DNA of 64,000 bases, taken from positions 1,408,001-1,472,000 of the forward strand of contig CAVOKF010000005.1 of the NCBI GenBank assembly GCA_963696385.1. The letters are read 5' to 3'. The position numbers and the translations under genes are program-made. This stretch comes from an uncultured delta proteobacterium. Lineage in GTDB: Bacteria > Myxococcota_A > Polyangia > Polyangiales > Polyangiaceae. Under the pieces are notes generated by a model, which was not told where the DNA came from, did no database searches, and worked only from the letters and a program-made list of their open reading frames with translations. Positions 1 to 64,000 of this stretch are shown here, piece by piece (the stretch's first letter is position 1; each line of letters opens with the position of its first letter).

Positions 1-2
1 TC

Positions 3-416
3 CTGTGGCTCAAGCGCGCCGAGCGGGCCGGCTGCGGCGCGCAACGGCCCAAGCACAACCGCAATGCCCTTCGCGCCAGCGCGTCGGGCCCGATACATTT
101 GGTCACTCAGGGCGGTCTCGCGTTGTGCGAGGCTGGCCGAGCTGCCGAGCCCCGCGATGGCGACCCCGGGTCCTGCCTCGCCGCGGGCTCGAAGCGCCCC
201 CTCAATGGCGTCGTCGATGACGTCGCCCAGTCGGCCGCGTATAGAGGGGCCGATTCCATCGAGCTCGGCGACGACCCAACCCGCGCGATCGAGTGCCTCG
301 CGGACGGTGTCTCGTTCGTCCGGCCGGACGAAGCGAACTGTTCCGAGCGGGTCGAGCGCGAGCGGACCGGAAGGCTCCACGGTGCAAGGGCCGCCGGAGT
401 CCCGAAGTGGATGCAT
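3..416 (-). CDS. Hypothetical protein, N-terminal part (runs off the left edge; absent from the ORF track)
   Basis: Open minus frame from ATG at 416 (MHPLRDSGGPCTVEPSGPLALDPLGTVRFVRPDERDTVREALDRAGWVVAELDG...) to the edge with no stop and a globular composition. Confidence 0.55.
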   Translation of the reverse strand, partial: MHPLRDSGGPCTVEPSGPLALDPLGTVRFVRPDERDTVREALDRAGWVVAELDGIGPSIRGRLGDVIDDAIEGALRARGEAGPGVAIAGLGSSASLAQRETALSDQMYRARRAGAKGIAVVLGPLRAAAGPLGALEPQ

Positions 417-897
417 GGTCACGGCTGCGATGTAGTCACGCGCGGCTCGCATTGGCCCAATTTGTGGCGGGGCGTGTGCCCGTTGACCCGGAGCGGACCG
501 ATGTTATCTTCGAGACTGTTCCCTCTGCCAGGTTCGAGATTGCCGGCATTACATGGATCCCGAACAACCACGAACCAGGGGGGCTCTGACCGCTCGGTGT
601 GCAGGCCGGGCCGACTCTCGACGAGCCGGATCCACTCGGAAGCCTAAAGCGCGGTCAACGCTCCCCACCTAGCCGCTGGCTAGGGGTTCATGTCGTCCGG
701 CACACGGCCCAGGCGGTAAGGAACAACCTCGTGCGCGAAAGCGCACGCGGATCTTCCGTGACGGGGGCGCTCGGCAAGAGCGCCCCCGTTCGCTTTCGCG
801 CACGCTCCGTTATGTGAGTTTGTTTGCGCGCCGGACGCATGGTCGAACCGTCGGTGAAGTCGATGGGTGCGGGGTGCTCGAGTTCGTGCTCGGCCGC

Positions 898-1938
898 TCA
901 TTCGAAATACAGGGTGGCTGCTTCGCCGACTCGCGCGACCTGTGCGTCGACGATGTCGATTACGGTTTTCTTGCGCGCATCGGCTCCGCTGACGATGCCG
1001 TTAGACAGCAGGGGTTCGCCCCGCGAGTCGGTGCCGAAGGCTTCGCGGAGGCGGATCGTGTCCAGGGCGCGAAGCTCGGCAACGAAGCTACGTGAAAATC
1101 GGATCACCTGACGCAGTACCGCCGCTTGGCGGGAAAGCGATTGTTCGGGCGGAGTCTCGAAGAACGCGCCATCGTTGTCGACATAGAGCAGCGTTCCGCT
1201 GGCACCGTCTCGTGCGACGTTTCCGCCGCTCCATCGATCCCAATTGGCCGTGATGTAGTCGAACGCGAGCAGGGTCGAAATGGCGCACGCCAGGGGCCGA
1301 TCGGCGTCCTCGATACGGACGTCCGGATCCATGAGCCACGCTTGCCATCGCGCCCGCCATGCCGGTCGCTCCAGCGCAACCTCCTCATAGCGCTCAATCC
1401 ACGGCATGAGTGCGCCGCGCACGCGGCCGTTCGGATCGACCTGCGCCATTCGATCGAATTGAACGGCGCCTTGCTGTGTCATGGCGGGTCGCAATTCGGA
1501 CGCCGCGAACTCGTGTGGGATCGCACGCGGAACGTTGGGAAGGCCGAGCGCTCGCGCGAGCCGATATGCGGCGATTTCGCCTTTGTATCGGCAACACCCG
1601 AGGGGCAGGTTGGACCGTGGCTTGAACACCGCCAGCAGGCCGTTCTCGAACGTGAGCTTTAGGACGTACGAAGTGTGCCCGATGCTCTTTGCCGTGCGCA
1701 GGCGGGTCGTGAGGTACGGGTCGGCGTCGGCGTCCGCGCGGATCGTCGCCTGAGGCGTCGCGCGTGCCCCGTCGGTCGAGGGCGCGTTCTCGGGTGGCCT
1801 GAGGCTGGAAGAGATCGAGGCACCCGCGAGGGCGCTCCGATTCCATATCCCGGTCGATGCGCTCTCTTTGCCACAGGCCGTGACCAGCACCGCGGCGCTA
1901 CAGCACACGCTGGCGAAGAAAGGTGACGATGCGCGCAT
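898..1938 (-). CDS. Lipoprotein with atypical kinase domain (Four-jointed/Fam20-like)
   Basis: Lipobox LVTA-C; motifs AVFKP, GEIAAYRLARALGL, FDYITANWDR and LYVDND. Confidence 0.7.
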   Translation of the reverse strand: MRASSPFFASVCCSAAVLVTACGKESASTGIWNRSALAGASISSSLRPPENAPSTDGARATPQATIRADADADPYLTTRLRTAKSIGHTSYVLKLTFENGLLAVFKPRSNLPLGCCRYKGEIAAYRLARALGLPNVPRAIPHEFAASELRPAMTQQGAVQFDRMAQVDPNGRVRGALMPWIERYEEVALERPAWRARWQAWLMDPDVRIEDADRPLACAISTLLAFDYITANWDRWSGGNVARDGASGTLLYVDNDGAFFETPPEQSLSRQAAVLRQVIRFSRSFVAELRALDTIRLREAFGTDSRGEPLLSNGIVSGADARKKTVIDIVDAQVARVGEAATLYFE

Positions 1939-2793
1939 TGACGAGCTCCGGCTGCTCGATGGGCGTGACGTGCGTTCCGCGCTCGACCATCAAGAGCTCA
2001 CCGTTCGGGATCATCTCCGCCATGGCGCGCGCGAGAAACGCGGGAGTGAAGGTGTCCCGCTCGCCAGCGACCACGAGCACGGGAACTTCGATGCGCGTGA
2101 GCAAGTCCCCGGCCGTGTGGCGGCCCGCCGCACGCAGCATCCGCAGAAACATCGGGAAATCCACGTGCGTCATATGGATGAGGTAAGGCAGCATATCCTC
2201 CGCGTGGACACGCTCCGGGTCGATTTCGCCGGCCTTTAGCGCGAATTTGAGCGACAGGCGGGGCGGCAACCGGCTCCATAGAGCGCGCACGAGATCCGGG
2301 AACCTCTCCACCACGTCGAGAAATCTCGGCAGGATCAGGTCGAGCAGCGGCACTCCGTGGAACGTACTCGTGACGTTGCCAAATGTGCCGCAGAGCAAGA
2401 CGAGGCCGCGCACTCGCTCGGGCCTCTGCCGGTAGGCTTCGAGCGCAACCTGGCAACCCATCGAGTGCCCGAACAGCACGCACGGCGGATCGCCGACGTG
2501 GCGACGCACAGCCTCGAGGTCCTCGGCCAGCGCGGCGATGTCGATCCGATCCGGGTCCGCCGGGGGCGCGCTACGGCCGTGTCCCCGATAGTGCCAGTGG
2601 ACGACGGGCACGATCGACGCCAGAGCGTCCCATAAGTACTTCCAGATGAAGCCGTCGCAGAGGATACCGTCGCTCAGTATCGCATGCACGTCTTCGGGCG
2701 CGTACCCCCCCTTCGTATGCGCACATAAAGTCGCGTGCCGTCCGGGCCGAGTGCGAACGACTCTCGAGCCTCAAACGGCCGCGCCGTCGGCAC
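1898..2793 (-). CDS. Alpha/beta hydrolase with apparent frameshift at a G7 run (plus-strand C7, 2705-2711)
   Basis: YRGHGRS, GHSMG nucleophile elbow, GERD and GTH in the 1898..2689 frame; typical N-terminus (GPDGTRLYVR) lies in another frame from GTG at 2793. Confidence 0.8.
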
Positions 2794-2807
2794 CGAGTCG
2801 TTCGCGC

Positions 2808-3044
2808 TCAGCCGCCTTCCTCGTCATCGGAGCCCTCGACGTCATTGACGCTCGGCAGTTTTTTTATCTCAGTCCTCGAAATCTTCCACGCGCGTTGCAC
2901 GACCCAGGAGAGTGACCGGTCGAGGCGGGCCGCTTCCTCCTTGATCTCCTGCAGCATCGATTCGGGGAAATACAAGCTTTGCTTGCGCTTGTCTGTTTTC
3001 GATCCCGGCAAGTTTGCCGTCGAATCCTTGTCACTCGTCGCCAA
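2808..3044 (-). CDS. Small myxobacterial protein, TIGR04563 (MXAN_4361/4362-type), probably ribbon-helix-helix-like
   Basis: RKQSLYFPESMLQEIKEEAARLDRSLSWVVQRAWK; GAAGGAGG ribosome-binding site before TTG at 3044. Confidence 0.8.
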   Translation of the reverse strand: MATSDKDSTANLPGSKTDKRKQSLYFPESMLQEIKEEAARLDRSLSWVVQRAWKISRTEIKKLPSVNDVEGSDDEEGG

Positions 3045-3357
3045 GGTTGCCTCCTTCGGGGTGAGCAGCGCGTAATGTGAGGCGGGGCGCTGCGTTCGCC
3101 TGCACCATGGTACCGCTACTATCGGCTTCCTTACGAGTGGGATCAAGCTAAGCGCTTTGTCACGCGACAGATGGCCGGTCCATCGCGATCGGTCGCAGCG
3201 CCCGGCCGAATCGCCCCGGCTGGCGCTGCCCGGCGATCCAGGCCCCCGGGCGAGCGGCGAGGACAGAGGCCCGCCGGGTCGAGCTTACGCCGCGACCGAG
3301 GCCCTTCCTGGTGTATGGCTCGGGCGCACTTTCGATGCGCGGATTAGCTTTCGACCC

Positions 3358-4710
3358 ATGGGTCGATCGATGGCGAAGCTCGTACTCGTTCCCGGTTGCA
3401 TCGTCTCCGCGTTTGCCGGAGGAGCTTGCGTTGCCGCATTCGACCATGGGGCGCGCGCCTCGGGGGACGTGCCGTATGCCGCGCTCGATCAGCTCGGCCG
3501 CGTCCTCGTCGAGGTCGAAAACGAATACGTGGATCCCGTGAACCGGACGAAACTCGTCGACGGCGCCATCAAAGGTATGGTCTCCGAGCTCGACCCGCAC
3601 TCGAGCTACATGTCGCCCGACGAATTTTCGGCGTTCGAGAGCGATACCGAGGGTCAGTTCGGAGGGATCGGTATCGAAGTCGAGGAGCGCAGCGAGCAGC
3701 TCATCGTGCTCGCACCGATCGATGGATCGCCTGCTGACAGGGCCGGCATTCGCAGCGGCGACATCATCGTGAGCGTCGACGGTCAGGATCCAAGCGCGCA
3801 ACCACTCGACAAGCTCGTGAAGCGCCTTCGCGGAGCGCCAGGCTCGCACGTGAAGGTCGGCGTACGACGTCCCGGCGCCTCCGACCACTTGGCGTTCGAC
3901 CTCGTTCGCGAAGTGATTCACGTGCCGAGCGTGGCGTCCAAGCTTCTCTCCGACCGCATCGCTTACATTCGCATCAAGCAGTTTCAGGAGCACACGCACG
4001 ACGAGCTACTCGACGCCGCGGGTCGCCTGCGCGTGCGCGCGAGTGGGCCGCTGTCCGGGATCATTCTCGACCTGCGGGGCGACCCTGGAGGGCTGGTCGA
4101 TCAAGCCGCTGACGTTGCGGATGAGTTTCTCGACGGGGGCATCATCTACACCACGCGCCACCGCGGTCTGGTCGTCGATGAGATCAAGGCGAGGGCCAAT
4201 GGTGCGTTCAGTACCGAGCCCTGCGTGGTCCTCGTCAATCAGTATACGGCGAGCGCTTCGGAGCTCGTGGCCGGTGCGCTGCAGGATCACAAGCGCGCAA
4301 TCATCGTCGGCGAGTCCACTTTCGGAAAGGGAAGTGTCCAGGCGATCGTCTCGTTGCCCGGCGGCGCCGGGATGCGACTGACTGTTTCTCGCTATTACAC
4401 GCCGAGCGGCCATGCGATCCAGGCGGATGGCGTGCATCCGGATGTCGCCGTCGAGCTGAAGAAGGAAGAGGGAGGCATGTCCTTCAGGGAGAAAGATCTT
4501 GACGGACATCTCGCCGCCGAGACCCTCGCGCCTGCGGGCAAACCGAGAAGCGTCGTCATCCTTGCAATCGACGGGGGAACGTCGCCGACTACGGCCTCCG
4601 GCAGCGAGGCACGCGATATTCCCGACGATCCCGACAGGGGCCCGGATCCGGTGCTCAAGGTCGGATGGCAGGTGCTCCGGCAAGCGATCGCCGGCCGCTC
4701 GTCGCCATGA
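3358..4710 (+). CDS. ctpA: Carboxyl-terminal processing protease, S41A family with PDZ domain
   Basis: LDPHSSY, FGGIGI PDZ loop, DLRGDPGG, TASASE (catalytic Ser), TFGKGSVQ, YYTPSG; start 3358 or 3370. Confidence 0.92.
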   Translation: MGRSMAKLVLVPGCIVSAFAGGACVAAFDHGARASGDVPYAALDQLGRVLVEVENEYVDPVNRTKLVDGAIKGMVSELDPHSSYMSPDEFSAFESDTEGQFGGIGIEVEERSEQLIVLAPIDGSPADRAGIRSGDIIVSVDGQDPSAQPLDKLVKRLRGAPGSHVKVGVRRPGASDHLAFDLVREVIHVPSVASKLLSDRIAYIRIKQFQEHTHDELLDAAGRLRVRASGPLSGIILDLRGDPGGLVDQAADVADEFLDGGIIYTTRHRGLVVDEIKARANGAFSTEPCVVLVNQYTASASELVAGALQDHKRAIIVGESTFGKGSVQAIVSLPGGAGMRLTVSRYYTPSGHAIQADGVHPDVAVELKKEEGGMSFREKDLDGHLAAETLAPAGKPRSVVILAIDGGTSPTTASGSEARDIPDDPDRGPDPVLKVGWQVLRQAIAGRSSP

Positions 4711-5926
4711 GTCCTGCGGCGGCCGCTCCCGCGCGGACTCCGCTCGAAAGCGATGTGAGCCATCCGCGGGCAGCGTCGGCCACGACTTCGCCCGCCGCAA
4801 AGATCCCCGATACCCCTCGGGCGGCACCGTCGACGCCGGTCAGTATGCCCGCCCGATTCATCATTGGGCTCTGCGCGAACGGGGAGGCGATCGACTCCGG
4901 CGGGGCTCCGAAGAGGGAACCGGGCAGCTCGAGCGCCCGGCCGTTCATGCCCATCCAGACGGGCGCGTCGATCGTGATTCGCAGCGGCGGCTGGGCCCGG
5001 GCGGGCAGCGTCGTCGCGAACGTAGCCTCGGACGGCGCGTACTCGAGGCCTCCGCCGACCAGCCCCCCGATGGCCAGGACGACGGCATGCCCCTCGAACG
5101 ATGCCCCTTCCTCCGTTTCGACGCGCCACATCGCTGGGCGGATGTGCAAGCCTCGCGCGCGCAGGCGCACGTAGGTGGCGCCGCATGCGCGGAAGGCGCG
5201 GTCGCGAGCGCGCTCGAAGCGCAACCCTGCGGGGCCGCCGGGGAGCGCGACGGCCTCTCCGCAGCAAACGCCGGCGAGGCGCGAGAGATCCTCTGCGCGA
5301 GCACGTTCGACGCCCAGCATCGGCGGCAAAACGACACCGTTGTACGCTCCACCCGCCGCCGCGAGATCCCGGCGCAGCCGTTCGGCGAGCCAGATCAGGC
5401 GAGCATCGTCGTCGTGACGTGAGGCGAGTTCCGCGTCCGGCAGCACCTCCTCGTCGGAGTGGCGCAGCACGGATGCGTCGACGGCGCAGTAAGAAGGGCC
5501 CCAAGCACGCGCGAGCGCGTCGGCGTCCCACCCGGATCGCTCGCAGCGGGCGACCGCGACGCAGGGGTCCACGAGGGCAGCCACGTCGAGCAGCGCGGAG
5601 TCACAGCCCCGTGCATGTCGAACGACGCCGGCGGTCGTAACCAGTGTCGCACCCGCCTGCGGAACGAGGTAGCCGCCGAGGGCTTCGAGCGTCGCGCGCA
5701 CGTCGGCGTCGATGACCTCGTCATGAGCCGTGAGCCGCGTGTGCCAAGGCGCGAAATCGAGCGCGCCCGTTGTGAGCATGGACGCCCCGGTTCCCCCGTC
5801 GAGAACCGTCACCTCGGCCCCGGCCTGTGCCGCGGAGATGACCGCTGCTGTGCCGGCGATTCCCGCCCCGATGACGACCACTCGCCGAGCCGGCGATGCG
5901 TCGCCCTCCGCCACCGGCGCGATCAA
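4655..5926 (-). CDS. glpB: FAD-binding protein, anaerobic glycerol-3-phosphate dehydrogenase subunit B-like
   Basis: VIGAGIAG, SMLTTGALD, PGGPAGLRF, AIGGLVGGGL; overlaps the stop of the glpA-like gene. Confidence 0.65.
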   Translation of the reverse strand: MIAPVAEGDASPARRVVVIGAGIAGTAAVISAAQAGAEVTVLDGGTGASMLTTGALDFAPWHTRLTAHDEVIDADVRATLEALGGYLVPQAGATLVTTAGVVRHARGCDSALLDVAALVDPCVAVARCERSGWDADALARAWGPSYCAVDASVLRHSDEEVLPDAELASRHDDDARLIWLAERLRRDLAAAGGAYNGVVLPPMLGVERARAEDLSRLAGVCCGEAVALPGGPAGLRFERARDRAFRACGATYVRLRARGLHIRPAMWRVETEEGASFEGHAVVLAIGGLVGGGLEYAPSEATFATTLPARAQPPLRITIDAPVWMGMNGRALELPGSLFGAPPESIASPFAQSPMMNRAGILTGVDGAARGVSGIFAAGEVVADAARGWLTSLSSGVRAGAAAAGLMATSGRRSLAGAPAIRP

Positions 5927-7659
5927 GTCGACTCACCCAGCGACGAGCTCAAATGCGCTGACGTCAACGCCTCCTGCCGAGCCTGATCGGGGCCGAGCGC
6001 GACGGCGCGCGCGCGCGTCTGCCGACCGATAAACTCCAGGGCCATCTGCCGGCCCATCGCCGGGGCCAGGCCTAGCTCACTCACCACGAGCTGCCCGCAT
6101 CGAGCGGCACAGCGCATTCCTCCGCATGCGCCGAGTCCCAACCGCGTCCGTCGCGCGACGTCATCGACGGTCTGGGCCAGCTCATGCCGAATCGTGTACC
6201 GCACTTCGGCTTCCAGGACGGGTTCGCACGGGCATGTCACGTCCCGTTCGGTCCGGCAGCGCGCGGTTCGGTCGAGGATGTCGATGGCGCGTCCGCCGTA
6301 TCGGTAAACGAGTCGTCGCGCCGCTACCGGCGTAACGGCGTACTTGGCGGCTATCGCGATCGCGTCGGGAATGCCATCGCCTCCCGGCAGCCGGCGTGTG
6401 TGTGTCGAGCACCTCGTGTTCACGGAGAATTCGCGCGGCGCGACGACGTCGCACAACTCCTGCGCGAACAAGCGGTAACTCGCAAGCTTGCCGCCGATGA
6501 GCGAGTAAACGCCGGGGGCTCCATCGCTGCCGTGCTCGACGACTCGGTGGTCGCGCGACAGCGCATCTTCGTTGCGCCCGTACTCGTACAGTGTCGGCCG
6601 CACGCCCGCGTACGTTCCAATCGCACGAGCGAGCCGCACGCTCGGAAATACGCGCGCAATGCCTTGCACGAGGTAGCGCACCTCTTCGCTCGTCGCACAC
6701 ACGTCGTCGAGGTCACCGTAGAAATCATCGTCGGTGGTACCCAGAACGCTGACGTTTTGCCATGGCTCGAGAAAAATCTGTCGCCCGTCGATCGCTTCGG
6801 AAAGAATGCCGTAGTTCGTGATGCGGCGATCGAGCACCACGTGAATTCCCTTTCCGGGGCGGACGCGCACGCGCGCCTGGGGCAAGCCCCCGAGTGCGGC
6901 CGTCACGGGCGCCCATGCGCCGGTCGCGTTCACGACGACGCGCGCGCGCACGCGCAAGCGCCTGCCCGACAGGCGGTTTCGCGCCTCGACGACGTATCGG
7001 CAGGGCTCACCGGTTCGGGCCGCGCGCCCAATCGATTCGACCGTCGTATGCACGTGCACGCGGGCTCCGTGCTCGATGGCATCGAGGGCGTTGAGGACGC
7101 AGAGGCGTGCGCCGTCGACTCCCCACTCGTCGAACGACACGCCACCCACCAGTCCTCCGATGAGGCCTGGCTCGAGCCGGCCGAGAGCGTTGGCGTCGAG
7201 TCGGCAATGAGGTTTCCCGCGCTTGAGTGGCTGATAGTCGTCGTACGCGCGGAAGTAGGCGTCAACGAGTTCGAGTGCGACGCGCGCCGTCGGCCCGTCT
7301 CGAAGGGGCAGCAAGAACGGGATTCGAAAGAGCAAATGCGGTGCGATGTGCTGGATGTACCCCGAGTCACGGCACGAGCTTTCGGTGACGTGTGGGGCGC
7401 GCGAGAGATAGCGCACCCCGCCGTGAATCATGCCGCTCGAGTTTCCGCTCGCGCCGAACGCCAGATCGTGGCGTTCGAACACAACGACGCCGAGGCCGCG
7501 AAGCGCCAGATCGCGCGCTACCCCCACACCGTTGATGCCCCCCCCGATGATGGCCACGTCGGTCTCGTCCGAGTTCGACGTGTCGACCCAAGGCATCGCC
7601 GCGGCACCCGGAGCGAGCGACGAGATGGATGGGGCGGCGGGCACGACGGTTGGGCTCAT
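5923..7659 (-). CDS. glpA: Glycerol-3-phosphate dehydrogenase subunit A-like, with C-terminal BFD-like [2Fe-2S] domain
   Basis: IIGGGING, GASGNSSGMIHGGVRYL, NATGAW, GTTD, AGVRP, GGKL; C-terminal CPCE...RRTRLGLGACGGMRC. Confidence 0.85.
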   Translation of the reverse strand: MSPTVVPAAPSISSLAPGAAAMPWVDTSNSDETDVAIIGGGINGVGVARDLALRGLGVVVFERHDLAFGASGNSSGMIHGGVRYLSRAPHVTESSCRDSGYIQHIAPHLLFRIPFLLPLRDGPTARVALELVDAYFRAYDDYQPLKRGKPHCRLDANALGRLEPGLIGGLVGGVSFDEWGVDGARLCVLNALDAIEHGARVHVHTTVESIGRAARTGEPCRYVVEARNRLSGRRLRVRARVVVNATGAWAPVTAALGGLPQARVRVRPGKGIHVVLDRRITNYGILSEAIDGRQIFLEPWQNVSVLGTTDDDFYGDLDDVCATSEEVRYLVQGIARVFPSVRLARAIGTYAGVRPTLYEYGRNEDALSRDHRVVEHGSDGAPGVYSLIGGKLASYRLFAQELCDVVAPREFSVNTRCSTHTRRLPGGDGIPDAIAIAAKYAVTPVAARRLVYRYGGRAIDILDRTARCRTERDVTCPCEPVLEAEVRYTIRHELAQTVDDVARRTRLGLGACGGMRCAARCGQLVVSELGLAPAMGRQMALEFIGRQTRARAVALGPDQARQEALTSAHLSSSLGEST

Positions 7660-7671
7660 ACCACGTGGCGT

Positions 7672-8778
7672 TTACGTCTCGTCCGAGCTCGCGCGCGCCC
7701 GCTTGGCGCGGCGGGAAAAGCGTTCGAGTACGCCGTCCACGACATCGAAGAGTTCGCGGTTGCCGTCTTGCCGGTGCTTGGCCACGCGGCTCGCATACTT
7801 CGGCGCTTCGGCCAAAAAAAGCCGCAGTAGATCCGCTTCGATGCGGGGCGCTTCAAGGCCGTAACCAATGTGCTCGAGATAACGTGCATTGAGAACCTGC
7901 TCGTACTGGTTGCCGACCGGGACGCTCAGGATGGGCTTGCCGAGAAACAGTGCTTCGCCGATGAGCGATAGTCCGCCGTTGCACACGACCGCGCGTGCCG
8001 TCGCGAGGTCATCGACAAATCCGTCCTCGCTGAACTCTTTGAGAATGCAGTTCCCGCGCTTGGCATTTCTCCGGAGGCCGTAGACGACGAACTCTCGCTC
8101 GCGGACTTGCTCCAGCTCGTCGAGCAGCTTCGTATCGCTCGTCGAGGTTTGATAAACGAGCACATGGTCGCCGAGACGAGCACGTTTTTTCGCCTCGACG
8201 ATCGGGGCCCGGAGAATGGGCGGCACGAGCGTCGTATCCTTTCGGAAACGGTTGCGAATCGGCGCCTCGAAAAACGTGGTCACGACGTAGTGGCTGCAGC
8301 CGGGCAGCTTGGCTCGAACGAACGCCTTGGTCATTTGATAGTCGACCTTTACGCCGACCTTTGCGAACTTTCCGAGCCTGCAGCGGCTAATGATCTGTTG
8401 GTTGTCGATCGACACGATGGGGATCCGGTGCCGCTTGGCGAAGAGGTAAGCGAATGAATCGAAGTCGCTGATGACGACATCGGCCCGGAATCGGGCCACC
8501 TTGTCGAAGTAGGCTCCGACGTTGGTCGCGAGCATCCAGGGAGCGGCGAGGACGTTTCGCGCGAGCGTGCCGTCACGATCCACGCGGTTGTCGACGTAGC
8601 GAATGGTGAGCCCGCGGATTTCCACGACATCGTGGAACGACTTGGCCAACATCGCATGCGCGCGGCCACTGACGACGATCTTGACGTCGTGTCCCCGCTC
8701 GACGAGGTGCTCGCAGACGACCTTGCTGCGCGTCGCATGCCCCATTCCCTCGCCGACGACGCCGTAAAGGATGCGCAT
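7672..8778 (-). CDS. Glycosyltransferase, MJ1255/VC2487 family (GT-B)
   Basis: MRILYGVVGEGMGHATRS, ISDFD, SIDNQ, GGLSLIGEA, QYEQVLNA. Confidence 0.88.
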   Translation of the reverse strand: MRILYGVVGEGMGHATRSKVVCEHLVERGHDVKIVVSGRAHAMLAKSFHDVVEIRGLTIRYVDNRVDRDGTLARNVLAAPWMLATNVGAYFDKVARFRADVVISDFDSFAYLFAKRHRIPIVSIDNQQIISRCRLGKFAKVGVKVDYQMTKAFVRAKLPGCSHYVVTTFFEAPIRNRFRKDTTLVPPILRAPIVEAKKRARLGDHVLVYQTSTSDTKLLDELEQVREREFVVYGLRRNAKRGNCILKEFSEDGFVDDLATARAVVCNGGLSLIGEALFLGKPILSVPVGNQYEQVLNARYLEHIGYGLEAPRIEADLLRLFLAEAPKYASRVAKHRQDGNRELFDVVDGVLERFSRRAKRARASSDET

Positions 8779-8808
8779 GGCCGTGCACCACCCGAGCGCG
8801 GGTGCATC

Positions 8809-9543
8809 CTATCCGCGAATTCGGACCGACCAGGTCAGCTTCACGAGGCTCTTCATGACGTTCGGGACGCGCTTGAACAGGTTGATGCTGGGGGGCCGCT
8901 TCTCGATGACATGCACGGGCACTTCCTTGATGACGATCCCGCCGCGGTCTGCGCGGATGACGAACTCGCTGGCAAAGACGTCCTTGTCGATGAGGCATGC
9001 CCGAACGACGTCGAGCAGGGCCAGGCGCCGGAAAGCCTTGAGACCGTGCGTGTCCGTCCCACGGAAGCCGAGGAGCAACCTGAGCAGGGTCGAATAGGCG
9101 ATGCTCGCTGCATGCCGGATAAGGGGTCGCTCATCGGCAGAGCCTACGGCGAGTTTGCTCCCGATGACCAGATCGGCCTGGCCGGTCTCGAGAATGTCGA
9201 CGGCATGTCGGTGAAAGTCGGTGTCGCACAGGTCGATCTCGTCGCAGATGACGAGGTCGCCACGCGCGAGGAGGATGCCTTGCTTCAGCGCCTTGCCGTA
9301 GTTCGGTTCCCCTAAGCTGATGATCTTGACCTGTCCGTCGGCCTCGTCACCGTACTTGGCGGCGAGCTCGTGGCCGATCTCGACCGTCCGGTCCTTCGAG
9401 CCGTTCTCGGCAAGAATCACCTCATAGCTCCATCCGAGTGGCTTGAGCCGCTCCCGAAGGTCGACCACGGCGGCGTGCAGAATGGCCTGCTCGTTGTAGA
9501 TGGGAATGACGATCGAAATGTGCGGATCTGCCAAGTGAGGCAT
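8809..9543 (-). CDS. Glycosyltransferase family 2 (Dol-P glycosyltransferase-like)
   Basis: ISIVIPIYNE, ENGSKDRT, YGKAL, DEID, DTHGLKAF; start could be 9570. Confidence 0.85.
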   Translation of the reverse strand: MPHLADPHISIVIPIYNEQAILHAAVVDLRERLKPLGWSYEVILAENGSKDRTVEIGHELAAKYGDEADGQVKIISLGEPNYGKALKQGILLARGDLVICDEIDLCDTDFHRHAVDILETGQADLVIGSKLAVGSADERPLIRHAASIAYSTLLRLLLGFRGTDTHGLKAFRRLALLDVVRACLIDKDVFASEFVIRADRGGIVIKEVPVHVIEKRPPSINLFKRVPNVMKSLVKLTWSVRIRG

Positions 9544-9693
9544 CGCGCGGGGTCGCTCAACGGCTGCCATGGAAAGGTGCGTGCTAATTACGAGAAACGC
9601 GGCGGTTTGAATAGGGGCTGGCGACGATTTCGCGCCGCTCGCCGGACCGCCCCTGCACGGGGTGGCCTCCGTCCGCACGACGGAGGGTCTTGG

Positions 9694-10971
9694 TCAATCG
9701 AGGGTTGTCACGAGCGCCCGCGCCTCGACGATATTGTCCTCGATCGCGCAATAGGTCCAGCGCCCGTATCGCCCGAGCGACCAGACGCCGCGTTCCGCCA
9801 GCCGTTCGGAGATTTGCCTTTGCTCCGCAAGCGACGCCTGCGTGATGTGGACGTATGCGGGGTCCATGACCACCGAATGCTCGGCCACCAGGCGTTGGCC
9901 CTGGACGACGCCTTCGCGTTTCAAGTCGGCCAAGACGCGCTCCCGCACCGTGGCGCGGTCGATGGCCGCGTCTTTCGGAAACCCCACCTCGACGTACAGG
10001 CTCAAGCGATCGGCGTCGAAGATGTTGTCGTACCAGCCGACCCGATAAAACACGGTGGCCTTGTCCGGGTAGTACGTCCAGTGGACGTCGCGATCGCCCT
10101 TTGCGTCGAATCCGAAATTGAAGACCAAGACCTTGTTCCACGCCCAGGTCGAAGGGTCGCGGTCGATCCCGCAGAGTTTCGCGAAACGGTTGAGTGGCGC
10201 GCTCGAGACCAGGCGCTCGAAGCGGATTTGGCGGCGGTTCGTTTGTGCGATTTTGCGATCGAGGTCCACAGCGACCAGCGGCTCGGTGAGCGCGATGGCA
10301 CTCGAGCGGACGGCCGTCGCAATCGCGCGGACGTATTCGATGGCCCCGCCTTGAGGATAAGTGAACGTAGCGTTGTAGCTCGCGTTGTCGGGCCGCTTCA
10401 TGTTGCGCACGACGTCCGTCAAGTCGGCGTAGGGAAAAAAGCGGCCCATCGCATCCTTGTCGAGCGCCGCCAGGTCGCATGCATAAAGCTTCTCGTTGTA
10501 CGGAACGAGGAACCGCTCGCAGATGCCTTTGCCGAACCGGGCGTACAGCATCTCTTTGAAGTTCGTCTCGGGAGCGGGTCGCTCGCGGTCGACGTCGCTC
10601 GATCGCGCGAAGTAGAGGTCGTGGAGGCAGTCGATGAAGTCGTCTTGCGGCAGTTGATGGATGTTCTTCTGAAAGGGAAAATCGACGCGCCGCCCCCGAT
10701 ACGAGATGAACGACTTTCTCCGTATGACCCTCACGTCCTGTCCCGGCATGCGGTCACGCAGCCATCGTTCGATTTCGGCGTGCCGGAAATGAAAGAAGTG
10801 CCCCGAGTAATCCCAGACGAAGCCGTGGCTCTTGACGGTCTTGCACCATCCGCCGATTGCGCTTTCGGCCTCGAGGATCAGGTAGTCGTCATCGCCTCGT
10901 TCCGAGAGAGCCGCCGCCGTTGCGAGTCCGGTCACGCCGGCGCCCACGATGAGGGTGCGGATCGAATCCAT
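9694..10971 (-). CDS. FAD-dependent oxidoreductase (protoporphyrinogen oxidase / UDP-galactopyranose mutase-like)
   Basis: VGAGVTGL, GGWCKT, WDYSGHFF, PYNEKLY, FTYPQGG, GRYGRWTY; GGAGG ribosome-binding site. Confidence 0.75.
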   Translation of the reverse strand: MDSIRTLIVGAGVTGLATAAALSERGDDDYLILEAESAIGGWCKTVKSHGFVWDYSGHFFHFRHAEIERWLRDRMPGQDVRVIRRKSFISYRGRRVDFPFQKNIHQLPQDDFIDCLHDLYFARSSDVDRERPAPETNFKEMLYARFGKGICERFLVPYNEKLYACDLAALDKDAMGRFFPYADLTDVVRNMKRPDNASYNATFTYPQGGAIEYVRAIATAVRSSAIALTEPLVAVDLDRKIAQTNRRQIRFERLVSSAPLNRFAKLCGIDRDPSTWAWNKVLVFNFGFDAKGDRDVHWTYYPDKATVFYRVGWYDNIFDADRLSLYVEVGFPKDAAIDRATVRERVLADLKREGVVQGQRLVAEHSVVMDPAYVHITQASLAEQRQISERLAERGVWSLGRYGRWTYCAIEDNIVEARALVTTLD

Positions 10972-10980
10972 CCATCCTCC

Positions 10981-11000
10981 GTTCCGTTCCGTTCCGTTCC
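10981..11000. repeat. Pentanucleotide tandem repeat (GTTCC)4, GGAAC on the minus strand
   Basis: gttccgttccgttccgttcc directly upstream of the oxidoreductase ribosome-binding site. Confidence 0.9.
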
Positions 11001-11088
11001 TTCCAAGCCGCGCTTCAGAGTTCCGTGTTCGCGGCATCGGCCCTCTAGCGCTTGCGGAATCCGCCGTCTAGAGCACATGTTCGACGCT

Positions 11089-12165
11089 CTAGGCGATGCG
11101 GCGCGCCCTTTGGTAACTGCCGAGGTGCTTTACCATGGGGCAAGTCGCGCGAAGCCGATCGATGCCGCGGATGACATTCGCGTCTTCGCGGTGCCCCTCG
11201 AGCTCGGCGAAGAATACGTAGTCCCAGGGCTTTTCGCGACTCGGTCGTGACTCGATGCGCAGCAGGTTGATCTCGGCTTCGTCGAACACGGTCAGGACGC
11301 GAAGCAGCGCGCCTCGTTCGTGCGCGTCCCGTAGGTTGAAGGCGATCGACGTCTTGTCGTTGCCGGTCCGCGCCGCGTCGATAGAAGAGACGATGACGAA
11401 ACGCGTGAAGTTCTCGGGATGATCTTGGATGCGCTCGCGAAAGACGGGCAGTCCGTAGATCTCGGAAGCGAGCCGGCTGGCGACCGCGGCGCCTTTGGGG
11501 TCCGTCATCGCCTCGCGAACCGCTGTGGTCGTCGAAGGGGATTGCACCAGTTGGGCGCCTCCCACGTTCTTCGCGAGCCACACGCGGCATTGCCCGAGCG
11601 GTTGGGCGTGCGAATAGACGCGCTCGATGGCCGCCAGGCTCGTCGTTCTCGTGAGAAGGCACTGCGACACCTCAAGCTCGAACTCGGCCCGAATGAGAAG
11701 ATCGCCGGCGACGAGCGCGTCGATCGCGTTCGGGACGGATCCTTCCGTCGAGTTCTCGATCGGAAGCACGCCGTCTTGCGCTTGGCGGCGCGCCACCGCG
11801 TCGAACACGCCGTCGAATGTCGTGGCTTCGAGGTAACTCGCGGCAAGGCCGAAGAACGCGCGCGCTGCGGCGTGGGAAAACGTCCCTTCGGGTCCAAGAT
11901 AAGCGACCCGGATCGGCTCTTGCAGAGCGAGACAGGCACTCATCACTTCGCGGAAGACGGCACGGATTGCGTCGGCAGGGAACTTTCCGGCACGCGCCGC
12001 CAGGCGATCGAGCACCAGCCGCTCGCGATCCGGGGCGTATGGGGGTAACCCCGCCAATCGCTTCTCGCGGGCGACGTCCGCCATGACGCGCGCACGGTCG
12101 TCGAGGAGCTCTAGAATGCGGTCATCGATCTCGTCGATGCGGGTTCGCAGTTCGTCCAAGGACAC
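11089..12165 (-). CDS. pheA: Chorismate mutase / prephenate dehydratase (P-protein)
   Basis: LDELRTRIDEID, YLGPEGTFS, PIENSTEG, NFTRF, ACT domain IESRP. Confidence 0.95.
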   Translation of the reverse strand: MSLDELRTRIDEIDDRILELLDDRARVMADVAREKRLAGLPPYAPDRERLVLDRLAARAGKFPADAIRAVFREVMSACLALQEPIRVAYLGPEGTFSHAAARAFFGLAASYLEATTFDGVFDAVARRQAQDGVLPIENSTEGSVPNAIDALVAGDLLIRAEFELEVSQCLLTRTTSLAAIERVYSHAQPLGQCRVWLAKNVGGAQLVQSPSTTTAVREAMTDPKGAAVASRLASEIYGLPVFRERIQDHPENFTRFVIVSSIDAARTGNDKTSIAFNLRDAHERGALLRVLTVFDEAEINLLRIESRPSREKPWDYVFFAELEGHREDANVIRGIDRLRATCPMVKHLGSYQRARRIA

Positions 12166-12361
12166 GCACGAAACCTTAGCGCAGAGCGGCTTGGGGTCCA
12201 TTCCGCAAGACGCGCGAATCAATAAGTGCCATGGCGGGGTCTGAGCGCTGGCGCCCGGCCGCCCGTCGCGGTAACGGCTTCCTGGACGGGCTCTGTTTAC
12301 GGGCGCCACGTGGCCCACGTCTCGCAGAGCTCCCTGTGTCCTGAAAGGAGCGCGTGCACCG

Positions 12362-12877
12362 ATGGCTGAAGGCTTGAACCGTGTGATGCTGCTCGGCAAC
12401 TTGGGGGCGGATCCAGAGCTACGCGTGACGCCGGGCGGTCAGGCTGTCCTCAAGCTCCGACTTGCCACCAACGAGACCTACCTCGACCGCAACAACGTTC
12501 GCCAGGAGAGGACCGAGTGGCACCGTGTGACGATCTGGGGCCGCCGCGCTGAGGCGCTCGGCAAGATTCTGCAGAAGGGCGACCTTCTCTTCGTCGAAGG
12601 GCGATTGCAGACTTCGAGCTACGAGAAAAATGGAGAGAAGCGTTATTCCACGGAGGTCATCGCCAACAACGTCGTCTTGCCCGGCGCGGGGCGAGGGGCG
12701 CGGGGCGAGGGCGGACGCGCCGAGAGCGGGCGTCCCGAGGGCGCCCGCGAAGCGGGGGCCGCTGGGCGTGGGGTTCGCGACACGTCGGACGCTCCGTTCG
12801 ACGAATTCGCCGAAGTCGGGGCGGCGGCCGGATCCGGCGGCCCCACGAGCGGTGGCGACGACGACATCCCGTTTTGA
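12362..12877 (+). CDS. ssb: Single-stranded DNA-binding protein
   Basis: LNRVMLLGNLGADPELR, TEWHRV, C-terminal DDDIPF. Confidence 0.98.
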   Translation: MAEGLNRVMLLGNLGADPELRVTPGGQAVLKLRLATNETYLDRNNVRQERTEWHRVTIWGRRAEALGKILQKGDLLFVEGRLQTSSYEKNGEKRYSTEVIANNVVLPGAGRGARGEGGRAESGRPEGAREAGAAGRGVRDTSDAPFDEFAEVGAAAGSGGPTSGGDDDIPF

Positions 12878-12928
12878 ACGGTCGTCTCTTGCGAGACGCT
12901 CGGCGAGTCGCTACCTTGCTGGGCCGTC

Positions 12929-13174
12929 ATGAAGGAAGGCATCCACCCCGAGTACGGTCCGGCGCGCGTGGCATGCGCCTGCGGCAACGTCTTCGTCACG
13001 CGCTCTACCCACGGGGACATGCAGATCGACGTCTGCTCCGCATGCCATCCGTTTTATACGGGCACGCAAAAGCTCATCGATACCGCCGGCCGGGTCGACC
13101 GCTTTCGGAAGCGTTACGAAAAAAAGGTGCCTGCCGCGAGGGCCCTAGACCCGAAGGCCACTGAGGCCAAGTAG
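12929..13174 (+). CDS. rpmE: 50S ribosomal protein L31 (zinc-binding type)
   Basis: [29 protein letters not shown]. Confidence 0.98.
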
Positions 13175-13201
13175 CCCGGGCGCGCAAGAGAGCACTCAAC
13201 C

Positions 13202-14311
13202 ATGGCCTCCGAGCAATCGCGTCCGTACATCGGCGGGCAAGCGGTGCTTGAGGGTGTCATGATGAGGGCCCCTGCGGCCTTTGCCGTCGTGGTCCGACGA
13301 CTCGACGGCAGCCTTCACGTGCGAATGCGCGGCATGGCCGACCGGAAGGGCGGCCCCGCACGCTGGCCGTTTATCCGCGGAATCGCTGGCGTCGTCGACT
13401 CGCTCCGTCTCGGGAGCGAGGCGCTACGGTTCAGCGCCGAGCAGATCGAGACGGACTTGGCGGGTCATCCTGGGCGCAGCCCCGGCTTGGGGGTTCTTTC
13501 GGCGCTGGGGTTGACGGTGTTCGCGCTTCTGACGCACGAGGAGGGGGGGCCGGCCGATTGGGCGCCCGCATCGACCCATCGAGCGGGCGCCAGCGGGTTC
13601 GTGATGTTGGCGATTGCCATCGCTTTCTTCGTGGCGCTACCGCAGGGCGCCGCCGCGGCCGCCAACCGAATGTTTCAAATGGGCCTGGAGGTTCAGAGCG
13701 CCTGGTTTCAGGCGATGACCGGGGCTATCAAGCTCCTGGTCGTGGTGAGCTATCTGCTCGTCATCCGGCGCGTGCCGGAGATCCGTCGCGTATTTCAGTA
13801 CCACGGCGCCGAGCACAAGACGATCAGCACCTACGAGGCCGGCCTTGAGCTGACTGTGGAAAACGCCCGACCGAAGACGACCCTGCACCCGCGATGCGGC
13901 ACGACCTTCCTCGTCATGGTGGCGCTCGTATCGATCCTCGTCTTCACGGTGGTCGGTGCCGTGCTTCCCCGAATTCATACGGGAAACGCGCTGTTCGACA
14001 ACGTCGTGTTTTTTGGCGAGAAGTTGCCGTTTTTGCCCGTGCTCGTCGCACTGACCTTCGAGCTCCAACGCCTCTTTGCCAAACGGGCGTCGGGCGGCGC
14101 GTTGCGGGCGCTTCTTTGGCCCGGGTTCTTGGTGCAGCGAATCACGACGGCCGAGCCGGACGACTCCCAGCTCGAGGTCGCTCTTGCCAGTTTGCGCGCC
14201 ACGCTGGCCCGACCGGAGCGAGCTGACGGCGCGTTCAGCGCCGCCGACCGGCGCTATCCGAGCTTCGATGCGCTCGTCGCGGCTCAAGCGTCTGCGCGGG
14301 CGGCCCGTTAG
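13202..14311 (+). CDS. DUF1385 membrane protein
   Basis: IGGQAVLEGVMM, FQYHGAEHK, HPRCGTTF, TTAEPD; usual rpmE-DUF1385-prfA context. Confidence 0.92.
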   Translation: MASEQSRPYIGGQAVLEGVMMRAPAAFAVVVRRLDGSLHVRMRGMADRKGGPARWPFIRGIAGVVDSLRLGSEALRFSAEQIETDLAGHPGRSPGLGVLSALGLTVFALLTHEEGGPADWAPASTHRAGASGFVMLAIAIAFFVALPQGAAAAANRMFQMGLEVQSAWFQAMTGAIKLLVVVSYLLVIRRVPEIRRVFQYHGAEHKTISTYEAGLELTVENARPKTTLHPRCGTTFLVMVALVSILVFTVVGAVLPRIHTGNALFDNVVFFGEKLPFLPVLVALTFELQRLFAKRASGGALRALLWPGFLVQRITTAEPDDSQLEVALASLRATLARPERADGAFSAADRRYPSFDALVAAQASARAAR

Positions 14312-14361
14312 CTGCGACTTGTCGCCACCCGTGCAGCTCGGGCACGGTATGCTTTGGGGCC

Positions 14362-15486
14362 ATGCTTCCGATTGCCAAGCTCGAGCAGCTCGTGCGCCAC
14401 TACGGAGACCTCGAGGAGCTTCTCTGTCGCCCCGACGTCCTCTCGGACCGGCAGAAGCTGAACAAGTTGAACAAGGAGCGGAGCGATCTCGAGGCGCTCG
14501 TTGGGGCATTTGCCCGATACCGCGATCTGGACAAGAGGATTCACGACGACGAAGAGGCGCTCGTCGATCCAGAGTTGCGCGACCTGGCGCAGGCCGAGTT
14601 GCCGGACCTCGTCGGCGCACGCGAACGGCTCGAGCAGTCCATCCAGGCGCTCCTGCTGCCACCCGACCCGCATGACAAGAAGAATACCATTCTCGAGATT
14701 CGCAGCGGCGAAGGCGGCGAGGAGGCAGCCTTGTTCGCCGCGGACATCTTTCGGATGTATGCCCGGTACGCCGAGAACAAGGGGTGGAAGATCGACATAC
14801 TGTCGATGAGCGAGAGCGCGACGGGCGGGATCAAGGAATGCATCGGACTCGTGAGCGGGAAAGACGTGTACTCGCAGCTGCGCTTCGAGGGCGGTGTGCA
14901 CCGCGTGCAGCGCGTTCCTGCCACCGAGCAACAGGGCCGTATTCACACGTCGACGGCGACCGTGGCCGTGCTTCCCGAGGCCGACGAGGTGGACGTGCAC
15001 GTGGACGAGAAAGACCTGGAGATCAGCATCGCCGCGAGCGGCGGCCCGGGAGGGCAGGGCGTCAACACGACAAACAGCGCCGTTCAAGTCCTGCACAAGC
15101 CGAGCGGTATCATCGTCAAGTGTCAAGACGAGCGATCTCAGCTGAAGAACAAGGCAAAGGCACTGAAGGTGCTGCGCAGCCGTCTGCTCGATCTCGAGCG
15201 CGAAAGGCAGGATGCGAACGAAGCGCAAACTCGCCGCAACATGGTATCGACCGGAGAGCGTTCGCAGAAGATCCGGACGTATAATTTCCCCCAGAACCGC
15301 GTGACCGATCACCGCATCCGGCTGACACTCGCGAAGCTCGATCGCGTGATCGAAGGCGATTTGGACGAGCTCGTGACCGCGCTTCGGACGAGCTATCAAG
15401 CCGAGCGCCTGCAGCAAGCAGGGGTGCAGAGCGGGGCGGCGGCCGTCCGTTCGCCGGTTGCGTCGGACGAGGAGACCGAAGGTTGA
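14362..15486 (+). CDS. prfA: Peptide chain release factor 1
   Basis: GGEEAALFA, HRVQRVPAT (PxT motif), GGQ, RTYNFPQNRVTDHR. Confidence 0.97.
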   Translation: MLPIAKLEQLVRHYGDLEELLCRPDVLSDRQKLNKLNKERSDLEALVGAFARYRDLDKRIHDDEEALVDPELRDLAQAELPDLVGARERLEQSIQALLLPPDPHDKKNTILEIRSGEGGEEAALFAADIFRMYARYAENKGWKIDILSMSESATGGIKECIGLVSGKDVYSQLRFEGGVHRVQRVPATEQQGRIHTSTATVAVLPEADEVDVHVDEKDLEISIAASGGPGGQGVNTTNSAVQVLHKPSGIIVKCQDERSQLKNKAKALKVLRSRLLDLERERQDANEAQTRRNMVSTGERSQKIRTYNFPQNRVTDHRIRLTLAKLDRVIEGDLDELVTALRTSYQAERLQQAGVQSGAAAVRSPVASDEETEG

Positions 15487-15930
15487 ATGCGCGCGGCAGT
15501 CGATCGCGATGCCGTCGTCGTGGGTCTGACCCTCGTTCCAGGGCTTATTTCGCGCAATCGGAGCTATGCGCTTTTCGAGGACCCGGAAATGCGGCGCGCG
15601 CGCGTACGCTCGGCTTTGTTGCGCGGCATTGTTCGGCAGCTGTCGGGTGGCCAGGGTCAGGTGGAGGCCGTCGAAGTCGTGTCGCGAACCGGTGGTCGAG
15701 AGCTGCGCTACCGCCTCCCCGGCTTGCGGGTGCACCGGCGCGCCGTGCTGAGCGATGTCGAGTACGCTTGCATCGCCTACTTGGCCGGTCGCGCAAACGT
15801 ATCCGGTCTGCAGGCAAGCGACGAAGACCGGACCCGGATCGACGCCGCGCTGCGCCGCCTTTCAGCGGGGCTGAAGGTGACCGGAATCGATGGGTTCGAG
15901 GATGCGGGTGATCGGACACCGCGGCCCTGA
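15487..15930 (+). CDS. Hypothetical protein
   Basis: Starts right after the prfA stop; fills the operon gap with protein-like composition. Confidence 0.65.
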   Translation: MRAAVDRDAVVVGLTLVPGLISRNRSYALFEDPEMRRARVRSALLRGIVRQLSGGQGQVEAVEVVSRTGGRELRYRLPGLRVHRRAVLSDVEYACIAYLAGRANVSGLQASDEDRTRIDAALRRLSAGLKVTGIDGFEDAGDRTPRP

Positions 15931-15948
15931 TAGGGTCGTAAGACGGCC

Positions 15949-16293
15949 ATGACCTCTTGTCTGTTCTGCAGCATCGTCGCGAGGACCACGCCCGCGGATA
16001 TCGTTTTTGAAGACGATGCCGTGATCGCGTTTCGCGATATCCACCCGGTGGCGCCTGCGCACGCTCTGGTCATCCCCAAGGCACACGTCTCGGGAATCGC
16101 CGACGCGCCAGCCGGTGACGCCGAGGGGCTCGGCCGCGTCCTCCTCGCTGCGCGCGACGTCGCTGTGAACCTCGGACTCGCGGACGGCGGCTATCGGCTT
16201 GTCCTCAACCAGGGGCAGGATGCCGGGCAGAGCGTCTTGCACCTGCACTGCCACGTGATCGGCGGGCGGTCGATGGCGTGGCCGCCGGGCTAA
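15949..16293 (+). CDS. hinT: Histidine triad nucleotide-binding protein
   Basis: CLFCSIV, AFRDIHP, GQSVLHLHCHVIGG, WPPG. Confidence 0.93.
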   Translation: MTSCLFCSIVARTTPADIVFEDDAVIAFRDIHPVAPAHALVIPKAHVSGIADAPAGDAEGLGRVLLAARDVAVNLGLADGGYRLVLNQGQDAGQSVLHLHCHVIGGRSMAWPPG

Positions 16294-16487
16294 TGGACCC
16301 CTAGTGGCCCAGCGAGCGGGCGTTCATGTCGGCCGAAGACGAGACACGGGGTGCACCGGAGAGCGCTGCGCCCGTACATGGGGCGCGCTGTCGGGGGAGG
16401 CGGGTCTACGCAGTGTGTTCTGCGTATCGACCTTGCACGATCGCGGATTCGGGCGAGCGCCTCGAGGGGTGACGCTGACTCGGGCAT

Positions 16488-18131
16488 TTGCCTGCTACCG
16501 TTAGTGGGTTGGTACCCAAGCAGCGAGATCGAGAATCTGCCCGAATCATCGGGCGCTATGTCCTCTACGACGAGATTGCGTCCGGCGGCATGGCGACCGT
16601 TCACTACGGACGTCTCCTCGGTCCGGTCGGCTTCTCGCGCACGGTAGCGATCAAGCGCTTGCGTCCGCAGTTTGCGCGCGACCAGGAATTCGTCGCGATG
16701 TTTGTCGACGAAGCGAGGCTTGCGGCGAGAATCCGGCACCCGAACGTCGTGCCGACACTCGATGTCGTCGCCACCGACGGCGAGCTCTATCTCGTCATGG
16801 ACTACGTGCAGGGCGAATCCCTCTCCCGCCTTCTTCGGGCCTCGCGCGCGAAAGGCTCGATTCCGACCGACGTTGCATCAGCCATATTTTGCGGCGCATT
16901 GCACGGGCTCCACGCCGCCCATGAAGCGACCGACGAACACGGAAAGCCTCTCGGCCTCGTGCATCGAGACGTGAGTCCCCAGAACATCCTCGTTGGCGTC
17001 GAGGGAATCGCACGGGTCCTCGATTTCGGCGTTGCCATGGCCGCAGGCCGCGCCCAAGCGACGGGTCATGGAAGGATCAAAGGCAAGCTAAGCTATCTTG
17101 CGCCCGAGCAAGTCCACGGAATTGCAACCAGGCAAACCGATGTATTTGCAACCGCGGTCGCTCTCTGGGAGGTGCTTACGGGCAAACGTCTTTTCCAGGG
17201 CGACACCCCTAGGCAGATCCTGAGCCAGATCTTGACGACTGAGATCGCTCCGCCGACGTCGCATGCGCCCCACCTGTCGCCGTGGGTCGACGCGATCGTC
17301 ATGCGCGGGCTCGAGAGGGATCCGACCAAGCGGTACGCGACGGCGCGAGACATGGCGATCGATCTCGAAGCCTGTTTGGGTTTGGCGTCGCCGACTCAGG
17401 TGGGCGCATGGGTCGATTCGGTCGCACACGACGCTCTTGTCGGTCGTGCAGCGATCGTCGCCGAGATCGAAAGCGCCTCGTCCCAGTTCCGTGACGTTAC
17501 CTTGTCCGCCCATTTGTCGGGCCCCCCATCGGTCCCCGCCCCCGAATCGGGAATCTCGGTAAACCATCGCAGTGGCGTCTTGCGGTGCGAGTCGTCCGAC
17601 GCCCATTCGCTCTTGCCTCCGCCGCCTTCCGTGGATTCGGTCCCGGGTCCAGCTTCAGGCAGCCGGCGATGGGGTCGCCGCGCGATCGCGCTTGGCTGTG
17701 CCCTCTCGCTCGGGGCCTTGGCGGCAATCGCTCTCTCGCAAGGGCCGCGACGTTTCGCGTCAGCCCACCCGAGTTCGGCGTCCTCCTCAACCGTAACCGT
17801 TCTGTCTGCGGCCTCTGCGGCACCGAGTCTGTCGGGCGCTGCGCCCAGCCCGCCATCCACGGTTGGGCCCGTCATCGGAGGTCCCGATTCCGTCGTGTCC
17901 ATCGCCGCCACGGCGGCCGCCGTCGCTTCGGCTTCGGTGGCCCCAACGCGGCCTCCGGTTCGCGCCGTGGTTGACCGGCAGGCGACTGGAAAGGCCAAGG
18001 CACCTGTCGCCGCGGCACCTGTCGCCGCGGCACCTCTCAGCGCCGACCCGGATTGCGAACCTCCGTATTCGCTCGACGCCCGGGGCCACAAGATTTGGAA
18101 GGACGCATGTTTCCGAAAACGAGACAGGTAG
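16488..18131 (+). CDS. Membrane Ser/Thr protein kinase
   Basis: SGGMATV, VAIK, HRDVSPQN, DFG, YLAPE; one TM helix, Ser/Ala/Pro linker, C-terminal CEPPYSLDARGHKIWKDAC; start approximate. Confidence 0.92.
   Translation: MPATVSGLVPKQRDRESARIIGRYVLYDEIASGGMATVHYGRLLGPVGFSRTVAIKRLRPQFARDQEFVAMFVDEARLAARIRHPNVVPTLDVVATDGELYLVMDYVQGESLSRLLRASRAKGSIPTDVASAIFCGALHGLHAAHEATDEHGKPLGLVHRDVSPQNILVGVEGIARVLDFGVAMAAGRAQATGHGRIKGKLSYLAPEQVHGIATRQTDVFATAVALWEVLTGKRLFQGDTPRQILSQILTTEIAPPTSHAPHLSPWVDAIVMRGLERDPTKRYATARDMAIDLEACLGLASPTQVGAWVDSVAHDALVGRAAIVAEIESASSQFRDVTLSAHLSGPPSVPAPESGISVNHRSGVLRCESSDAHSLLPPPPSVDSVPGPASGSRRWGRRAIALGCALSLGALAAIALSQGPRRFASAHPSSASSSTVTVLSAASAAPSLSGAAPSPPSTVGPVIGGPDSVVSIAATAAAVASASVAPTRPPVRAVVDRQATGKAKAPVAAAPVAAAPLSADPDCEPPYSLDARGHKIWKDACFRKRDR
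17999..18035 (+). repeat. 15-bp in-frame tandem repeat (APVAA) in the kinase linker
   Basis: ggcacctgtcgccgc x2 followed by ggcacct. Confidence 0.85.
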
Positions 18132-19012
18132 CTCCGCGCTCAGGAGTTGGGCCGGCGCTTCTCATCGGTCTTGCTCTTCTGGCGAGATCCCGTCGCGCCG
18201 ACGCCGACGACACGGCAGACTGTATCGCCGCCTCGGAGGCGGCCCAAACGCTACGCGATCAGCGTGCCCTGATCGAGGCGCGAGACAAGCTGTCCATGTG
18301 CGCAAGGGACGTCTGCCCCACTCCCATTCGCGTCGACTGCATCCAGCAGGGGCTCGAGGTGGACGCTGCGACGCCATCGCTTGTGGTGCGCGCGAAGGAC
18401 GCCCACGGCGACGATGCGACCGAAGTCAAAGCCTTCTGCGACGGGACTCTTTTCGCGACCCAGCTCGACGGGAAGTCGCGCGCCGTGGACCCCGGTACGC
18501 ACACGTTCCGCTTCGAAGCAGCCGGCTTGCCCTCCGTCGAACGACGGATTGTCGTCGGCGAAGGCGAAAAGAACCGATTGGTCATCGTCGAGATGGCGCC
18601 CGCGCTTCTGCCGCCGGTGTCGAGTCCGCTTCGCTCAACGCCCACGCGCGAGACACCGAGTTCCAGGGGCCTGCTCGTGCCGGGGTTGGTCGCTGGCGGA
18701 ATCGGCCTCGCGGCAACGGTGCCGATGAGCGTCTTATGGCTCTCGGGGACCCGCGACGTCCACGACATGCGAACGAGCTGCGCCCCCGCCGCGGGCGGGG
18801 CCGGTTGCCCGGCGGACCGCGTCGATTCGGCTCGAACGAAGCTCATTCTCGGAGACGTGTTCATGGGCGTCGCGGCTGCCGGCATCGGCACCGGAACGGT
18901 CCTCGTGCTGCTGCACTCGCCGAGCACGACAAAGGAAGGGGCCGCCGCTGTGGGCCTGCAGGCATGGCCGACGCTCGGCGGCTGTGCCGTGGCTGCTGCG
19001 GGTCGGTTCTGA
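18107..19012 (+). CDS. Exported Cys-containing protein with PEGA-like domain and hydrophobic C-terminus
   Basis: Signal peptide ending ADA; paired Cys; VDPGTHTFRFEA beta domain; ends AAGRF; overlaps the kinase stop. Confidence 0.7.
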   Translation: MFPKTRQVAPRSGVGPALLIGLALLARSRRADADDTADCIAASEAAQTLRDQRALIEARDKLSMCARDVCPTPIRVDCIQQGLEVDAATPSLVVRAKDAHGDDATEVKAFCDGTLFATQLDGKSRAVDPGTHTFRFEAAGLPSVERRIVVGEGEKNRLVIVEMAPALLPPVSSPLRSTPTRETPSSRGLLVPGLVAGGIGLAATVPMSVLWLSGTRDVHDMRTSCAPAAGGAGCPADRVDSARTKLILGDVFMGVAAAGIGTGTVLVLLHSPSTTKEGAAAVGLQAWPTLGGCAVAAAGRF

Positions 19013-19017
19013 ACGGA

Positions 19018-20394
19018 TCACTTCGCGAGCTTGGTCACGCTGCCGGCCGGCCCGCCGGTCACCCAGTAGACGGCCGTATCATCCACGGCGATTCCCTGAG
19101 GATCGTCGAGGCCGCTGACCAGCGGCGGAGGCAGCGGTCCTTCATTTCCGATCGGAACCCGATAGAGCGCTCCTTTGGTGTTTCCCGGAGGACCACAGGC
19201 CGCCGTGCCCTGATCGAGAAAGTAGACGGAGACCCCGTCGGAGACCACGGCGAGCGGGCAGGTGAGGGCACCGGCCGCGATCGTCCTTTCGGTCGCGACG
19301 GTGCCGGCCTTGATGTTCTCGTATACGCTCGGATTTGCGGAACCGCCGGTCCAGTAGACATACGTGCTGTCGATAGCGATCCCGACGAACGTGCCCGTTC
19401 CAATCTCGCTCACCGGGCCGCCGGCCAGCGGCACACTCTCGGCCAGCCCGCCGCCGGCGGTCTTCGATGCGTAATACGCATTCGCGCCGTCGATCGCGAT
19501 CCCCGCCGGCGTCGTTCCGTTCTCTCCGGAGACGTTCAGCTGTACTGCGGGGACACCCCCATCGCTGTTCGCCGGGGCGGACATGATCTGATTGCCGGTT
19601 TGGTCGGTCCAGACCACAGTCGTCCCATTCGAGGCGATCCAGTCGGGCTCGGCCTGATTGGTCGCGATGGTGGTCAGCGCCGCGCCCGTCGGGAGTGCAC
19701 GTCGTACCTGACCCGATGCAGTCTTATTCGTCCAGTAGACGAACATGCCGTCGGAGGCGATGCCCTGCACGTTCTGCGCAGCGGGTCCCGACACGACGGG
19801 CGTGGGCGTGCCCTGGCGCGTCAACGACTTGCTCACTTTGTTGATCGTGCCCGCATCGCTGTCGGCCCAGTAAACAAAAGTCGAATCGATTGCGATGCCG
19901 ACCAATCCGCTCGTCACCGCCAGCGTGACCGGTCCGCAGAGGCCGGAGTTGCACTCGCCACCTTGGCAATAGTGACCGCAGAGCCCGCAGTTGAGCGGAT
20001 CGGCCGCGACGTCTGCTGCACACGCATCGCTGGAATCGGTCGTCGACTCGGAGTCTTGCGGGCGGCCGGCCTCGCCCGCTGTCGGCAGTGTCGAATCGAT
20101 GGCGAAGCCGGAATCGGCCGTCGACGCCGCATCGTTCGGGCTGTCTGGTTGGGTGGGCGGTCGCGGCGCCGAATCACCGGGGGCGCCGCCGTCGGCCTGC
20201 TGGGGCGCCGTTGAATCGTCCGGCGTATCGGCATCGGCGGCGATCTGCGTGTCGTCGGTCAAGGCGCCGTCGAGCACGGGGAGGCCCCCGATGTTCCCCG
20301 CTTCATCGCCGGCAACTTCGAGGCCGTTGAGCGACGTCACCAGACTGCAGGCTCCGAGCGACAGGCCCGCAACGACGATCGGGGCCACGCGCAT
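19018..20394 (-). CDS. Lipoprotein with Cys-rich domain and YWTD-like beta-propeller
   Basis: Lipobox LGAC; DPLNCGLCGHYCQGGEC; repeated GIAIDSTFVYW / IASDGMFVYWT blades. Confidence 0.8.
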   Translation of the reverse strand: MRVAPIVVAGLSLGACSLVTSLNGLEVAGDEAGNIGGLPVLDGALTDDTQIAADADTPDDSTAPQQADGGAPGDSAPRPPTQPDSPNDAASTADSGFAIDSTLPTAGEAGRPQDSESTTDSSDACAADVAADPLNCGLCGHYCQGGECNSGLCGPVTLAVTSGLVGIAIDSTFVYWADSDAGTINKVSKSLTRQGTPTPVVSGPAAQNVQGIASDGMFVYWTNKTASGQVRRALPTGAALTTIATNQAEPDWIASNGTTVVWTDQTGNQIMSAPANSDGGVPAVQLNVSGENGTTPAGIAIDGANAYYASKTAGGGLAESVPLAGGPVSEIGTGTFVGIAIDSTYVYWTGGSANPSVYENIKAGTVATERTIAAGALTCPLAVVSDGVSVYFLDQGTAACGPPGNTKGALYRVPIGNEGPLPPPLVSGLDDPQGIAVDDTAVYWVTGGPAGSVTKLAK

Positions 20395-20944
20395 CCACCG
20401 CACCCAACAAGGATATCGCATCGCGCCTGCCACGCCGCGCAAATTGTCGAGCACGACATGGCAGTAAGTTGGATTCGTCATAAGGGGTAACGAAGGCCAA
20501 CGCAATCCATTACGTGAAATACGCTACATGGGACTCAGCCTATTGCCGTGTAGACGGGTCGGGGCCCGGCCCATCGTAGAAATGTCGCACCTGAGCTCCT
20601 GGACACGCATAGGGACACGGTGAACGCTCTCGGAGCGGATGGGCGCTGCGCGTCGGACCGTCGACCCTCGTCTCGCCGATTCCGTGCGGAACGAACCTTT
20701 CGGACGCCGACGCCGCGAGGATCCTCGAGCGGCGTCCCCGGCGCAAAGATCAACATTCGAGCTCCGCGTACGACGGGGCTCGGCGTCGCCACCGCCGACT
20801 CCGATGCTGCCCGGCCGAGCGCGGCGCGTGTCCGGTGATGGTGGGGCGGCCATCGCGGTGTCGGGATCCGAGCGCCGGAATGGGTCACACGGATCACCCG
20901 CCGCTTGCGCGTCGCCTGGCAAAGCCGTAGGTGGGCAATGACAC

Positions 20945-22924
20945 GTGGACCGCATGCCGACACCTTTCAACCAAACCGACCGCCCGCTGATGCAAGCCCT
21001 TGTCGCGGGACCGCTGGTCCTCGATGGCGCCATGGGGACGCAGCTGTACGAGCGGGGGGTGCTCTATAGCGCGTGCTTCGAGGAGCTGAATTCGTCACGC
21101 CCCGAGCTCGTCGCCCGCGTCCATGAAGATTACGTGCGCGCGGGCGCTCAGGTCGTGGAGTCGAACACATTTGGCGCGAACGCCCTGAGGTTGGAGAAAT
21201 ATGGCCTATCCGGGCGGGTCCGCGAGCTCAACGTGGAAGGTGTTCGAATCGCGAGAGCGGCGGCCGGGACCTACGCCTATGTGGTCGGGGCGATGGGTCC
21301 GAGCGGCTACTTTCTCGGTGAGGCCGGGCGGGTAAGCGGCGAGGATCTTGCCAAGGTCAAAGACGTCTTCGCGGAGCAGGCCAGGGCTCTCGTCGAAGAA
21401 GGCGTGGACGCCCTGCTTGTCGAAACCATTCGCCAGACGCCCGAGCTTCGCATGGCCGTCGAGGCGGCCGTGGAAGCCTCGGAGGGACTCGTTCCCGTCA
21501 TGGCGAGCGTATCGCTCGACGACCGCGGCCTCATGGCCGAGGGAACTGCGGCTGAAGAGGTGGCCCGGCTCGCGCGGGAATGGGGCGCCGGCGTCGTGGG
21601 TGTCAACTGCTCCGAGGGGCCGATGGCGGTTCTCGCGGCGGTCGAGAAGATGGTGCCCGCAGGCTTGCCCATCCTTGCCGCGCCCAATGCGGGTTTGCCC
21701 CGACGGGTCGACGAGCGCATGGTCTATGTTTCCACTCCCGAGTACTTCGGCGTGTATGCCCAGCGCATGTTTCGCTTGGGCGTGCGGCTCGTGGGCGGCT
21801 GCTGCGGAACCACGCCCGATCACATTCGGCGGATTGCGGCCTCGGCCCGGATGGCCGGAGCGGGTGCGGTTCGGGAACGCGGATTCGCCGTCGAGCCGGC
21901 CTTGGCGCCGGGAGCGAGCCGACAGGAGATCGGCGCCGTCTCCATCGCGCCGTTCGAAAGCGGCGGGCATGCGACGATCAGCTCATTGCCCGATAGGATG
22001 ATCGGTTCGTTGCCTCCCGTGCCCTTCGCGGAGAGAAGCGACCTTTCGTCCAAGATCGCGCGGCGCAAATTCGTCGTCTCCGTCGAGGTCAACCCGCCCG
22101 TGGGGCTCGACCCGTCCCGCGCGGTGGCCGCCGCGAGAATGCTCAAAGCGGGCGGGGTCGACGTCGTCAACGTCGCCGACGGGGCGCGGGCGCAGTCTCG
22201 GATGAGCAATTTGGCCCTCGCCGTGCGGATCCAGCGCGAGGCTGGCCTCGAGGTGATCTTGCACGTGTGCGGGCGCGACAGAAATTTGCTGGCCACATTC
22301 GCTCACTTGTTGGGAGCGCATGATCTGGGTCTGCGCGATCTGGTCATCATCACCGGCGATCCACCCAAGATGGGCGACTTCCCCGATGCCACCGCCGTCT
22401 ACGATCTCGACTCGATCGGTATCCTCAAGCTTGCGACGCGGCTGAACCACGGCGTCGATCCGGCGGGCAAGCCTCTCGGCGCGACGACGCGATTTCTGCT
22501 CGCCACCGGCGCCGAGCCGGCGGCTCTCAATTACCCCCGCGAGATCGAGCGCTTGCACCAGAAGAAAGCGGCCGGTGCCGAGGTCATCATGACTCAGCCG
22601 GTGTACTCGCCCGAGTCGCTCGATCGCTTCCTCGACGACGTGGCTCCGCTCGATGTACCGGTGCTGGTCGGGCTCCTGCCGCTCGCGAGCTTCCGCAACG
22701 CCGAGTTCTTGCACAATGAGGTGCCCGGCATGCAAGTTCCCGAATCGATTCGCGATCGAATGCGAAAGGCTGGGACGGGTGCAGCGGCACGAAGCGAGGG
22801 AGTCCGGATCGCGCGCGAGATGCTCGCCGCGGTTCGGCACCGCGTTGCGGGCGCGTACGTCATGCCGCCGCTTGAGCGCCACGAGCTTGCGCTCGAGGTT
22901 CTCGACGGTTTCATGGATGCGTGA
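20945..22924 (+). CDS. yitJ: Bifunctional homocysteine S-methyltransferase / methylenetetrahydrofolate reductase
   Basis: LDGAMGT, GVNC, PNAGLP, GGCCGTTP; MTHFR half with SVEVNPP, CGRDRN, TGDP, MTQP, HNEVPG. Confidence 0.93.
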   Translation: MDRMPTPFNQTDRPLMQALVAGPLVLDGAMGTQLYERGVLYSACFEELNSSRPELVARVHEDYVRAGAQVVESNTFGANALRLEKYGLSGRVRELNVEGVRIARAAAGTYAYVVGAMGPSGYFLGEAGRVSGEDLAKVKDVFAEQARALVEEGVDALLVETIRQTPELRMAVEAAVEASEGLVPVMASVSLDDRGLMAEGTAAEEVARLAREWGAGVVGVNCSEGPMAVLAAVEKMVPAGLPILAAPNAGLPRRVDERMVYVSTPEYFGVYAQRMFRLGVRLVGGCCGTTPDHIRRIAASARMAGAGAVRERGFAVEPALAPGASRQEIGAVSIAPFESGGHATISSLPDRMIGSLPPVPFAERSDLSSKIARRKFVVSVEVNPPVGLDPSRAVAAARMLKAGGVDVVNVADGARAQSRMSNLALAVRIQREAGLEVILHVCGRDRNLLATFAHLLGAHDLGLRDLVIITGDPPKMGDFPDATAVYDLDSIGILKLATRLNHGVDPAGKPLGATTRFLLATGAEPAALNYPREIERLHQKKAAGAEVIMTQPVYSPESLDRFLDDVAPLDVPVLVGLLPLASFRNAEFLHNEVPGMQVPESIRDRMRKAGTGAAARSEGVRIAREMLAAVRHRVAGAYVMPPLERHELALEVLDGFMDA

Positions 22925-24318
22925 TGATCCGGGTGGTGGATCGCCCGGAACCGCGACTCGCTTCGCCGCCCCCCGCTCGGGTATGGCTCGGATGCGCGGC
23001 GGCTTTCGCCACTCTGTCCGTCTGCGTCGGATGCGGGAGGTCATCGTCCGAGCGGGCGCCTTCCTCCCGAGCGCCGGCCGCATCGGTCGAGCAGCCGCCT
23101 CGCCATTCCGCACCGGCCGGAGATGTCGTCTTCGCCCCCATGCGGTGCACCCCGGGGGCTGGATCATGGGATTTGGGCGATGGCGGAGCCCCCGGCCGCG
23201 TGGACGACCCGTTTCAGGACGAGTTTGAGGTCGGAGATGCCGTCAGGGATCCGACCGGGACCGCGGTTGGTGTCACTCATCGGACGGCGGCCGGTCGGAC
23301 CGCGGCGATTGCATGGATCGCTCAGGATACCCGAGGGCCGGCAGATCTGTTCGACTTGGGCCCCACGTTGGGGGACGGCCCGCCGCCGAGACTCATCCGG
23401 GGGCCCAACGGCCTGTTTGCGGCTGCATATGGCGTAGCGCGGGTGAGCGCGCGGGCGGATGCCGCGCGCGACCTCGTCGTCTACACGGTGCCGGTTCGGG
23501 CACCGCCAACGGTCCGCGAGAGCATTTCTCAGCAGCGCGACGACTCGTTGGCGTTCGACGTGGCGGTTTCCGGGTCGAGTGTGCTCGCGGTGTGGGACGA
23601 GGCGACGAGCGGTGCACGGGGCGTCATACGGTACGCCGCGATCCAAGGCGACGCCGGCGCGACGCGGGATCTCTCGCCGCCCGAGTCCGACGCTGAAGCG
23701 CCACGCATCCTTGCGTCCCCCGGCGGCTTCACGGCCCTCTGGCTCGCGCGTCAATCCGAGGCGGCGATCGACGACGCGCGAAGCAGCCTGGCCGTCGAGG
23801 TCCCCGGTGAGCTCCGAGCGTTCGGTTGGATCGAGTCGATCCGGGTGGACGAGCGCGGTGTCCCCAGAGGACCGGCGCGACCCCTGACGTCGATGAACGG
23901 GCATGTGTCGGCGTACGACGCGCAAGCTCTCGACGACGCCAGCGTGCTCGTCGTAGCTCGCGACGACGGTGAATCTACGGACGGCTCAGGAGGCACTCTG
24001 CTTCGAGTTCGGATCGCAGGCGACCGAGTCGATCCGCCTCTGGCGTTCTCGATAGACGGTTTGGGTCGCGGAGCTCCGATGCTCGTGGACGGCAGGCCCC
24101 TCTGGCTGTCGTGGATGGGCCCACACGAGCAACTTCGCCTCATCCCGCTCGACGCCATCGGAGCACCCGCGGGGCCGCTCAGCGCCGAAGAGTCGTTGAA
24201 CGACGCGCGTCCGCTGCTCGTCTTGTCGGCTCCGCCGGATGCACCGGAACGCTTCCTCGTGGCCACACCGTTGCGCACCGAAGGGCAGCTTCGGACATTT
24301 GCGTGTGCGCGCCGATGA
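22924..24318 (+). CDS. Hypothetical protein, probable lipoprotein
   Basis: Overlaps the yitJ stop; hydrophobic stretch ending VGC; beta-rich body. Confidence 0.65.
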   Translation: MIRVVDRPEPRLASPPPARVWLGCAAAFATLSVCVGCGRSSSERAPSSRAPAASVEQPPRHSAPAGDVVFAPMRCTPGAGSWDLGDGGAPGRVDDPFQDEFEVGDAVRDPTGTAVGVTHRTAAGRTAAIAWIAQDTRGPADLFDLGPTLGDGPPPRLIRGPNGLFAAAYGVARVSARADAARDLVVYTVPVRAPPTVRESISQQRDDSLAFDVAVSGSSVLAVWDEATSGARGVIRYAAIQGDAGATRDLSPPESDAEAPRILASPGGFTALWLARQSEAAIDDARSSLAVEVPGELRAFGWIESIRVDERGVPRGPARPLTSMNGHVSAYDAQALDDASVLVVARDDGESTDGSGGTLLRVRIAGDRVDPPLAFSIDGLGRGAPMLVDGRPLWLSWMGPHEQLRLIPLDAIGAPAGPLSAEESLNDARPLLVLSAPPDAPERFLVATPLRTEGQLRTFACARR

Positions 24319-24440
24319 TCTCATCTCGTCGTGGCGCTTCCGTCCGAGGCTGCTTTCGACTAGGTTACGGCGCGTGGCAGTCGCCGCCCGGCAAGGCCCT
24401 TTCCACAACCGGACAAAGCTCGGTCGGCGGTACGCGACGC

Positions 24441-24514
24441 GGGCCCATAGCTCAATCGGTCAGAGCCCCCGGCTCATAACCGGGCTGTTCCTGGTTCGAA
24501 CCCAGGTGGGCCCA
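24441..24514 (+). tRNA. tRNA with CAT anticodon, probably tRNA-Ile2 (lysidine); CCA not encoded
   Basis: Acceptor GGGCCCA/TGGGCCC plus A73; anticodon arm CCCGG-CTCATAA-CCGGG (CAT at 24475-24477); T loop GGTTCGAACC. Confidence 0.95.
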
Positions 24515-24681
24515 CTGGCTGACGCGGCAGCCACCTGCCCGAGAGCGGCAAACCCGCGTCGGAGCGCGGCCTCTCGCGACGGAAACGAGGCATGGCCGTC
24601 GCACTCGTCGCAGAGGATACGAGCGTGCGCTATGTACTTTGACACCCCGCATCGTTCGCCATCGTTCCGGAGAGTGACGCA

Positions 24682-25428
24682 TTGAGCATCCCCGACCATA
24701 TTCGCGCGCTCGAGAAACTCGCGCAGATTGATGCAGAACTGAAAGAACTTCAGGACCAGCTCGCGCAGGAGCGCTCGACGCTCGACGGCTTGACTTCGGG
24801 CATCCGCAAGCTCGACGAGAGGCTGACGATCGATCGGGCATCGATGGGCGTGATGGAGAAGGCCCGCGGTGAGCTGCTGCTCGATGTCCGCAACATGAGC
24901 CAGCAGCTCGACCATTCCCGCGACAAGCTCTCGCGAGCCCGTACCGAGCGCGAGGCCAACGCCGCGCAGCGCGAGCTCGAAGAGCTGCGCAAGCTCGTCC
25001 GGGATCGCGAGGACGAGATCGGCAAGCTAACCCGGGACGCGGACGCCGCCCGGCAGCAGATCGAGGGGACGGAGGCCGACCATCGCAAGCTAGCGGACGA
25101 ACTGGGAGCCCGAGAGGGTGACATCAGCTCGAAGCTCGGCGAAGCGGAAAGCAAGGCGCGCGTCAAGCGGGCGGAACGCGATGCCGCCGTCAAGGCGTTG
25201 CCCCCGCAGCTGTATCGCCGTTACGAAATGATTCGATCGAAGCGTGGCAACGCAATCGCGCAGACGAACGATGGGACGTGCAGGGCCTGCAACATGGCGC
25301 TTCCGCCACAGTTGTTTCACCGGCTCCGGCGAGAGCCGACGCTCGAGCAATGTCCCTCTTGCAACCGGCTCATCTACTTCTCTTCGCCACAGGCGGTTGC
25401 TGCTTCGGCCGCGCCGGAGCGCAGTTGA
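24682..25428 (+). CDS. Coiled-coil protein with C4 zinc ribbon (DUF164/CT398-like)
   Basis: Long heptad region; CRACNMALPPQ...CPSCNRLIY. Confidence 0.9.
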   Translation: MSIPDHIRALEKLAQIDAELKELQDQLAQERSTLDGLTSGIRKLDERLTIDRASMGVMEKARGELLLDVRNMSQQLDHSRDKLSRARTEREANAAQRELEELRKLVRDREDEIGKLTRDADAARQQIEGTEADHRKLADELGAREGDISSKLGEAESKARVKRAERDAAVKALPPQLYRRYEMIRSKRGNAIAQTNDGTCRACNMALPPQLFHRLRREPTLEQCPSCNRLIYFSSPQAVAASAAPERS

Positions 25429-25539
25429 AGGCCTTCGCCGTCCGAGTGCCCCCGCGCGTTCCGCGCGCGCGAAGTCTTCGGGAGCGGGCAATGGCCGAGG
25501 TGGTAGGCTGGCGATAGTGTTCCCGGGGCGCGTCCCGAC

Positions 25540-26850
25540 ATGAAGAGCTGCCCGAAGTGCCAGCGCGTGTTTCCGGACGACGCCGGCTTTTGTCCGGCCG
25601 ATGGTACGGCGCTCACCGCGGCCAGTATCGTGCCGGTCGCGCACTCCCAGGAAGACCGGCGCATCGGAGCTCGGCTCTGCGGCCGCTACGAGATTCGCCG
25701 AACGGTGGCCGACGGGGGTATGGGACGCGTCTATGAGGGGATCGACAAGCAGACCAATTCTCGAATCGCCCTCAAGGTCCTCCACGACGATGTCGCCAGG
25801 GACGAGGTCGCGCTCGAGCGTTTCAAGCGCGAATACGAAATTAGTGCCCTATTGCCCCATGAGCACATCGTCAAGGTTCTTGATTTCCAGCGTGACACGG
25901 TCGCTGACACCTGGCTGCTCGTCATGGAATTTCTCGAAGGCGAAGAGCTTCGCTATGTCCTGAAACGCGAGAAGGTCTTGCCGCCCGAGCGCGTCGTGCG
26001 GGCTCTGTCTCAGGTGGCTATCGGCCTAGACGAAGCGCATGCGCGTGGCTTCATTCACCGCGACCTCAAGCCCGACAACCTGTTTCTGTGTGGCCGGCGC
26101 GAGGGCGATACGGTCAAGATCCTCGACTTCGGTAGCGTCAAGGACACGTCCGTCGGGAACCGAAAGAAGCTCACCGTGCTGGGCACGACGATCGGCAGTC
26201 CCTATTACATGGCTCCCGAACAGGCGCAGGGCCTCGAAACGCTCGATCCGCGCGCGGACGTGTTTGCGCTCGCCGCTTTGACGTACGAGTGCCTGACCGG
26301 CGAGGTCCCCTTCGTCGGCAACAACGGTCCGTCGATCCTTCTGGCGATTCTGACCAAGGACCCGGTTCCGCCTAGTTTGAAGGCGAAGGACGCGAAGTAC
26401 CGTGTTCCGCCGACGGTGGACGAGGTGCTCGAGCAAGGCCTTGCAAAAAATCCGGGCATCCGCACGGCGAGCGTTGGAGCGCTTGCGGACGCGATAGGTC
26501 ACGCCTTCGGCCTCTCGGGCGAGCATCGGCAGTGGGCATCGACCCCCCAGCAGGAGCTCGGACGGCAAATAGCAGCCGCGTTGCCGTCGCTCATGGCCGC
26601 CAAGATTGCCGCCGTGGACGTCGCCGCCGATCCGTTCGCTTCGGCCGGGCGATCGGCCCCGATCGCGAGCGGGTCTGCACTCCGGGGAGGGCGCTTGGGC
26701 AACGACGAGGCTTTCGACGCCGTTCGGAACGTGGATTTGCTGCCCGCCGGCGTTCCGTCGGCCAAACCCGGGTGGCTGCTTCCGGTCATCGTGGGGGTGC
26801 TTGCGCTCGTCGTCGGCGGAGCCGTGACCCTGGTCGTCATGGGCCGTTGA
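25540..26850 (+). CDS. Ser/Thr protein kinase with N-terminal zinc-ribbon-like motif and C-terminal TM anchor
   Basis: CPKC...FCPADG; DGGMGRVY, HRDLKPDN, DFG, GSPYYMAPE. Confidence 0.93.
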   Translation: MKSCPKCQRVFPDDAGFCPADGTALTAASIVPVAHSQEDRRIGARLCGRYEIRRTVADGGMGRVYEGIDKQTNSRIALKVLHDDVARDEVALERFKREYEISALLPHEHIVKVLDFQRDTVADTWLLVMEFLEGEELRYVLKREKVLPPERVVRALSQVAIGLDEAHARGFIHRDLKPDNLFLCGRREGDTVKILDFGSVKDTSVGNRKKLTVLGTTIGSPYYMAPEQAQGLETLDPRADVFALAALTYECLTGEVPFVGNNGPSILLAILTKDPVPPSLKAKDAKYRVPPTVDEVLEQGLAKNPGIRTASVGALADAIGHAFGLSGEHRQWASTPQQELGRQIAAALPSLMAAKIAAVDVAADPFASAGRSAPIASGSALRGGRLGNDEAFDAVRNVDLLPAGVPSAKPGWLLPVIVGVLALVVGGAVTLVVMGR

Positions 26851-26893
26851 CCCCCCCGTCGCGAATAAATGCCGAAACGTACGCCGGCCGGCC

Positions 26894-27862
26894 GTGACGA
26901 CCCCGCTTCGCATCCTGACCTACAACGTGCGTTACTTCGGGCATGCCACCCGAGGCATCGCGAGCACGCGTCGCGCCATGCTCAGGATCGCGGAGGCGAT
27001 TGCCGGCCTCGTGCCGCTTCCCGCGATCGTGTGTTTGCAGGAGGTCGAGACACGATCGATTCGATCGACCGTCGCGCACCGAGGCGGCGAGACTCAGCTC
27101 GAGAGGTTCATGCAAATGCTCTCCGCCGCGCTGACGGCCGCCGGAAAGCCGGACGGCTATGACGCGTACTACTTTCCGGCCCACGCTTATCGGATCTCCC
27201 CGGGCGTGCACGCGTATACGACGGGTCTTGCCATCTTGGCGCACGAAAACTTCGCGGTCGATCACCATAACGCCGAGATGCCGCATGACATCACTCACCG
27301 TCGCTTGCATCCGATCCGACGCTTCAAGCAAACGCGAATTTGTGCCCACGTTCGCTTCCGCGATCGCGAGCAAAGCGGCCGCGATCCGATCGACGTGTTC
27401 AACACGCACTTGAGTCTGCCGAGCACGTTGACACGGGCATTTTGGACCGAGCCTCGCCGGCTGGGTTGGGGTCCCAACCAGATCGAGGAGGCGCGAAACC
27501 TCGCGCGCTTCGTCGAGCGCGAGAGAACGAGCAGTCGCTTCGTCGTCGTCGGAGATTTCAACGCACTGCCCGGCTCACCGGTGTATCGGTGTCTCGTCGA
27601 CGAGCATGGGTGGATCGATGCATTTGCGCAGCGCTATCGCTTTTCGGTCGACGAGATCGCCGGCTGGCCCACCGCCGGATTTCTGCGAATGCGCATGCAC
27701 CTCGACCACGTGTTTGCGGGGGCCGGACTCAAGTGGCTGGACTTCGACGACACGCATCCGTTTGGTGATCCGACGGCACCCTTTCACGGCTTGTCGGACC
27801 ATATGCCTCTCGTGGCGCGCTGCCGGGTCGTCCGAACGGCTTCGGCGCCGCCACCCGCATGA
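26894..27862 (+). CDS. Endonuclease/exonuclease/phosphatase family protein
   Basis: ILTYNV, LQEV, NTHL, GDFN, LDHVF, SDH. Confidence 0.92.
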   Translation: MTTPLRILTYNVRYFGHATRGIASTRRAMLRIAEAIAGLVPLPAIVCLQEVETRSIRSTVAHRGGETQLERFMQMLSAALTAAGKPDGYDAYYFPAHAYRISPGVHAYTTGLAILAHENFAVDHHNAEMPHDITHRRLHPIRRFKQTRICAHVRFRDREQSGRDPIDVFNTHLSLPSTLTRAFWTEPRRLGWGPNQIEEARNLARFVERERTSSRFVVVGDFNALPGSPVYRCLVDEHGWIDAFAQRYRFSVDEIAGWPTAGFLRMRMHLDHVFAGAGLKWLDFDDTHPFGDPTAPFHGLSDHMPLVARCRVVRTASAPPPA

Positions 27863-27975
27863 CTCCGGCTGCGCACGCACCCGGGCGGAGTCCACTTTGC
27901 AGCGGCGCGCGCTTTGGACGGTACTGTGTTCGTCGAAGCCGTAGAATGAAGTCTGACTTTTTCGAGGATCGGAAC

Positions 27976-28374
27976 ATGCCGGCCAACGAGACATCCAGTG
28001 CCCTGACCGAAGGCGTGCGCGTCACGGTGCGAAGCAGCTACGTCGCAGATCAGTCCGTGCCCGCCGCGCGACGCTACGTGTTCGCGTATACGGTCCGAAT
28101 CACGAACGAGGGGGCGGAGCCTGCGCAGCTGCGGACGAGGCATTGGGTCATCCGCGACGCAAACGGCAAGGTCGAGGAAGTGCGGGGTCCAGGGGTGGTC
28201 GGCCGTCAGCCCTACCTGAGCCCCGGAGAGCACTTCGAGTACACAAGCGGATGCGTCCTGCAGACGCCGACCGGCGAGATGCGTGGGACGTACCAAATGC
28301 AGAGGCCGGACGGGCGCGACTTCGATGCGGTCATCGCTCCGTTCTTGCTGGCCCTCCCTCACTCGTTGAACTGA
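27976..28374 (+). CDS. apaG: ApaG protein
   Basis: YVFAYTVRITN, RHWVI, VRGPGVVGRQP, YTSGC, GEMRGTY. Confidence 0.96.
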   Translation: MPANETSSALTEGVRVTVRSSYVADQSVPAARRYVFAYTVRITNEGAEPAQLRTRHWVIRDANGKVEEVRGPGVVGRQPYLSPGEHFEYTSGCVLQTPTGEMRGTYQMQRPDGRDFDAVIAPFLLALPHSLN

Positions 28375-28480
28375 GCCGAGAATGCCTGGACGGTGGCGCG
28401 AGCGGCAGTCGCGTTCCCTTGGCCGCCGACGATCTCGGGGGAGCTGTGTGGTCAGAAGGCGCCTGGGCTAAGCATCCGTC

Positions 28481-28807
28481 ATGGACGAGTCCTCGTTTCA
28501 GATGCTCGCCGACCAGGCGTTTTCTGCGATCGGCGACGCATTCGACGACGTCGACCCCGACATCGTCGACTGCGAAGTCGCTGGAAACGTCGTCACGCTC
28601 ACGCTGCCGGGCGGAAAGAGGTGCATCGTGAACACGCAGCGACCGACGCGTCAGATCTGGTTTGCGGCCAACGCGCGAGCGTGGCATTTCTCTTGGGACG
28701 CGAACACGCGGCGGTGGATGGACGACAAGGGCCGGGGCGACGAGCTCTTCGCAACGATCGCAAATGTCGTGAAGGATGCCGTGGGGCTCGATCTGGCTTT
28801 CCGATGA
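28481..28807 (+). CDS. cyaY: Frataxin homologue
   Basis: MDESSFQMLAD, GNVVTL, IVNTQRPTRQIW, WHF. Confidence 0.9.
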   Translation: MDESSFQMLADQAFSAIGDAFDDVDPDIVDCEVAGNVVTLTLPGGKRCIVNTQRPTRQIWFAANARAWHFSWDANTRRWMDDKGRGDELFATIANVVKDAVGLDLAFR

Positions 28808-29196
28808 CCACGGCCTACGAAGTCATCGGCGGCGAAATCAAGGTGCGCGCCGTGATTGGCAAGCTTTACGACAGGCTCTTCGCCGATCCCATCGTGGGTT
28901 TTTTGTTCGTGGGCAAGGACAAGCGTCACATCGTCGACCAGCAGGTCATCTTGACCTGCGCGTTTCTGGGGGGGCCCGCGCGCTATACGGGTCGACCGCT
29001 GCCGCAAGCTCATGCGGCGTTACCGCTCTTGCCCGGTCACTTCGATCGCCGTCACCGCGTTCTCTCGCAGGTTCTCGAGGAAGAAGCGGTGCCGGAGGAC
29101 GCGCGCCGAACGTGGCTTGACATCGACGAATCCCTTCGTGCGAGTGTGCTCGCGGCGGCGCGTGACGCGCGGGACAAGACCCGCGATCCCGCGTAA
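28804..29196 (+). CDS. Truncated (2/2) haemoglobin, group I-like
   Basis: YEVIGGE, YDRLFADPIVGFLF, FLGGPARYTGRPLPQAH, HFD; ATGA overlap with cyaY. Confidence 0.88.
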   Translation: MTTAYEVIGGEIKVRAVIGKLYDRLFADPIVGFLFVGKDKRHIVDQQVILTCAFLGGPARYTGRPLPQAHAALPLLPGHFDRRHRVLSQVLEEEAVPEDARRTWLDIDESLRASVLAAARDARDKTRDPA

Positions 29197-29302
29197 CGGA
29201 CGCCGCCCGTTCAGACGGCGGCGAGTCCGCGGGGAACGTCGAGTTTGTTCTCGGCCACAATGGACTGGCGGTCGTGTGTCGAAAGTGGCAACTGAGTTCG
29301 CG

Positions 29303-29896
29303 ATGAGTCAGGTTCGCAGCACATCCGGGAACGACTCGACGAATCCACCCGACACCGACCAGGCCGGCGATTCCGACGGCTTGACCGACGATCACTTGGT
29401 GACCACCCAGATGCCCACAGTGGCGAGGCCGCCAGTTCGCGTCGGTTCCGCGTCCTCGGCTGCGGCTGGCGCCTCGTCGTCGGCGCCACCCCGAGCCGTG
29501 GCGTCCTCGGCGCCCCGGCGGGACGTCGTTGCAGCTGCGGGATCGACCGGCAAAACGGCGGGCGAGGGCTCGAGCTGGTGGCGCGCGCTGCTGCAATCGA
29601 CGCGACCGAATGCGATGCCGGATCCCCTGTCCGACGCGAGAACGACGCGGCTGCGGATCGCCGTCACGTGCGTGGCTCTTGCCTTGCTTTGGATGGCCAT
29701 CGCGCTCGCGATCGGGCTGCGCGATCCTCCGTCCGACTTGCTCGCCCCCGCGATCGTAACGGCGGCCGTCGTCGTGGCCCGCGCACTCATCGCCGTGGGG
29801 CTCATCGCGTTCAGTGCGACGCTGCTCCGAGTGGCAGAGCGTCTTTTCGCCGCGGTCCGGGACGGGCGGCCGGACGACGACTCCAGCCGGAGCTGA
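29303..29896 (+). CDS. Hypothetical membrane protein (disordered N-terminus, two C-terminal hydrophobic helices)
   Basis: IAVTCVALALLWMAIALAIGL and AIVTAAVVVARALIAVGLIAF. Confidence 0.55.
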   Translation: MSQVRSTSGNDSTNPPDTDQAGDSDGLTDDHLVTTQMPTVARPPVRVGSASSAAAGASSSAPPRAVASSAPRRDVVAAAGSTGKTAGEGSSWWRALLQSTRPNAMPDPLSDARTTRLRIAVTCVALALLWMAIALAIGLRDPPSDLLAPAIVTAAVVVARALIAVGLIAFSATLLRVAERLFAAVRDGRPDDDSSRS

Positions 29897-30129
29897 GGCC
29901 ATGCGCAGTCCGCCCGCCTGCGCATTCGCGGGGCGGGGGAAGGAATCCTGCGGCTTTGGGCGGCGAAGTGGCCTTGGGCTGGACAAGCCCTGCATCGACG
30001 AAGTGGCGTTCGGCGAGCCGTGCCGTTGCCTTTGAAATAGTGTGGACGATGAGGGTCTCTCCCGACATCTCCGTACGACGCTTTGCGAGCCGGCTTCCAA
30101 GGCAGAGATGGGGGCGGGCATGGCCGCAC

Positions 30130-30205
30130 TTGACGCGCGACGGCGAGAAACCTAAAAGGATAGTCAACTCTAACATTCACGTAAGAGTGTTAGGTTAGAG
30201 TTGAC
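30130..30205 (+). promoter_or_regulatory. Candidate promoter (TTGACG-N17-TAAAAG) and palindromic operator
   Basis: Perfect 12-bp inverted repeat GTCAACTCTAAC (30163-30174) / GTTAGAGTTGAC (30194-30205); nested ACTCTAAC-N6-GTAAGAGT; AT-rich island; the -10 match is imperfect. Confidence 0.65.
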
Positions 30206-30207
30206 CT

Positions 30208-30798
30208 ATGCCCGACCATCATCGACTCCCTCTCGTGGTCCGTCGCGCCGATCCCGGCGGCGGGGCGACGGCCGATCTGGGCCTTCCAGGCGGTGACGGA
30301 TCGCCTGCGCGCGAAGACGCGCAGGAGCGCCGAGGTCTGATGCAAGTAGGCGATCTAGCACGAGAAACTGGCAAGACCGTCCGCGCCATTCGTATGTACG
30401 AAGAACTTGGGCTGCTGACGCCGGCGGCTCGATCCAAGGGTGGCTTCCGTCTCTATGCGCGCGAGGCACTGGTCCGCATCCGCTGGATCAGCACGCTCCA
30501 GGAGATGGGCTTCAGTCTGGGCGATATCCAAACCATCGTCCGTGAGTGGGAGCACATCGCGAGCGCGCCGGGCGCGATGAAGCGCATGCGGCAGGTGTAC
30601 GTGCGCAAATTGGAAGAGACACGCGATCAAAAGCTGCGGATTGAGGCGCTCGAGCGCGAACTGGAGTCGAGCGTCGAATACCTGGACACCTGCGACGTAT
30701 GCGATCCGCAGCGGCTGCTCAGCGCGTGCAACTGCTGCGATCTGCACGACAAGGAGACGGACGTGCCCGAGCTCGTTCTCGGGTTCAGAGCGCGTTGA
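30208..30798 (+). CDS. MerR-family transcriptional regulator with Cys-rich C-terminus
   Basis: [39 protein letters not shown], coiled coil, then [16 protein letters not shown]. Confidence 0.92.
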
Positions 30799-30877
30799 TT
30801 GCACGTTCAAGCGTGTCGTTTGCGCAAGCGTCAAAGGCCTACATCGGCTGGCACGAACCACGAACAAGGTAACGACG

Positions 30878-32101
30878 ATGGCTGTGAAGCTCCCGATTTT
30901 CATGGACAATCACTCGACGACGCCAGTGGATCCCCGCGTCGTGGACGAGATGATGCCGTACTTCACTACGAAGTTCGGTAACGCCGCCAGTCGCGGTCAT
31001 TCGTTCGGCTGGCAGGCCGAGGAGGCGGTCGATCACGCGCGCGAACGCATCGCTCGACTCATCGGCGCGAAGGACGAGAAGGAAATCGTATTCACCAGCG
31101 GCGCGACCGAGAGCGACAACCTCGCCATCAAGGGCGTTGCCGAGTTCTACAAGGACAAAGGCAATCACATCATCACGACCGTGACCGAGCACAAGGCCGT
31201 TCTCGACACGTGCAAGCGTCTCGAGAAGCAGGGCTTCGATGTCACCTATTTGGGCGTCGGAAAAGATGGACGAGTGGACCCCGACGACGTCAAGAATGCG
31301 ATTACCGACAAGACGATTCTCGCGAGTGTGATGCTCGCGAACAACGAGATCGGTACCGTGCAGCCTTTGGACGCTATCGGCAAAATCACCCGCGAACGGG
31401 GCGTGCTTCTCCACAGCGACGCCGTGCAGGGGATTGGCAAGGTCGACTTCGACGTCCAGAGAATGAACGTGGACCTGGCATCCTTGACGGCCCACAAGAT
31501 CTACGGGCCCAAAGGTGTCGGCGCCCTGTACGTGCGGCGTAGCCGGCCGCGTGTGAGGCTGGCCGCACAGATGGACGGGGGCGGCCACGAACGAGGAGTG
31601 CGTTCGGGGACGCTCGCCGTCCCCCTCATCGCCGGCTTTGGCAAGGCCTGCGAGATCATGACGCTTGAAGGCCAGGCCGAGGCGGCGCGGCTGCGTGCAC
31701 TGCGGGACCGTCTGCGCACGCGCATCATGACCGGTCTCGAGGAGGTGTACCTTAACGGGTCGACCGATCACGGTCTTCCGGGCAACCTGAACCTGAGCTT
31801 CAACTTCGTCGAGGGCGAAGGTCTCATGATGGCGATCAAGGATGTCGCCGTGAGCTCGGGATCGGCGTGCACGTCGGCAAGTCTCGAGCCGAGCTACGTC
31901 CTGCGCGCGCTCGGCGTGGGAGACGAGCTTGCGCACTCGAGCATTCGATTCGGGCTTGGGCGCTTCAACACCGAGGAGGAGGTCGACTACGTGGCCGATT
32001 TGGTCATCGATAAGGTGCTTCGACTTCGGGATCTGTCGCCACTGTGGGAGATGCACAACGAAGGAATTGACTTGAAGAGTGTGGAGTGGGTCGCGCATTG
32101 A
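30878..32101 (+). CDS. iscS: Cysteine desulfurase
   Basis: [23 protein letters not shown] (PLP lysine), [13 protein letters not shown]. Confidence 0.97.
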
Positions 32102-32182
32102 CGTGCATGGCCGACGTGCCCCGTGAGTGTGCGACAGTGACGACGATGCCAATCGATTTTTCAAAACGATAAGGACCGAACC

Positions 32183-32605
32183 ATGGCGTACAGCGACAAA
32201 GTCATCGAGCACTACGAGAACCCGAAGAACGTGGGAACGCTCGACAAGAGCGATCCGATGGTCGGCACCGGTCTGGTCGGCGCTCCTGCATGCGGCGACG
32301 TGATGCGGCTGCAAATCCGAGTCAACGAACAAGGCGTCATCGAAGACGCCAAATTCAAGACATTCGGTTGCGGGTCCGCGATCGCGAGCTCCTCGCTCGC
32401 CACCGAATGGATCAAGGGCAAGACGATCGACGAGGCCGAGTCGATAAAGAATTCGCAGATCGTGGACGAGCTCAATCTGCCGCCGGTCAAGATACACTGC
32501 TCGGTGCTTGCCGAAGATGCGATCAAGACTGCGATCGCCGACTACCGCAAGAAGCGGTCGGATCGCAAGGCCGCCTCTATCGCGACGTCCGACGAAAAGG
32601 CCTGA
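32183..32605 (+). CDS. iscU: Fe-S cluster scaffold
   Basis: APACGD, FGCGSA, LPPVKIHC. Confidence 0.98.
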   Translation: MAYSDKVIEHYENPKNVGTLDKSDPMVGTGLVGAPACGDVMRLQIRVNEQGVIEDAKFKTFGCGSAIASSSLATEWIKGKTIDEAESIKNSQIVDELNLPPVKIHCSVLAEDAIKTAIADYRKKRSDRKAASIATSDEKA

Positions 32606-32613
32606 CGGCAGCA

Positions 32614-32994
32614 ATGGACACGACGCATCAACAAGCCCAGGGGAAAGAGCCGAACCTTACGGTCTCGAGCGGGGCCGTCGAAGCGATCGCCAGGCAAATG
32701 AGGAAACGAGGTACGCCCGAGGCGAGCCTGCGCCTCGGCATTCGAGGTGGAGGCTGTTCGGGCTTTACGTATGTGATTGAGTTTCACGACGGCCAGCCCC
32801 ACCGACGAGATCGCGTCCTCGACTACCTGGCGACGGACGGAACGAGAGTGCGCGTCGTCGTGGATCCAAAGAGCCTCATCTATCTCAACGGTACGGTGCT
32901 CGAATGGGAACAGACGCTGATGCGCCAAGGATTCAAGTTCGCCAATCCCAACGAAAAGAGCGGCTGCGGCTGCGGAAGCTCGTTCTCGGTGTGA
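32614..32994 (+). CDS. iscA: A-type Fe-S carrier
   Basis: GGGCSGFTY, CGCGSSF. Confidence 0.93.
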   Translation: MDTTHQQAQGKEPNLTVSSGAVEAIARQMRKRGTPEASLRLGIRGGGCSGFTYVIEFHDGQPHRRDRVLDYLATDGTRVRVVVDPKSLIYLNGTVLEWEQTLMRQGFKFANPNEKSGCGCGSSFSV

Positions 32995-33506
32995 TGAATC
33001 CATTTGTGGCGCTGGGCCTGGCCCAAACGTTCGACGTCGATCCGGCTGTCGCCGAGGCAAGGCACCGCGAGCTTTCGCGTGCCTTGCACCCCGACCGCTT
33101 CGTGGGCACGAGTGCGACCGAAAAGCGCCAGGCGTTGGCGAAAGCGGTGGAAGTGAACGAGGCATGGCGGATTGTGCGGGATCCGCTGCTGAGGGCAGAG
33201 GCGTTGATCCGGCTGAGCGGTGTTTCCGTGCGAGACGATGACGGCCCCAAGGCCGATCCGGCGTTTCTGATGGAGATGCTCGAGAGGCGCGAGGCTCTCG
33301 CCGAGGCGAAGGGCGCGCGCGACCTGAGCGCTGTCCAGAGGCTCGCCGAGGCCATTCAGTCCCGAATCGGGGCGGTGCAGAGTGATCTGTCGGGCGGCTT
33401 CGCGCGCGGCGAGCATGGCTCGCTGGTTGGAAAGGTGGGGGAGCTCAGGTTCTATCGGCGCTTGCTCGACGACATTGTTGCGGTCGAAGACGAACTGGCG
33501 GCGTGA
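32994..33506 (+). CDS. hscB: Fe-S co-chaperone (J domain)
   Basis: HPDRF, NEAW...DPLLRA, DPAFLME. Confidence 0.93.
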   Translation: MNPFVALGLAQTFDVDPAVAEARHRELSRALHPDRFVGTSATEKRQALAKAVEVNEAWRIVRDPLLRAEALIRLSGVSVRDDDGPKADPAFLMEMLERREALAEAKGARDLSAVQRLAEAIQSRIGAVQSDLSGGFARGEHGSLVGKVGELRFYRRLLDDIVAVEDELAA

Positions 33507-35402
33507 ATGGCTCTATTCGAAATATTCGATCCGAAAGCGAACCCGCGGCCGGTCGGCATCGATCTGGGCACGACCAACTCCCTGGTCGCTTACGTCGCCA
33601 ACGAACGTCCCGTTGCGATTGCCGATTGCGACCTCGAGACGCTCGTACCCAGCGTCGTCGCGTATTTGCCGAATGGCGAGGTGGTTGTGGGCCGCCGTGC
33701 TGTACGGCTGGCGTCGGAGCATCCGCGCGACACGATCGTCAGTGTGAAACGGTTCATGGGTCGCGGCGCCGACGACCCCGAGACGCGCCGTCTCGGTCCG
33801 TACGCGTTCGCTCCTCCGACGGCCGGGGAGGCCAACACGGTTCGCTTCCAGATGACCGGAGGAAGAGTCGTCACTCCCGTCGAGGTGAGCGCAGAGATCT
33901 TGCGTGCGCTCAAGGCGGTTGCGGTCGACGCTTTACGGAACGTCGGTCCCGCCGTGATCACCGTTCCGGCGTATTTCGATGACGCCCAGCGGCAGGCTAC
34001 GCGAGACGCTGCGCGTCTCGCCGGTCTGGACGTCCTGCGCCTTCTCAACGAGCCTACGGCCGCGGCACTCGCGTACGGGCTCGAGAGAAAGCACAACGGC
34101 ACGTTCGCCGTGTACGACTTGGGGGGCGGCACGTTCGATGTCACGGTGCTCGTCCTCGATGAGGGGGTCTTTCAGGTGCGGGCCACCGGCGGCGACAGTC
34201 AGCTCGGCGGCGACGACATGGATCGCGCCGTCGCGCACGAATTGCTCGGAGCACTCGGTTTCGAGGGAATCCAGCAGACTCCCCAACTCGTGCGACTCGT
34301 GCTCGACGAGGCTCGCAAGGTCAAGCACGCGCTGACCGTTCAGGAGACGGTCGATGCGGGTGTGCCGGGCCAGCGTCGCCTTACGCTCACGCGTGCGCGG
34401 TTCGACCAACTGATTCGCCCTCTCCTCGAGCGCACGGGTGCTGCGTGCTTGCGTGTGTTGAGGGATGCGGGGATCAAGGCGCAGGACTTGGACGGCGTGA
34501 TTCTCGTCGGCGGTGCGACTCGCGTGCCTGCCGTGCGCCGCTATGTCGCCGAGCTTTTCAAGAGAGAGCCGATGGACGACATCGATCCGGACCAAGTGGT
34601 CGCTCTCGGAGCAGCGATTCAGGCGGACCTGCTGGCGGGGCTCGGGCAACGCGAGGACGTCGTGCTCCTCGACGTCATCGCCTTGTCGCTCGGCATCGAG
34701 GTCGGTGGTGGCGTCGTCGACCGAGTGCTGCCGCGAAATTCGACGATTCCGTGCGCTGGGCGCGCGACGTACACCACGCAGGAGGACAATCAAACGGGCT
34801 TTGAAATCCATGTGGTACAAGGCGAGCGTGAGCTCGCCGCCGACGACCGGAGCCTCGCGCGCTTCACGCTCAAAGGTATTCCTCCGATGCCGGCGGGAAT
34901 GGCACGTCTCGAGGTCACCTTCGAGGTCGATGCCGACGGGCTGTTGAGCGTGCATGCCAAGGAGCTGACGACGGGAGTCGAGCAGACGGTCGCCGTCAGG
35001 CCGAGCTACGGGCTGGACGATGCCACCGTCGAGCGCATGCTGCTCGAGGCGCTCGATCGCGGCGAGGAGGACCTCGTCAACCGGCGGCTCGCGGAGAATC
35101 GCGTCGAAGCTCGACGAATCCTCGCGGCGGCGCGCAAAGCGATCGACCTGGACGCCGATCTTCTCCAGCCCGGGGAACGATCTCGAATCGAGAGCGCGTG
35201 GGCCGCGCTCGAGAACGCCGTGTGCGGCGACGACCCGGGGCATATCCACTCGTGCGTCGAGGCGCTCGACGATGCCACCAAGGCGTTCGCAGGTCGGCGA
35301 ATGAATCGCGCCATCGCGCGGGCCATCGAGGGCAAGCGCGTCGACGCGGTCGAGCGGTCGGTGGAGCATGCCAAGGGCGTCGAGCTGGCGCACGCTCGCT
35401 GA
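33507..35402 (+). CDS. hscA: Fe-S chaperone, Hsp70 family
   Basis: MALFEI N-terminus, [23 protein letters not shown]; isc context. Confidence 0.95.
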
Positions 35403-35419
35403 CAGCGGACACGGGATTG

Positions 35420-35788
35420 ATGACGACAGTTCGCTTCAAGGGGTTCGGCGAGGTCGAAGTGCCGGTGGGTACTACGCTTCTCGAGGCCGCGACGAAGGCG
35501 CGTTTCCCGGAGGGCAGCGCGTGTGGCGGCGTTTGCGCCTGCTCGACGTGCCACCTGTATGTGACGCGGGGTGGAGCGCTCCTCAGCGAGCAGCAGGACG
35601 AGGAGGCGGACATTCTCGACAAGGCGTTCGACGTCCGCGCGATTTCCCGGCTGGGATGTCAGTCGCGCGTCGTCGGAGAGGGCGAGGTTGAGGTCGAAAT
35701 CAGTCGCGAGAGTCTGGAGGCATACGAAAACGAACACCCGGCCGAACGCGGGAAGTACACACGGCCGGCACGGGCCTCCGAGGGCTAG
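35420..35788 (+). CDS. fdx: [2Fe-2S] ferredoxin, ISC type
   Basis: CGGVCACSTCH...SRLGCQ. Confidence 0.93.
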   Translation: MTTVRFKGFGEVEVPVGTTLLEAATKARFPEGSACGGVCACSTCHLYVTRGGALLSEQQDEEADILDKAFDVRAISRLGCQSRVVGEGEVEVEISRESLEAYENEHPAERGKYTRPARASEG

Positions 35789-36016
35789 GGTCCGTTTCGT
35801 ACGTCCCGCGGAACTCGGCGTGCGCAGCTGCACCGCGAAGACGGACCACCCGCACGAGTCTTGTTTTTCCGGCGCTCCGCCCCCGAATCCCCAAACCAGC
35901 TCCCGCGGCTTGGCGAGTGGCCAATCCCGCAAGAACCAGTGCACTTGTGCATTCGCGCGGACTTGCGCAATGGCCCCCGAGTCCTGGTGCTTCCCGTCGG
36001 TCGCGGCGCGGTCGGC

Positions 36017-37318
36017 TCAGCTCAGGCGGATGCCCGGGGCCGGGTACCTCGCGCAGACGTCTTTCACCTCATCGGCGATCCCCGCAAGGCTGATCTCGTC
36101 CGAGGGTCGTTGCGTCACCCGATCGATCCAGTCCGCGATACGGAGCATGACGTCCGTGCCCATGCCGCGTGAGGTGACCGATGGTGTGCCGATGCGAACG
36201 CCCGAAGGATCGAAGGGCTTGCGTGCGTCGAAGGGGACTGCATTGTAATTGAGCACGATTCCCGCCCGGTCGAGCGCTCGTGCCAACGGCTTGCCGGTCA
36301 CCCCCTTGCCCGTCACGTCGACGAGCATGAGGTGATTGTCGGTTCCACCGGTGCTCACGCGGAAGCCGCGCTCGGCAAGAGCGCGCGCCAAAACGCGGGC
36401 GTTTTCGACGATGGCCTGCGCGTACAGCTTGAAATCGGGTCGCGCGGCCTCGTCGGCAGCGACGGCGATCGCTGCGGTCACATGGTTGTGTGGTCCGCCT
36501 TGCAGGCCGGGGAACACGGCCTTGTCGATCATGGCCCCGTACTCCTTCTTGCAGAAAATCATGCCGCCGCGCGGGCCACGAAATGTCTTGTGCGTCGTGG
36601 ACGTCACGACGTCGGCCACGCCGATGGGCGAGGGATGGACCCCACCGCATACGAGCCCCGCGATGTGCGCCATGTCTGCCACGAGGAGTGCTCCGACTTC
36701 GTCGGCAATGGCTCGGAAGGCCGCGAAATCGATGCGTCGCGGGTACGCAGTCGTGCCGCACCAAAGAAGCTTGGGACGATGTTCGCGGGCGAGATCGCGA
36801 ACCTGATCCAGGTCGATGAGATGGTCCTCCCTTCGCACTCCGTACTGGACACTCTTGAAGTACTTGCCGGTGATGGACACGGAGTGGCCATGAGTCAGGT
36901 GCCCGCCGGCCGAGAGCGATAGGCCCATAATCGTGTCGCCGGGTGCGCAGAACGCGAAATAAACGGCGAGGTTGGCGGGGCTTCCCGAGTACGGCTGAAC
37001 GTTCACGTGCACGTCGTCTGCCGTGACGTTGCCTGCGGCAGTGGAAGCGAAGAGGGTCTTGAGCCGTCCGATAGCCAACTCCTCGATCGGGTCAATCACC
37101 TGTTGCCCTTCGTAATAGCGCTTGTGGGCATACCCCTCCGAGTACTTGTTCGTAAGGACCGATCCGGTGGCCTCCATGACGGCGCGAGAGGCATAGTTTT
37201 CGCTGGCGATCAGGCGAATCTTGTCGTGTTCGAGGCGGCTCTCCTCCGCCACCAAGCGGGCGACGGCGGGATCCGATTCCGCAAGCGACGGATTGAAGGC
37301 AGCATGAGGCGAGGACAT
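36017..37318 (-). CDS. glyA: Serine hydroxymethyltransferase
   Basis: LIASEN, NKYSEGY, GGHLTHG, STTHKTFRGPRG, FPGLQGGP. Confidence 0.98.
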   Translation of the reverse strand: MSSPHAAFNPSLAESDPAVARLVAEESRLEHDKIRLIASENYASRAVMEATGSVLTNKYSEGYAHKRYYEGQQVIDPIEELAIGRLKTLFASTAAGNVTADDVHVNVQPYSGSPANLAVYFAFCAPGDTIMGLSLSAGGHLTHGHSVSITGKYFKSVQYGVRREDHLIDLDQVRDLAREHRPKLLWCGTTAYPRRIDFAAFRAIADEVGALLVADMAHIAGLVCGGVHPSPIGVADVVTSTTHKTFRGPRGGMIFCKKEYGAMIDKAVFPGLQGGPHNHVTAAIAVAADEAARPDFKLYAQAIVENARVLARALAERGFRVSTGGTDNHLMLVDVTGKGVTGKPLARALDRAGIVLNYNAVPFDARKPFDPSGVRIGTPSVTSRGMGTDVMLRIADWIDRVTQRPSDEISLAGIADEVKDVCARYPAPGIRLS

Positions 37319-37379
37319 GCGAAGGGATGTACCAGAGCGGCTGCTGGCGCGCGATGGGCCGTGCTAAGTCTGCGGCATC

Positions 37380-38009
37380 ATGCTCCCGCTGGTGCTCGCC
37401 GCTTCGGCTCCCGCGACCACCGCCATTGCCGTCAGTCAGCCGCCGGAGTCGAATGGCGTCGAATCGGCGTCCAAACACCGCAGCGGCGTCGTCTTGGGCC
37501 TGGCGCTGGGCGTCGGCTTCGGCCATGGGGCCGGGTACCCCAACAACGCCAACGACATCGGCACGGCCGACTACTCATCGAGCGGCTGGATGCCCGGCAC
37601 GAGCGGCACTCTTCTGCTGATGGGCGCTTTGACGGACTATCTCAACTTCGGGTTCTGGTTTGCGCAGGCTGGCTTCAGGGACAGCTCGCAGAAGGCCAAC
37701 CAACTTGGCATCGGCCTTCGCGTCGAGACCTTTCCTCTTATGGCCCTGTCCCCTCGGTTATCAGGCGTCGGAGCCTTTGCCCAGTTCGGTCTGGGTGTCG
37801 CGAAGCTGACGACGCCGGGGCTGCCGGACGCGGGCGGAACGCAGTCCTACGCCGGCGCGGGCGTCTTTTACGAGTGGCCGGTTGGCCACTTCCTCGGGGG
37901 TCACGCGGGGATAGGTCCGAGCCTCGAGTACGATGCCGTCTTCACGAGACCGTACGACGCAAGTGGCCTGATCGCGAGCGCAAGGCTCGTATTCTACGGC
38001 GGACCGTAG
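37380..38009 (+). CDS. Exported protein, probable outer-membrane beta-barrel
   Basis: Signal-like N-terminus; alternating Gly/aromatic beta strands; ends ARLVFYGGP. Confidence 0.6.
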   Translation: MLPLVLAASAPATTAIAVSQPPESNGVESASKHRSGVVLGLALGVGFGHGAGYPNNANDIGTADYSSSGWMPGTSGTLLLMGALTDYLNFGFWFAQAGFRDSSQKANQLGIGLRVETFPLMALSPRLSGVGAFAQFGLGVAKLTTPGLPDAGGTQSYAGAGVFYEWPVGHFLGGHAGIGPSLEYDAVFTRPYDASGLIASARLVFYGGP

Positions 38010-38046
38010 CCGACGGCTGAGGACGGCACCTGCTATCGTCTCTGGC

Positions 38047-39390
38047 GTGGCTCCCTCCGACCCGTTTGGGCTTGTCGGTGAAGTGCTCGATGGACATTTC
38101 CGCGTCGAGCGCTGCGTCGGCGAAGGGGGGTTCAGCATCGTTTACAAGGGGACCCATGTCGGGCTGGGCGAGCCCATTGCCATCAAATGCCTGAAACTCC
38201 CGGCTGCGCTTGGCTCCGCGATCGTCGAGTCGTTCATTAAGCGCTTCCGCGACGAGAGCCGTCTGCAATACAAGCTGTCGCAGGGCCATCTGCACGTCGT
38301 GCGCAGCATTGCGAGCGGAACGACAATCGCCCCTTCGACCAGCGCCCTTGTCCCGTTCACCGTACTCGAATGGCTCGAGGGGCGATCGCTTGCGGCGGAG
38401 TATGCGGACCGTCAGGAGCGCCGTCTCGGCCCCCGTCCACTGGAAGAAGTGGTGCGATTTCTGGACTCTGCAGTCGATGCGATCGCTTATGCGCACGCCC
38501 AGGGCGTGGTCCATCGGGACCTCAACCCTGGGAACTTCTTTTTGGCGAGAACCCCGGCTGGCGTGCGGGTCAAAATACTGGATTTTGGGGTCGCCAAAGT
38601 CATGGCGGACTCGGCGCTGGCGATGGGCCCCAGCGCACGCACCATCGGCAACATCCGCATGTTCGCACCCGCGTACGGGGCGCCGGAGCAATTCGATGAG
38701 CGCGTCGGCGCGATCGGTCCGTGGACGGACGTCTACGCGGTCGCCCTCGTCGCGCTCGAGGCGCTTCGAGGAGCACCGGTCGTGGACGGGGAACACCTGG
38801 GCGAGTTTGCGATGAAGGCGCTCGACCCGGTGATTCGCCCGACTCCGCGGCGGCTCGGGAGTGCGGTCGGCGACGCCGTCGAGCGAGTGTTCGCGCAGGC
38901 CGTGGCCTTGAGACCCGGAGATCGACCGCGGGACGCGGGAGAGTTCTGGGGCATGCTCAAGCATGCCATGCACGCAGATTCCGACTCGGGCCGTCCTCCA
39001 CATGCGGAGCCGTCCGCTTTCAGCCGCGAAGGCTTCGGCAACACCGTAAGCCTCGGGGAGCGCCTGGCGTCCGTAAGAGTGCCTGACGAAGTCGGTTCCC
39101 AAGCCGCCAACGCCGATTTGGCGGCCCGGGGTCGAACGCTCCGCGTGGATCGCAGCCCCGTAAGCCACGCGCCCGGGGCGGGGCTGACGGGGCCGGCACC
39201 CGAGGACAGAGCCGTCCGTGCTTCCGAGCCTGCGCCGCGGCCCTCGTCCTCGGTTACACCGGCCCCGATCGGGACGGCTGCGCCGATCGCCATTGTGGTC
39301 GCGCTCACGCTTGCCGCGCTCGGGATTGGGGGCACTCTCATTTGGTACGCGCGCTCGCACCCTCATGACGCGCCGGTCATGCATCCGTAG
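38047..39390 (+). CDS. Ser/Thr kinase-like protein with variant catalytic loop and C-terminal TM helix
   Basis: GEGGFS, AIK, HRDLNPGN, DFG, FAPAYGAPE. Confidence 0.9.
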   Translation: MAPSDPFGLVGEVLDGHFRVERCVGEGGFSIVYKGTHVGLGEPIAIKCLKLPAALGSAIVESFIKRFRDESRLQYKLSQGHLHVVRSIASGTTIAPSTSALVPFTVLEWLEGRSLAAEYADRQERRLGPRPLEEVVRFLDSAVDAIAYAHAQGVVHRDLNPGNFFLARTPAGVRVKILDFGVAKVMADSALAMGPSARTIGNIRMFAPAYGAPEQFDERVGAIGPWTDVYAVALVALEALRGAPVVDGEHLGEFAMKALDPVIRPTPRRLGSAVGDAVERVFAQAVALRPGDRPRDAGEFWGMLKHAMHADSDSGRPPHAEPSAFSREGFGNTVSLGERLASVRVPDEVGSQAANADLAARGRTLRVDRSPVSHAPGAGLTGPAPEDRAVRASEPAPRPSSSVTPAPIGTAAPIAIVVALTLAALGIGGTLIWYARSHPHDAPVMHP

Positions 39391-39475
39391 GGCTCGCACC
39401 GGTCCGCCTTTCGGACGGGCTCCCGGAAGCGAGAGCTCGACCCGATCGCCTGACGGTGGCACAAGGGACTTTAGA

Positions 39476-40768
39476 ATGTCCGTCACCCGAGACCCCATTT
39501 CGCGCGCGCTCTTCGAGCGGGCGCGAAAAGTCATCCCCGGCGGCGTCAACAGTCCCGTCCGCGCATTTGGAGCGGTCGGGGGCACGCCGATTTTCGTGTC
39601 GCGCGCCGAAGGCGCGCACCTCTATGGGGCCGATGGGCGGCGGTACATCGACTACGTCGGCTCATGGGGTCCGATGATTCTCGGTCATGCCAACGCCGCG
39701 GTGGTGGCCGCAGTCGCCGATGCGGCTTCGCGCGGGACGAGCTACGGCGCTCCGACGGAGCTCGAGGTGCGCTTTGCCGAGCGTATTTGCGCCATCTATC
39801 CGTCGATCGAAATGGTCCGCGCCGTTTCGAGTGGAACGGAGGCGACGATGAGTGCTGTTCGCGTCGCCAGGGGCTACTCGGGGCGCGATGTCGTGGTCAA
39901 GTTCGAAGGGTGCTACCACGGGCACGCCGACTTTCTCCTCGTGAAGGCCGGCAGCGGGGCGGCGACCTTCGGCGTTCCGGATTCGGCCGGGGTTCCCGCG
40001 GCGACCGCGGCGAACACGCTCACGCTGCCTTACAATGATCTGGCCGCGCTTCGCTCCTTGTTTGCGAATCGCGGCAAGGAAATCGCTGCGGTCATCGTGG
40101 AGCCGGTCGTCGGCAACATGGGCGTCGTACCGCCGGCCCCCGGCTTTCTCGAAGCGATCGTGAGCGAGTGCGCGCTCTACGGGGCCCTGTCGATCTTCGA
40201 TGAGGTCATGACAGGTTGTCGCGTGGCTCGCGGCGGAATGCAGCAGCGAGCGGGGTTACGACCGGACATGACCTGTCTCGGCAAGATCGTCGGGGGTGGT
40301 CTGCCACTCGCCGTCTACGGAGGCAAGCGCGCCGTCATGGAGCGAGTGGCCCCCCTGGGCCCGGTCTATCAGGCTGGCACCTTGAGTGGAAATCCCGTGG
40401 CTATGAGCGCGGGTCTGGCGACGCTGGATCAGTTGGACGACGACCTGTACGAGCGCCTCGAGGCGCTCGCCGCCCGGCTGGAGAGCGGCTTGAATCAGTC
40501 CATTGCGGCTCACGGCGTCAGCGCATGTGTGCAGCGTGTCGGATCGATGATCACCCTGTTCTTTGCCCACGGCCCCATCCGCTGTTGGGGACACGCCACT
40601 CTCTGCGACACGAAGGCTTTCGCACGTTGGCACCGTGCGATGCTCGATCATCTCGTCTACTGGCCTCCGTCCCAGTTCGAGGCCGCGTTCGTGAGCGCGG
40701 CGCACACCGATGCCCTGATCGACGAAACAATCCGGGTGTCCGACGAAGCGCTTTCGGGCTTCGAGTAA
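39476..40768 (+). CDS. hemL: Glutamate-1-semialdehyde 2,1-aminomutase
   Basis: PGGVNSPVRAF, SWGP, SGTEATM, DEVMTG, GKIVGGG, GTLSGNP, PSQFE. Confidence 0.97.
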   Translation: MSVTRDPISRALFERARKVIPGGVNSPVRAFGAVGGTPIFVSRAEGAHLYGADGRRYIDYVGSWGPMILGHANAAVVAAVADAASRGTSYGAPTELEVRFAERICAIYPSIEMVRAVSSGTEATMSAVRVARGYSGRDVVVKFEGCYHGHADFLLVKAGSGAATFGVPDSAGVPAATAANTLTLPYNDLAALRSLFANRGKEIAAVIVEPVVGNMGVVPPAPGFLEAIVSECALYGALSIFDEVMTGCRVARGGMQQRAGLRPDMTCLGKIVGGGLPLAVYGGKRAVMERVAPLGPVYQAGTLSGNPVAMSAGLATLDQLDDDLYERLEALAARLESGLNQSIAAHGVSACVQRVGSMITLFFAHGPIRCWGHATLCDTKAFARWHRAMLDHLVYWPPSQFEAAFVSAAHTDALIDETIRVSDEALSGFE

Positions 40769-40801
40769 TCGAGATTCCGGCGGCCGCGCCCTCGGGGCGC
40801 G

Positions 40802-41188
40802 CTACTGTAAAGCGGCGGGCGTGCGCTCTTCGTCCAGGACTGCGCTCACTCGGTTCTCCGGGTCGACGTGAACCACCCGCGGTTTGCGTACGGCGGCCTC
40901 GTCTTCCGTCATCCACCCATAGCTTGCGAGGATGACGAGATCGCCCGGCCTGACGAGATGCGCTGCGGCACCGTTGATGCCGACCTCACCCGAACCGCGT
41001 CGCCCGGCAATGACGTACGTCGAAAGTCTGGCGCCGTTCGTCACATCGTAGATGTCGATTTTTTCATTGGCGAGAAACCCAGCCGCGTCGACCAGATCGG
41101 CATCGATGGTGATAGAGCCCACATAGTTCAGGTCGGCGCGGGTAACCGTCGCCCGATGGATCTTTCCAAGCAAAAAATGCCGCAGCAT
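40802..41188 (-). CDS. panD: Aspartate 1-decarboxylase
   Basis: [16 protein letters not shown] (Gly-Ser cleavage site), TYVI, INGAAA. Confidence 0.97.
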
Positions 41189-41334
41189 GTTCTCCTCGGT
41201 CGGGGCCACGAATGGGTCCCCGCCTGCCTTTGAAAATGAGGCCAGCCGGGTCGCAGGTCAATCCCGCAGCTTAGGAACCCATCCAGAACCCCGTCCCTTC
41301 GTCTCGGCCGCGCCGGTCGGTCGGGCTCGGTTCG

Positions 41335-43458
41335 TCAGGCGAGCCTTGAAAAGTCGGCAATTCTAAGCATCGACTGGGCGCCGAACGCCAGAGTTTCGAG
41401 ACGCTTGGGCGTGAACGGGTCGTTCGGATCGTTCACGAGCGTTTCCAGGAAGATGCGATCGAGCTCCGTGGCGACCCGTTCCATGCTCATGAGGGCTTCG
41501 CGCACAGCGTCCTCCGACGTGAGGGTCTGCGTCGCGGCGTCGAGGGCTTGAACCAGCTTCTGGATGGCCCGATCGTCGGCTTTCGGACTCCTCTCGAACG
41601 CAGCAAGCGGATGGAGTTGCGGCCGAGCTTCGCGACTGATTCCCCCGAGCCGTTTGGCGATCACCTTCGCCTTGTCGAGCCACGACTCCTTGGCGTCCAC
41701 GACGGATTGAAGCACGCGCGCCCGCGCTGCAGCGGCGACGACGTTTTGCAAAGCCGCGGGTCCGCTTCCCGCGAGCACCGCGTCGGCGACACTTCCGCTC
41801 GTAGAGCTGCCGAGGAGTCCTCGCAGGCGCTCGGTGGCGAACTCGTCGAGCTTCGCGATCGTCTCCTCTCGCGACAAGTCCAGAAGAGTGCCTCCGTAGC
41901 CGTCGTAGGCAAGGCCGACGACGGTCGAAAACGCAACCGCAGAGTAGCCACGATCGATGAGGGTGCGCAGCGCGCCGATGCATGCGCGTCGAAGCGCGAA
42001 CGGGTCTGCAGCACCGGTTGGAGCGAGGCCCACGGCAAAGCAACCAGCGAGGGTATCGAAGCGATCCGCGAGCGCGACCATGGCGGCGACGTCGTCCTGG
42101 GCCACGTCGTCTTGCGCGCCGACGGGCTTGTAATGGTCACGGATCGCGTCGGCCACGTCGCGATCCTCGCCCCGCGCCGCCGCGTAGGCGCGTCCCATGT
42201 CGCCTTGGAGCTCGGGAAACTCGCCGACCATGAGAGTCACGAGATCGCACTTGCAAAGCCGCGCTGCGCGATGGATTGCGCGACGCCGTGCGTCGTTGAC
42301 ATGGAGCGTATCGGCGAGCGCCTCCCCGATGCGAACGATGCGATCGACCTTGTCGCGGACGGTACCGAGCCGATGATGAAATACGATACCGCGCAGTTTC
42401 TCCAAGCGCGCGTCGAGCGGCGTCTTCTGGTCCTCCTCCCAGAAAAAGCGCGCGTCGGCCAGACGGGCGCGCATGACCCGATTCATTCCAGCGCCAATGA
42501 GATCGGGCCGATTGGCGGTATTCACGACGGCGAGGAAATGAGGCAGCAGTTCGTCGTCGCTCTTTTGTACGCAGAAGTATCTCTGATGTCCTCGCGCTAC
42601 GGCGCGAATGACGGCCGCCGGTAGCTCGAGCACGGCAGCGTCGAAAGAGCCGGTGATGACATGAGGCTCCTCGACGAGCGACGCGTTCTCGCCGACCAAC
42701 ATCGGCTCGGGGTCGTAGGCTCCCTGCAGGGCCCGAGCGGCAAGGTCGACGCGGTCCATCATCGTCCGGACGCGCTCGTCGCGATCGACCAAGACGTGAC
42801 GTTCGCGCAGTTGCGCCACGTAGGTCTCGGCGTTGGTCACGTCGAACGGGGTGGGTGCGAGGAACCGGTGCCCGCGCGACGTTCGGCCGCTCTTCGCGCC
42901 GGCAAACACCATGGGGACGACTTCGTCTCCGGCAAGAGCGACCAGCCACTGCACTGGACGCCCGAACGTCGCATCGAGGTCTCCCCATCGCATCGACTTT
43001 CGAAAGGGGATGGATCCACATACGGCCGTCAAGGCACCGCCCAGCAGATCCCTGGCGAGGCCACCTTTCTGGACGCGACGGCCCACGACATAGCGGCCCG
43101 GCCTCTGCTTGGGTCCGGCCGCTCTCTCCACGACGTCGAGCTCGGTCACGGCTACAGCGATTTTCGCTGCGAAGGCTTCGGCCGCTCGCGTGGGCCTACC
43201 GTCCTTGAACGCCGTCGCTTCGGGAGGCCCGACCACCTCCTCGTCGAGATCGAGCTGACGCGTTGCGACGTCTCGAACCAAAACCGCCAGCCGGCGCGGG
43301 GTGCCCAAGGCGTGCACGGTGCCGTGCGTGAGTCGGGCTTTGGCGAGCTCGTCCGCGGCAATTCGGGGAAGTGCGTCGAGTGCCCCGTCGACGAACGAGG
43401 ATGGGAGCTCTTCGACGCCGATTTCCAGCAGAAGAGGCAGAGCGAAAGGCTCGAGCAT
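41335..43458 (-). CDS. glyS: Glycine-tRNA ligase beta subunit
   Basis: LLEIGVEELP, TPRRL, KSMRWG, RLADARFF, EFPELQG, DPFALRR. Confidence 0.95.
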   Translation of the reverse strand: MLEPFALPLLLEIGVEELPSSFVDGALDALPRIAADELAKARLTHGTVHALGTPRRLAVLVRDVATRQLDLDEEVVGPPEATAFKDGRPTRAAEAFAAKIAVAVTELDVVERAAGPKQRPGRYVVGRRVQKGGLARDLLGGALTAVCGSIPFRKSMRWGDLDATFGRPVQWLVALAGDEVVPMVFAGAKSGRTSRGHRFLAPTPFDVTNAETYVAQLRERHVLVDRDERVRTMMDRVDLAARALQGAYDPEPMLVGENASLVEEPHVITGSFDAAVLELPAAVIRAVARGHQRYFCVQKSDDELLPHFLAVVNTANRPDLIGAGMNRVMRARLADARFFWEEDQKTPLDARLEKLRGIVFHHRLGTVRDKVDRIVRIGEALADTLHVNDARRRAIHRAARLCKCDLVTLMVGEFPELQGDMGRAYAAARGEDRDVADAIRDHYKPVGAQDDVAQDDVAAMVALADRFDTLAGCFAVGLAPTGAADPFALRRACIGALRTLIDRGYSAVAFSTVVGLAYDGYGGTLLDLSREETIAKLDEFATERLRGLLGSSTSGSVADAVLAGSGPAALQNVVAAAARARVLQSVVDAKESWLDKAKVIAKRLGGISREARPQLHPLAAFERSPKADDRAIQKLVQALDAATQTLTSEDAVREALMSMERVATELDRIFLETLVNDPNDPFTPKRLETLAFGAQSMLRIADFSRLA

Positions 43459-43486
43459 GAACGGAGCGGAACACTTAGTACAGTGC

Positions 43487-43690
43487 CCCGCTAAACGGTA
43501 CCCGAGCTGCGCTCGGTACGCCTAGCGTTGCAGGCGGGCGCTCTACTAAGACGGTTTCCCTGGAGCTTCTGGCCCGAGACCACCCATCGCCTCCCGGCGA
43601 CGGAAGGTCACCGCCCGGCTGATCCCGTTGTTCTGGGGCGGCGTACTTCAGTGCGGAAGCGATGCGAGGTCGAGGACCCGGGCGTGCGGG
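43487..43690 (-). ncRNA. ssrS: Candidate 6S RNA
   Basis: About 200-nt irregular hairpin: terminal CCCGC/GCGGG; 7-bp GTACGCC/GGCGTAC stem; symmetric 13/13-nt bubble (GCCCCAGAACAAC opposite GCCTGCAACGCTA); 6S-like GGGA...CAGAAGC...GCGCCCGCCT motifs. Confidence 0.6.
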
Positions 43691-43717
43691 CGGAGCGGTA
43701 GTAGCGTAGCTCGTGCG

Positions 43718-44506
43718 ATGCCCGGCCCGCCCCGATACGTCTTCGATCCCATCGGGATCGTGCGCTCGCCCTTCGTGGAGAGGGTTGCGGCACCGCGGCA
43801 GGCGGTCGTTGCGGCCGACGCGGTCGGTCGCATCGAGCTGTATCCCGGTCATGGATACGAGCACGCGCTCGAGGGGCTCGAACAGTGGCATCGGGCGTGG
43901 GTTGTCTTCGTGTTCCACAAGAACGTCGAACAAGGGCGGGGATGGCGACCGAAGGTGACGCCGCCGCGAAGCGAGCAGAGACAGGGCGTCTTCGCTACGC
44001 GATCGCCGCATCGACCCAACCCCATTGGTCTTAGCGCCGTGACCGTTGAGCGGGTCTCTGACCTCGTGGTTCACGTCCGCGGGATCGACATTCTCGACGG
44101 CACGCCGGTGCTCGATCTCAAGCCGTACGTGGCCTATGCCGATGCCCATCCCGATGGGCATGCGGGGTGGCTGGCTGCAGCGGATCCGGTAGCGCCTTGG
44201 CAAGTGACGTTCTCCCAGCACGCCCAAGCCCAGCTCGAGTGGCTGCGGCTCCACGACGTCGACTTGGCGCCCGCGATCCGGTCGACTCTTGCTCTCGGTC
44301 CGCAGCCGCACGCGTATCGACGCATCCGCAAGCGATGCGGCTCGATGACGTTGGCGATCAAAGATTGGCGGGTCGACTTCGCGATCGCGGGGCGGACCCT
44401 GTCGGTCGACGGATTGCGCACCGGGTATCGGGCGCGCGACCTCGCAGCCAACCCCACGCTCGAACTCCATAGAGCGTTCGTGGTGCAATTCCCATCGAGC
44501 GTTTGA
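43718..44506 (+). CDS. trmO: tRNA (N6-threonylcarbamoyladenosine-37) methyltransferase TrmO/TsaA
   Basis: IGIVRSPF, APRQ, GVFATRSPHRPNPIGLS, DGTPVLDLKPY. Confidence 0.93.
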   Translation: MPGPPRYVFDPIGIVRSPFVERVAAPRQAVVAADAVGRIELYPGHGYEHALEGLEQWHRAWVVFVFHKNVEQGRGWRPKVTPPRSEQRQGVFATRSPHRPNPIGLSAVTVERVSDLVVHVRGIDILDGTPVLDLKPYVAYADAHPDGHAGWLAAADPVAPWQVTFSQHAQAQLEWLRLHDVDLAPAIRSTLALGPQPHAYRRIRKRCGSMTLAIKDWRVDFAIAGRTLSVDGLRTGYRARDLAANPTLELHRAFVVQFPSSV

Positions 44507-44517
44507 GGTGCAGCACG

Positions 44518-45969
44518 TCAGTCGCCGAAAAGATCGAGCGTTCGCCGATCCGCGGACGCCCTTCGAGCGCGCTTCTCACCCCAATGCCTGAGGGCTTGAA
44601 TTTTTTCTTCATAAAGTGTGGCCAGCGGGATCAATTCGCGTGCGGCGGCACGCAGGTGATCGTGCGTGAGCGGCTTCCGTTCTGCGTACGCCCGAAAGAG
44701 TCCTCCGGTGACCATCTGCTCGATCTCGGCGCCGGACCAATGCTCGAGCGGGTGGGTTAGCTCTGCGACCGGGTAGGTCGCAGGATCGCGTCCCCGGCGC
44801 TTGAGGTGCACGGCGAGGATGAGAGCCCTCTCCTGAGGCGACGGCAGGTCGACGAAGAACACTTCGTCGAATCGGCCGCGCCGCGCCAGCTCCGGCGGAA
44901 GGCGGTCGACTTCATTGGCCGTTGCCGCCACGAACACAGGGGCCCGCCGCTCCTGGAGCCAGGTTAGAAAGGCTCCGAATACCCGTGCTTGCGCCGCGTC
45001 GCCGGACTGTCCACCCACGCCGCTCAGGCCCTTTTCGATCTCGTCGACCCACAGGACCACGGGGGCTACGGCTTCCACCGTGCGCGCCGCCTCATGGATC
45101 GCGTGCTCCGGTGAGGCCGCTGCGAACACCTCGGCAAAGTCGAGACGGACGAGGGGCAGCGAAAGAACGCGGGCCGTTGCTTTGCTCACGAGTGACTTGC
45201 CGCAACCCTGCACTCCGCTCACGAGCACTCCGCGCGGCTCAGCCAGGCCGAACGCTCGTGCGCCATCGTCGAACGCGAGGACGCGCGTTCGAAGCCAACC
45301 CTTGAGGACATCGAGCCCCCCGATGTCCTCCAGCGACACCTCCGCATCCACCAGTTCGAGACACGCGCTTCTACGCAGCGCGCCACGCTTTTCGGCGATC
45401 ACGTGGCGTAGGGCGTCGGCGCTGTCGTCCTGTGCGAGCGACCGAGCGAAGCGGAACGCGCGGCGTGCCTCGTCGAGGGTCAAGCCGAGGGCCGCGCGAA
45501 CGAGCGCGTCGCGGAAAGCGACGGGCGGCTGGTTCTCGGCATCGAACGCCGCCGAGAGCGCCTCGACGTCCGGAAGGGGTAACGTCAGGATGCGCACATC
45601 GCGATCGAGTTCCGGCGGTAAGCTCGCCATCGGCATCACGAGCACCAGCGGCAGCGGGCGGCGCGTGGCGGCGGCATCGCGCAAGGCGCGCACCACCCGA
45701 GCCTCTCTCAGCCATGGATGGAAATCGAGCATGACCCACACGATGTCCGGGTCGCCCGACCGCGCAGCCTGTTCGAGAGCGGCGATGGGGTCGCGCGCTT
45801 CGGGGTCGTGATCGAAGCCTCGGGTGGCGGTCCACTCGACGACTCGCTTCGCCCGGAAAGCGTGACCGACGAGCGTGATCGCTCGACGCTCTTCGTGGGT
45901 CACGACGCAAACGATGGGAGTCGTCGCGATCGCAGCCGCTCGCAAATCGCGCAGGAACGACGTTTCCAT
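44518..45969 (-). CDS. AAA+ ATPase, Ycf46-like
   Basis: [24 protein letters not shown], Walker [34 protein letters not shown]. Confidence 0.88.
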
Positions 45970-47811
45970 TCATGCCTCCGTCGTGACGCGCAGGACTTCT
46001 TCGAAGCTTGTCATTCCTTTCGCGAGCTTTTTGATGGCGGCCTCGCGCAGCGTTAGAAGGCCATCGCGGCGGGCCTGCTTCAAAATCTCCGCGGAGCTCG
46101 ATTTGCCCGCGATGAGCTTTCGGATCTTGTCGTCGACCTCGAGAACTTCGAAGAGGCCGGTGCGCCCGTACAATCCGGTTGAACGGCACGAAACGCATCC
46201 CTCACCCAAGGCGACCATCAGCTCGGGCTCCTGACCCTGAGCGCGAAGTTCGTCCATGTTTAAGCCAAGGAGCCCCATTTGATCGGCGGTCAAGAACGTC
46301 TCGACGCGACACGACGGGCACACCATCCGTACGAGGCGCTGGGCGATGACGCCGACCAACGTCGACGAAAGAACGAATGGGTCCACCCCGAGCTCCAGAA
46401 GTCGGGTCACCGCGCTCGACGCGTCGTTCGTGTGCAACGTGGCGAGCACCATGTGCCCCGTCAATGCCGCCTGAAGCGCAATCTCGGCCGTCTCGCCATC
46501 ACGCACCTCCCCGACCATGATGATATCCGGGTCCTGACGCAAGACATGCCGGAGCGCTTCGGCGAACCCGAACCCGATCTTTGGTTGGACGGAGACTTGA
46601 TTGAATGCGTCGACTACGATTTCGATGGGGTCCTCGATCGTCACGACGTTGACGTCGGGCGTCGCTATCGACCGGAGGGCTGCGTAGAGCGTTGTCGTTT
46701 TGCCGCTGCCCGTCGGGCCGGTCACCAGAAGCAGGCCATAGGGTCGCGCGAGAAATTTTTCGGCGATCTGGAGCTGGGTGTCGAACAGCCCGAGCTCGGG
46801 CACATCGCGCAAGAGCGCGCTCGGGTCGAAGATACGAAGGACCAATTTTTCGCCAAACGCCACCGCAATGGTCGAAACGCGCATCTCGACCTCGCGGTCG
46901 CCCCGCGCGGTCTTGATCCGTCCGTCCTGTGGCCGACGCTTTTCGGCGATGTCGAGACGAGCGAGAGTCTTGATGCGCGACACGACCGCCGGGTGGACCG
47001 CCTTCGGCAACGTGTGAACGTTATGAAGGACACCGTCTATCCGCATCCGTACGGCCGAATGCTCGCGGCGCGGTTCGACGTGGACGTCGCTTGCGCGCTG
47101 GTCGAGCGCATAGTGCAACAAGTACTCCACTGCGGCGACGACGTGGCTGTCGGTTGCCTCGATCTCGTCGACGCGCTTGAGTTTCACGTAGCGCTCGAGG
47201 TTGCCGATGTCGACGCCGGTGGTGGCTTGTTGCTCTGCCGCGTCGACCGCGCCGCGGAAACCGTAAAAGTCCGTGATGAGCCGCTGAATGTCGCTGGGGG
47301 TGGAGACGACAAGTCGCGGCTCCCTCCTCACGTGCGCCTCCAACGCCTGGACCAGCGCGTGGTCGAGAGGGTCGCCGACCGCGACCGTGACGGTCCGATC
47401 GTCGGCGGCGACGACCAGCGCGCCGTGCCGACGCGCGAACGGCCGCGAAAGAAGCTGCGGTGCAAGCTTCGCATCAATCTTGAGAGGATCGAGGTCGATG
47501 AAGGGCAAGCCGACGTGGTGGGCGAGCGCCTGCATCACGGCACGTTCCACGAGAGGAAACCGTGCGTCGCCGGCCTGGCCGAGGCCCATCGCAGCGATGA
47601 CTTCGGCGGGGTGCACGTGTTCGCCGCCGCCCCCGCCGGCCCGCCTGCGCGTCCCCGTCGTGCGCGATCGGATCAGTCGCGCATGCATGGTGTCACCTCG
47701 AGCAATCGCGTCCCGGCGCTGAGCCTCCGTCAATAGACCGGCTTGCACGAGCAAGCCGCAGAGGTAATCGAGGGTCAGGACCGCGCTGGCCGCGGGGGCT
47801 TTGGGGGACAT
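45970..47811 (-). CDS. GspE/PulE/PilB-family secretion ATPase
   Basis: ASDVHVEP, RIDGVL, RRPQDGR, GPTGSGKTTTLY, TIEDPIE, LRQDPD, CPSC...CVSC. Confidence 0.95.
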   Translation of the reverse strand: MSPKAPAASAVLTLDYLCGLLVQAGLLTEAQRRDAIARGDTMHARLIRSRTTGTRRRAGGGGGEHVHPAEVIAAMGLGQAGDARFPLVERAVMQALAHHVGLPFIDLDPLKIDAKLAPQLLSRPFARRHGALVVAADDRTVTVAVGDPLDHALVQALEAHVRREPRLVVSTPSDIQRLITDFYGFRGAVDAAEQQATTGVDIGNLERYVKLKRVDEIEATDSHVVAAVEYLLHYALDQRASDVHVEPRREHSAVRMRIDGVLHNVHTLPKAVHPAVVSRIKTLARLDIAEKRRPQDGRIKTARGDREVEMRVSTIAVAFGEKLVLRIFDPSALLRDVPELGLFDTQLQIAEKFLARPYGLLLVTGPTGSGKTTTLYAALRSIATPDVNVVTIEDPIEIVVDAFNQVSVQPKIGFGFAEALRHVLRQDPDIIMVGEVRDGETAEIALQAALTGHMVLATLHTNDASSAVTRLLELGVDPFVLSSTLVGVIAQRLVRMVCPSCRVETFLTADQMGLLGLNMDELRAQGQEPELMVALGEGCVSCRSTGLYGRTGLFEVLEVDDKIRKLIAGKSSSAEILKQARRDGLLTLREAAIKKLAKGMTSFEEVLRVTTEA

Positions 47812-47886
47812 GGGTACGTTACGCGTTCAGCGTACACTGACGTCGAGGTCGACGGTTGCGGTCGCCGCGCTACTCTGGCGGCTACC

Positions 47887-49296
47887 ATGACCCCGCCCTC
47901 CATCGACGCCGAGCTCGCCGAGCTGCTCCGTCTCGGTGATCGCATCGTCCGTCTTGCTCGGGAGCGCGGGGGGGCGGATCTGATCGCCGAATGCGTCCTC
48001 CGCTCGGGCGCCGAGCTTTCTGCGCGCGTGCGGAAAGGTCAGCCCGAGCTCGTGGAGGAGGCGGGGACGCGTTCCGCTGGACTCCGGGTCATCCAGGACC
48101 AGCGGGTCGCGACGACGTCCACGAGCGATCTCACGGAGGCGGGCATTCATCGTTTCGTGTCCGATGCCGTGGAGCTCGTGGGCTTGTCCCAACACGATCC
48201 GTTCGCCGGACCGGCGGATCCGAAGCTATTGTGCGACCCGGCCGCCATGCCGGATCTGCAGCTGTACGATCCCGCCGGGGGCGGCGTCGATGCGGCTCAG
48301 GCGATTGCGATGGCGGGCGAAGGCGAGGCGGCGGCGTTCGCGTTCGACGCGCGCATCACCAACAGTGAGGGGGCCACGTTCGGGCGTACCGCCGGCGGCG
48401 CAGCCGTCGTTCTTTCGAGCGGCTTTCGCGCGAGCAACAAGGGATCGTATCAATCGCTGAGCGTCGTGCCGGTAGCCGCGGACGAAGGCGGCAAGAACCG
48501 ACGTGGCCACCATTGGACGGGGCGTCGCCACCTTGCGGAGCTGGACTCGCCCGTTTCCGTCGGTCGCGAGGCGGCGCGGCGCACTCTCCGAAAGCTTGGC
48601 GCTCGCACGGTGCCGACGTGCGAAGTCCCCGTGGTCTTCGATCCGGACGCGGCGCGTAGCATCCTCGGGATGCTGGCCGGGTGCGTGATGGGCGGTGCGA
48701 TATGGCGGAAATCAAGCTACCTGGTCGACCGAGAGGGAACGCGAGTCGCCAGCGATCTGGTGACCGTCATCGACGACCCGCTGATCCCGCGTGCACCCGG
48801 ATCGCGTCCGTTCGATGGAGAGGGGCTTGCCAGCCGCCGAAACGTCGTGATCGACCGAGGGGTGCTTCGCATGTACCTCTGCGACAGCTATTCAGCGCGT
48901 AAGCTCGGGCGCACGAGCACGGCAAGTGCCTCCCGAGGGGGTGGCGCTTCGGTTGGCGCGAGCACGTCGAATTTCATTCTCCAACCTGGGACCGACTCGA
49001 ACGATGCCATCGTCCGCGGTACCCCGCGCGGTCTCTATGTGACCGAAATGATGGGGTTCGGGTTCAACGCGGTAACTGGAGACTTCTCGCGAGGGGCGAC
49101 CGGGTTTTGGATCGACAAGGGTGAGTTGTCGTATCCCGTCGGTGAAGTCACGATCTCGTTGAACGTCGACGCTCTTTGGCAAAGTGTCGACGCGGTTGGC
49201 AACGATCTCGATTCTCGCACAGCCACGGCCGCGCCGACGATTCGCGTTGCGCGAATGACCGTCGCGGGCGGCGACGTGGACGTAGCATCCCGATGA
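47887..49296 (+). CDS. pmbA: TldD/PmbA-family protein, PmbA type
   Basis: ITNSEGA, SRPFDGEG, GFNAVTGDFSRG; no HExxxH motif. Confidence 0.9.
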   Translation: MTPPSIDAELAELLRLGDRIVRLARERGGADLIAECVLRSGAELSARVRKGQPELVEEAGTRSAGLRVIQDQRVATTSTSDLTEAGIHRFVSDAVELVGLSQHDPFAGPADPKLLCDPAAMPDLQLYDPAGGGVDAAQAIAMAGEGEAAAFAFDARITNSEGATFGRTAGGAAVVLSSGFRASNKGSYQSLSVVPVAADEGGKNRRGHHWTGRRHLAELDSPVSVGREAARRTLRKLGARTVPTCEVPVVFDPDAARSILGMLAGCVMGGAIWRKSSYLVDREGTRVASDLVTVIDDPLIPRAPGSRPFDGEGLASRRNVVIDRGVLRMYLCDSYSARKLGRTSTASASRGGGASVGASTSNFILQPGTDSNDAIVRGTPRGLYVTEMMGFGFNAVTGDFSRGATGFWIDKGELSYPVGEVTISLNVDALWQSVDAVGNDLDSRTATAAPTIRVARMTVAGGDVDVASR

Positions 49297-49622
49297 CCCC
49301 GGACGACCTCAAGGCCCTCCGCAGGGAGCTGGCGTGTACCGCGAAGGAGCTCGCTGGAGCCCTTGGAGTCGACCAGGCAACGGTGCTGGCTTGGGAGAGG
49401 GCAGAGCGCTTCCCAACGAAAGCCTACATCGAGCGGATGATGGTCATCCGCGCCGGGGGCCCGGGCGCCGTTCCACGTAAATCGAAGGCCGGGGCTGATT
49501 CCGTCCACGCACTCGCCGACCCGGTCGTCTGGGAGATCCTCCGGAAGCTCGTGGCACACAAGAAGTTGCGCGACGAGGTCTCGAAGCTCGCCGAGCCGTA
49601 TTCGGACCCTGCAAAGGATTGA
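49293..49622 (+). CDS. XRE/Cro-family HTH protein
   Basis: LKALRRELACTAKELAGALGVDQATVLAWE; ATGA overlap with pmbA. Confidence 0.85.
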   Translation: MTPDDLKALRRELACTAKELAGALGVDQATVLAWERAERFPTKAYIERMMVIRAGGPGAVPRKSKAGADSVHALADPVVWEILRKLVAHKKLRDEVSKLAEPYSDPAKD

Positions 49623-49651
49623 CGGTCGCTGGGCCCTCGCGACCCCGCGAG

Positions 49652-50725
49652 CTACGGCTCATCATCGAGGTCCCCTGTGGGCGGTGCGCTAGGGATGACG
49701 GTGGACGGATCATCGAGGTCCCCTGTGGGCGGTGCGCTAGGGATGACGGTGGACGGATCATCGAGGTCCCCTGTGGGCGGTGCGCTAGGGATGACGGTGG
49801 ACGGATCATCGAGGTCCCCTGTGGGCGGTGCGTCGGGGATGTCGGTGTCGCGGTTTTCGCCGTCGACGTCTGCCGGGGCGCCTGCGGGCTCATCGGCCCG
49901 ATCGAGTTCGGGCGTGCGCAGAGTGTCTGGTTCGGTGAACGCCGCGCCCAGTCCCTCGTCCGCAACCCGTCGCGAGTCCTCCGAGAGCTCCGTGAATTCG
50001 CGCAGCGTCGGCAGGTCCTTGAGCGACTTGAGCCCGAAGAATTGGAGAAAGTGCGTCGTGGTTCCGTAGAGCAGGGGTCGGCCCGGCTCATCCTTCTTTC
50101 CGAGGATCCGCAACAAGTCGCGCTCGAGGAGGAGTTTGATGGTCGCGCCGCTGTCGACCCCACGAATCTCGTCAATCTCGGGACGCGTTATCGGTTGCCG
50201 ATAGGCCGCGATGGCCAGCGTCTCGACCTGTGCGCGAGTGAGCTTCACCGGGCGCTCGGCGCTCAAGTCGCGGACGAACGGAGCGAACTGAACGCTGGTG
50301 CGAAATGCCCAGCCCCCCGCAATCTCGTCGAGCACGATCCCACGTTGGCCGTAGTGCTCCTTCAGTTCGCGCATCATCACCTTGACGTGCTTGAGCGGTG
50401 CAGAAGCCATCTTCGCGAGCTCAGCGGAAGGTTGGGGCTTGTCGCTGGCGAAGACGAGGGCTTCCAGCAGGCCGCGCAAATGCTCGTGGGAAAGGTCACG
50501 AGCCTGCTCGACGTCCGGCGAGACGTCTTCGTCGACGCAACGGGCGACCGACGGCCCGGGCTCCGTGACCTCGCGAGACTCGCCGGAATCCGACTCGGTG
50601 GCGGGCGGGATCGGGGGAGGCGCGATGGCCTCGTGCGGTCTGCCTGCCGCGTTTTCCGCGTTCGCTCGGGCCGCGTCGAAAGCAGCGAGCTCGGATGAGC
50701 CGCCCCCGCTTTTCTGCGGGCTCAC
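49652..50725 (-). CDS. scpB: SMC-Scp complex subunit ScpB with repetitive acidic tail
   Basis: LEALVFAS, ETLAIAAYRQPITR, IRGVDS, PGRPLLYGTT, FGLKSLKDLP. Confidence 0.95.
   Translation of the reverse strand: MSPQKSGGGSSELAAFDAARANAENAAGRPHEAIAPPPIPPATESDSGESREVTEPGPSVARCVDEDVSPDVEQARDLSHEHLRGLLEALVFASDKPQPSAELAKMASAPLKHVKVMMRELKEHYGQRGIVLDEIAGGWAFRTSVQFAPFVRDLSAERPVKLTRAQVETLAIAAYRQPITRPEIDEIRGVDSGATIKLLLERDLLRILGKKDEPGRPLLYGTTTHFLQFFGLKSLKDLPTLREFTELSEDSRRVADEGLGAAFTEPDTLRTPELDRADEPAGAPADVDGENRDTDIPDAPPTGDLDDPSTVIPSAPPTGDLDDPSTVIPSAPPTGDLDDPSTVIPSAPPTGDLDDEP
49661..49832. repeat. Perfect 48-bp tandem repeat, about 3.6 copies
   Basis: atcatcgaggtcccctgtgggcggtgcgctagggatgacggtggacgg at 49661, 49709 and 49757, with a 28-bp partial copy at 49805. 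Confidence 0.97.
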
Positions 50726-51513
50726 CGCGGGTCTCCCTTGCCGTCGTCGGTGATGGCGATTTCGACGTAAAGCGGTCCGAGGGGCTCACTTTGGAAGAGG
50801 CGCGTCATTTTGAGGCGGGTCATCTCGAGGAGGGCCAAAAATGTGATCACCATGTCGAACTTCGTCGCGGATCCTTCGAACATCTCTTCGAACGCGAGTC
50901 GCTTTCGCGCAGTGACGAGATCGAACAGCTCACCAATCCGATCCGTGACGCTGATTCGATCCGCAACGATGTCGTGCGACAATTTGATCTTGCTTCGGTC
51001 CAGCACGCGCTGAAACGCATCGACCAGGACGAAGAGCGGGACGTCGCTGAGAGGCGGCAATCCCTTCCGAGTCGCCTCTTCAACGGCCATGCCACGCGGA
51101 AACACGTCGCGGCCGGCAACGCCACGGGAGGCGAGCTGCTCGCCAGCGTGTTTGTATTTCTGGTACTCGAGCAAGCGGCGGATGAGGGCTTCGCGCGGAT
51201 CGATTTCCTCGAGGTTCTCTGGGTCATCGTCCTGCCCGGGCGGTGGCACCGGCAACAGCATCTTCGACTTGATGTGCGCCAGCGTCGCGGCCATCACGAG
51301 GTACTCGGACGCAACGTCGAGCTGGATGAGTTGCATGACCGCGAGATAATCCAAGTATTTTTCGGTCACGAACGAGATCGGAATGTCCAGGATGTTGAGC
51401 TCGTGCTTTTGGCAAAGGTGCAGCAGCAAGTCGAGCGGGCCCTCGAACTGCGGAAGATGCACAGACCAAGGTGCTGCGCCAGAACCGGAATCGGAGGCTT
51501 CGCCGTCGGACAC
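50722..51513 (-). CDS. scpA: Segregation and condensation protein A
   Basis: FEGPLDLLLHL, EYLVMAATLAHIKSKMLLP, TFLALLEM. Confidence 0.96.
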   Translation of the reverse strand: MSDGEASDSGSGAAPWSVHLPQFEGPLDLLLHLCQKHELNILDIPISFVTEKYLDYLAVMQLIQLDVASEYLVMAATLAHIKSKMLLPVPPPGQDDDPENLEEIDPREALIRRLLEYQKYKHAGEQLASRGVAGRDVFPRGMAVEEATRKGLPPLSDVPLFVLVDAFQRVLDRSKIKLSHDIVADRISVTDRIGELFDLVTARKRLAFEEMFEGSATKFDMVITFLALLEMTRLKMTRLFQSEPLGPLYVEIAITDDGKGDPR

Positions 51514-51631
51514 GATGGGGCGAACACCTTAGGCAAAGCACACGGGCGGAAGCAACGGGCGCCTGGGGAGGCGCGGGGAGCGCCCCGCGAAGAACCGCCC
51601 CGCGTGCGCGGACAGGGCCGCTGAGGCTACC

Positions 51632-53875
51632 ATGGGCGCGGTGGTACCCGACGGCACACGGCGAGCGGGGGTCGACGGAGCGACGCCCAAAGCTTGTCCG
51701 TCGTGCGGAACGCGATACGCCGCAGACGCGCTCTTTTGCTCGCTCGACGGCGCGCCCCTGACGACCTCACCGGGTGCCATCGCGGCGGCCGCGGCGAGTG
51801 ACCCGTACCTGGGTCGCGAGATTCTCGGCCACATCGAGATCCGACAACTCGTCGGAATCGGCGCGATGGGGCGCGTCTACCGTGCATTTCAGAGGGGCAT
51901 CGATCGCGACGTGGCCGTGAAGGTCCTCCACCGCGAGCTCTCTGCGAATCAAACGCTTGTCGCGCGGTTTCAGCGGGAGGCGAAGGTGGCGTCGCGACTT
52001 GCGCATCCCCATGTCGTGCACGTCTTGCTCGTCGGGCAGCTGCCGGACGGCGCCATCTACATCGTCATGGAGTATCTCGACGGCATTTCTCTGCAGAGCG
52101 CTTTGGCCGCTGCGGGCGGGGCCATGCCCCTGCCGCGATCCCTGCACATCGCGTTGCAGTTGTGCGACGCCGCCGGCGAGGCGCACGCTCAAGGAATCGT
52201 TCATCGCGACCTCAAGCCTGAAAACGTGATGTTGGTTCTTCGCGCGGACGATCCGGATTTCGTCAAGGTGCTCGACTTCGGCATCGCCCGCCTCAACTGG
52301 GACGAGCCGTCGACGTCCACTCAGGCGGGGCTGATCTTTGGGACGGCGCGTTACATCTCGCCGGAGGGAGCTCAGGGCGACCGGGTGGGGCCCCAGGGGG
52401 ACGTCTACTCGATCGCCACGATGACGTATCAGATGCTGTCGGGCCGGACGCCGTTCGATGCGGACCAGACCGTGGCGCTTCTCGTTCAGCAAATTCACGA
52501 TGCGCCGCCTAGCCTCAAGGGCATCGAGCGATCGTCGTACGTTCCGGATCTCGTCGCCTCGGTCGTCATGCGGAACCTGTCGAAGAGGGCCGACGAGCGC
52601 TCCACGGATGCGCGCGCGTTCGGTCGCTCGTTGCTCGAAGCGGCGGTCAGCAGCGGGTTGAGCGCGCAGGACATTCTGGCCAGGCCAGCCCTGCTCGGAG
52701 GCGGCCGTGCTTCCCATGCGAGCGTCGTTCAAATGCCGTCGATGCAGCGCACCAAACAACTTACCCTCGAGCCCAGCGTTGCGGCTCGGATTGAAGCGGC
52801 ACCCCGGCAGGGGCGCGCCTCGGAGCCGGGCGACCGAGGCATTCACCCGACGGCCTACGAGACACCCGCGCTCCTGGAGCCGGAAGACGTGGGCCGGCTG
52901 ACCACGCGAACCGAGATTACCGATCCGGCGGGTGCGCCTCCTACCGCTGAAACGACGAGATGGTCGCCCCCCGCGGGCTTCGGCGTCAGGCTCGCCAAAC
53001 CGCCATGGGCCGACGTTGACGCGACGATGGACGACCAGCAAGCGTCGCGCGCCGTCGCCGGACCCGGTCGCGTCACCCAGCCGCCCGCCTCCCAGGTGCC
53101 CTTATCCTCGTCGGGGATTGGGCGTGCCCCCCCCACCACGAACGCGCCTTCATTCTCCGTCGACGCCACCCTCGCGGGAGACAAGGCCGCCGTCCACGGC
53201 TCTCCGGCAAATCGCCGAAGGGTGCTGCTCATCGCGTCGATCCTCGGCGTCGGCGTCGGCATGGCCGGCTTGGTCTGGCGCGGGCTTTCGAGCCGGGCTC
53301 CGATGGGCGCCGCGCCGTCCGTGGCGGAGCTCCCGCATGCCGATCTGGCCGCAGTCGCTCCCGCCAGTCCTCTTGGGGAACCGTCCGAGACGGACTCTGC
53401 CCGTGCATTGGCCACACACGTGCTTCCGGCGTCCGAGGGGTCCGTCGTTCCTCCGCTGGCGCGCGTGTCTGGGCCGCCGTCCGCTTTGGTCCCGTCCCCC
53501 GCCACAGCGCTGCGAGTGGTTCTGGAGACGTCAAGCAATCAGCCAGTCCCGGGGCAGCCCGTCGACTTCGAGGCCCGAATCGTGGGCGGGGTCGGAGCAC
53601 GAAAAGTGGAAGCCGCGCGGTTTCGGATTGTTGGACCGGGACTCGCGGCGGGGACCGAGCTGCCTTCGCCGGACGATGGCTCAGGCGTCTTTCGGACAAC
53701 ATTTACGTTTCTGCAGCCCGGGCGTTTCGACGTGCGATTCGGGGCGCGCGCCGACGGTGTGTCCGTGGGAGCGTCGCGCGCCGTGTCGGTCGGAGACGGT
53801 GCTGCGTCGCCTTCAGCCACCCCCGCCCCGACCGAGACGATCGCAAAGCCGCAGCAAACAGGGAAATGGCTGTGA
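51632..53875 (+). CDS. Membrane Ser/Thr kinase with N-terminal zinc-ribbon-like motif and extracytoplasmic Ig-like domain
   Basis: CPSC...FCSLDG; GIGAMGRVY, HRDLKPEN, DFG, GTARYISPE; TM helix; beta-rich C-terminus. Confidence 0.93.
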   Translation: MGAVVPDGTRRAGVDGATPKACPSCGTRYAADALFCSLDGAPLTTSPGAIAAAAASDPYLGREILGHIEIRQLVGIGAMGRVYRAFQRGIDRDVAVKVLHRELSANQTLVARFQREAKVASRLAHPHVVHVLLVGQLPDGAIYIVMEYLDGISLQSALAAAGGAMPLPRSLHIALQLCDAAGEAHAQGIVHRDLKPENVMLVLRADDPDFVKVLDFGIARLNWDEPSTSTQAGLIFGTARYISPEGAQGDRVGPQGDVYSIATMTYQMLSGRTPFDADQTVALLVQQIHDAPPSLKGIERSSYVPDLVASVVMRNLSKRADERSTDARAFGRSLLEAAVSSGLSAQDILARPALLGGGRASHASVVQMPSMQRTKQLTLEPSVAARIEAAPRQGRASEPGDRGIHPTAYETPALLEPEDVGRLTTRTEITDPAGAPPTAETTRWSPPAGFGVRLAKPPWADVDATMDDQQASRAVAGPGRVTQPPASQVPLSSSGIGRAPPTTNAPSFSVDATLAGDKAAVHGSPANRRRVLLIASILGVGVGMAGLVWRGLSSRAPMGAAPSVAELPHADLAAVAPASPLGEPSETDSARALATHVLPASEGSVVPPLARVSGPPSALVPSPATALRVVLETSSNQPVPGQPVDFEARIVGGVGARKVEAARFRIVGPGLAAGTELPSPDDGSGVFRTTFTFLQPGRFDVRFGARADGVSVGASRAVSVGDGAASPSATPAPTETIAKPQQTGKWL

Positions 53876-54612
53876 AGCTTCACGCGATCGCTGCCTTGCC
53901 GTTCATGACGGCAATGGCCAGTGCCGTGCGCGCGGACGACACGCGCGAACCGACCTCCGTGCTTGACCGTCCGCACACGATCGCCGTGCTCGAGGCGGGC
54001 ATCATCGCTCTGCCGAGCGCCCCCATCTCGGCGTCGAACCGCGGCGGTTCGACGCCTCTCGGAAGTGTAGGCAATGGCGACGCGACCGTTCAAACCGGCA
54101 TTCACCTGCTGTACCGCCCCAGTCGCGACTGGGCCGTTGGCGCTGGAGCTATTTTCGCACCTCATCCGACGAGCGACGACAATTACTTGGCTCCGAGCCT
54201 TCCCAAGCGCACGCACTCTCGAAGCTACCTATTTCTCGGCGGCGAAGGAAGGTACTATCCTTTTCACACTCGGTGGTTCGAAGCCTGGGTGGGGGCGACG
54301 GCGGGCAGCATCATCATCGCCGATCGGTTTACGACGGATGACGTTCCGGCGGTTCCGACATTTCTCGGCACCCCCACGGTAACGGTGTCGACCGAGGGTT
54401 TTTCCGTCGGCATCCAGGCCGGAGCGGACTACCTCATTACCGACCAGTGGGTTGTCGGTTTCGCCTTGCGGGCCGATCGTTGGTTTCTCCCTGCCGAAAA
54501 GCCGTTCTCTCAAGAGACGTCGTGCGACCCGCTCGGGGACTGTCCGACTCTGACCGGGTCGGTGGCCGCGTTCGAAGGCGGCATTACGATCGGATATCAA
54601 TTGCCGCTCTGA
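53866..54612 (+). CDS. Exported protein, probable outer-membrane beta-barrel
   Basis: Signal ending VRA; amphipathic strands; ends GITIGYQLPL; overlaps the kinase end. Confidence 0.65.
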   Translation: MAVKLHAIAALPFMTAMASAVRADDTREPTSVLDRPHTIAVLEAGIIALPSAPISASNRGGSTPLGSVGNGDATVQTGIHLLYRPSRDWAVGAGAIFAPHPTSDDNYLAPSLPKRTHSRSYLFLGGEGRYYPFHTRWFEAWVGATAGSIIIADRFTTDDVPAVPTFLGTPTVTVSTEGFSVGIQAGADYLITDQWVVGFALRADRWFLPAEKPFSQETSCDPLGDCPTLTGSVAAFEGGITIGYQLPL

Positions 54613-54674
54613 CGTGGCGACGGTCGCCGGCATTTCCGCCAGCGCCGCCGTGCGGCGCGCTGCAGCGGTTCCGC

Positions 54675-55409
54675 TCACGGCATGGTCATGATGGCTTTCT
54701 CCAACACCCCAGCGAATCGCTCGAAAACGATGCCTATCACCACGAGTGTTCCGAGCGCACGAACGGGGGCGATCAGGGCGTGCACGTGGGCGGGCGATGC
54801 CGCCCGTGCAACCAGGGCTGCCGCGATCTCGAGGACCACACTTGCGGCCAGCAGGGGGCCTGCCAGCGCGACCGCAAGCCAGATGCCACTGACGATATCG
54901 TCTCGAGCGGCAAGCAGCGGGTGGGCGCCCCCGGGATGACGTGCCAGGAGCGCCGCGACGCGCGCCGGCCGCCCGGAGGCGAGGAACATGGCGCTTGCCA
55001 AAAGCGAGATCGGGATGCCGAGGGTCGTCGGCGCACGACCTTCCGTGGTCGATCCACGGAGCGCATCGGGATCGCCGCGAAGCGCATCGGCCAAGCCGCC
55101 GGCCATGGTCGCGGCCCAAAGCGGGATCGCCGCCGCGAGCGCCACGGGAAGCCCCCGCGCCACCTCCGCCAGGCCTTCCAGGACCCATCGTTCCGATGTT
55201 CCCGCCGAGATGGGAGCGATGGCCGCGCATACGCTCGCCGCAAACACCAGGCCGAAAGCAGCCCTGACCGGAACCGGCGTGGCCCGAAGTCCGAACGCAG
55301 GGACGATCACGATCGACGGCATGACCCGCGCCCAGGCGAGTCCCAAGCCGCCGATGTCGATCCCCTGGGTGGCAAGCTCGTCGAGTATCGGTTCAATCGA
55401 CGGAGTCAT
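54675..55409 (-). CDS. Type III export apparatus protein, SctT/EscT/FliR family (divergent)
   Basis: ARVMPSIVIVPAFG...PVPVR, EVARGL, AGGLADALRG, AVALAGPLLAASVVLEIAAALVARAASP. Confidence 0.78.
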   Translation of the reverse strand: MTPSIEPILDELATQGIDIGGLGLAWARVMPSIVIVPAFGLRATPVPVRAAFGLVFAASVCAAIAPISAGTSERWVLEGLAEVARGLPVALAAAIPLWAATMAGGLADALRGDPDALRGSTTEGRAPTTLGIPISLLASAMFLASGRPARVAALLARHPGGAHPLLAARDDIVSGIWLAVALAGPLLAASVVLEIAAALVARAASPAHVHALIAPVRALGTLVVIGIVFERFAGVLEKAIMTMP

Positions 55410-55532
55410 CGGTCGGCATCGACGCGCGCGCCGAGTCGGTTGTCAAGGCAGTCTTCTGCTCTTCGCGTTGCCGTACTTGCGCGTCAGCAATCAGTTGCCA
55501 CATAGTGGGCCGTGCCCAAGCGACATGGTTCC

Positions 55533-55799
55533 ATGACGGCGCCTGCCGTTGGCTTGGACGTCGATCCCAAGTCCGGAGTCTTCACTCACCGGCTGCCGGT
55601 CGAGAGCGTACCTCGACTCGTTCTCTCTGCGGCCGAAGTTCGGGCCTTGCCGCTCGATCACCGGGCGGGCTTCATCATGTGGTTGATCGACGGCCGATCG
55701 AGCGTCGAAGACGTCCTCGACGGTTGCGCGATGCCGATGGACGAGGCGATCGCAATTCTGCGCGCACTCGCCGCGATGGGCGTCATCGCCTTCGATTGA
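55533..55799 (+). CDS. Small hypothetical protein (winged-helix-like)
   Basis: LPLDHRAGFIMWLIDGRSSVEDVLD...AILRALAAMGVI. Confidence 0.65.
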   Translation: MTAPAVGLDVDPKSGVFTHRLPVESVPRLVLSAAEVRALPLDHRAGFIMWLIDGRSSVEDVLDGCAMPMDEAIAILRALAAMGVIAFD

Positions 55800-55828
55800 A
55801 GGAGGCTACGGTTTGGATGGGGGGACGT

Positions 55829-56116
55829 TCATGTCACCGAATGCCCCAACTTCTTCTTGCCATCCTGAAAGAGGACGTCGATCCGGGTCGCTTCGACGCC
55901 TAGGACGAGTCCTCTTCCGAACTTCGGATGCAAAATGAGATCGCCCTTCGAGTACCGTGAGGCGAGCATGAAGGGGATGAACGAGCCGTCGGGCTTGGCT
56001 TCGACGTCCGCCCAGGTTGGTTCTGCTTCCGCTGGTTTGGCCCAAGCGGGCGCGTCGTCGTCTTCAGACGGGCGGCTCGGGCCCGAGTTGCGTTGTTTGC
56101 TGCGTTTCATCGACAT
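55829..56116 (-). CDS. Small hypothetical protein with Tudor/SH3-like C-terminus (resembles the PcrA/UvrD C-terminal domain)
   Basis: YSKGDLILHPKFGRGLV...IDVLFQDGKKKL. Confidence 0.65.
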   Translation of the reverse strand: MSMKRSKQRNSGPSRPSEDDDAPAWAKPAEAEPTWADVEAKPDGSFIPFMLASRYSKGDLILHPKFGRGLVLGVEATRIDVLFQDGKKKLGHSVT

Positions 56117-56185
56117 GGCGATCCGCCCTGTAGCGCAGATCGGCCCCGCTGGGGAGAACCGAGTCGTCGCGGTAGCATCGCCCCG

Positions 56186-56962
56186 ATGTTCGTGACGGCG
56201 GCACGTATCTATCGGGAGACGAGGAAAAGGCACGATCAGCTGTTCAACACCTATGCGATGCGTCCGATTGCGGCGCTCGTCGTGGCCGCCGTCGCGCCGT
56301 CACGCGTGACGCCGAACCAGCTGACTCTGGTCAACCTGGGCATTTTCATCATCGCGGTCGCGATGCTCGTGGCCCTACCGTCCTGGGGAGGGGGACTGGC
56401 TGCGATAGCCGTGCTCGAAGTGAGCTATTGTTTCGATTGCGCGGATGGCATGCTCGCTCGCTACAAGAAGCTGGCTTCCAAGGTGGGGCATCTCTTCGAC
56501 TTTTTCACGGACGAACTCAAGGCGGTCTTGCTCGTAGCCGCGCTCGCCGTGCGGGGATGGCTCATGGGGGGCTTTGGCGTCGATGCGAGAGTCTGGGCCG
56601 CGCACGACGCACGCTTTCTGTTCGGAGGTTTGGTCGGCGTCGTCGTCGTCGCCTCTGCCATCTCCCTCACCAATTTCGTTCGCCGTCCGGAACTTTCGGG
56701 GCGCGAAACGACGGTCGAAGCGTTTTACGAGGCCAACGTGTCGGCGCCACCAGAAAAGACCCATCCGCCCACGTCCGCCGCGCGTGCCGCGTCGCTCATC
56801 GCGACGTTCCTCCGCTGGCTCAATCACTATCCCAGCCACATTTGGCTCTGGGCCGTTGCGGGCCGGATGGACGCCTACTTTTGGATTTACCTGGCTATGA
56901 ACTCGGCTTACCTGGCACGCGGTTGGCTCGGGCTGCTGCTGCGATTCGGCCGTGTCGGATGA
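56186..56962 (+). CDS. CDP-alcohol phosphatidyltransferase family protein
   Basis: TPNQLT; DCADGMLAR...GHLFDFFTD signature. Confidence 0.9.
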   Translation: MFVTAARIYRETRKRHDQLFNTYAMRPIAALVVAAVAPSRVTPNQLTLVNLGIFIIAVAMLVALPSWGGGLAAIAVLEVSYCFDCADGMLARYKKLASKVGHLFDFFTDELKAVLLVAALAVRGWLMGGFGVDARVWAAHDARFLFGGLVGVVVVASAISLTNFVRRPELSGRETTVEAFYEANVSAPPEKTHPPTSAARAASLIATFLRWLNHYPSHIWLWAVAGRMDAYFWIYLAMNSAYLARGWLGLLLRFGRVG

Positions 56963-57211
56963 CGCCGTCGGGGCAGAGTCGTGTCGGCCCTTCACCGCGT
57001 GAAGACGGTGTCGTCGGGGTCGGACTTTGTGGAGCGAATCCCTACGGTCATGCTGGCGCCACGAAGACGCGTTCCAGCAACACCGACCTTCATCTCCACT
57101 AGCCGGCGCGACGTCTCGAAAGCAAGCTGGATGCTCAGCGTTCGCCCCAGCACCCGCAGTGTCCGCCTCGCCCGCCGCGTTGGCGTCGAGGCGACGTCCG
57201 GATCCGCATCG

Positions 57212-58699
57212 ATGGCCGCAAGGGTCGCCCTCGTCCTGCGGGCGTCGAGTGTCACGATAGCGGCCACGATCCCAGTGGCCGAGACGGCACGCGCCCAGCC
57301 GGAAGCCGTCACGGCGGAGTCCGAGGCTCGCAGTCATCTCATCCTCGCGCGTCGCGCCGCCGCCGCTTCCATGTGGACTGCGGCGCTCGCCGAGTTTACG
57401 CGGTCGAGCGAGCTCGAGCCGTCGGAGGCCTCGGCCGAAGGGATTGCGAGGTCGTACGACGCGCTCCACGACGATGCGGCGGCGTATCGGGCATTCCGAG
57501 GGCTTCTCGACGACTACCCCAAAGACTTGAGTCAGAGTGTGCGGGTCTACGTGGCGGCAAGACTCGGCATCTTGGCCGCCGCGACGGCGATGGTGGTCGT
57601 GCGCGTGAACCAAGCAGAGGCTCGGGTTGTGCTTGACGGCGCCGATCTCGGCGACTCTCCGTTGGTCGATCCGGTTCGCGTGAACGCGGGTCTGCACCGA
57701 GTCCGCGTTACCAAGCGGGGTTTCAAGGACGTCGAGCAAGTGATTCACGCCGTTGCCGGAACGAACGACACGATCTCGATTCTCTTGGTGGCGGCGAGCT
57801 CTCCCGCAGAAGGCGCCCAGAACGGGCTCGGCCCCGTGGAAACGCCCCCGCCGGTTGCGCCGGTCGAGCCTTCGGCCGTCGCCGTCATCACGTTCGACCG
57901 CAGGGGCACGATCGCGATCGACGGTCGAGTCGTGGGAGAGGGTGACTTCCGCGGTCCGATCTCGGTCGGTTTGCACGTCGTGCGGGTGACTCGCTCCGGC
58001 TACGAGCCATTCGAGAAAACGATCGTCGTTCGAGCCGGGGCGCCTGTCGAGCAACGCGTGAAGCTCATCCCCGTCGCCGTCGTCCCCAGAGCGACCGACG
58101 CGCGACCGGACAGACGCGGCGTCTACGGTGGATGGATCGCGCATTTGACGTTGGAGCCTGGAGGCGAGAACGGAGACGTCTGCTCCGTCCCAGGTGTCAC
58201 CCATTGTTCAACCTCGTCGCCGTTGGGGGGTGGGTTGATTGGCTACCTGGGATACCTTGTCGACCCCGTCGGCATGGACGCCCTGTTGGGAATCCAAGCG
58301 GACGCATCGACCGTCAACGCAACCGTTCAAGGTCAAACGGCCAGCGTCCTCGTGCCGCGAGTCGGCGGCATCGTTGCGCTGCGAGCGCGTCTGGAGTGGC
58401 AAGCCGGCTCGTCCCGGCTCGTGATGGCAGCCGGCTTCGGCGCGGCCTTTCGCGAGGTCGGACTCGTGGCCGGAGGGTTCGAGTCTGCGGCGTACTGGGC
58501 GCCTGCGGTGACCGTCCAAGGGGCAGTGAACCTTCGCCTCGGCCACACGACGGCGCTTTCTCTCGGTTTGCTATTCTGGGCGGAGAATGCGGGCGACGGC
58601 GTATCGCTTCAGCTCAAGCCGCTCCCGACATCCGCGCCAGTGCTTCGCTCGACGCAAGCGTTCTTCCTCCCATTCGTCGGCTTGGAGTTCGGTCCGTGA
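57212..58699 (+). CDS. Exported TPR/PEGA-domain protein with beta-rich C-terminus
   Basis: TPR-like helices; GLHRVRVTKRGF and GLHVVRVTRSGY PEGA motifs; ends FVGLEFGP; start uncertain. Confidence 0.78.
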   Translation: MAARVALVLRASSVTIAATIPVAETARAQPEAVTAESEARSHLILARRAAAASMWTAALAEFTRSSELEPSEASAEGIARSYDALHDDAAAYRAFRGLLDDYPKDLSQSVRVYVAARLGILAAATAMVVVRVNQAEARVVLDGADLGDSPLVDPVRVNAGLHRVRVTKRGFKDVEQVIHAVAGTNDTISILLVAASSPAEGAQNGLGPVETPPPVAPVEPSAVAVITFDRRGTIAIDGRVVGEGDFRGPISVGLHVVRVTRSGYEPFEKTIVVRAGAPVEQRVKLIPVAVVPRATDARPDRRGVYGGWIAHLTLEPGGENGDVCSVPGVTHCSTSSPLGGGLIGYLGYLVDPVGMDALLGIQADASTVNATVQGQTASVLVPRVGGIVALRARLEWQAGSSRLVMAAGFGAAFREVGLVAGGFESAAYWAPAVTVQGAVNLRLGHTTALSLGLLFWAENAGDGVSLQLKPLPTSAPVLRSTQAFFLPFVGLEFGP

Positions 58700-59616
58700 C
58701 CCTCCGATCTCGCTCGACTGCAGCCGTCACCCTCGCCATCGCATGGCTGATGGTCTGTGTGTCGGCGCGTGCCCAATCGGAAACCGCCTCGCGGAGCATC
58801 CCGCCGCTCAGCGCGACGCTGCCGGCCGGCGCCGAGGTCGATTACGAAGCGGGACGGCAAAAGCTCGCAGAACACGACTTCGTGGGCGCGTTGTCCCGTT
58901 TCACGAACGCATACCGGCAGGTGCCCGATCCGCGCCTGCTTGCCAACATGGGCCTTTGCGAACAGCGCCTGCAACACTGCGCGCGTGCTACCTCCTTGTT
59001 GGATCGAGCGCTGGCCACGGGCGAGGCGCTGTTCTCGCCGGGGCAGCGGAGCGAGATTCGTGGACTCGTGGACGCGTGTCGATCCCACGTGGGTCGGGTC
59101 GCGATCCGCGTCAGCGAATGGGGCGCAGCAATCTACGTCGATGACCTCGAGGCGGGCCAATCTCCGCTCGCGTCGGAGGTTCTCGTCGATGAGGGAGCCC
59201 ATCGTGTCCGCGTCGCGAAGCCCGGCTACGTCCCTCTCGTCGAAACGGTCTCGGTCCCGCAAGGGGCGCGCGTAGCGGTCGACGCTGTGCTGGAGCCAAT
59301 GACGCGGCTCGGAGCCTTGTCGGTGCGGGTTGGGCCGAACGACGAGATTGCCATCGACGACCGGTTCATGGCCAAAGGGAGCGTTGAAACTCGCGTAGTG
59401 TCCGGGATTCACACCGTCACCGTTACATCCGACGGCAAGCGTCCGTATCGCTCGATCGTTCGGATCGAGGAGGGCCAAACGCGTACGCTCGACGTAACCC
59501 TCGAACCGGACCGACGAGTCCCAACGTGGCTCTGGGCGACCGGCGGAGCGGTGCTCGCAGCCACTCTCGTCGTGGGGATTGCTTCGGTATTCCACTCGTC
59601 CAATCCCGGGCCGTAG
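58696..59616 (+). CDS. Exported TPR/PEGA-domain protein
   Basis: GTGA overlap; signal ending ARA; LLANMGLCE; GAHRVRVAKPGY; C-terminal hydrophobic helix. Confidence 0.8.
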   Translation: MTLRSRSTAAVTLAIAWLMVCVSARAQSETASRSIPPLSATLPAGAEVDYEAGRQKLAEHDFVGALSRFTNAYRQVPDPRLLANMGLCEQRLQHCARATSLLDRALATGEALFSPGQRSEIRGLVDACRSHVGRVAIRVSEWGAAIYVDDLEAGQSPLASEVLVDEGAHRVRVAKPGYVPLVETVSVPQGARVAVDAVLEPMTRLGALSVRVGPNDEIAIDDRFMAKGSVETRVVSGIHTVTVTSDGKRPYRSIVRIEEGQTRTLDVTLEPDRRVPTWLWATGGAVLAATLVVGIASVFHSSNPGP

Positions 59617-59785
59617 CCGACGGCGATCAGCCCGGCGCCGCCGCCCGCCTGGCCGAGCTCCTCGAACATTTGAGTCGTCGGGTCGACGACGCCCCGAATC
59701 GGCCGGCACCCGTCGCCGCTCTGGTCGGTTTACCTAGCTCATTCGCGGGTGTCCGCGGCGTCGGGCAAGGATGCTGCGCGACGGA

Positions 59786-61405
59786 CTAATGACCCGCGGC
59801 GGCGCCCCCTGGTCTCGGCTTTTGCGCGAGCCAGACGACCGGGATCATGAGCGCGGTGGCGACCCCCAAGATGAAAAGCGCGTCCAAGTACGCCAGCTGC
59901 GTCGCCTGCTGTACCAGTTGCCTGTACATCGATGCCGTGGCCTGTCGCACTGCGTCCAAAGAGCCAGCGCCCGCGTGCGCGAGTGCCCGCGAGATCGCAT
60001 CGACTCGGTCACGATAGGCCGCATCGTAGCCCGTCGTGTGGGCCGCGAGGTACGCTTGGTGAGTTTGGGATCGCCGGGCGATGAGGGTCGTCACGAATGC
60101 GATCCCGATGTCGCCCCCCATGTTGCGCGAAAGGTTCATGATCCCGCTCACCTGGTTGTACTTCGTCACCGGAACACCGGAGTACGAGATCGTCTGAATG
60201 GGAACGAAGAGAAACGCCAACCCGACCGATTGTATGGCGCGCAGCTCCACTGCGGTCGCAAAGTCCATGTGCAAGTCGATCTTGCGAGTCATATAGAACA
60301 TCGATCCGCTGAGCACGAGGAACCCGAACGCCACCAGCAGGCGCGTATCCGTCTTGCCCACGAGTCGACCGACAAGCGGCAGGAGGGCAATGACGACCAA
60401 GCCTCCGGGCGACAGCGCCATTCCGGCCTGCTGCGCCGTGTACCCCATGAGAACTTGCAAGTACTGTGGAAGAAGGACGGTCGTTCCGAAGAGCGCGATG
60501 CCGAGCATCAGCATCAACGCGTTCGCCACGGCGAAGCTGCGCCGCTTGAACATTCGGATATCCACGATGGGCGCATCGTGGGTCCATTCCCAGGCGATGA
60601 ACGAAACGAGCGACACGGCGGCGACCAGCGAGAAGCCGGTGACGAACGACGAGTGAAACCAATCGTCCTCTTGCCCCTTGTCCAGCACGACCTCGAGGCT
60701 GCCGAGTCCGATCGCGATGAGGGACAACCCCAACCAGTCGACGCCGCCGGCCCGCTCGCGACCCCATTTGAGGTGCGGCGGGTCCGACACGACGCGGTTC
60801 GAGAGAATCAGCGACGCCAGGCCCACTGGGATATTAATGAAAAAGACCCAACGCCACGAGAAGTTATCCGTGATGAAGCCACCCAAGGTGGGTCCAATCG
60901 CCGGTGCCAGCACGACGGCCATTCCGTAAACGGCCATCGCCATTCCGCGCCTTGCGGGTGGAAAGGTGTCCGCCAGAATCGCCTGCTCGCTGGGTCCGAG
61001 GCCCCCGCCGCCAATGCCCTGGAGGATGCGAAAAAAAATGAGAGATGACAGGCTCGGCGCGATGCCACACAAGAACGACGAAGTCGTGAACAGCGCCACG
61101 CAGGTCATATAGAAGCGCTTGCGCCCGATCTTGCTGGAGATCCAGCCGCTGATCGGCAGGACGATGGCGTTCGAAACGAGATAACTGGTAAGCACCCAAG
61201 TGCTTTCGTCTTGGCTCACGCTCAGGCTTCCAGCGATATGAGGAAGCGAGACGTTGGCAATGCTGGTATCGAGGACTTCCATGAAGGTCGCCATCGTGAC
61301 GACCAGGGCGATGACCCAGGGGTTGCGACCTCCGGTCCAGCCGGTCGCGAAGTACGCGGGGGGTCGCCCCTGCTCGGGATCGGGCGCCGACGCGCTTGGA
61401 CTCAT
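59786..61405 (-). CDS. emrB: DHA2-family MFS efflux permease
   Basis: MEVLDTSIANV, WVLTSYL, RILQGIGGG, GPTLGG, WRWVFFINIP, LDKGQEDDWF. Confidence 0.93.
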   Translation of the reverse strand: MSPSASAPDPEQGRPPAYFATGWTGGRNPWVIALVVTMATFMEVLDTSIANVSLPHIAGSLSVSQDESTWVLTSYLVSNAIVLPISGWISSKIGRKRFYMTCVALFTTSSFLCGIAPSLSSLIFFRILQGIGGGGLGPSEQAILADTFPPARRGMAMAVYGMAVVLAPAIGPTLGGFITDNFSWRWVFFINIPVGLASLILSNRVVSDPPHLKWGRERAGGVDWLGLSLIAIGLGSLEVVLDKGQEDDWFHSSFVTGFSLVAAVSLVSFIAWEWTHDAPIVDIRMFKRRSFAVANALMLMLGIALFGTTVLLPQYLQVLMGYTAQQAGMALSPGGLVVIALLPLVGRLVGKTDTRLLVAFGFLVLSGSMFYMTRKIDLHMDFATAVELRAIQSVGLAFLFVPIQTISYSGVPVTKYNQVSGIMNLSRNMGGDIGIAFVTTLIARRSQTHQAYLAAHTTGYDAAYRDRVDAISRALAHAGAGSLDAVRQATASMYRQLVQQATQLAYLDALFILGVATALMIPVVWLAQKPRPGGAAAGH

Positions 61406-62637
61406 CGCACGCGCACTCGCGGTTCGACGCTCATGCCGATGCGAAGTCTCTCGACGCCCGCCTGATCCGGATCCAGCTTGATCCGGACCGGAATACGCTG
61501 AACGACCTTGACGTAGTTTCCCGATGCATTCTCCGGCGGAAGCACGCTCAGCCGTGAACCCGTCGCGCCGCCGATGCTCTCGACGGATCCATTCAGGTCG
61601 ATGTCGAGAGCGTCCACGTGCACGCGCGCTCGCTGTCCCGGCGTCATTCTTTGGAGTTGGGTCTCGCGATAGTTGGCAGTGACCCAGAGCGAATCGGTCT
61701 GGGAGATTGCGATGACCTCTTGGCCCGGCGCGACGTGGTCACCGACGGCGATCGATTTCTTGGCGACGATCCCGGTCACGGGCGCGAGGATTTTGGCGTA
61801 CGAAAGATTCTTTTCGGCTTGTGCGAGTTGCGCGTTGGCGAGCTCGAGCGACGCCTTGCGCCACGTGACCGACGCCTTACGGGTCGCAATCTGGCGTGGC
61901 CCGTTCGACTCGACCTCGACAAATCGGCTCTGCAAGCTGACGATCTGGGCCCGTTGTTGCGCGACGCGGTCTCTCGCCCCCGCGAGCGACTCCTCGAGCG
62001 CATGGACATTGGCGGTGGAGGCAGCCGCTGCATTGGCCCGATTGTCGTAGTCGGATTGGGAGACGGCCCCCTGAGCGAGGAGTTTTTCGGACCGTTGCTT
62101 CTCGAGTTGTGCGGTTCGATCGTTGGCGGCCGCTTGAGCGAGCTGGGCCGTGAGCTGAGCCACTTCCTTGAGTGCGGCTCCGAGCGCCGCCTGCGCGGCG
62201 GCGAGATCCGATCGGGCGGAGGTCAGAGCGCTGGTGTTGGTCGCCACGGTGATCGGCACCGACGGGTCCTCGGCCTGGAGCTGGGCTTCGGCCTGCTCGA
62301 CCTGAGCGTGCGCTTGGTCCACCGCGATTCGAAGATCCGTCGGATCGATTTCGGCCAGCACGTCGTCCGACCGAACCGCTTCATTCTCGACCACGTATAC
62401 GGCACTGACGACGCCGGATGTCCGGGGGCTCACGTTGCTGATGTTGCCATCGACTTCGGCGTCGTCGGTCTCTTCGTAGCGACTCTCGTGAAACCAGTAC
62501 GCGACGGCCGCCGAGGCGACGAGCAGCGCGATCGCGACGGCAAGGACGGTCCGGCGGGCGACCGGGCGGCCCGGTGCGCCGATCGCTGTGCCGGGCGTGG
62601 GTGCGGGGTCTTGAGCCATGGGCGCGGATATCGCCAT
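61402..62637 (-). CDS. emrA: HlyD/EmrA-family membrane fusion protein
   Basis: ETDDA, ANYRETQL, ATGSRLSVLPPENASGNYVKVVQRIPVRI. Confidence 0.93.
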   Translation of the reverse strand: MAISAPMAQDPAPTPGTAIGAPGRPVARRTVLAVAIALLVASAAVAYWFHESRYEETDDAEVDGNISNVSPRTSGVVSAVYVVENEAVRSDDVLAEIDPTDLRIAVDQAHAQVEQAEAQLQAEDPSVPITVATNTSALTSARSDLAAAQAALGAALKEVAQLTAQLAQAAANDRTAQLEKQRSEKLLAQGAVSQSDYDNRANAAAASTANVHALEESLAGARDRVAQQRAQIVSLQSRFVEVESNGPRQIATRKASVTWRKASLELANAQLAQAEKNLSYAKILAPVTGIVAKKSIAVGDHVAPGQEVIAISQTDSLWVTANYRETQLQRMTPGQRARVHVDALDIDLNGSVESIGGATGSRLSVLPPENASGNYVKVVQRIPVRIKLDPDQAGVERLRIGMSVEPRVRVR

Positions 62638-62739
62638 CTTATCCCTCGATCCAGGATCGGAGTTCCAGCCTCTGATGCCGCGGGCACGAGCCGGGTTACG
62701 CATCACCCGGACCGTGTGTCGCGCTTGCCAAGCCGCGTT

Positions 62740-63013
62740 TAGTGCACCGTGCGCGAGCTAGGGCCAAGCATACCCCGCGCAAGGATCCACGCGCCGGTCA
62801 GGAATCGAGCTTGTTGAGTTTGGACGGCATCTTGCGCGGACGGTGCGCTAGAGCCCCGAACACGCTGGATCCCGTCGGCTTTCTGGGGCTTTCTCGCCTC
62901 TCGCGGCGTTGCCCCTCCTTACCCTCCCTGCTGCAGCACTCCTAGTCGCTCGCGCCTTGCGAGAGGCCAAAAGCCTTGAAATCTTCGGTCCGCCAACACG
63001 TTCGGCGCTCCAG
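62740..63013. repeat. Two abutting palindromic REP/MITE-like elements
   Basis: TAGTGCACCGT...ACGGTGCGCTA (62740-62850); CTAGAGCCCCGAAC...GTTCGGCGCTCCAG (62848-63013) with inner GCCTCTCGC/GCGAGAGGC. Confidence 0.6.
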
Positions 63014-63153
63014 CGGCAAGGGTTTGCCTGGCCCTCGCGGCGGCAGGGGGGTGCAAGCGGTTTTGACGGGTCGCCGTGTATCGCGGGCGAGAGCCGATGC
63101 AAGGTGCCGTGGTCGGGGTGATGCGCGGTCGCCCATGGGGTTATAGTGGCGTC

Positions 63154-64000
63154 GTGGACTCGGGCCGCGCGGATCTGACCGTCGTACCGCGCGATGTACT
63201 CGTCATCTGCGAGCGCTTGCGTGGCCACGGCAAGCGGGCTTGGATCGTCGGCGGCTGCGTGCGCGACCTGCTCATCGGACGTGCAGCGAACGACTGGGAC
63301 GTCGCGACCGACGCGCGCCCGGACGATCTGCTCCGCCTGTTCCCGCGTGCCATTCCGACGGGCTTCGAGCACGGCACGGTGACAGTCGTCGCCGCCAGCG
63401 GCCACTACGAATTGACGACCCTGCGGGGCGAGGGGACATACTCGGACGGCCGACGCCCCGATTGGGTGGAGTTCGTCGATGACATCACGGCGGATCTAGC
63501 CCGCCGCGACTTTACGGTAAACGCCATCGCCCTGGACCCCTTGAACGGCCGGATCATTGATCCGTTCGACGGACGGGGCGATTTGGAACGGGGCATCCTC
63601 CGTGCCGTAGGCAACCCAAAGGAACGGTTTGCGGAGGACGGATTGCGCGTGCTGCGGGCTGCACGCTTCGTGGCGACCCTGGATCTGGCTCTCGACCCGG
63701 ACACGGAAAAGGCGATTCAGCCGACGCTCGATACGTACCGTAAGGTAGCTCAGGAACGAGTGCGTGACGAGTGGGTGAAAACCATGATGGCGCGCTGCCC
63801 GTCACGTGCCTTCGAAGTGATGCGCCGAACCGGAATTCTTGAGGTCACTTGCCCCGAGCTTCTCGAGGGCGTCGGCATGGGGCAGAACCGCTGGCACGCG
63901 TTCGACGTGTGGCGACACGGGCTCGAGTGCATGGACGCGTGTTTGGCCGATCCCGCACTTCGAATCGCCGCTCTGCTGCACGACGTCGGGAAGCCAAGGA
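63154..64000 (+). CDS. cca: tRNA nucleotidyltransferase (CCA-adding / poly(A) polymerase family) with HD domain; partial, absent from the ORF track
   Basis: VGGCVRDLL, DWDVAT, ELTTLR, DLARRDFTVNA, FAEDGLRVLRAARF, ALLHDVGKP; open to the window edge. Confidence 0.9.
   Translation, partial: MDSGRADLTVVPRDVLVICERLRGHGKRAWIVGGCVRDLLIGRAANDWDVATDARPDDLLRLFPRAIPTGFEHGTVTVVAASGHYELTTLRGEGTYSDGRRPDWVEFVDDITADLARRDFTVNAIALDPLNGRIIDPFDGRGDLERGILRAVGNPKERFAEDGLRVLRAARFVATLDLALDPDTEKAIQPTLDTYRKVAQERVRDEWVKTMMARCPSRAFEVMRRTGILEVTCPELLEGVGMGQNRWHAFDVWRHGLECMDACLADPALRIAALLHDVGKPR

Follow-up and report, generated by a model that had tools for sequence, protein, structure and literature searches.

The isc operon of an uncultured delta proteobacterium of the family Polyangiaceae begins with a gene encoding a MerR-family protein, and this regulator, together with a 22-bp palindrome in front of it, probably controls iron-sulfur (Fe-S) supply in many myxobacteria that lack IscR, a role that seems not to have been described before. 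Fe-S supply is essential, and few sensor families are known to govern it: SufR and, from the Rrf2 family, IscR, RisR, and RirA. An isc/suf regulator with the MerR fold would represent an independent evolutionary solution to the control of Fe-S supply, and our literature search found no report of a MerR-type isc regulator.

The window, by which we mean the whole stretch of 64,000 nucleotides that was analyzed, was first interpreted in a sequence-only reading as carrying a complete and co-oriented iscS-iscU-iscA-hscB-hscA-fdx set. Gene identities were checked by Pfam and NCBIfam profile searches, which upheld this. All genes are on the + strand: iscS (30878..32101; TIGR02006, 656 bits against a cutoff of 643), iscU (32183..32605; TIGR01999, 230 against 192), iscA, encoding an A-type carrier (32614..32994; TIGR00049, 96 against 58.8), hscB (32994..33506; TIGR00714, 84.5 against 46.75), hscA (33507..35402; TIGR01991, 776 against 708), and fdx (35420..35788). 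The last encodes a [2Fe-2S] ferredoxin with a Pfam Fer2 match, which scores 73 bits on the ISC-type ferredoxin model TIGR02007, under the equivalog cutoff of 132. ISC appears to be the general Fe-S system of this organism, because no SufB was found in its genome and SufB occurs in only 1 of 29 genomes across its family.

The merR-family gene (30208..30798, + strand) encodes 196 amino acids in its long form, and the ATG at 30208 is the likely start codon. The Met at 30340, at the head of the helix-turn-helix (HTH), is disfavored as a start. The merR stop codon (30796-30798) and the iscS ATG (30878) are separated by a spacer of 79 nt (30799..30877, + strand), the distance reported earlier. The merR-iscS junction is spanned by contigs of RNA libraries from two studies (X10 record 1, 30582-30978; X7 record 26, 30442-31046), with DNA carry-over a possible source of such contigs, and the arrangement looks like one operon.

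Pfam searches with the protein returned MerR families alone, with E-values of 1e-15 for PF13411 (MerR_1), 1e-9 for PF00376 (MerR), and 2e-7 for PF09278 (MerR-DNA-bind), and no IscR/Rrf2 domain (PF02082). Its AlphaFold model (pLDDT 93.8) has the MerR fold, with an N-terminal winged HTH and a long dimerization helix at residues 76 to 118, and Foldseek matched it to CueR, CadR, SoxR, and BmrR. The protein falls under every NCBIfam equivalog cutoff, including those for CueR (65.8 bits against 147.4), MerR (52.8 against 150.9), ZntR (51.3 against 168), CadR (49.7 against 151.5), SoxR (TIGR01950, 47.8 against 116.9), and HspR (NF047375, 33.3 against 105). The C-x2-C-x-C-x5-C motif of SoxR is also absent.

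The protein does end in C-x2-C-x8-C-x-C-C, as had been read from the sequence, but the proposal that all five Cys residues form the site calls for revision. In 129 isc-linked orthologues, chosen by adjacency to iscS and not by the motif, four Cys are invariant (129 of 129), whereas only 30 retain C132 (152-aa numbering; codon at 30733). The four define a putative sensor loop (30691..30738, + strand; Cys codons at 30691, 30700, 30727, and 30736) with the consensus C-x2(3)-C-x8-C-x2-C. Its first Cys lies at the end of the dimerization helix, where SoxR, ZntR, and CueR have their first ligand Cys in the alignment. SoxR, the [2Fe-2S] redox sensor of the MerR family, shares with the window protein its fold and a four-Cys loop starting at the same aligned position. 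Alignment with Escherichia coli SoxR confirmed that the spacings differ and that only the first Cys position is common to both; SoxR also lacks the C-terminal PELVxGF helix and the N-terminal extension of the window protein. Paralogues with the same Cys4 spacing are found beside folE, DUF2203, and SDR genes or an ECF sigma gene, so the motif alone does not imply Fe-S sensing.

The linkage of this regulator to Fe-S assembly genes is tight and wide, as the gene neighborhood survey suggested by the earlier reading showed. In 80 of 80 loci from Polyangiales, merR immediately precedes iscS on the same strand, as it does in all 30 best matches from a sample of 401 genomes of the phylum and in each of 20 strong matches hand-picked from other families. 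Identity is as low as 36 to 50%. Over 135 loci, the merR-iscS gap has a median of 14 nt (range, −6 to 190), and stop and start codons often overlap. The association extends to SUF: in a metagenomic clade (19 rows), the same regulator with the same box heads sufA-sufC-sufB-sufD-sufS, and in genome G245 the operon is a hybrid, merR-iscS-iscA-sufBCDS. Of the 401 sampled Myxococcota genomes, 104 have an ISC or SUF operon with the regulator at its head.

Upstream of merR lies a 22-bp palindrome, ACTCTAAC-ATTCAC-GTAAGAGT (30167..30188), which we propose as the operator. Its conserved form, ACYCTNAC-N6-GTNAGRGT, was found with up to 3 mismatches upstream of merR in 119 of 135 loci, compared with 1 of 135 shuffles; at the same threshold, it is absent from 15 of 129 unique upstream regions. 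The perfect box has a single copy in the 6.9-Mb genome of the window and a single copy in Sorangium So ce56. The box is likewise found in front of suf operons that have no merR gene beside them in 5 of 7 genomes of group f41 and in genome G325, and none of the 11 loci of Cys4 paralogues beside folE, DUF2203, and SDR genes has an isc-type box. The length is that of the approximately 21- to 22-bp palindromic operators of metal- and redox-sensing MerR proteins, and both length and outer pentamers equal the ZntR consensus, a 22-bp palindrome with ACTCT...AGAGT ends (PMC1526738). A third half-site, GTTAGAGT, can be read at 30194..30201, and 12-nt arms at 30163-30174 and 30194-30205 form perfect inverted repeats; anchored alignment shows this half-site in close relatives, with weak conservation beyond them.

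The box starts 8 nt past the −10-like hexamer of a tentative promoter-like site (30130..30158, + strand), composed of TTGACG (30130-30135, with 30130 the first base of this −35-like element), a 17-nt spacer, and TAAAAG (30153-30158). A stricter scan of 29000-36200 gave 0 promoter-like sites because the second hexamer lacks a final T. Of 129 unique orthologous upstream regions, 79 have a site of the form TTGAC[AG]-N16-18-TAnnnn next to the box, and 35 lack a TTGACA-like −35 element near it. In the 79 regions, the box is downstream of the −10 element in 49, beside the −35 element in 22, and inside the promoter spacer in 4, where the spacers are 17 to 18 bp. No promoter with a 19- to 20-bp spacer surrounds the box in any of the 79, as judged from consensus matches, and the placement of an operator within such a spacer, which goes with activation by distortion, was thus not seen. 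SoxR has a long-spacer promoter (PMC1526738), and such a spacer is not seen at merR-isc promoters. Since the promoter lacks the classical MerR spacer of 19 to 20 bp, the mode of action is likely to differ from that of SoxR. The non-MerR spacer, the unmapped transcription start sites, the empty strict scan, and the 35 regions lacking a −35 element together make the sign of regulation a guess.

The absence of an Rrf2/iscR gene at isc, noted earlier, stands, as the window contains no Rrf2 gene. The whole genome has two PF02082 matches, neither in the window, and the only one above the cutoff is on another contig (G000:C7:566606-566986), unlinked to isc. The protein has three Cys residues and resembles NsrR (the NsrR model gives 125 bits and the IscR model 51), and its identity to the Rrf2 proteins of RisR-box genomes is only 28 to 33%. 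RisR of Myxococcus xanthus is described in PMC9973013 as an Rrf2 protein of subgroup IS6 that signals via an Fe-S cluster and whose holo form represses isc and suf through a promoter palindrome, TtGAC-N7-GTCCt. According to that paper, the isc operon of M. xanthus is without iscR, as in our case from the same phylum, and RisR, unlike our MerR protein, is encoded upstream of suf and belongs to the Rrf2 family. All four f21 genomes, which are myxobacterial and have isc without merR, carry a RisR-type box, TTGAC-N7-GTCCA, 83 to 131 nt upstream of iscS, against 1 of 129 merR-type upstream regions. The pattern T(t/g)GAC-N7-GTCC(t/a) has no match at 29900-30900, the region of the isc promoter in the window, and 7 matches window-wide where 10.8 are expected by chance. 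The RisR box at isc in the four merR-less genomes, the 128 of 129 merR-type loci without it, and the NsrR-like character of the lone Rrf2 protein support the suggestion that MerR is a non-orthologous replacement of an Rrf2 regulator.

The reading we prefer, and consider slightly better than an even proposition, is that the MerR protein is a dedicated, autoregulated regulator of Fe-S biogenesis that carries a cluster on its Cys4 loop and acts in the manner of IscR and RisR. The operon merR-iscSUA-hscBA-fdx would be transcribed with merR as its leading gene, and a MerR-type dimer would bind the palindrome, which lies at the promoter or a short way downstream of it; in relatives, the same protein clade and box stand at the head of ISC, SUF, or hybrid operons. 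The canonical sensor loop of MerR proteins would receive the signal, most likely by ligating an Fe-S cluster supplied by the very machinery that the protein controls. The cluster-bound form would repress, and repression would be lifted when a shortage of iron or sulfur, or oxidants, cost the protein its cluster. Binding of the box by the protein is very probable, an Fe-S cluster as the Cys4 ligand is a mildly favored assignment, and, given a cluster, the holo form has about an even chance of being the repressor. Should the Cys4 loop hold a cluster, the MerR family would gain a new cluster-binding motif.

In E. coli, IscR is encoded by the autoregulated first gene of isc, senses through a Cys-ligated site, and governs ISC as well as SUF. 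The window MerR likewise is encoded by the first gene of the isc operon and has its own candidate operator at the promoter, a likeness of role and not of family membership, as IscR has the Rrf2 fold, three Cys and one His as ligands, and another operator. Precedents for MerR-fold repressors that occupy promoters are HspR, which autoregulates an Hsp70 operon with DnaK as corepressor, and CarH; unlike the window protein, they have no Cys4 loop, and CarH has a B12 domain. The role of IscR is also summarized in PMC9973013.

That merR is an unrelated neighbor and a factor acting in trans controls isc seems very improbable. The one three-Cys Rrf2 protein of the genome could act in this way, but it is NsrR-like and only distantly similar to its counterparts in RisR-box genomes, no RisR box is present at the promoter, the MerR box co-occurs with the regulator, and the linkage persists across families to 36% identity and follows both ISC and SUF. 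Also unlikely is a classical mononuclear metal sensor, which would induce isc/suf upon a rise in, for example, Fe(II) or a toxic thiophilic metal that is poisonous to Fe-S assembly. The nearest profiles are CueR, ZntR, MerR, and CadR, two of which are also Foldseek matches (CueR and CadR), the operator shape is ZntR-like, and homologues are publicly annotated as copper or zinc responsive. Against this stand scores far under the equivalog cutoffs, promoters without a 19- to 20-bp spacer, and the lack of any linked efflux or detoxification gene in the loci examined; control of the cell's only general Fe-S system is also better suited to homeostasis than to a toxic-metal response. ZntR, CueR, and CadR share the fold with the window protein, and ZntR the 22-bp operator form, but their ligand residues are different, their targets are efflux genes, and their promoters have 19- to 20-bp spacers. 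The isc context gives no support to the copper-efflux or zinc-responsive labels of these homologues.

A lesser but real possibility is that the protein does regulate isc/suf but with Zn at Cys4 as a thiol redox switch, or through direct disulfides. Zn would then be lost on exposure to oxidants, with altered DNA binding or promoter distortion as the result, and Fe-S assembly capacity would rise under oxidative stress instead of through feedback from cluster occupancy. CxxC...CxxC is a common Zn motif, Zn(Cys)4 sites often have the spacing CxxC-x8-CxxC, the same-motif paralogues at the ECF sigma gene or at folE and SDR genes would suit a general redox sensor, and the linkage and box fit this explanation equally well. 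On the other side, the loop is at the position of the SoxR cluster site, nothing found here favors Zn, and, to our knowledge, the characterized regulators dedicated to isc/suf, IscR, SufR, and RirA, all signal via an Fe-S cluster, as does RisR.

We consider it improbable that Cys4 is purely structural and that the signal enters by another route, such as a partner protein bound to the RLPL motif at the N terminus or to the PELVxGF helix at the C terminus. The N-terminal motif (30208..30240, + strand; pLDDT 44 to 59 in the full-length model) is followed by a variable, low-confidence linker. The form M-x(0-9)-[RHQ][LIVM]P[LIVFM] is found at the extreme N terminus of 77 unique orthologues, and the strict form R[LIVM]P[LIVFM] in 75 of 129. 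The C-terminal helix (PELVLGF, 30766..30786, + strand; residues 144 to 150 in the model) is conserved, with P143 in 122, L145 in 121, and G148 in 112 of 129 orthologues, and the DnaK corepressor of HspR offers a precedent within the MerR family. The most far-reaching version of the Fe-S cluster reading, which is a long shot, would make the protein a second Fe-S-binding MerR class after SoxR that has displaced Rrf2 as the master of ISC and SUF in much of Myxococcota, and would add the RLPL motif of Polyangiales as a handle for HscA/HscB or another chaperone acting as corepressor as DnaK does for HspR, so that the promoter would respond to cluster occupancy and also to the chaperone capacity left free. 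As for a purely structural Cys4, the Cys residues occupy the sensor position of the MerR family, and orthologues with less than about 50% identity keep the isc linkage, the Cys4 motif, and the box without the N-terminal extension.

In the window, which has a G+C content of ~65%, seven genes from merR to fdx share the + strand. The merR open reading frame (ORF; 30208-30798) matches the domains MerR_1, MerR, and MerR-DNA-bind, with the helix-turn-helix starting from the Met encoded at 30340. It is followed by iscS (30878-32101), iscU (32183-32605), iscA (32614-32994), hscB (32994-33506), hscA (33507-35402), and fdx (35420-35788). Pfam and NCBIfam models confirmed all seven genes, with iscS, iscU, hscB, and hscA above their equivalog cutoffs; fdx has a Fer2 domain and falls below its cutoff (73 versus 132 bits). 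There are 79 nt between the merR stop codon and the iscS ATG, the tail of the regulator reads C-x2-C-x8-C-x-C-C, and there is no Rrf2 gene in the window, so that these gene calls confirm what the sequence-only reading had reported, an isc operon headed by a Cys-rich MerR protein. A single Rrf2 gene scores above the cutoff in the genome (96.4% complete), on a different contig.

Upstream of merR, on the + strand from 27976, lie apaG, cyaY (encoding a frataxin-like iron donor), a truncated globin gene, and a small membrane ORF (29303-29896), and this synteny is conserved. The small ORF has two C-terminal hydrophobic segments, is conserved in 14 loci, and is followed by a terminator-like hairpin (30011-30025). 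The intergenic region of 310 nt between it and merR contains the merR promoter. In a 3.5-kb peat metatranscriptome contig from a relative with ~95% identity (run X18; window 29700-32300), which spans merR through iscU, 104 other letters take the place of 29914-30122; the stretch just 5' of the promoter therefore varies between strains. Two further metatranscriptome contigs, from two studies, bridge the merR-iscS junction (X10, 30582-30978, 0 differences; X7, 30442-31046, 7 differences). They hint, rather weakly because DNA carry-over in RNA libraries is possible, that merR and iscS are cotranscribed. In three runs RNA-library cover is lacking upstream of 30193, which we do not take as evidence for a transcription start.

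We investigated the distribution of merR with protein and genome searches. A protein homology search gave 3206 matches; identity is 80% or more throughout the best 120, and those of the 120 that carry a name belong to Polyangiaceae or Myxococcota. With a limit of E ≤ 1e-10, an exhaustive search yielded 676 clusters. When genome contigs were scanned, 596 relatives were returned, and the best 80 are all from Polyangiales, including Sorangium cellulosum So ce56. The neighborhood survey proposed in the sequence-only reading bore out the linkage to iscS: merR lies directly 5' of iscS-iscU-iscA-hscB-hscA-fdx, to the contig limit, in all of these best 80 loci. In a sample of 401 Myxococcota genomes the profile scores are bimodal, with a match at E ≤ 1.5e-46 in 104 genomes (counted from the table) and the next best at 4e-37. 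A cysteine desulfurase gene follows merR in 30/30 top loci and in 20/20 strong loci chosen from other families; in family f64 it encodes a NifS-like protein (38-39% identical). Between merR and iscS the median distance over 135 loci is 14 nt, and the stop and start codons often overlap. Look-alikes in Bacillota and Spirochaetota found in the Atlas are candidates only, and the range that we claim is Myxococcota.

HscB scores above the cutoff in 60 genomes; a strong MerR was read in 57 of them, and the remaining 3 all belong to one family, f21. The four f21 genomes examined have isc without merR and without any adjacent regulator. According to a study on Myxococcus xanthus (PMC9973013), the isc operon there has no iscR, and RisR, an Rrf2 protein encoded 5' of suf, represses isc and suf via TtGAC-N7-GTCCt; the word MerR is absent from that paper. 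A RisR-type box, TTGAC-N7-GTCCA (e.g., TTGACTAGATTGGTCCA), is found 83 to 131 nt 5' of iscS in all four f21 genomes, where the best match to the palindromic MerR box (see below) has 6 to 7 mismatches. Each of the four has an unlinked Rrf2 gene, and SufB was not found in them; their boxes extend the published M. xanthus site to ISC-only relatives. The RisR box occurs in only 1/129 merR-type upstream regions and is absent from the isc promoter of the window, and a search of loci L003 to L152 gave no Rrf2 gene. The Rrf2 protein of the window's own genome scores best as NsrR (125 bits, versus 51 for IscR) and is only 28 to 33% identical to the f21 Rrf2 proteins. An ORF 3' of its gene (contig C7; 1940-3019 of locus L001) has the motifs CYTCH and CGIVCH, and these two CxxCH motifs suggest a di-heme cytochrome c. 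In this genome a search for SufB came up empty, and just 1/29 genomes of its family yielded one; it therefore seems that ISC, headed by the merR regulator, serves as the general Fe-S system.

The merR promoter region carries a palindromic box, ACTCTAAC-ATTCAC-GTAAGAGT (30167-30188, both arms), 8 nt after a -10-like TAAAAG, and a third half-site can be read from the window sequence (30194-30201). Allowing up to 3 mismatches in 14 positions, the pattern ACTCTNAC-N6-GTNAGAGT is present in 119/135 orthologous upstream regions versus 1/135 shuffled controls, and the anchored consensus of 82 unique segments is AAC(t)CTnACGc.tACGTAAG(a)GT. The ZntR operator consensus ACTCTGGAGTCGACTCCAGAGT, as quoted in PMC1526738, has the same length and ends. 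One perfect copy of the box exists in the 6.9-Mb genome, and the 13-Mb genome of So ce56 likewise has a single one, ACCCTCACGCGCACGTAAGGGT. At up to 3 mismatches the genome shows no excess of sites (43, versus 47 in the reversed-pattern control), and neither do four f41 genomes at up to 2 mismatches. With counts this near to the control, genome-wide low-stringency scans are uninformative, and we used solely the sites adjoining isc or suf. An RNA leader element was considered as another explanation of the palindrome. Rfam has no match in 29000-36500, and the arms combine conserved sequence with unpaired N positions and no compensatory change; hence we read the palindrome as a DNA site.

The same regulator also heads suf operons, as shown by a scan of metagenomes that started from distant members of the family. 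Of the 80 loci returned, 79 encode the four-cysteine (Cys4) motif described below; iscS comes next in 50, and, by script, an A-type carrier gene in 13. NCBIfam and tblastn searches showed that the carrier-linked clade heads sufA-sufC-sufB-sufD-sufS (at locus L167, SufC 346, SufB 736, SufD 282, and SufS 391 bits); sufC or sufB lies downstream in 16 carrier-linked loci, and 3 more stop after sufA. The box, at up to 3 mismatches, is present at carrier/suf-linked loci in 12/12 and 8/8 testable regions and at isc-linked loci in 40/45. In a quick IQ-TREE phylogeny of 227 rows (supports are SH-aLRT values), all Cys4 proteins are apart from SoxR, CueR, and ZntR (94), the isc-, suf-, and ECF-linked proteins form one 205-row clade (96), and the suf-linked set is a 19-row subclade (99). 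Among phylum genomes that possess both ISC and SUF, the box at up to 2 mismatches lies 5' of sufB in 5/7 f41 genomes with merR elsewhere and 5' of sufA-sufBCD in genome G325, and across the 13 loci concerned (~85 kb) every such box precedes a suf or merR-isc operon; genome G245 has a hybrid operon, merR-iscS-iscA-sufBCDS. Comparative genomics strongly supports a regulatory role for the merR product, as a local, autoregulated transcription factor for operons of Fe-S assembly that has a conserved operator of its own. Searches of the open-access literature turned up no account of a MerR-type regulator of isc or suf, and the MerR papers that were followed up proved irrelevant.

We assessed where the box lies with respect to promoter-like sites in 129 unique regions. 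It lies just 3' of a TTGACN-N16-18-TAnnnn site in 49, abuts the -35 in 22, is within a 17- to 18-bp promoter spacer in 4, and has another promoter overlap in 4; a promoter-like site near the box is absent in 35, and the box itself in 15. None of the regions has the 19- to 20-bp spacer arrangement. This geometry points to steric repression as the predicted mode of action rather than activation by distortion of the SoxR or CueR type. A stricter promoter scan over 29000-36200 gave zero promoters.

The regulator scores far below all NCBIfam equivalog cutoffs (CueR, 65.8/147 bits; ZntR, 51.3/168; SoxR, 47.8/117), and sequence matches to solved structures cover residues 1 to ~119 at most (152-residue form, counted from the Met at 30340). 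An AlphaFold model from a 40-row alignment has a MerR fold (mean pLDDT, 93.8) with a long helix (76-118), a loop, a short helix (127-132), and a final helix (144-150), and Foldseek matched it to CueR, CadR, SoxR, BmrR, and others. C118, at the end of the dimerization helix, aligns with the first ligand Cys of Escherichia coli SoxR, ZntR, and CueR; the cysteines thus lie in the canonical MerR sensor loop and not in an appended domain. Among 129 unique orthologs, selected solely because iscS follows, C118, C121, C130, and C133 (C162, C165, C174, and C177 in the 196-residue form) are invariant. The five-Cys site proposed in the sequence-only reading is thereby reduced to four, as C132 is Cys in only 30/129. 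H136 is kept in 101/129, and P143, L145, V146, and G148 of the last helix in 112 to 122. A strict CxxC-x(4-16)-CxxC occurs in 82 of the best 150 representatives of 50%-identity clusters, and the remaining ones are mostly fragments, frameshifted reads, and CxxxC variants. From this invariance and these counts, the family motif is read as C-x2(3)-C-x8-C-x2-C followed by P-x-L-V-x-G. We lean slightly toward a Cys4 loop that ligates an Fe-S cluster, in which case the holo protein would be the repressor; a Zn-thiolate redox switch on the same four cysteines is the chief alternative.

The 196-residue reading from 30208 is preferred because an N-terminal motif, M-x(0-9)-[RHQ][LIVM]P[LIVFM], is conserved in Polyangiales-type orthologs (77 unique proteins). 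It takes the form MxDHHRLPL(L/V) and is attached to a linker that varies and is modeled with low confidence (30208-30339 of the window encode the whole extension), and distant orthologs lack both motif and extension. Intramolecular docking of the motif is unsupported by the full-length AlphaFold monomer, with pLDDT of 44 to 59 at residues 1 to 40. A complex prediction of the N-terminal 44 residues with the HscA substrate-binding domain (score, 0.03; mark, 0.32) is evidence neither way.

Related proteins that occur away from isc and suf make the reading less straightforward. Paralogs in the same phylum (L133 to L143; 30 to 34% identity) have the same CxxC-x8-CxxC loop and end in LPRAxxLLW instead; they lie 5' of GTP cyclohydrolase I (folE), DUF2203, and SDR genes or adjoin LON-domain and GTP cyclohydrolase II genes, and no isc-type box was found at these loci. 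Second copies in f41 are arranged as deoxynucleoside kinase-merR-ECF sigma in 4/4 loci; the box that the isc and suf operons carry lies in front of this arrangement as well, and QueG is nearby in two of the loci. Genome G241, whose merR is ECF linked, has an isc-like locus with a coding ORF abutting iscS and no box, which is uninformative. Two metagenome contigs (L226 and L245) have Cys4 merR genes that form a pair on a long branch; an ErpA-like carrier comes next, followed on L226 by NuoB and a 2-oxoacid:acceptor oxidoreductase. The window's own genome has a second iscU-iscA-hscB-hscA-fdx set (contig C4, 1052000-1070000), 58 to 90% identical to that of the window and with neither merR nor box. 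It sits in a nif cluster with NifH, NifB, NifW, NifX/NafY-like, NifS, an A-type carrier, and an LRV Fe-S protein, and judging from this nif-embedded set, the Polyangiaceae genome is apparently that of a diazotroph with its own dedicated chaperones.
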